A stretch of 24,383 bases of DNA from a virus. Every line of letters starts with the position of its first letter. The first letter of the stretch is position 1. Positions 1 through 24,383 of this stretch are shown here, one piece after another. Under the pieces are notes generated by a model. It was not told where the DNA came from. It made no database searches and saw only the letters and a list, made by a program, of their open reading frames with translations. The stretch lies in the IMG/VR virus record IMGVR_UViG_3300025109_000064; one strand, 5' to 3'. The position numbers and the translations under genes were made by a program.

Positions 1-2
1 AT

Positions 3-476
3 AAAAACTTACCTATTAATTGGAAACTAATAGCAGCTGGTCTTGCAGCAACAACAGGAGGTGGCGGTGAGACTTTTGGTGAAACAGGTACTCGTATGAT
101 GCAAGCATATCACGGAGAAGAAGTAGCTCAAGCCGGAGCTAGACAAGCTGAAGCAGATGTTATAGCAAAATTAGCACAAGCTAGAGGATTTGATGCAGCT
201 AGTATGTCTCCTTTATTCACTTTGATGGCAGCTATGGAAAAATCTAAATCAGAAGCTCAAGAAAAAGTATTAGATAGAAGATTAAAAACAAACTTAGGAG
301 TTTTAGACTATTTTGGATCGGAAGTATCTCCATTTACATCTCCTGAAATAGGAGCAGCTAATGTTCAAAAAGGTGCTACTTTAGCAGATCTTCTTCTTAA
401 TCAAAGTGACTTAAGATATCAATTAGGACAGACTAGAAATCCCACTCCCCCCTACACAGCAACACGTAAACCATAA
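3..476 (+). CDS. 5'-truncated Gly/Ala-rich protein, probably a small internal virion (ejection) protein
   Basis: The frame is open from position 3 (KNLPINWKLIAAGLAATTGGGGETFGETGTR) into the ATG at 96, so the gene starts before the window. It lies directly upstream of the giant virion-type gene, as T7 gp14/gp15 lie before gp16. Function is inferred from position and composition only. Confidence 0.5.
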   Translation, partial: KNLPINWKLIAAGLAATTGGGGETFGETGTRMMQAYHGEEVAQAGARQAEADVIAKLAQARGFDAASMSPLFTLMAAMEKSKSEAQEKVLDRRLKTNLGVLDYFGSEVSPFTSPEIGAANVQKGATLADLLLNQSDLRYQLGQTRNPTPPYTATRKP

Positions 477-490
477 TAAGATAATTAATC

Positions 491-3400
491 ATGGCTACAT
501 ACTCGCTTGATTTTAATGATGGTAAAGAACCAACTGACGTAGACGTTCCTGAAGAATTTTCAACAACACAGGAAGATGCTGAGTCATGGATTAATAGTAA
601 TTATATGCCTTATCGGGATGCTGGATTAGCAGTAGCCGAAGAAGACCCCGACCACCCACTATCAGGATTACCTGATTGGGCGGCGCGGGGTTTTTATCGT
701 TTGGCACAGGGCGCTAACATATGGCAGTTACGTCTTGGTTTAGATAATAAAGAAAACGCTGCAGAAGATATAGGACAATATACAGAATTTATTAAAAAGC
801 TTCCATATGATCAGGAGAGTATAGATTTTATGGCTAATATTTCCAAAGCAAATGATGAAAAAGATATTTGGAAATCTTTAGGATTATATTGGGATGCTGT
901 AGCAGCTAAAGGTGGTCTTGGAGCTTTAACAGAAATTGTTGGAGAATCTTTTGCTATGTATACTCCAACGTTAGTAGGTGCTATTGGAACTTCTTTAACT
1001 CCTGCTGGTAAAATAGGTGGTGCGATTGTTACAGGATTAGGAAGTCTTGGTATTGAATTTGGAGATGTAACTGTTCAGTCAATAGATAAGTTTCTTAGAG
1101 AAAAAAGAGGCACAGACATTACTGATAATAAAGCTGTTATAGATATCTTTAGTAATGAAAAACAGATGGAAGAGTTTACTGATTTTGCTCTTAAGCGTGG
1201 TGCTCCAATAGGATTAGCGGATGCTGCATCTTTTGGTCTAGCTGGTAAATTATTTTCTGCTGTTAACAGATCTATTAATATGGGTGAACGAGCACTTAAA
1301 GCAGGTACAGAAGGAGCAAAACAATATAGCAGATTAGCAAAAACAGGAATGTTAGGTGCAGCAGCTGCTACTGAAACTATGGCTATCCAACCATTTATGG
1401 GTGGTTTAGGTGAGTATGCTGCACAGGTTGTAGCTGAAGAGGATAGAAGATGGGGTGATGTATTTGTAGAAGCAAGTGCTGAAATTATTCCGGGTGCTTT
1501 TGAAACTATGCTTGGTGTTGCAGTTATAAATGAAGAACAACGGAAAATCTCAGGTGAAAAAATAGAAGAGGAATTTCTTGATCTTAAAGATTCTAATACT
1601 TTAATTGCAGATGCAATAATAGATGATATAGATAAAACATCAGAAAAAGATGAACCTAATAAAATATTTACTATGTTAGCAAATCCAACTAAATTACAAA
1701 AAATATATTTTACACATTTAGCAGATTCTATAGGAAGAAGTTCTATTTTAGCAGGAGAACCAATCACACCAGAGAGTATACAAAGAGGATCTGGTTTTAA
1801 AAATAAACAAACTGCAAGAATTGTAATGGATAATCTAGTTACTACTGGAGATGTAGTTGCTACGCCTGAAGGTACATATGTTTTTACTGAACAAGCTGAA
1901 AAGAAATATAATGAAGCTCCTATAAAGAGTAATAATAAACAGAGGAAAGCACTTAGAAGACTTGCTACCCCACTACTAGAAGCAGCAGCACCTGCTCGTT
2001 ATGTAATAATGAGAGAATCACCAACTGGATATTCAGTTGCAAGTAAAAATGGTGCAAGATTAGCTTATCCTACAAGAAAAGAAGCTGTAGCTCAAAAGAA
2101 TAGTTTATTAAATAAAGATAAAGACACAGCAAAGAAACAAAAACAGAAACAGAAAAATAAATATAGTGTTGTAAAACTTGAAAAAGGTAGAGATATACAT
2201 CTTCCTACTGGAACAGTTGTAGCTCCTTCTGCTACATTACAAACTTTACTTAAGTCTGCACCAGATATAAAAAATCCTGAAGAATGGAGAACTGTACCAA
2301 ACTCAAATGAATTAGGTGAAAAGATAATGCTGCCAACAGATGTAACTGGTGGTGGTTGGTTTAAATTTAGATATAATACAGAAACTGGTGAGCCAGAATA
2401 TCAGTTCTTATCTCAAAATATTCCTTTACAAGCTGCATTAGTAGAGACATTAACTCCAGAACAAACAAACACTTATAATGGAAACGCTCCAACAAAGAAT
2501 GCTTTAATCAATTTGAATAGCGCATCACTTGATGAAAATTTATCAACCTATTTTAATCCTTTGTTTCTCCATAACGAAAGTGATAAAAACTTTTTTCAAA
2601 ATATGATAAATAAATATAAGTTAGATCCACAAGCGTTGAAAGATGAAAGTAATCAGGTAGCAGCAGTTTTACAATATATAGATAGAATGAGTGCTAGAGC
2701 TGTAGAACGAGTGGTAGAAGAAAAAGAATTATTAGAAAGGGAAGGTGGTGAAGAAACTACGTTTTATAAAGACAAAAACGATGATATTGGTTTTATAGTA
2801 AATGAAGAGATTCTAGAGGAATTAGCTAAAACTGAATTAGCAAAAACTGAAGGTACTTTTGAATCAGTCCCTACCTATAAGAATCCTAACACTGGACAAC
2901 AGTGGGTAAAGATAATAAATAAAGATACAGGTGATGAATATCTAGATAAAGAAAGGTGGGAACGGGCTAAAAAAGATGAGATAAAATTAACAAAAACGGG
3001 AAATCTTTTAGATTGGCCTGTAAATACTAATGGAAAACCTCTTACTCCAATACAGGCACAAGCAGCAATTGATTCCGGTACAGCTAAGTTAAGACCAGTA
3101 ACTTCTGAACGTGGAATTGTAGAGGGTAAAGAACTTGCTATTGGTGGAGATGAGTTACCAATCATAGATTATTATCTTAAACAGATTAAAAACCTTAAAT
3201 TAGGATCTGCCGGATCAAACTCACTTGCAAGTATATTAAGAGAATTTGAAGCATTTGTATTAAGTAAAGGGGAGACGTTTGGTAATGCACCAAATAGACT
3301 TTATCATGAAGGAGTTGGTAGAAATAAAGAAAGATCCCAAATAAATACTGAAACTTTAACAGAATATTTTACAGATCTTGAAAATCGTTTACAGGATAAT

Positions 3401-6400
3401 CAAACACTAAGAAATAAATTCTTTGCTTTAGGAGAGTTTATAGATTGGCTTAGAGAAAGTACTATTCTTGATCCTAATGTAGCAAATCCGATGAGTCAGG
3501 TTTCAGAACCTCCAAGAGGAGATAAATTAGACCCAATAGTAGCTCCTACACCATCAACGTGGAAAATATATGAAGAAGTAAGCACAGAACGGGCAGAAGA
3601 ATATAGAAAAAAATATTACGATAAAGTTAAAAACAATATTGAAGCTAAGATGCAAAAGGGTGACTTTATAAATGATGGAATACTTAAAAAAAATGAAGCT
3701 GGTGAAAAAATAACGTTAGCAGATTTAACACCTGCACAAAAAAATATAATAGAAACTAGATTTAGAGAAGGTCAAGAAGCGTGGGGAAAACCCGGTGCTT
3801 CTGATGACAAATGGTTAGCAAATAAAGAACGAAAAGAATGGTCGGCAGCTGTTCGTAGTGATGTTATGTTGAAACTTCAGTATAGGGCTGCATTACGTGC
3901 TGGAGAAGTGGTATCACTTTATTGGAAACCAACTGTATGGACTAAAAAGAGTGGAAAGAAAGTAACAGACCTTAAAATAGCTGGATTAGAAACAGCGATA
4001 AATAACGGTGAAGAATATATGAGAATGTATCAACCAAAACAAGATACTTTTAAAGATTTTTTCCTAACACAAGATGTTAAAAATATTATTGAATTGTGGG
4101 TAGCCGGTACTTCAGAAAATGTACTTCCAACAGGAGGTCTAATGATATCTCCGAGAGATAGTTCAATACTTGATGTAGAGAGAAAAAAGGATTTAACACC
4201 TGAAGTAAAAGAAAATAATCTTAAGTTTTTATTTCCATCAACTCAGCATAAAAAGAAAACTACAAGTGCGGCTGGAATAACTAGAGAAGGTGGTCATGTT
4301 GCAGAAGAAACTTATCAAAGAGCTTGGAAAGGTGTTCGTTCAGCAAAAAGACAGGATGAACTAGAACCTATTTTAGATAGTCTTTGGGGAAGATTTACTA
4401 AAAGAATGATAGCTAAAAATCTACCAGCACCAGACATGAAAGATTTTCATTCTCATATGGCAAGACATGCTCGTTTAACACATGTTATGAATACTGGTAG
4501 AGTTACTATACAACAACTTATAGGACTAAGTGGTCATGGTGGGATTAGTGGTGTTCAACCTTATATTAAAGGGATAGATAGAAAGAGAGTATTTGCTACT
4601 TTAAAGGAAATAGATCGAGCTAAAATAGCGGAGACATTTGATGAAGAAATAGCAGTAGGAAAAGCAGTAGGAGAAACAGAAAGATTTACTGAAGAACAAA
4701 TTAAAGAGCAAATAAAAGAATCCTTACAAGAGTATGCTATGAGATTAGAAATGGTTTTAGGTTCGGATACAGTTAAAGCAATGAACTTAATTGATAATAA
4801 TGAAGTTCCTGAAAATGTAGCTCGTATGAAATATAATGAATATATGGATTCTAAACGGGGGTACGGAGATTTAATAGTAATACATAAATTTCCTACCAAT
4901 CCACTTGAAATGGGTATGGATCCACATTTACTTGGACAAGTAAACAGAATTATGAGAGACAAGAATGTAAGTATGCCTGAAGCTTTTAAAGAAGTAAATG
5001 AAACATCTCTCACCAATAATATAGCAGAAGCTACAGACTCTGCTACTGAAGAAGCTGAAGGACCACCCAAAGAACCTCCTAAAGAACCACCCAAAGAACC
5101 TCCTAAAGGACCATCGGGTTTTGGTAGAAAAAGAAAACGTGCTGCTCCTGCTGTCGCTAAAACTATTCCTGCAGCTGTTGAAGAAAGATCACTGGAAGAT
5201 ATTTTCTTTGATGAGGAAGGTAGAGAAGAGGGTAGAAGAAGTGAGGGAGAAGATTCAACCGCTGATTTAAATACAATAAATAATATTGATTCAAGAATTA
5301 GTAGACCAGAATATATAGATCCTAACAGTATGAAAACTGATTTGGAAAGTATAGATGATGAACTACTTGACAATCCTGCCATAAGATTCTTGACAGAAGC
5401 AGGTATGATAGATATACATGACGGTAAAAAACGTGCAGAAATAATGGAGGCATATAAAAGAAAAATTCAAGATATTGAAGTAGGAAAAACAGGAAGCATA
5501 GCAAGACTTTTTTTCCTTTTAGGTAGATGGCTTTGGCATCCTACATCATTCATGCAAATGCATCCTGCATCAGTACCTGCTTTAACATTACTAGAACATT
5601 CACGTAGGATGCGTGAGGCTATTCAAGAATTTATATTAAGAGATTCACATAATTATTATAATAGGTTAACTCATGAACAAAGACATAAGATTAGTAATGT
5701 TTCAGTAATTCTAAATAAGCTTTATCCTTTTACTAACACAGATCCTAATTACATACAATTAGAAAGACTTGAAGATGGATCTGCAAGACTTGTATTACCT
5801 ATAGCTCCTGCAACAGAACCAACTTCAAAGAAATATAAAGATAAAGATATAATACAACGAGTATCTGTATTCTCTCAAGAACATCTTGATCGTTTCTATA
5901 AAGTATTAGATGTTCAACCGGGTTCAATAATTGAATTAAGTCCTGAAGAACTTGTTGAATTTGATAACGTACAAGAAGCGTTTAAAAGAGGATATGAAAC
6001 AATGGAGGGGGCGCTTCTGAAAAGTTCTGAACAGACTCATCCTTTATATGGAGAACTACGAATATCTGTAGATGATACAGTTGCATCATCTGTAAGTAAA
6101 GTTAGATACTCTGCTATTGAATATTTAAAAGATGTTAGTAATAGTGAAGAATTTATTAACGAAGGAATAAATAAAGCGATAGCTAATGAAGAAACAATGG
6201 ATCTTGTTTACTTTGATGAGAATGATGAAATAATCGAAGAAAATATTATTATATTAAAAAACGTTGATCAATTTTATAAGCATCTTAATCAAATAATTGT
6301 AGAATTAGAAACTATGAATCAAGCTGGTGATGCGCCATCTAAAAAAATGATGGTAGAACTTGATCGACTGTCTTCAGTTATGGCTGGAATGCTAGATGTA

Positions 6401-8911
6401 GTAAGTGACACTATGAAAGAATCAGTGATAGCTAAGAAATTAAAGATAGCTTCATCACAACTTAAAACATTGATACATATAAGTCAGTCTCAACAGGTTA
6501 GAAATGCACATCGTTACTATGTTCCACAGTTGAGAAAAGGTAAATGGTTCTTTAACGTAATGAGAAAAGCTGATAACACATCAGTACATTATGAAACAAA
6601 TACACCACAATGGGGGGATGCCCTTAAATCAGAAGGTGGTAAAGCTGAACTTGAAAAAAGACGTAATGAAATGTTACAAGAATATTCTTCAGACTTATAT
6701 ACTGTTACTCCTGTAAGAGAACGAACACAAGAACTAATTAAAAAAGAATTAAAACAAAGTGATCTACCACTTATTCATCAAATGGTTGTGGCTTTAGGCT
6801 ATAAAGATGCAAAAGAAATTACAGGATTTGTAAATGAAATACAACAGGAACTAACTACAAAGAGTTTTGGAAGATATTTACGACCAAGAAAAAAAGGAAA
6901 ATTAGGAGATAGAGGAGGAGTCGAAGGATATATAACACCTAATAATAGAGAAAATTATCTTGCTGATCAACTTGCTAAAATGGCAAGAACAACTGCTAAC
7001 GCTGCTTCTAATATGATTTTTCATACACCAATCATGAAAGCTACAGAAGTATTAAGAAGTAAAGAAGGTGGTATACCGCTGGCAGAATATGTAGATAAAC
7101 AACTGGAATATATTTATCGTGATGCCGACGCAGGAGCTATGGTTAAGTCTTTGGCATTTCATTGGGCTATTGGTTTTAATTTTAGTTCAGCTTTAGTGAA
7201 TGCCTCTCAACCATTTATGACAACTATGCCAATATTAAAATCTATAATAGGATTTAATACTGGTGATAGTGCTATGATCGAAGTATTAAAAGGAATACAA
7301 GATGCTGCGACAATTGCTGATCCGTTTAACGCTGGTATAAATAGGTTAGGTTTTGATTTTTCGTCAAAAACATTACCAGATAGATTAAAAGGTGGTAGAA
7401 TAACGCAAGATGAATGGGCCATGCTTCGTAACTTATATCGTAAAGGGATTATTCAAGCTATCATGAACATAGAACTTGGTTCTAATATAACAGAAAATAT
7501 AGGAGCAATTGAATCAAGATTTACTTTTGGTCGTAACGGAACATTAGGACAGGTTGGGGCTAAAGTATTAACAGCCAGTGCTTTTGCATTTGCTTATGTT
7601 GAACAGATAAACCGTATCTCAGCAGCATTGGCTGCATATCGTTTAGCATCACGTTCTACAGATATGTTGAAGAAGTTTAGTGATTTTTCTCAAGTTACTG
7701 AATGGTCATTTGAAGAGATGACACCTGAGAATGCTGCAACTATGGTGGTATTAAAGTCTCAATTTTTAATTACTAAAGAAAATAGGCCACAATTATTTCA
7801 GCATCCTTTAATGAATGTAGCTACACAGTTTATGTCGTTTGTATTACAGTATATAGGTCTTTGGGCGCAATCACTTAGAATAATTATGGGTACTAAGGGA
7901 GGAGGAACTGAAGGTAAGACAGCTGAACAAAGAAAACTTGATAGACGTATAGGAAGTATTTTATTAGGAGGATTAGTTGTAACAACTTTCTTTGCAGGTG
8001 GTGCTATGGGTGCGCCGTGGATGGAGAATGTAAGAGTTATGTTAAAGGAATTAAGTAAGACAGCTAAATTAAATGGTTTTGATCTTGAGTTTGGTATGAG
8101 AGAAGCATTAGCTGAAATGGGATTTGGTGGAACTACCGTTGATATGATTACTCGTGGACCTGCAAGCCATATATTAGGTATAGATGTATCAAAACGGATA
8201 ACAACATCAGAAGTAATTCCATATAATCTTATTACTGGTGATCTGGTAACTGCTTTTGGTCCTGCTGGTGCTTTATTATTTGACGGTATGAGAAGAGCAA
8301 AAGATGCTGCACAAGATATGAGACAAACAGGTATTGGTTTCAATGAACCATCTTTAAAATTTCTTTCTAGTTTTATTCCTATTGGAATAAGAAATGGGAT
8401 GGAAGCTGCTCATAGTATGTATGATCCTAATTTACCAATCAGAACATTAAAAGGACGAGTGATTATGCCGAGTCAAGAAATCGGTAAATTAGAACATATG
8501 GCACGCTTCATTGGATTTACTCCTACTTCTTTACGTCAGAAACGTTTACAAAAACAGTATATAAATTTTCTTGAAGCAAGACCTAAAGCAAAGCAGGATT
8601 ATTATTATAGTCAGATTTCTAAAGTTTTAGCAAGAAGAAATAAAGAACAGGCGGATGGTAATATTAAAGGTGTAGAATCTGCTAATGAAATGATAGAAAG
8701 TTTAATGGAAGATATTAGGGAAATAAATGCAGAAGCTATAGCAGATAAACGACCTGATGTATTTCTTAGAATGGGGAATGAAACTTTACGCAACAGGCTT
8801 ATGGTTGAAATGTTTGGACAAACAGATCCGCGTGTTGCAATGGCATCTGCACGTAAACTTGTAAGAGGTTTTCTACATCCCGATTATTTAGAAAGGTTGG
8901 GATTATTATAA
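491..8911 (+). CDS. Giant (2806 aa) internal virion / DNA-ejection-like polyvalent protein with an embedded tyrosine recombinase domain
   Basis: Uninterrupted 8.4-kb ORF. It has a Gly/Ala-rich hydrophobic N-terminal region, a PLxRFG-like motif (YYVPQLRKGKWFF, ~6515-6553) and a helical C-terminal region typical of podovirus gp16-like/large polyvalent proteins (e.g. SQFLITKENRPQLFQHPLMNVATQFMSF followed by a hydrophobic segment). A Xer-like domain lies at ~3161-4620. Confidence 0.75.
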   Translation: MATYSLDFNDGKEPTDVDVPEEFSTTQEDAESWINSNYMPYRDAGLAVAEEDPDHPLSGLPDWAARGFYRLAQGANIWQLRLGLDNKENAAEDIGQYTEFIKKLPYDQESIDFMANISKANDEKDIWKSLGLYWDAVAAKGGLGALTEIVGESFAMYTPTLVGAIGTSLTPAGKIGGAIVTGLGSLGIEFGDVTVQSIDKFLREKRGTDITDNKAVIDIFSNEKQMEEFTDFALKRGAPIGLADAASFGLAGKLFSAVNRSINMGERALKAGTEGAKQYSRLAKTGMLGAAAATETMAIQPFMGGLGEYAAQVVAEEDRRWGDVFVEASAEIIPGAFETMLGVAVINEEQRKISGEKIEEEFLDLKDSNTLIADAIIDDIDKTSEKDEPNKIFTMLANPTKLQKIYFTHLADSIGRSSILAGEPITPESIQRGSGFKNKQTARIVMDNLVTTGDVVATPEGTYVFTEQAEKKYNEAPIKSNNKQRKALRRLATPLLEAAAPARYVIMRESPTGYSVASKNGARLAYPTRKEAVAQKNSLLNKDKDTAKKQKQKQKNKYSVVKLEKGRDIHLPTGTVVAPSATLQTLLKSAPDIKNPEEWRTVPNSNELGEKIMLPTDVTGGGWFKFRYNTETGEPEYQFLSQNIPLQAALVETLTPEQTNTYNGNAPTKNALINLNSASLDENLSTYFNPLFLHNESDKNFFQNMINKYKLDPQALKDESNQVAAVLQYIDRMSARAVERVVEEKELLEREGGEETTFYKDKNDDIGFIVNEEILEELAKTELAKTEGTFESVPTYKNPNTGQQWVKIINKDTGDEYLDKERWERAKKDEIKLTKTGNLLDWPVNTNGKPLTPIQAQAAIDSGTAKLRPVTSERGIVEGKELAIGGDELPIIDYYLKQIKNLKLGSAGSNSLASILREFEAFVLSKGETFGNAPNRLYHEGVGRNKERSQINTETLTEYFTDLENRLQDNQTLRNKFFALGEFIDWLRESTILDPNVANPMSQVSEPPRGDKLDPIVAPTPSTWKIYEEVSTERAEEYRKKYYDKVKNNIEAKMQKGDFINDGILKKNEAGEKITLADLTPAQKNIIETRFREGQEAWGKPGASDDKWLANKERKEWSAAVRSDVMLKLQYRAALRAGEVVSLYWKPTVWTKKSGKKVTDLKIAGLETAINNGEEYMRMYQPKQDTFKDFFLTQDVKNIIELWVAGTSENVLPTGGLMISPRDSSILDVERKKDLTPEVKENNLKFLFPSTQHKKKTTSAAGITREGGHVAEETYQRAWKGVRSAKRQDELEPILDSLWGRFTKRMIAKNLPAPDMKDFHSHMARHARLTHVMNTGRVTIQQLIGLSGHGGISGVQPYIKGIDRKRVFATLKEIDRAKIAETFDEEIAVGKAVGETERFTEEQIKEQIKESLQEYAMRLEMVLGSDTVKAMNLIDNNEVPENVARMKYNEYMDSKRGYGDLIVIHKFPTNPLEMGMDPHLLGQVNRIMRDKNVSMPEAFKEVNETSLTNNIAEATDSATEEAEGPPKEPPKEPPKEPPKGPSGFGRKRKRAAPAVAKTIPAAVEERSLEDIFFDEEGREEGRRSEGEDSTADLNTINNIDSRISRPEYIDPNSMKTDLESIDDELLDNPAIRFLTEAGMIDIHDGKKRAEIMEAYKRKIQDIEVGKTGSIARLFFLLGRWLWHPTSFMQMHPASVPALTLLEHSRRMREAIQEFILRDSHNYYNRLTHEQRHKISNVSVILNKLYPFTNTDPNYIQLERLEDGSARLVLPIAPATEPTSKKYKDKDIIQRVSVFSQEHLDRFYKVLDVQPGSIIELSPEELVEFDNVQEAFKRGYETMEGALLKSSEQTHPLYGELRISVDDTVASSVSKVRYSAIEYLKDVSNSEEFINEGINKAIANEETMDLVYFDENDEIIEENIIILKNVDQFYKHLNQIIVELETMNQAGDAPSKKMMVELDRLSSVMAGMLDVVSDTMKESVIAKKLKIASSQLKTLIHISQSQQVRNAHRYYVPQLRKGKWFFNVMRKADNTSVHYETNTPQWGDALKSEGGKAELEKRRNEMLQEYSSDLYTVTPVRERTQELIKKELKQSDLPLIHQMVVALGYKDAKEITGFVNEIQQELTTKSFGRYLRPRKKGKLGDRGGVEGYITPNNRENYLADQLAKMARTTANAASNMIFHTPIMKATEVLRSKEGGIPLAEYVDKQLEYIYRDADAGAMVKSLAFHWAIGFNFSSALVNASQPFMTTMPILKSIIGFNTGDSAMIEVLKGIQDAATIADPFNAGINRLGFDFSSKTLPDRLKGGRITQDEWAMLRNLYRKGIIQAIMNIELGSNITENIGAIESRFTFGRNGTLGQVGAKVLTASAFAFAYVEQINRISAALAAYRLASRSTDMLKKFSDFSQVTEWSFEEMTPENAATMVVLKSQFLITKENRPQLFQHPLMNVATQFMSFVLQYIGLWAQSLRIIMGTKGGGTEGKTAEQRKLDRRIGSILLGGLVVTTFFAGGAMGAPWMENVRVMLKELSKTAKLNGFDLEFGMREALAEMGFGGTTVDMITRGPASHILGIDVSKRITTSEVIPYNLITGDLVTAFGPAGALLFDGMRRAKDAAQDMRQTGIGFNEPSLKFLSSFIPIGIRNGMEAAHSMYDPNLPIRTLKGRVIMPSQEIGKLEHMARFIGFTPTSLRQKRLQKQYINFLEARPKAKQDYYYSQISKVLARRNKEQADGNIKGVESANEMIESLMEDIREINAEAIADKRPDVFLRMGNETLRNRLMVEMFGQTDPRVAMASARKLVRGFLHPDYLERLGLL
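3161..4620 (+). other. XerC/XerD/Int-family tyrosine recombinase domain (core-binding + catalytic) inside the giant protein, aa ~891-1375
   Basis: Core-binding signature INTETLTEYFTDL..QTLRNKFFALGEFIDWL..NPMSQVSEPP. Box I is LKLQYRAALRAGEVVSLYW (R1136). Hairpin Lys is in MYQPKQD (K1183). Box II is FHSHMARHARLTHVMNTGRVTIQQLIGLSGHGGISGVQPY (H1322, R1325, H1349, Y1358). The H-to-Y spacing of 9 matches XerD H270/Y279. Confidence 0.88.
5063..5107 (+). repeat. In-frame 12/24-bp tandem repeat encoding (PPKE)3-PPK, a proline-rich linker
   Basis: CCACCCAAAGAACCTCCTAAAGAA is followed by CCACCCAAAGAACCTCCTAAA; the protein reads EGPPKEPPKEPPKEPPKGP. Confidence 0.9.
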
Positions 8912-8957
8912 ATAGTTTCTATTGTATATATACTAAAACTATTTTAAAGTATACACG

Positions 8958-8986
8958 TTGACATTAATATTTTTAACTACTATATA
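8958..8986 (+). promoter_or_regulatory. Putative sigma70 promoter ahead of the glycosyltransferase genes
   Basis: Perfect TTGACA (8958-8963), 17-bp spacer, TATATA (8981-8986; 4/6 match to TATAAT); the ATG is at 8998. Confidence 0.5.
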
Positions 8987-8997
8987 AGATATATAAC

Positions 8998-9762
8998 ATG
9001 ACTACTCAGAAGAACCACATCTTTATAGGGTGGGACAACCGCGTAGCTCTATCATCTGTTGTTGCAAAGTACAGTATCTCACTCCATAACGATGATTGTT
9101 CTATCCAGTTCCTTAATCGCAGGAACTTACAAACCCAACATCTATATTACAGAAAGGCTTTCTTATCTGAAACCGGTCAATACTTTGACACACTAGATAG
9201 TAAGCCTTTTTCTACAGAGTTTTCTTTCTCACGTTTTCTTGTTCCGGAACTATGTAAACTCCAACAGAAGGAAGGGTGGGCCATGTTTGTAGATGGTGAC
9301 TTTCTTTTTCTGGATGATGTGTCGAAATTATTTTCTTTGGTAGATAAGAAGTATGCTGTAATGTGTGTTAAGTTTAACTGGGTACCCCCAAAGGAAGAAC
9401 GTTATAAACTTGATGGAATCATACAGACACGCTACAGTAAAAAGCTTTGGTCTTCGTTGATGTTGTTTAATCTACAGCATCCGGATGTTATGCGTCTTAA
9501 TAAGACTGTCGTTAATGATTCGACGGGTTCGTTTCTTCATAAGTTCAGGTGGACCACCAAAGAAAATGTTGGAGGACTACCACCTGAATGGAACTACGTT
9601 CCGGATATAACCAGTAAGTCTATAGAGCCTAAAGCTATTCACTATACCAAAGGTGGACCGTGGTTTGAAGAATACCGGAACTGTCCGTATAGTGATATCT
9701 GGATAGAATACATGCATAAAATGCCTAAGAATTTTTTAACCAATAATTTATTGGATCAATGA
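8998..9762 (+). CDS. GT-A fold glycosyltransferase, CDI-like (GT8-related) family, paralogue 1
   Basis: Motifs IFIGWD, STEFSFSRFLVP, GWAMFVDGDF (DxD), KYAVMCVK, KKLWSSLMLFN, FLHKFRW, WNY and IHYTKGGPWF match the plant CDI/phage nucleotide-diphospho-sugar transferase family as I recall it. Confidence 0.85.
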   Translation: MTTQKNHIFIGWDNRVALSSVVAKYSISLHNDDCSIQFLNRRNLQTQHLYYRKAFLSETGQYFDTLDSKPFSTEFSFSRFLVPELCKLQQKEGWAMFVDGDFLFLDDVSKLFSLVDKKYAVMCVKFNWVPPKEERYKLDGIIQTRYSKKLWSSLMLFNLQHPDVMRLNKTVVNDSTGSFLHKFRWTTKENVGGLPPEWNYVPDITSKSIEPKAIHYTKGGPWFEEYRNCPYSDIWIEYMHKMPKNFLTNNLLDQ

Positions 9763-12035
9763 TAATGAATAAAGATTTCACAGTCGTAACATCCTTTGCT
9801 GTGCGTGATTGGGAAACGTATGGTAAAAGGTTTGTTGAAAGTTTCATAGAGTTCTGGCCTGAAACAATTAAGTTGCTTTGTTATTGTGACGGTTTCCCTA
9901 TGCCGGAAGATGCCCCGCAGGTAGACAACATAGAATATATAGACCTGCTTGACAATCAAGATTTAATAGACTTCAAAGAAAGGAACAAACAATTCAATGG
10001 AACACTCCCACAAAAACCTTACAACTTCTACGAAGATGCCATCAAATTTTGTCACAAAGTATATGCACAAAACATGGCAGCTAATAAAGCCAAAACTGAA
10101 TGGTTACTTTGGCTCGACGCCGACAGTGTTACCTACGAACCAGTTGGAGTTCAACTTCTCAAGAAAGTCTGTGATAGTGAATATGACATCGTTTATCTTG
10201 GTCGTAAAGACGCATATGCAACGTGTTCTTCATTTATAGGTTTCAATCTTAGTAGTAGTGTTACCCCTGTATTTATGGATGATTACGTTAATTACTACAA
10301 CAGCGATGAGGTTTTAAAACTCAAGTGTTTCGCAGATAACTTCGTGTTTGATAGGGTGCGTATCATACATGAAGCACATGGTATGCGTTCTCTTGACCTG
10401 ACACCTGACTGTACGATACTGGAAGCGTTTGATCTATGTGAACTCAGTAAAGCTATTATACATTTAAAGGGCAACAGGAAACGTACCAGTCGAGAAGTAA
10501 GAGTAACTGCCGCCAGATACCATGACCTGTTTAATACGGTTCAACATTATAAACGAAAGAATATTCTTGAGGTCGGTACATGGAATGGAGACACAGCTTG
10601 CGGTATGATTATGGCAGCTTTCCAGAACAGTGATGAAGTACACTACACAGGCATAGATCTATTTGAAGATGCTGATGAGGTTAGCGATAAGAAAGAATTT
10701 AATGTAAAAGCTCACTACTCTAAGAAAGCAGTTTCTTTAAAGCTTCAGGCGTTAGCTAAAGAATATGAATTAGAGGATAAGAAACTTACGTTCCATCTTA
10801 TAAAAGGAGATTCAAAAGAGAAACTGAAGATCCTAAAGGATAAAAGCATGTGTGGGATGTATAATATTTTTCCCGATTTTGTTTTTATAGATGGTGGTCA
10901 ATCAATAGAAACTGTCAAGAGCGATTTTAATCACTGCAAGAACATCCCTGTCATAGTTATGGATGATTATTATACTGAAGATGAATCAGGAGGTATACCA
11001 GAACCAGAGTATAGGGGCGTCAATGATATTTATAATGATGTGTTGGGAGGTACGAAGCGTACCGGTAAAAAGCAACGGATAATTATTCCTTCCAGTGATC
11101 GGGTTAAAGGTGGGGGGAATGTTAGTCTTGCGTTGATTGTAAATGATCCTAAGCTTCCAAAGTTACCTGATGTTAATAGAGTACCTGTACAGGTTAATCC
11201 AAGAGACTGTGTACCTTCAGATAACATACAGTTTAACGTCAAAGAAAATCTTAAACTCTTTAACAAACGTATGGTTGAAACCTGTCATTGGCATGACGGA
11301 AAGACTGTTATAGTTTCAGGTGGCCCTTCGTTCAAGAAGAAGAAGAATCTAAACAAGATTAAGAAGCTTCAGGATTCAGGTGCAAAGGTTGTTTGTGTTA
11401 AGCATTCACACAATCCTTTAATTGAGAACGGTATTATTCCGTGGGGTTGTGTCATTCTTGATCCGCGCCCATTCGACGGTGTATCAACACATGGTCACGT
11501 AAGAAAAGACTTACTTGAGGAACCACATCCTGAAACAAATTATATTATTGCAAGCATGACCAATCCTGAAGTAACCAAACACATCAAAACGAACAAAGGT
11601 AAACTACTTGGATGGCATGCATTTACTAACTCCCTGACAGACATGAAAGAACTTGAAGGAGTACAAATGATAACAGGTGGTACTTGTTCAGCCATGAGAT
11701 CGGTTGGTGTTATGCATGTGTTGGGGTTCAGAGAGTTTCATATCTTTGGTATGGACTGTTGCTATGAGGGCACACCTAAAGATATAGAAGAAAAAGATTT
11801 GTATGGTAAAAAGAAATGGCTTAAGGTTGGTATCCTTAATGAGAAAACAAATAAAGAAACAACGTTCTATACTACCGGTGAATTACTGGCATTAGCTCAA
11901 GACTTTGAATCTCTTCTTGAGCGAGATCAGGAAGTTGATATGGATCTTTATGTGTACGGAGATGGTATGGTACCAACCATATTTAAGACATCTGACTATA
12001 AAATCAAACAGAGTTTCGACAAGAAATATACTTGA
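9759..12035 (+). CDS. Three-domain fusion: GT-A glycosyltransferase + class I SAM methyltransferase + Maf/DUF115 (MptE-like) domain
   Basis: N-terminal WLLWLDADS (D120-A-D122). Middle region NILEVGTWNGDTA..YTGIDLF..FVFIDGGQS..VIVMDDY (Methyltransf_24-like). C-terminal VIVSGGPS..VVCVKHS..GIIPWGCVILDPR..GGTCSAMRSVGVMHVLGFREFHIFGMD (DUF115/Maf pattern). ATGA overlap with the upstream gene. Confidence 0.78.
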   Translation: MIMNKDFTVVTSFAVRDWETYGKRFVESFIEFWPETIKLLCYCDGFPMPEDAPQVDNIEYIDLLDNQDLIDFKERNKQFNGTLPQKPYNFYEDAIKFCHKVYAQNMAANKAKTEWLLWLDADSVTYEPVGVQLLKKVCDSEYDIVYLGRKDAYATCSSFIGFNLSSSVTPVFMDDYVNYYNSDEVLKLKCFADNFVFDRVRIIHEAHGMRSLDLTPDCTILEAFDLCELSKAIIHLKGNRKRTSREVRVTAARYHDLFNTVQHYKRKNILEVGTWNGDTACGMIMAAFQNSDEVHYTGIDLFEDADEVSDKKEFNVKAHYSKKAVSLKLQALAKEYELEDKKLTFHLIKGDSKEKLKILKDKSMCGMYNIFPDFVFIDGGQSIETVKSDFNHCKNIPVIVMDDYYTEDESGGIPEPEYRGVNDIYNDVLGGTKRTGKKQRIIIPSSDRVKGGGNVSLALIVNDPKLPKLPDVNRVPVQVNPRDCVPSDNIQFNVKENLKLFNKRMVETCHWHDGKTVIVSGGPSFKKKKNLNKIKKLQDSGAKVVCVKHSHNPLIENGIIPWGCVILDPRPFDGVSTHGHVRKDLLEEPHPETNYIIASMTNPEVTKHIKTNKGKLLGWHAFTNSLTDMKELEGVQMITGGTCSAMRSVGVMHVLGFREFHIFGMDCCYEGTPKDIEEKDLYGKKKWLKVGILNEKTNKETTFYTTGELLALAQDFESLLERDQEVDMDLYVYGDGMVPTIFKTSDYKIKQSFDKKYT

Positions 12036-12142
12036 CAATCTTTCATATTTGAGGTTTATTAGGTATATTATATAAATAAGGTTTATCTCTATAAAAAACC
12101 TGAGAGAAAAAAAATAACAGAAAAAAAAGGATATTTTATAAA

Positions 12143-12337
12143 ATGGAAATGTTATTGAGTGTATGGGCATTGATACCTGAATGGGTACAGGCTCTATGTG
12201 GATTAGTGACAGCCGCGACGGCGGTGACTGCACTAACTCCCTCTAAAGCAGACGATACTATTATAAACTCGATTCTAAAAGTTCTCAATCTATTAGCTGG
12301 TAATTTCGGAAAGAATATCAACGCTGATGATGTCTAG
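12143..12337 (+). CDS. Small membrane protein, putative holin
   Basis: 64 aa with a hydrophobic N-terminal half and a [10 protein letters not shown] motif seen in small phage membrane proteins; lies directly upstream of a spanin-like pair. Confidence 0.5.
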
Positions 12338-12524
12338 TTTAATAGGGTTTGGTATTGCCTCACTGGTAATTGTGCTCATGTTTTGGGCCGTATTCCGGTG
12401 GGGTAAGACCTCACAAAAGAAGGAAGATCTAGATGAGACAGTCGAAATTAAAGACAAGCAGCTACGTACTCGCAAGCCTACTATGCGTGAGCTTGTTGAC
12501 CGGTTGCGTAAGGGGGGTTTTTAA
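12327..12524 (+). CDS. Putative inner-membrane spanin (Rz-like)
   Basis: N-terminal TM helix ([19 protein letters not shown]) followed by a charged helical tail; its 3' half is overlapped by a lipoprotein gene in another frame. Confidence 0.6.
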
Positions 12525-12675
12525 TACCTGCCCACCTGTTGTTGTTTATACCCACGAACAACAGAAGAAAGCTGCGACTGAACTGGGACAACTTGAAACA
12601 GATTCAGCGGTTCTGGACATGATGCTTGATTATGCAAAGCTTCGTGAACAATTGGGGTATTGTATATCAGATTAA
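12433..12675 (+). CDS. Putative outer-membrane spanin lipoprotein (Rz1-like)
   Basis: Signal peptide II with lipobox LLTG-C25, Pro-containing segment (TCPPVVVY), purine-rich AAGGAAG upstream of the ATG, and a 92-nt overlap with the i-spanin gene. Confidence 0.7.
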   Translation: MRQSKLKTSSYVLASLLCVSLLTGCVRGVFNTCPPVVVYTHEQQKKAATELGQLETDSAVLDMMLDYAKLREQLGYCISD

Positions 12676-12724
12676 AAGGTATTATTGTGTATTCGTAGTT
12701 TTATTTTAAAGGAGAGAAAAAGCT

Positions 12725-13459
12725 ATGAATAAAGACGTAATGCCTATTTTTATTGGTTGGGATCCTAACGAGATCGCAGCCTATAATGTGTTGGCTCACT
12801 CTATTAACGCTAGAGCCAGCCGTCCGGTATCCATTACGCCACTGATGTTATCTCAGCTTGGAGGACTTATGTGGCGTGATAGAAACCTACTTCAATCCAC
12901 ACAGTTCTCGTTCTCTAGATTCCTGACCCCATACCTTAATGATTATAAGGGTTGGGCTTTGTTTATGGATTGTGATATGCTGGTGCTTGATGATATGGCT
13001 AACCTGTTTGATCTATGTGATGACAGGTATGCAGTCATGGTAGTCAAACACGATCATGATCCAGAAGAGAAGGTTAAATTTCTTGGTGCTACACAGACCA
13101 AGTACGAGAAGAAAAACTGGTCAAGTGTTGTGTTGTATAACTGTAATAAATGCACAGCACTGACACCTGAATACGTTAATACAGCAACAGGTCTTGATCT
13201 TCATCAGTTTAAATGGTTAGGTGACGATAATCTTATCGGAGAGATCCCACACAAATGGAATCATCTGGTAGGTTATGATCAGAGTGTAGATGTATCAGAG
13301 ATATCTAACATTCACTGGACTATTGGTGGACCTTACTTTGATGAGTATGCCGGTTGCGACTATTCTGATGTATGGGTAGATGAACGACAGGATATGTTGT
13401 TTGCTACTGACGGAAGAAAATCTGAATATCTTAAATTAGCAGGTGGAACACATGCTTAA
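12725..13459 (+). CDS. GT-A fold glycosyltransferase, CDI-like family, paralogue 2
   Basis: IFIGWDPNE, STQFSFSRFLTPYL, GWALFMDCDM (DxD), YAVMVVKHD, KKNWSSVVLYNC, LHQFKWL, WNHLVG, IHWTIGGPYF. Strong SD (AAGGAG) upstream. Confidence 0.88.
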   Translation: MNKDVMPIFIGWDPNEIAAYNVLAHSINARASRPVSITPLMLSQLGGLMWRDRNLLQSTQFSFSRFLTPYLNDYKGWALFMDCDMLVLDDMANLFDLCDDRYAVMVVKHDHDPEEKVKFLGATQTKYEKKNWSSVVLYNCNKCTALTPEYVNTATGLDLHQFKWLGDDNLIGEIPHKWNHLVGYDQSVDVSEISNIHWTIGGPYFDEYAGCDYSDVWVDERQDMLFATDGRKSEYLKLAGGTHA

Positions 13460-13721
13460 AAAAATACTAACGACGTTACTTATTGTACCTATGTTTATGA
13501 TTGCTGCGTGTAATCACGATGATAATGATAAAAAACAACCAAAGATTCCCATAGATCCTGTGATTTATCCTGAAGAGGTTGTGCAGCCAAAGATTCCTAT
13601 AGATCCTGTGGTTATTACTGTAGATCCTGTGAATATTATTCCCATAGATCCTGTGGTTTATCCAGAGGAGATTGTGCGGCTAAATATTCCTATAGATCCT
13701 GTGATTTATCCTGAAGATTAG
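13452..13721 (+). CDS. Small lipoprotein built from IPIDPV(I/V)YPEE repeats
   Basis: Likely start is the ATG at 13452 (AGGTGG upstream, overlapping the previous stop), not the GTG at 13443. Signal peptide MLKKILTTLLIVPMFMIAA-C is followed by about 5 IPIDPV-type repeats. Confidence 0.65.
   Translation: MLKKILTTLLIVPMFMIAACNHDDNDKKQPKIPIDPVIYPEEVVQPKIPIDPVVITVDPVNIIPIDPVVYPEEIVRLNIPIDPVIYPED
13552..13703 (+). repeat. Five exact copies of TAGATCCTGTG within the lipoprotein gene
   Basis: Copies start at 13552, 13600, 13621, 13645 and 13693 (spacings 48, 21, 24, 48; all multiples of 3). Confidence 0.9.
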
Positions 13722-15415
13722 GAACAAGATTTAGAACCAGTCTCTGTATCGAAGAAACACGCATTACCTCCATTGGATTCTTCTTTAGTGGCTGGTTCTA
13801 TTTTGTTTAGAATACCATATCGTTTTCCTGCAATGCGGAAGGTGGTAACACCCTTTAGTTTACCCTTCCATGCTTTCTTATAGATCTCTTTAAACTCCTC
13901 AAACGTAACCCCATCCCCCACATTAATTGTCTTTGATATAGCACTGTCTATGAACGGTTGTGCTGCTATCTGCGTGGATAGGTGAGCATCTGTATCAAGA
14001 TCATCTACAGTCTCTCCTCTTATGTCGTACCTGTTATAGACATAATCCTTAAGATTAACTATGGTTGGTCCGTTCTTTGTTATTAAGGTTCGGTTTACTT
14101 CTAGTGCGAACACGGGTTCAAGCCCACTAGAGATGTTGTCTGCACAAAAACTTATGGTACCAGTAGGAGCTATGGATGTTAGGTGGCTGTTCCTTAATCC
14201 ATTTGTCTTTATCTTATTCTTTAACTCTTGCGGTAGTCTCTGAACGAATGAACTACTCTCAAGATATTTATCCTTATCGAATAAAGGAAACGAACCCTTC
14301 TCTTTGGCTAGATCAGAACTTGCTTCGTAAGCTGAGTGACAGATGATACCCAACACTCTTCGTACAAATCTAAGAGCTTCAGGACTACCATACTTTAATC
14401 CAAGAAGAGTAAGGGTGTTACCGAGAGCTGTGATACCAAGACCCATACGACGTTTGTCTTTAGCTTCCGACTCCTGTTGGTCAAGTGGATAGTTGGTACG
14501 GTCTATGATGTTATCCATAGCCCTCACAACAGGTTCAACATCTTCCTTTAGTCTGTCATAAAGAAAGGTACCTTCGTCCATGTACTGTACAAGATTAAAA
14601 CTACCCAACAGACACGCACCGTAAGGGGGTAGAGGCTGCTCACCACACGGGTTAGTAGATTCTATATGCTCACAATAATTTAGGGGGTTGTCTTGGTTAA
14701 TACGATCTATGAACAGGACACCGGGTTCAGCCCAATCCCAATTGGCTCTCATTATTTCATCCCACAGAGCCACCGAATTAATTTCGTTATAGACCCTATC
14801 ATTAAATCGTAACTGGAATGGCTTGTCCCTTACGACACAATCCATGAACTCATCAGTAATACCTATAGAGATATTAAAGTTGGTTAGTTCGTTGGTGTTT
14901 TGTTTTGATCGAATGAATGTTTCTATATCCGGATGGTCTACCCTCAAGACACCCATCATCGCGCCGCGTCTGTGCCCCGCTGAAACAATTGTACGACAAA
15001 TCGCATCATAGATGTGCATAAATGAAACAGGACCGCTGGCAGAAGAATCAAGAGAAACAATACGATCCCCCATAGGACGGATACGATTAAAATCATAACC
15101 AATTCCACCACCTCTACGCATTGTTTCAGCAGCTTCAGTAGCTTTTGCCATGATACTTTCCATGCTATCTTCAATGATGCCAGATACAAAACAATTAAAC
15201 GAAGTAACATCGCGTGGACTCCCCATAGCTGATTGGATTCTACCAGCTGGCATGAATCTCATATTCAGAAAAATATCTTTGAGTTGTTCAGAGTGTTCAT
15301 CATTATCACACATCGCATATGTAATTCTATACATAGCTTCTTCAAATGACTCATTAGGTAAACGATATTTATCGGCATGTAGTTGTTCACAAACCGGCAC
15401 AATTGGTCCATACAT
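13718..15415 (-). CDS. nrdJ: Ribonucleotide reductase, class II (adenosylcobalamin-dependent)
   Basis: FMPAGR, NCFV, GGGIGYDF, RRGAMMG, STNPCGEQPLPPYGACLLGS, IAPTGTIS and a C-terminal Cys pair (C-x10-C). No C-terminal YY pair of class I alpha subunits and no nrdB gene in the window. Confidence 0.88.
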   Translation of the reverse strand: MYGPIVPVCEQLHADKYRLPNESFEEAMYRITYAMCDNDEHSEQLKDIFLNMRFMPAGRIQSAMGSPRDVTSFNCFVSGIIEDSMESIMAKATEAAETMRRGGGIGYDFNRIRPMGDRIVSLDSSASGPVSFMHIYDAICRTIVSAGHRRGAMMGVLRVDHPDIETFIRSKQNTNELTNFNISIGITDEFMDCVVRDKPFQLRFNDRVYNEINSVALWDEIMRANWDWAEPGVLFIDRINQDNPLNYCEHIESTNPCGEQPLPPYGACLLGSFNLVQYMDEGTFLYDRLKEDVEPVVRAMDNIIDRTNYPLDQQESEAKDKRRMGLGITALGNTLTLLGLKYGSPEALRFVRRVLGIICHSAYEASSDLAKEKGSFPLFDKDKYLESSSFVQRLPQELKNKIKTNGLRNSHLTSIAPTGTISFCADNISSGLEPVFALEVNRTLITKNGPTIVNLKDYVYNRYDIRGETVDDLDTDAHLSTQIAAQPFIDSAISKTINVGDGVTFEEFKEIYKKAWKGKLKGVTTFRIAGKRYGILNKIEPATKEESNGGNACFFDTETGSKSCS

Positions 15416-15435
15416 AATTTTTTATTCCAAACTTG

Positions 15436-15464
15436 TTGACTGATGTGGACTTCACCACTATTCT
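15436..15464 (+). promoter_or_regulatory. Putative sigma70 promoter oriented antisense to the replication arm
   Basis: TTGACT (15436-15441), 17 bp, TATTCT (15459-15464), in the nrdJ/DUF3310 intergenic region. Confidence 0.5.
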
Positions 15465-15569
15465 AGTAAAATTATAGCCGTAGGATCGCTCAGGACGCGC
15501 AACTCTACCAGTAGATGATGCAACATACCCGAAAAGGAGAGATGTTTCTGTACGGGGCTGTGAGGCCCG

Positions 15570-15857
15570 TCAGGAGGATTTAGTGTTTTTTGGATAGTGA
15601 AGCTCCATTAATAAGTGACAATAGTGGATTACTTTCCTAACATCATCTTCTCCACCCTTCTGATGGTGTCTTGTTATGTATTTAATTATGTTTCCTTCAC
15701 ACCAACCAAGATTATTCTTGACAATATATTCGATGGGCTGGATGCTCATCTCTTTATAATGGTTCCCACCTATCTGTTTATCTAAAGCTGTGTCAGATTG
15801 TTTTTCTTTTGTTAATGATGAAGGTTTTGGATACATAGGATCTTCAGAGTATTTCAT
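15570..15857 (-). CDS. DUF3310 (T7 gp1.7 nucleotide kinase-related) protein
   Basis: ALDKQIGGNHYK..IQPIEYI..NLGWCEGNIIKYITR..KGGEDDVRKVIHY pattern. Confidence 0.82.
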   Translation of the reverse strand: MKYSEDPMYPKPSSLTKEKQSDTALDKQIGGNHYKEMSIQPIEYIVKNNLGWCEGNIIKYITRHHQKGGEDDVRKVIHYCHLLMELHYPKNTKSS

Positions 15858-15863
15858 TTTTTT

Positions 15864-16295
15864 TTAATCCCTTCTGTTCATCTCTAAATTTAATTCGTTG
15901 ATCAAAACATTAATACGACGACGATGGAATGGAATATCTTTATTGATAATTTTCTTGACAATTCTACGAAGATAATTGTGATCGGTATCTACTAAGGTAC
16001 ATATCTGAGATAGATCATCAACATGTTCTTCGTTAAAGAACCAGTCAATAGCTTCCTCTCTATTCTTAGTAACATCTTTTGGTTCATTCTTTTTCTCTAT
16101 TTGAGTTGCATCTAGTATAGCTTGGTAGATTACAGACAAGAACATAAGTTTCTCAGGACATGGCTGTGTATTCTTAGATAAGAATGTAGTTAAAGTACTA
16201 CTTCCTATGCTGGTGATAGAAGAGTATATCTCGTTAGAAATAATATCCTTATTATATACTACGTATGTTTTCTTTTGTTCTTCTTGTTTTGTCAT
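15864..16295 (-). CDS. Hypothetical phage protein (helical)
   Basis: 143-aa ORF packed into the operon; PEKLMFLSVIYQAILDA..REEAIDWFF..ICTLV pattern recalled from marine phage hypotheticals; no function recognised. Confidence 0.6.
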   Translation of the reverse strand: MTKQEEQKKTYVVYNKDIISNEIYSSITSIGSSTLTTFLSKNTQPCPEKLMFLSVIYQAILDATQIEKKNEPKDVTKNREEAIDWFFNEEHVDDLSQICTLVDTDHNYLRRIVKKIINKDIPFHRRRINVLINELNLEMNRRD

Positions 16296-16998
16296 TCGTT
16301 CTAACTTTGTGTACTAATAATTTACATTTTGTAAGCAACTCATCCCTCTTAAGACGAGCTTCAAATAGGTCGTGGGTATGTAGAGATTTAATTTTCTCTC
16401 TTTGACCAATAATACCTCTAACATCGGGAGGCCAATCAAACCTAAAATAAAATGTCTGATATGAGAGATAAAGATGCCTATGTTCTATGTAAAAAGGAAT
16501 CCTTCTTTTAACTGAAGGTATTATTATTTTTTTCTTCTCCTCATTCCACTGCTCTTCTTGATTTATTATCCTCATTAACTCTACAGCCCACGGAACACCT
16601 TTAGCAGCTTCTTTAATAATATTATTACAATCTACTTTTTTTTTCTTCGTTAACCATTCATCTGGTATTTTATTTTCAGCCCATTCAAAATCATGTTGAT
16701 CACACCAAAATCCGTATGATGTTTTAGAGGTCTTGTTAAGTTTCTTATTAGCGTCCATAAAAACAAATCTTATATCAATAAGTGGGTGTTGTTCTTTGAT
16801 AAGCTTGTGCTTAGTTCTATCACTTGGTTTAAAATATCCCTTAAACTCTATATAAAAACCATAGTCAACAAGATAAAAATCTGGTAAGTATGTCTTACTG
16901 ATAACATACGGTATTCTATTTGGTTCATACTCAAATTTTATTTTAGCATCTGCTAAGACATTTGCAAATTCTTTTTCTGCTTTACTTCGGTAGGTCAT
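16252..16998 (-). CDS. T7 endonuclease I-like Holliday junction resolvase (aa ~1-121) in frame with a DUF6538-like (integrase arm-type) DNA-binding module; fusion hinges on an A9 run
   Basis: YRSKAEK..FEYE..YLPDF..IEFKGYF..DRTKH..DIRFVF..SYGFWC..IPDEWL is the gp3 pattern. The C-terminal part carries HLYLSYQTFYFRFDWPPDVRGIIGQREKIKSLHTHDLFEARLKRDELL. The junction is T9 at 16636-16644 on the + strand. Confidence 0.75.
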   Translation of the reverse strand: MTYRSKAEKEFANVLADAKIKFEYEPNRIPYVISKTYLPDFYLVDYGFYIEFKGYFKPSDRTKHKLIKEQHPLIDIRFVFMDANKKLNKTSKTSYGFWCDQHDFEWAENKIPDEWLTKKKKVDCNNIIKEAAKGVPWAVELMRIINQEEQWNEEKKKIIIPSVKRRIPFYIEHRHLYLSYQTFYFRFDWPPDVRGIIGQREKIKSLHTHDLFEARLKRDELLTKCKLLVHKVRTNDKTRRTKENIRSI

Positions 16999-17455
16999 CT
17001 AGGTTCTCTATCTTAATATTATAACAGTCGGCTCTGCATACGTAGCCCTCATCTCTTTCGCCCCTCTTCATAAAGGTAGCTTCCTCAAAGAACTTTTCCT
17101 TTTTCATCATACCTAGTATCCATACCTTAGAGAAGTTATCCATAACCCTAACAAAACCATAGTAATCACATGCTTGTTTAATATTAGAGGAAGCTACCGT
17201 ACAATTATAATGAGGTAATGGTTTTACTGTGGTTCTTTTTGTCTTTACATCTACCTTAGATTTATCTTTAAGTACTATATCATAGTCATAGGTATGAACA
17301 AGTTTTCCTTTGACAACCGAATTAAACATAAGCTCTCCTACAAAACCAGCCAAACTTCCTTGTCCTTTGGTTATAGAATTATTTAATACACCTAATTCAT
17401 CTGATAGTTTTCTAGCTTTATTGATAACCTTAGATGGAATCTCTAGTTCAATCAT
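16982..17455 (-). CDS. Putative PD-(D/E)xK-fold nuclease
   Basis: LAGFVGELMF..YDYDIV..KVDVKTK resembles the restriction-endonuclease-like catalytic motif; ATGA overlap with the upstream gene. Confidence 0.5.
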   Translation of the reverse strand: MIELEIPSKVINKARKLSDELGVLNNSITKGQGSLAGFVGELMFNSVVKGKLVHTYDYDIVLKDKSKVDVKTKRTTVKPLPHYNCTVASSNIKQACDYYGFVRVMDNFSKVWILGMMKKEKFFEEATFMKRGERDEGYVCRADCYNIKIENLDDLPK

Positions 17456-18375
17456 GACAACGATAACTCCTCAATATTTTTGTTTGGTTCACGCCCCACA
17501 TGTGTAAGATAACGTTTACCGCTTTTATATTTAAATACTCTTATACCATTACCAGAGTTAGCATCTTCCCAACATTTCTTTTTGTAGTCACAATACATAC
17601 ACCCGATTCTAAGTTTCATGTTACCACTTTCACCATCTGGTTTAGCATCATAACAACGTTCTGGCGGGTGATCATTGTGTATTATCTCTTTAACTTCTGC
17701 AAGCCTCTTACTAAAATCTATCATCTCAAGTGAATCTACATTAAAGACATGCATATGTCCATTTACTTTATTCATCACAATAAAAGCAGCCTCATCTTCT
17801 CCATCAGCATAGCCAGATATCTGTGCTATATATCCAAACGGATCATCCTGATATAGTTTACCACTAACAAACTTATTGAACGAATGTGGTGATGCTGATT
17901 TAACATCTACCACAATACCATCAACCTTTCCATCCATATGTCCGGTAACACCATCAATGGTTTTTTCTTCTTGTTGGGAAGATACTTCATGACCAGCTGT
18001 CTTAATAAGTAGGAACACCAGCTGTTCAATCATGTGACCAAACATAAACTTGATACGTGTGGAGGCATGAAGCTCTTCAGCTTTATGTGGCATATTGTAT
18101 TGGTACCATAGTTGTCGGTTAGGTTTACCAACACTGGAGAATCTAATAGCATCTTTAGATTTATGTTCTGATCTTACAAAATTATCACGTATAGAATCTA
18201 GTATGTTATCAGCAAATTCCTTAAGGTCATTTTCTGATGGCTGTATATTATTTGTAAAGACATCTTTAATATCATCTATTAATAAATCTAATTTACCCAT
18301 GTTATTATTCATAAAAACCGGAGAGACTTCAGCTTTATGTTGCTGGATTATCCCCCCGGTTCTTATTCCTTTCAT
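17452..18375 (-). CDS. PD-(D/E)xK (Cas4/RecB-like) exonuclease; true start may be 18312 or 18300
   Basis: IRFSSVGKPNRQLWY, FMFGHMIE, GHMDGKVDGIVVDVKSAS, YIAQISGY, CMYCDYKKKCW. The first ~20 annotated codons coincide with an RNA hairpin. Confidence 0.8.
   Translation of the reverse strand: MKGIRTGGIIQQHKAEVSPVFMNNNMGKLDLLIDDIKDVFTNNIQPSENDLKEFADNILDSIRDNFVRSEHKSKDAIRFSSVGKPNRQLWYQYNMPHKAEELHASTRIKFMFGHMIEQLVFLLIKTAGHEVSSQQEEKTIDGVTGHMDGKVDGIVVDVKSASPHSFNKFVSGKLYQDDPFGYIAQISGYADGEDEAAFIVMNKVNGHMHVFNVDSLEMIDFSKRLAEVKEIIHNDHPPERCYDAKPDGESGNMKLRIGCMYCDYKKKCWEDANSGNGIRVFKYKSGKRYLTHVGREPNKNIEELSLS
18316..18361 (-). terminator. Stem-loop after the SSB gene (terminator/attenuator or RNase III site)
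   Basis: Minus strand AACCGGGGGGA pairs with TCTCTCCGGTT (11 bp, 2 G-U), with an internal loop, an upper stem CAGC/GCTG and an 8-nt loop, ending in a short U run. Confidence 0.55.
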
Positions 18376-18378
18376 ATG

Positions 18379-18858
18379 TTACTCAAACGGAATTTCTATA
18401 GCTTCAGTAGGAGTATTAGAAACAAATCCAGTTTCCTCTTCAAAATCATCTTTTGGAATGTATTCCACAAGATTTAGAACCTGAACTCCTTTAAGGATTC
18501 CTTTAATCCCACTACGTGCATTGTTTCCTAAAGTATAGGTCCATTCATATGGATAGTAAGCTACCTTTACAACCGAACCATTACCAATTAGTGTTCCAGA
18601 CATATCATTTTTCTTTGCATCAATTAGTCGTGGTTTAGGTAATTCAGTACCATCTTGCATGAATTTATCTTTAGTAAACGTAACGAAAGTACCGCGATCA
18701 TCATCTTTGTTCTTGACCGGGATACCTTCTTCTTCCATTAGAGCAACACCCTTCTTATCCAACGATAGATCAATAGACCAACGTGGTTTATCAGCATCGA
18801 ACATATTGGTTGCTCTATCTAACTTAGCCCAATAGGCTTTTCCTTTAATTATAGACAT
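18379..18858 (-). CDS. Single-stranded DNA-binding protein, T7 gp2.5-like
   Basis: KGKAYWAKL..LIGNGSVVKV..LKGVQVLNLVEY and an acidic tail ending in IPFE; located after the polymerase. Confidence 0.8.
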   Translation of the reverse strand: MSIIKGKAYWAKLDRATNMFDADKPRWSIDLSLDKKGVALMEEEGIPVKNKDDDRGTFVTFTKDKFMQDGTELPKPRLIDAKKNDMSGTLIGNGSVVKVAYYPYEWTYTLGNNARSGIKGILKGVQVLNLVEYIPKDDFEEETGFVSNTPTEAIEIPFE

Positions 18859-18911
18859 AGTATTTTTCCTTTTTTATATATGTATATATTTATATTTATT
18901 AGTGGATATTT

Positions 18912-20582
18912 TTAGTGTGTATCACTCCAGCTTGATCCTATCTTGTAGTTGGAATCAAGTGGACAGTTTAATTGTAGTTCCTTCTCCGTCTGTTTCAAAG
19001 CCTCTTGTGTTATTATTCCAAGTTCTTCTGCTTGGTTTTTTCTAACCTCAAATTGAATCTCATCGTGTATGTTTGCTACTGGTAAAGCATCTATATTTTT
19101 ACGATGAACTTCTTTCATAATTTGTATCAACCAATCCTTACAGATGATAGCCCCACCACCCTGAATGAGAACATTAAGTACCGAATGTAAACTCCTGATG
19201 TGAAGGTAACGTCCATCCAAAGCTCGTAGCTTCCTGTTCTTTCTAGCACAAACATCAACGCTTGTCAACAATTTTTGGAGAGCCGGTACATTTCCCAAGA
19301 ATCTATCTCTTACTACCCTTGCTACTACCAGATCTTTGTTCAAGATCTTCGCTATTTTATAAGGACCAGCTCCATACATTAAGGCATATATAAAAGTCTT
19401 TGCTTGATCTCTAGTTGAAAGACCAGCAAGCTCTTGATTTATGGTGTGTACATCACCGTTTAAGATTTCATCTATATATTTTTGATCTTTCATATAGTGA
19501 GCAAGTACACGAAGCTCTAAGGAACTGGCATCACATCCCAATAAAACATAGTTGTTCTTATCTTCAACAGTCCAACAGTTTCTACAATCTTTTCCGAATG
19601 GGGAATGAACAGATGGTGTCTGTGCTACATTAGGATTGTTATGGCTACACCTTGTAGAAATAGTTCCTAATGTTCTAACTCTACCATGTATTCGTGAAGT
19701 ACTAGGATCACAAAACTTAATCCATGACTTAATCTGTGCTGACCTCTTCTGTAACAAGAGATATTCTTTACATAGTTTTGCTTCAGGAATATCTTCTATA
19801 CTATCTAGTACTACCTCATTAACTATAACGTTTCCCTTTACAGTAAAATCAGTAGGTATCCACCCTAAATTTTGTAGGTGTTTACCTATTTGTTGTCTTG
19901 AGTTAGGATTAAATGGTATCTCTTTTGTCTTTGTTTTAAGCTCAACTATAGTGGGAGGAAAAACTTCTTTTAATTGGTTACTTATTTTAATAGAAGCATC
20001 GGTTATCTTAGCCAACAATAGTGTGGCTGCAGGAAGATCAAAATAAAATCCGTTTTCCTCCTGTTTATCTATAAGATGTCTGAACAGATGTTCACGTTTT
20101 ATACTATCTTCTGAGAACTTAGCGAGTTCTTTTTCATTTTCTGTTAGGTAGGTATATAATTTATGGGTAAGCTCTACATCATTCTGACAATATTCAACCA
20201 GTTCATTACTAAACACATCAAAATTATCCATCTCTGTCTTGGGATAATCTAGTCTTAAACCCCACATCTTTAATGAATGACCACCATCACGAACAGGGTT
20301 GGCTAGTTGAGACATGATTAGTGTATCTATAGTTCTGTTTATGGGGTGGGCATATCCAAGTAATTTCTTAATAACCCTAAGATCAAAACTAATAATGTTA
20401 TGACCTATAAAGAATAAATCTTCTTTTTTACAGTAATCAATAAAAGAATCATAGTTATTGTTAGTAAATGTTAAAACCTTTCCAGAATCAAGTTCCTTAC
20501 AGACAATACAATATATAGTAGTAGCATCTGGATAAAGATTATCGGTTTCTATATCTATAATAACTTTGTTATTCAAAGTCAT
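18912..20582 (-). CDS. polA: DNA polymerase family A with 3'-5' exonuclease, T7 gp5-like
   Basis: Exo I IIDIETD; motif A LLGCDASSLELRVLAHY; motif B RDQAKTFIYALMYGAG; motif C ANIHDEIQ. The ATG at 20582 overlapping the helicase stop is more plausible than 20612. Confidence 0.93.
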   Translation of the reverse strand: MTLNNKVIIDIETDNLYPDATTIYCIVCKELDSGKVLTFTNNNYDSFIDYCKKEDLFFIGHNIISFDLRVIKKLLGYAHPINRTIDTLIMSQLANPVRDGGHSLKMWGLRLDYPKTEMDNFDVFSNELVEYCQNDVELTHKLYTYLTENEKELAKFSEDSIKREHLFRHLIDKQEENGFYFDLPAATLLLAKITDASIKISNQLKEVFPPTIVELKTKTKEIPFNPNSRQQIGKHLQNLGWIPTDFTVKGNVIVNEVVLDSIEDIPEAKLCKEYLLLQKRSAQIKSWIKFCDPSTSRIHGRVRTLGTISTRCSHNNPNVAQTPSVHSPFGKDCRNCWTVEDKNNYVLLGCDASSLELRVLAHYMKDQKYIDEILNGDVHTINQELAGLSTRDQAKTFIYALMYGAGPYKIAKILNKDLVVARVVRDRFLGNVPALQKLLTSVDVCARKNRKLRALDGRYLHIRSLHSVLNVLIQGGGAIICKDWLIQIMKEVHRKNIDALPVANIHDEIQFEVRKNQAEELGIITQEALKQTEKELQLNCPLDSNYKIGSSWSDTH

Positions 20583-22179
20583 CGCTCTGTGTCTCATCAA
20601 GACTAGCATCATTCATATCTAATTCAGTCAATCTTCCTGTATCTTTACTCCACTGTAATAATACAGCCGGACCAGACTCACCTGAGAAACGGTTCTTCAG
20701 AACTCTTATCATGGTTCTGTTTCTTTCTGTTTCATTTAATGCCTGTGTGTTTCGTTCAAGAGCATAGATCATATCAGGTAACTGAGCAAGACTATGACTA
20801 CCCCTGAGTTGATTGAGGCTGATGTTTGCACCTTCCTCATGACCGGTACCTTGTGGTCTACTGAGGTGAGAAACAACAATCATATGAATCCCTAACTCCT
20901 GTACCAACACCCGAAGCTTGACCATGATATCATCAATAGCTTTACGTTCATTAAGGGTGTCATAAATGATCATGGATATATGATCAATAACTATGTACTT
21001 ACAATCTAATCCTTTTACCATGTATCTGACTCTGGTCATGAGATTAGTAAGAGATGAGTTACCGAAGTGGTTCCAAAAAACTACCTGATTAAGATCGTTA
21101 AGAGCTTTAAGGGCTTTCTTCTTATCATCTACGGTCCAATCTTTATCACCGGGAGTATTAATATGAAATTTCTTAGAAGCTTCAACAGATAATATACCTA
21201 ATCCTGTCTTGGTTACGTTCTCTTCAAGAAACAAACAACCAATATTGTTATCTGTCTTTTTAATTATATAGTGAACAAGCTCACGCATAACACTGGACTT
21301 ACCTATACCACTACCTGCTGTAATAAGAACAAGCTCTCCCATTCTCATACCATAGGTGAGTTCGTTTAGTCCAGCCCACGGATAAGCAAGACTCTTAACT
21401 TCTTTATCTTCGAGTAAGAGATGAGCTATATCAGGGCCATATACAATTCCTTCAGGTGTATATGTCTTAGCATTCCAGAAATCCTTAACAAACTCTTGGG
21501 CTTGTCCTGCTTTGAGATACTCGTTGGCATCCTTTAAGGACATATACATTATCTTACAAGTACCGGGTTCAAGAAGATTAGCTACTTCTTTAGATGCTTT
21601 CTGGCCCTGCTCATCACTATCAAAACATAGAACGATGTTATCGAATGTATTGAGATAATCAAGGTTATATTTGATCTCATTAGCAGCAGAAGCAGAACCA
21701 TTTCTTACGCTTAGTACGGGCCACTTACTTCCCAACATTTGGTAGGCAGATAAACAATCTATTTCACCTTCGGTTATGGTTATATATTTACCACCTTCCT
21801 TAAAGAACTTCTGTCCGAAGAGTTCTGTTTTCTTTTTATCTCCTTCAGAATAGAATGTTTTATCTTCAACTACTCTTACTTTATTTGATATATGTTTACC
21901 TTCTTTGTTGTAGTATGGATATAGATGAACCTCTTGGTTAGATCTATTTATTCCAACCTGAACATTATATTTCTTACATGTTTCAAGTTCAATATTTCTA
22001 TCTGGTATTGATTGGTAGGTATATCTTTTCTGTGTCATTGGTTTATTACCACTGTCTGTTGATTTATGATATACGTGACAAGAAAAACAATAGGTGTTAT
22101 CTGGATATATAGTTAATGCATCACTACTACCACAATCAGAACATGGTAGATGTGATTTAAGTGGTTCTTGTTCTATCAT
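20569..22179 (-). CDS. Primase-helicase, T7 gp4-like
   Basis: Zn ribbon (CSDC..YCFSC), TOPRIM (ITEGEIDCLS, LCFDSDEQG), Walker A AGSGIGKS, IVIDHIS and QLRGS of SF4 helicases. Confidence 0.95.
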   Translation of the reverse strand: MIEQEPLKSHLPCSDCGSSDALTIYPDNTYCFSCHVYHKSTDSGNKPMTQKRYTYQSIPDRNIELETCKKYNVQVGINRSNQEVHLYPYYNKEGKHISNKVRVVEDKTFYSEGDKKKTELFGQKFFKEGGKYITITEGEIDCLSAYQMLGSKWPVLSVRNGSASAANEIKYNLDYLNTFDNIVLCFDSDEQGQKASKEVANLLEPGTCKIMYMSLKDANEYLKAGQAQEFVKDFWNAKTYTPEGIVYGPDIAHLLLEDKEVKSLAYPWAGLNELTYGMRMGELVLITAGSGIGKSSVMRELVHYIIKKTDNNIGCLFLEENVTKTGLGILSVEASKKFHINTPGDKDWTVDDKKKALKALNDLNQVVFWNHFGNSSLTNLMTRVRYMVKGLDCKYIVIDHISMIIYDTLNERKAIDDIMVKLRVLVQELGIHMIVVSHLSRPQGTGHEEGANISLNQLRGSHSLAQLPDMIYALERNTQALNETERNRTMIRVLKNRFSGESGPAVLLQWSKDTGRLTELDMNDASLDETQSDDFE

Positions 22180-22745
22180 CGGAAAGATAATCCTCTAATA
22201 GCTGCTTCAAGATAAATAACACGTTCATTATATATATCTAAGTCTAAGCCTTTAATCAAGGGAGTAATACGAAAGGGAATAAAGGCAGGAAACACAACCA
22301 TATCACCCGGTAACATATCTATCTTTGTTTCCATCCCATCTAGGTTTATTAATTCACAATTCCCACCAGAAGTATTCTCTGAATTGTCATTTAACTTACA
22401 GATACAAACTAGTTTCTTTTCCTTTTGATGTATACCTATTGGTTTAGGTTCATCACCATAATATCTAACCATGTTGTTCCAGTATTTATGGTGCATATCT
22501 CTGTTGTCTGTATCGTTATCTATTCTAAATATATTTATGTACTCTATACGATCTATATCAAAGTACCAATGATTGTTTTCATTTACTTCCTTAACTACTC
22601 TTTTAATTTCCTTACCCATATTTGATTTAGGTGGAAGACTATACAAAGACTTACCTGTAATCATACTATCTACAATAAGTTTGTTACGTTCCTTTTCATC
22701 AAGAAAGTTTTCATATAGGTACATTATTCTTTTCATTATAGTCAA
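22176..22745 (-). CDS. 2OG-Fe(II) oxygenase-like (prolyl-hydroxylase type) protein with degenerate metal ligands
   Basis: KKLVCICKLND..SGGNCEL..PGDMVVFPAFIPFRITPLIKG..RVIYL..IRGLSFR parallels the usual RKLS..LND..EGGEL..GxxxxFPS..HRVTPVTKG..R..GPxFR pattern, but the distal His is Phe and no HxD is evident. Confidence 0.6.
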   Translation of the reverse strand: MTIMKRIMYLYENFLDEKERNKLIVDSMITGKSLYSLPPKSNMGKEIKRVVKEVNENNHWYFDIDRIEYINIFRIDNDTDNRDMHHKYWNNMVRYYGDEPKPIGIHQKEKKLVCICKLNDNSENTSGGNCELINLDGMETKIDMLPGDMVVFPAFIPFRITPLIKGLDLDIYNERVIYLEAAIRGLSFR

Positions 22746-23230
22746 GTCTTTCCTTTCATTCTTATTAGTTTCCCATTGAGGTTACTATCACTTATAGCTT
22801 GAACATTATTTTCTCCGTAAGCTACTAAACAAGATGGTGCATTGGCACTTTGACCTTGCTCTCCTGATACATAATAAAATTTAATTCTACCTTTGAAAAA
22901 AAATACCGCATCAGCTTTATCCCACACTTGTTCATGAAACCCTATAGTTTCTGTTCGTGCAAATATTAAAGTCATACCGTTACCATGATTAGATAATTTA
23001 TCTAACCACTTAAATGTTTCTTTACCATAAGGGGGGTTACACCATACTCTACCGTACCATTTTTTAGTAAATCCATTATCAAGTTTATTATAATGTTTTT
23101 TTGCGGTATCCCAAGGTCTGTTGATTGGTGAACAAGGGTCTAAATCAAACTCACCTAATGACTTAATTATCTCAGGCGGAGTTAACCACTCATCATTATT
23201 ATTAATATTAATATTAAAATCTTTACTCAT
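22742..23230 (-). CDS. dam: Phage DNA N6-adenine methyltransferase (T1/HP1 Dam-like family)
   Basis: DEWLTPPE..FDLDPCS and VWCNPPYG (motif IV); short single-domain length typical of this family. Target specificity is not determinable from sequence. Confidence 0.82.
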   Translation of the reverse strand: MSKDFNININNNDEWLTPPEIIKSLGEFDLDPCSPINRPWDTAKKHYNKLDNGFTKKWYGRVWCNPPYGKETFKWLDKLSNHGNGMTLIFARTETIGFHEQVWDKADAVFFFKGRIKFYYVSGEQGQSANAPSCLVAYGENNVQAISDSNLNGKLIRMKGKT

Positions 23231-23233
23231 TCT

Positions 23234-23470
23234 TTAACACCATTTAGTAAATATTCTTCTGATAGTAATACCTACTGTAAGGGATAACACAACAAAGATC
23301 AGTGTCATGTAGAAACTTTCCATGAATGTAGGTTCTCTAAATCCAAAGAAAGGTAACACTACAAAGTTAAGACCTACCGCACCAAAGAATGTTATTACCC
23401 TCTTTAATAACTCTTCTATGATTGATGTACTTAGTTTTTGCATACCAGAAATACCACTGTATTTATACAT
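23234..23470 (-). CDS. Small two-TM membrane protein (start 23470 or 23443)
   Basis: Hydrophobic segments ending in IRRIF; matches a widespread small phage family I recall as ..PLFG..RSY.lRR.FN. Confidence 0.6.
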   Translation of the reverse strand: MYKYSGISGMQKLSTSIIEELLKRVITFFGAVGLNFVVLPFFGFREPTFMESFYMTLIFVVLSLTVGITIRRIFTKWC

Positions 23471-23846
23471 CGGTTGGACGATAATATTCTCGTATTCCTG
23501 TTTTTGGATTTACTCTGGTAGGAAGAGGTGTGTTCATAGACTTAATATATTTTTCACATTCAGCCTTAGCCTCTTCTTCTGTATCGTATGGTCCATATCT
23601 ATCTACTATATATTCACTTCCACCCATCTCAGTCCATTGGGATGGATCAAAGTAATCATTAGCACTATCCCCCGGATAATGCATCATTCTATACGGAGCC
23701 ATAAAAAACCATGTACCTTCTTCACTTGGATCAGATTCATGGTTACGAACTATACCTTTACATTCATCACCATTCCATAACCAAGACCATGAAGATTGAT
23801 TAGTTTGTTCATCTTCTTTAAAATCATCTTTAGATGTATCTTTCAT
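23463..23846 (-). CDS. Hypothetical acidic, aromatic-rich protein; first gene of the early arm
   Basis: 127-aa ORF with AAGGT upstream of the ATG; its stop overlaps the next gene's start; no family recognised. Confidence 0.6.
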   Translation of the reverse strand: MKDTSKDDFKEDEQTNQSSWSWLWNGDECKGIVRNHESDPSEEGTWFFMAPYRMMHYPGDSANDYFDPSQWTEMGGSEYIVDRYGPYDTEEEAKAECEKYIKSMNTPLPTRVNPKTGIREYYRPTDV

Positions 23847-24018
23847 TATTCAATACCTTTAATTAAAAAAATATATTATTGATAAGAAATATATTATAAA
23901 CACTAACACTACTAATCTGAGGCGGATCTTTTCATCAGGGTTATATAAGGGCCATCCATAATTATATTTCACATTTCAACGCCTTCCCGGTGGGCACACC
24001 TTCCAACACGCAGCGGGG

Positions 24019-24047
24019 ACGCTACACGAAACGGCAACGTCGGTCAA
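24019..24047 (-). promoter_or_regulatory. Putative sigma70 promoter for the early/replication arm
   Basis: Minus strand TTGACC, 17 bp, TAGCGT (TAnnnT), preceded by a T-tract (UP-like). Confidence 0.55.
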
Positions 24048-24060
24048 GAAAAAAATTCTC

Positions 24061-24089
24061 TTGCATCACCTGTCGGGGTGTGCTAGGAT
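24061..24089 (+). promoter_or_regulatory. Putative sigma70 promoter firing into the repeat array
   Basis: TTGCAT (24061-24066), 17 bp, TAGGAT (24084-24089), with an extended -10 TGn and an upstream A7 tract. Confidence 0.55.
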
Positions 24090-24125
24090 GGAGCGGAAGG
24101 AAAGGGGGGGAGTTATTATAGATAT

Positions 24126-24383
24126 ATCTATAGATAGGATCTATAGATCTTGTCTTTAGAAGTATCTATAGATCCTATCTTTAGATAATATTTATAATAA
24201 TAATCTTTAAAAACTAATCTAAAGATAAGATCTATAGATAGGATCTATAGATCTTGTCTTTAGAAGTATCTATAGATCCTATCTTTAGATAATATTTATA
24301 ATAATAATCTTTAAAAACTAATCTAAAGATAAGATCTATAGATAGTATCTATAGATCTTGTCTTTAGAAGTATCTATAGATCC
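24126..24383. repeat. 104-bp tandem repeat (~2.5 copies, cut by window end) composed of ATCT(A/T)(A/T)AGAT palindromic units
   Basis: Units start at 24126, 24230 and 24334; the only mismatch seen is G>T at 24346. Confidence 0.95.

Follow-up and report, generated by a model that had tools for sequence, protein, structure and literature searches.

A cysteine-free protein of 2806 residues from a marine podovirus carries what appears from its motifs to be a very divergent Xer/Int-type tyrosine recombinase in which the catalytic motif set is complete. The protein consists of two conserved scaffolds flanking a fast-evolving cargo slot, and the recombinase is the only cargo domain that can be recognised in it. 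We read it tentatively as a giant internal virion protein of the polyvalent kind, which would be ejected with the DNA and bring its recombinase into play before any phage gene is expressed; we give this reading slightly less than an even chance. The window, meaning the whole 24,383-nucleotide stretch of viral DNA that was analysed, contains the features collected in Table 1.

Table 1. Features of the window that bear on the recombinase-carrying giant protein
Feature	Position	Strand	Basis or remark
3′ end of upstream 901-aa cysteine-free gene (full length L013:143-2848)	3..476	+	position
Giant ORF, 2806 aa, cysteine-free	491..8911	+	open for 2806 codons
Conserved N-terminal module, aa 1-485	491..1945	+	common to all homologues, 31-40% identity
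Variable central cargo slot, aa 486-1677	1946..5521	+	homologue comparison
Possible core-binding-type region, aa 945-1038	3323..3604	+	NCBIfam XerD model 35-124, E 2e-5, weak
Probable tyrosine-recombinase catalytic domain, aa ~1117-1375	3839..4615	+	PF00589 33.7 bits; phrog_216; XerD alignment
R1136 codon, box I Arg	3896..3898	+	aligns with XerD R148
K1183 codon, candidate hairpin Lys (alternative: K1189)	4037..4039	+	position in hairpin only
12 amino-acid replacements, aa 1294-1326, L001 versus window and L012	4370..4468	+	nucleotide changes nearly all non-synonymous
H1322-x-x-R1325, box II	4454..4465	+	aligns with XerD H244 and R247
H1349 to Y1358	4535..4564	+	aligns with XerD H270 and nucleophile Y279; spacing 9, same as XerD
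Pro-Lys-rich repeat linker, aa ~1523-1541	5058..5113	+	length differs among strains
Conserved C-terminal module, aa 1678-2806, mainly helical	5522..8908	+	homologue comparison
PLxRFG domain (NCBIfam NF032893 'tail-700'), aa ~2140-2733	6908..8689	+	155 bits versus cut-off 100
Most hydrophobic segment of the giant protein, aa 2487-2505	7949..8005	+	hydrophobicity
Endonuclease I (Holliday-junction resolvase) fused to DUF6538, possible partner	16252..16998	-	domain searches

The presence of a tyrosine recombinase in the giant ORF, first proposed from the sequence-only reading, is borne out by profile searches. The Phage_integrase profile PF00589 scores 33.7 bits (E 3.9e-8) against aa 1101-1380 and 30.3 bits (E 4.4e-7) against aa 881-1410, both above the curated cut-off of 27.1 bits, which the entire protein misses slightly at 26.3 bits. 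The two halves of the profile match apart and in colinear order, aa 1117-1152 to profile positions 18-52 (17.9 bits) and aa 1299-1359 to positions 111-166 (20.3 bits). NCBIfam XerC matches with 33 bits (E 3.6e-8) and the XerD and XerA models match as well; the scores of 22-33 bits for the Xer models TIGR02224, TIGR02225 and NF040815 compare with equivalog cut-offs of 220-335 bits. By its motifs the module looks Xer-like, but it is no Xer orthologue. The PHROG integrase family phrog_216 matches over aa 1120-1360 (E 0.0018), and language-model features compared with integrase clusters give a score of 0.97. Neither phmmer against 1.8 billion representatives nor word-based searches found relatives of the module, and the AlphaFold model of aa 881-1410, built from a 2-sequence alignment, has a pLDDT of 32.

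The six catalytic residues lie where the earlier reading had put them, in the sequence contexts ALRAGEV, QPKQD, HSHMARH, SGHGG and QPYI, all in one frame uninterrupted by a stop. A phmmer alignment to XerD (1a0p), which at E 0.3-1 is not significant alone, pairs R1136, H1322, R1325, H1349 and Y1358 with chain positions 146, 242, 245, 268 and 277, which are R148, H244, R247, H270 and Y279 of XerD; K1183 is placed by position only. The C-terminal spacings are canonical, with 24 residues from R to H and 9 from H to Y. The claim that the module has only short insertions does not hold: the R-to-K distance is 47 residues versus 24 in XerD, the K-to-H distance is 139 versus 72, and ~75 additional residues separate the N-terminal region from box I, so that the insertions sum to ~165 residues. 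Of the two domains originally proposed, the catalytic one stands, while a clear core-binding domain does not, with no Pfam match in aa 881-1100 and a weak match to the XerD model. The module shares with XerC, XerD and the phage integrases the R-K-H-R-H-Y hexad, the colinear boxes I and II and the C-terminal spacing. It differs in being embedded in a 2806-aa protein, whereas those are free enzymes of 300-400 aa, in its insertions, in its weak or absent N-terminal DNA-binding domain and in profile scores of ~30 bits, far under the Xer equivalog cut-offs.

The fusion is real and is found in several strains. The recombinase module lies in frame in five sequences, the window and the contigs L001, L012, L013 and L014, which come from separate assemblies and are 98.9-99.8% identical. 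The region near position 3100, one of two places where a chimeric join had been suspected, is read through continuously by L001, L012 and L013, and the other, near 4650, by all four. The ORF is continuous in the first three contigs, and L014 deviates by Ns and 1-nt indels only, of which three fall within runs of A and the fourth at a site that is polymorphic. Within the module the GC3 of 0.145 and the codon-usage distance of 0.116 (null 0.145 +/- 0.018) match the rest of the gene and thus indicate no recent insertion. The catalytic hexad is identical in four strain variants, some complete and some partial, while 22 positions of aa 881-1410 vary; as the variants belong to a single narrow lineage, its conservation can be assessed over ~1-2% divergence only. 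Nearly all differences between strains fall in the giant gene and show a non-synonymous excess (45.5 versus 4.5; pN/pS 2.8; P 0.01), which would fit an arms-race protein. The replacement cluster of L001 sits just before and around HxxR.

A motif-complete Xer/Int-type module with HxxR had been described inside a giant protein, and this carrier proves to be of PLxRFG type, its C-terminal PLxRFG region also matching phrog_11358 and phrog_37402. What the ~19 distinct homologues have in common is limited to ~480 aa at the N-terminus and ~1130 aa at the C-terminus, and their centres, 376-1119 aa long, show no similarity to the centre at aa 486-1677. A recombinase occupies the slot in one lineage only among these homologues, and in distant PLxRFG proteins the cargo comprises LPD1, LPD5, other LPDs, methylase and SNF2. 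Profile searches detected no MuF, protease or LPD domain in the 2806-aa protein. The hydrophobic segment in the C-terminal module is a possible membrane-inserting helix.

The proposal that the carrier is an ejection-like protein agrees with its gene position, its composition and its fold matches. In 14 relatives the gene order runs from a large cysteine-free protein through a ~140-aa protein and a 660-935-aa protein with 0-2 cysteines to the giant protein. The giant gene is the last of the structural module and is preceded in syntenic relatives by homologues of 'virion structural protein' and 'DNA ejection protein'. In the window the slot of the relatives' 660-935-aa ejection-protein-like gene is occupied by the upstream 901-aa gene, for whose product no homology to any known ejection protein was detected; its 669-aa counterpart in L002 matches phrog_4287 'DNA ejection protein' (E 3e-12). 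Cysteine is absent from all 20 giant proteins and makes up 1.9% of the window's other proteins (P ~5e-24), and the 530-aa recombinase module has none against an expectation of ~10. Cysteine is likewise missing from T7 gp15 and gp16, compared with 1.4-2.7% in T7 enzymes. The lack of cysteine in the giant protein speaks for its export in its entirety, recombinase module included. The model of the C-terminal region (pLDDT 65) matches the final segments of giant phage proteins whose annotations name LPD, methylase or SNF2 domains (E 1e-18 to 1e-10) and, in BFVD, 'Internal virion protein D' of the roseophages CRP-5 (E 3.5e-6) and CRP-4 (E 9e-5), these annotation-level matches having low TM-scores of 0.2-0.4. 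No PDB fold matches at E <= 0.001, and no Pfam or PHROG match to the characterised ejection proteins T7 gp15/gp16 and P22 gp7/gp16/gp20 was obtained. Context, composition and fold matches of this kind suggest indirectly that the giant protein may be packaged.

The run of large genes closing the structural module resembles T7 gp14, gp15 and gp16, and T7 gp16 also has an enzymatic cargo domain, annotated as endolysin, which is a lytic transglycosylase. In contrast to the giant protein, the T7 cargo targets the cell wall whereas the predicted cargo here targets DNA; the giant protein is also twice as large and has no sequence or PDB-level fold similarity to the T7 internal virion proteins. Retroviral integrase comes into the cell ready-made alongside the viral genome, and conjugative relaxases travel with DNA and rejoin it. 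The relaxases and the virion RNA polymerase of phage N4 enter with DNA (PMC5512222). Like these three, the module is proposed to be a pre-made enzyme acting on a genome before expression; unlike them it is of Xer/Int type, and its delivery, demonstrated for them, is one that we infer. A further likeness is to the phage polyvalent proteins and NF032893 PLxRFG giants, single giant polypeptides whose genes neighbour those of virion proteins and in which variable cargo is joined to a common C-terminal PLxRFG module. Packaging and injection of polyvalent proteins are predicted but unproven (PMC5512222; Iyer, Burroughs, Anand, de Souza & Aravind 2017). Polyvalent proteins are characterised by several unrelated effector or LPD domains per polypeptide, compared with one recognisable cargo domain here, and that domain is of a class the paper leaves unmentioned, 'integrase' and 'recombinase' having 0 occurrences in PMC5512222. 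This agrees with the earlier impression that a recombinase lies outside the usual cargo. We found no paper describing a fusion of a recombinase to a giant ejection-type protein.

In the favoured mechanism, whose packaging, ejection, catalysis and substrate we infer, the giant protein would be built into the capsid core and would leave through tail and envelope together with the DNA, which would account for its cysteine-free composition. The recombinase module would then act on DNA in the new cell ahead of phage gene expression. The most probable substrate would be the phage's own genome, whose ends it might join or circularise at a specific site, or it might act as a nick-and-reseal swivel. 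P1 Cre-lox, which circularises the incoming linear, terminally redundant genome, is a functional analogue of this role; Cre, however, is synthesised inside the cell as an early gene product, is unpackaged and acts at lox, and no lox-like site was identified here. Against this mechanism, full strand exchange takes four protomers acting on two sites, and no candidate site was identified. The window also encodes a fusion of endonuclease I to DUF6538 (continuous in two contigs), and G002, the complete relative without the recombinase, has no DUF6538. Tyrosine recombinases produce Holliday-junction intermediates and endonuclease I cleaves such junctions; the fusion protein may resolve those of the recombinase. 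The more specific idea that a lytic marine podovirus injects an active recombinase, which joins or circularises its own genome or cuts host DNA before transcription, perhaps with the help of this endonuclease, is possible but doubtful.

Instead of an enzyme, the module might be an exapted recombinase fold with which the ejected protein clamps DNA in a sequence- or structure-specific way and which performs no strand exchange. Within the capsid core, or while the genome enters the cell, it might for instance keep hold of the leading end. Its extreme divergence from all known recombinases and the want of a clear core-binding domain would suit such a role, as would the large insertions and the replacement excess with its hotspot adjoining HxxR, which could reflect a changed or lost function; a tetramer within a 2806-aa scaffold protein is also difficult to envisage. 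Pseudo-enzymes, however, usually lose their catalytic residues, whereas all six are kept here with H-x-x-R and both C-terminal spacings canonical, and the hexad is constant in every variant while its surroundings change. We consider the clamp unlikely.

Improbable, too, is a late role, in which the recombinase, still in the producing cell and tethered at the procapsid core or portal, would process replicated DNA, such as concatemer junctions or branched forms, around packaging, perhaps jointly with the endonuclease I-DUF6538 fusion. T7-type core proteins are in place ahead of DNA packaging, and DUF6538, usually located N-terminal to integrases, is fused to a Holliday-junction-cutting nuclease in this same lineage. 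This co-occurrence is known, however, from a single lineage, and relatives whose replication and packaging genes are the same do without any recombinase, which the basic cycle therefore does not require. A module free of cysteine likewise speaks for export together with its carrier.

Lysogeny is less likely as the purpose. A true integrase delivered pre-made, with the genome integrating at once by analogy with retroviruses, would fit the Xer/Int type with HxxR and the lack of any free-standing integrase in the 24-kb window. The temperate reading proposed at first nevertheless fares poorly: PF00589 is absent from a CheckV-complete 59-kb relative, and the suggested search for prophage copies of the giant-protein family found none among 185,579 species genomes. 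Pelagiphages of the HTVC103P type (45% PolA identity), which are the nearest phages in culture, have no integrase and are described as lytic, and the same goes for related environmental phages. The window yielded no repressor, excisionase, tRNA gene or tRNA-like attP, and a function in lysogeny is very improbable.

Confinement of the module to one lineage and the start of L014 at window position 2985 might hint at misassembly, or at insertion of a mobile integrase into the giant gene, but this is close to excluded by the in-frame contigs of other assemblies (three of four across ~3100, four of four across ~4650), by flanks in which no repeats, stops or composition shift were found and by a module as cysteine-free as its carrier.

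The phage may thus deliver a ready-made DNA-rearranging enzyme at infection. If this is true, virion-delivered site-specific recombinases would be an undescribed cargo class of the polyvalent proteins.

The finding lies in a 2806-codon ORF (491..8911), and the tyrosine recombinase module inside the giant protein that it encodes is, on the evidence of sequence comparison, real. The two halves of the catalytic domain each match PF00589 separately and in the correct order (see the table). The NCBIfam models of XerC, XerD and XerA match weakly (best 33 bits, E 3.6e-8, far under the orthologue cut-offs), PHROG integrase family 216 matches aa 1120-1360 (E 0.0018), and protein-language-model features group the module segment with integrase clusters (0.97). 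The catalytic residues R1136, K1183, H1322, R1325, H1349 and Y1358 are present at exactly the positions named in the sequence-only reading. Pairwise alignment with E. coli XerD, obtained from shorter phmmer queries against the PDB and used for residue mapping only, not as evidence of homology (E 0.3-1, non-significant by itself), pairs R1136 with R148, H1322 with H244, R1325 with R247, H1349 with H270 and Y1358 with Y279, with a chain index offset of 2 throughout. XerD was the sole PDB match of these shorter queries, and the 530-aa module as a whole gave none. The H-x-x-R motif and the distances from R to H (24) and from H to Y (9) are XerD-like. The insertions are longer than first described: R to K spans 47 residues versus 24 in XerD and K to H 139 versus 72, corresponding to about 23 and 67 inserted residues, and about 75 extra residues precede box I. 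Profile searches point only faintly to the core-binding domain that had also been proposed, and an AlphaFold model of aa 881-1410, lacking alignment depth, reached a pLDDT of 32. Identity as a topoisomerase IB or protelomerase seems less likely, the profile matches being to PF00589 and Xer models and the motif being HxxR...H...Y.

The module stands in the same frame in four other contigs of the lineage, all from marine metagenomes (L001, L012, L013 and L014), at 98.9-99.8% nucleotide identity. The region near 3100 is crossed by the first three and that near 4650 by all four; at both places, where a chimeric join had been feared, these independent contigs are continuous, so that an artefactual fusion is hardly credible. 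Single-nucleotide indels in L014 (aa 866, 899, 1546 and 2162) could be taken for real frameshifts bracketing the module. This is rejected: three are located within runs of A, the fourth is at a polymorphic position, and the contig, which also has Ns, shows just as many indels outside the gene. In G+C, GC3 and codon usage the module resembles the remainder of the giant gene. A promoter and terminator scan revealed neither enrichment nor any signal at the borders of the module, hence there is no sign of separate module expression.

The carrier ends in a PLxRFG domain covering the C-terminal ~600 aa (NF032893, 155 bits; cut-off 100). The protein database, IMG/VR and metagenomes together yielded about 19 distinct homologues of 1867 to 2692 aa. 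All share with the giant protein an N-terminal stretch of ~480 aa and a C-terminal one of ~1130 aa at 29-40% identity, and their centres (376-1119 aa) are unrelated to its 1192-aa centre; the architecture is therefore a pair of conserved scaffolds with a variable cargo slot between them. Pfam searches of the centres of seven homologues and of the two unexplained parts of the giant protein's own centre gave no match, nor did a language-model search of aa 486-880. Enlarged slots without a recognisable domain are seen in two relatives, at L019:4800-12875 (1119 aa) and L010:4472-11758 (856 aa). Among more distant PLxRFG proteins, LPD1 and further domains of the 'large polyvalent protein' type occur. 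The C-terminal 1129 aa were modelled from a 19-sequence alignment (pLDDT 65, pTM 0.56); Foldseek found no PDB match to this model at E <= 0.001, the hits being generic helical repeats only. In BFVD it matches, with TM-scores of only 0.2-0.4, the C-terminal chunks of giant phage proteins that carry LPD, methylase, helicase or SNF2 annotations (E 1e-18 to 1e-7) and, less strongly, 'Internal virion protein D' of roseophages CRP-5 (E 3.5e-6) and CRP-4 (E 9e-5). In cultured phages tblastn found no match to the C-terminal region.

Three indirect lines, from position, composition and evolution, suggest that the giant protein is an ejected virion protein. In 14 relatives the structural module closes with genes for, in this order, a large protein, one of ~140 aa, one of 660-935 aa and the giant protein. 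The 669-aa gene of relative L002 matches a PHROG 'DNA ejection protein' (E 3e-12), with a 'virion structural protein' upstream. All 20 giant proteins of the family (1867-2806 aa) are devoid of cysteine, as are the 901-aa upstream protein of the window lineage and the large proteins encoded directly upstream of giant genes. Against a mean of 1.9% cysteine in the window's 14 remaining proteins, zero in 2806 residues has P ~5e-24; the recombinase module alone has none against ~10 expected. The T7 ejected proteins gp15 (747 aa) and gp16 (1318 aa) likewise contain no cysteine and gp14 one, whereas T7 polymerases, helicase and exonuclease contain 1.4-2.7%. Pelagibacter phage HTVC104P encodes at the same genomic position a 1638-aa protein, gp54, which also lacks cysteine; phmmer and a family profile detect no homology between gp54 and the giant-protein family. 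Cysteine avoidance would suit a chain that crosses the periplasm unfolded.

Among the homologues recovered, the recombinase fills the central slot in one narrow lineage only. No relatives of the module were found by tblastn in 50,697 phage records, by an IMG/VR pattern scan, by phmmer in 1.84 billion representatives, or by word-index searches, made at giant lengths and, up to E 10, at integrase lengths. The proposed conservation and dN/dS test is consequently confined to ~99%-identical strains. Differences among these fall almost entirely in the giant gene and are mainly non-synonymous. Between the window and L012 there are 45.5 non-synonymous versus 4.5 synonymous changes (pN/pS 2.8, P 0.01), and the covered portion of the downstream neighbour is unchanged; compared with L014, most other genes show 0-1 differences, the exception being endonuclease I (~25). 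The changes cluster at aa 824-830, 997-1005, 1294-1326, 1477-1501, 1523-1551 and 2354-2358. Judged from these substitutions, the pattern is that of a conflict protein. It is unlike the work of a diversity-generating retroelement, not being adenine-specific.

The window derives from a podovirus-like marine genome (G+C ~35%) in which a plus-strand gene module converges with a T7-style replication module. By DNA polymerase, Pelagibacter phages HTVC103P, HTVC104P and HTVC115P come closest among cultured phages (44-46% amino acid identity), and the closest cultured replication modules are those of pelagiphages of HTCC7211. Paralogous phrog_28018 genes stand on both sides of the glycosyltransferase/methyltransferase/MptE-like fusion, a counterpart of which (763 aa) is kept in L002. 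The lipoprotein-like ORF at the point of convergence is probably a spanin-type lysis gene; its repeat (13539-13717), considered as a second copy of the window-end palindrome array, is a coding repeat and was rejected as such.

Features of the window and PF00589 matches of the giant protein
Feature	Position	Strand	Remarks
PF00589	whole protein		26.3 bits, E 7.2e-6; cut-off 27.1
PF00589	aa 881-1410		30.3 bits, E 4.4e-7
PF00589	aa 1101-1380		33.7 bits, E 3.9e-8
PF00589, first half alone	aa 1117-1152		profile 18-52; 17.9 bits, E 0.0028
PF00589, second half alone	aa 1299-1359		profile 111-166; 20.3 bits, E 5e-4
Replacement cluster in L001	4370-4468 (aa 1294-1326)		12 replacements, almost no synonymous change
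Replacement cluster in L012	4919-4993 (aa 1477-1501)		8 replacements, almost no synonymous change
End of structural module		+
Two glycosyltransferase-like genes		+	phrog_28018
Small lysis-type ORFs		+
758-aa fusion	9759-12035	+	glycosyltransferase-2-like, Methyltransf_24, MptE-like
Small lipoprotein-like ORF	13443-13721	+	signal-peptide-like start, Cys, 48-nt coding repeat (Pro-Ile-Asp-Pro units)
T7-style replication module, converging		-	ribonucleotide reductase, endonuclease I, Cas4-type exonuclease, family-A DNA polymerase, primase-helicase, Dam
Endonuclease I fused in frame to DUF6538	16252-16998	-	PF05367, 118 bits; DUF6538, 40 bits
Dam methylase encoded by the phage	22742-23230
G+C-rich non-coding stretch, ~180 nt	23930-24110		in A+T-rich region, just before palindrome array
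104-bp tandem unit, 2.5 copies	24113-24383, to window end		99% identical; upstream of replication module

Endonuclease I is a Holliday-junction resolvase and DUF6538 typically lies N-terminal to integrases; a full-text literature search found no paper mentioning DUF6538. The fusion of the two is continuous in two contigs. In L014 neither the fusion nor its A9 run is altered, the gene differing from that of the window by a 54-nt linker deletion and many replacements. Two relatives, L002 and the CheckV-complete G002, carry a plain 124-aa endonuclease I without DUF6538, and G002 also lacks the recombinase. Co-occurrence in one lineage is no more than suggestive of a recombinase partner. In the 104-bp unit at the window end, ATCTATAGAT-type palindromes recur at intervals of 12-13 bp and GATC sites are numerous; the array may serve as an origin, mark a terminus or bind proteins, and is a candidate recombinase substrate only by proximity. 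The G+C-rich stretch before it matches no Rfam family, tRNA or tmRNA.

Our preferred reading, held tentatively at somewhat less than an even chance, is that the giant protein would sit in the capsid core or act as an ejection protein, its recombinase cargo entering the cell together with the DNA and working before transcription, with the phage's own genome as the most plausible substrate. The reaction could be site-specific end joining or circularisation, as P1 Cre-lox circularises genome ends, or else topoisomerase-like nicking and resealing. No substrate site for the recombinase was identified, and the catalytic hexad is unchanged among the strains compared; that the module is a catalytically silent DNA clamp seems unlikely. 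A late role inside the cell, in packaging or junction resolution, is decidedly improbable. True integration into the host, among the roles originally proposed, is more doubtful still: a CheckV-complete 59-kb relative is without PF00589, a search of 185,579 species genomes found no prophage copy of the giant-protein family, and the window has no tRNA and yielded no repressor or excisionase. The related cultured pelagiphages and surrounding environmental sequences are without integrases and are described as lytic (10.1101/2019.12.14.876532). Lysogeny thus has no support.

Integrases and recombinases are nowhere mentioned in the reference survey of polyvalent proteins (Iyer et al. 2017, PMC5512222), and full-text searches found no paper in which polyvalent, ejection or internal virion proteins are described as carrying a tyrosine recombinase. 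The giant protein thus appears to be a polyvalent or ejection protein with a new class of cargo, present in a single narrow lineage. Proteins that enter the cell with phage DNA decide the first minutes of infection, and RNA polymerase, ADP-ribosyltransferases, anti-restriction proteins and wall hydrolases are all known as such cargo. A recombinase among them would pose a mechanistic puzzle, since enzymes of this kind form tetramers and this one would have to function as part of a scaffold protein of 300 kDa. The complete absence of cysteine is a simple compositional marker that may predict ejected proteins in uncultured podoviruses, and the scaffold, which takes central inserts of 376-1192 aa, seems to offer a natural site at which proteins could be loaded for delivery into bacteria. 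With a site-specific recombinase, the range of known ejected cargo would be extended to direct, sequence-specific rearrangement of DNA, and bacterial viruses would have a counterpart of the integrase that retroviruses carry in their particles.
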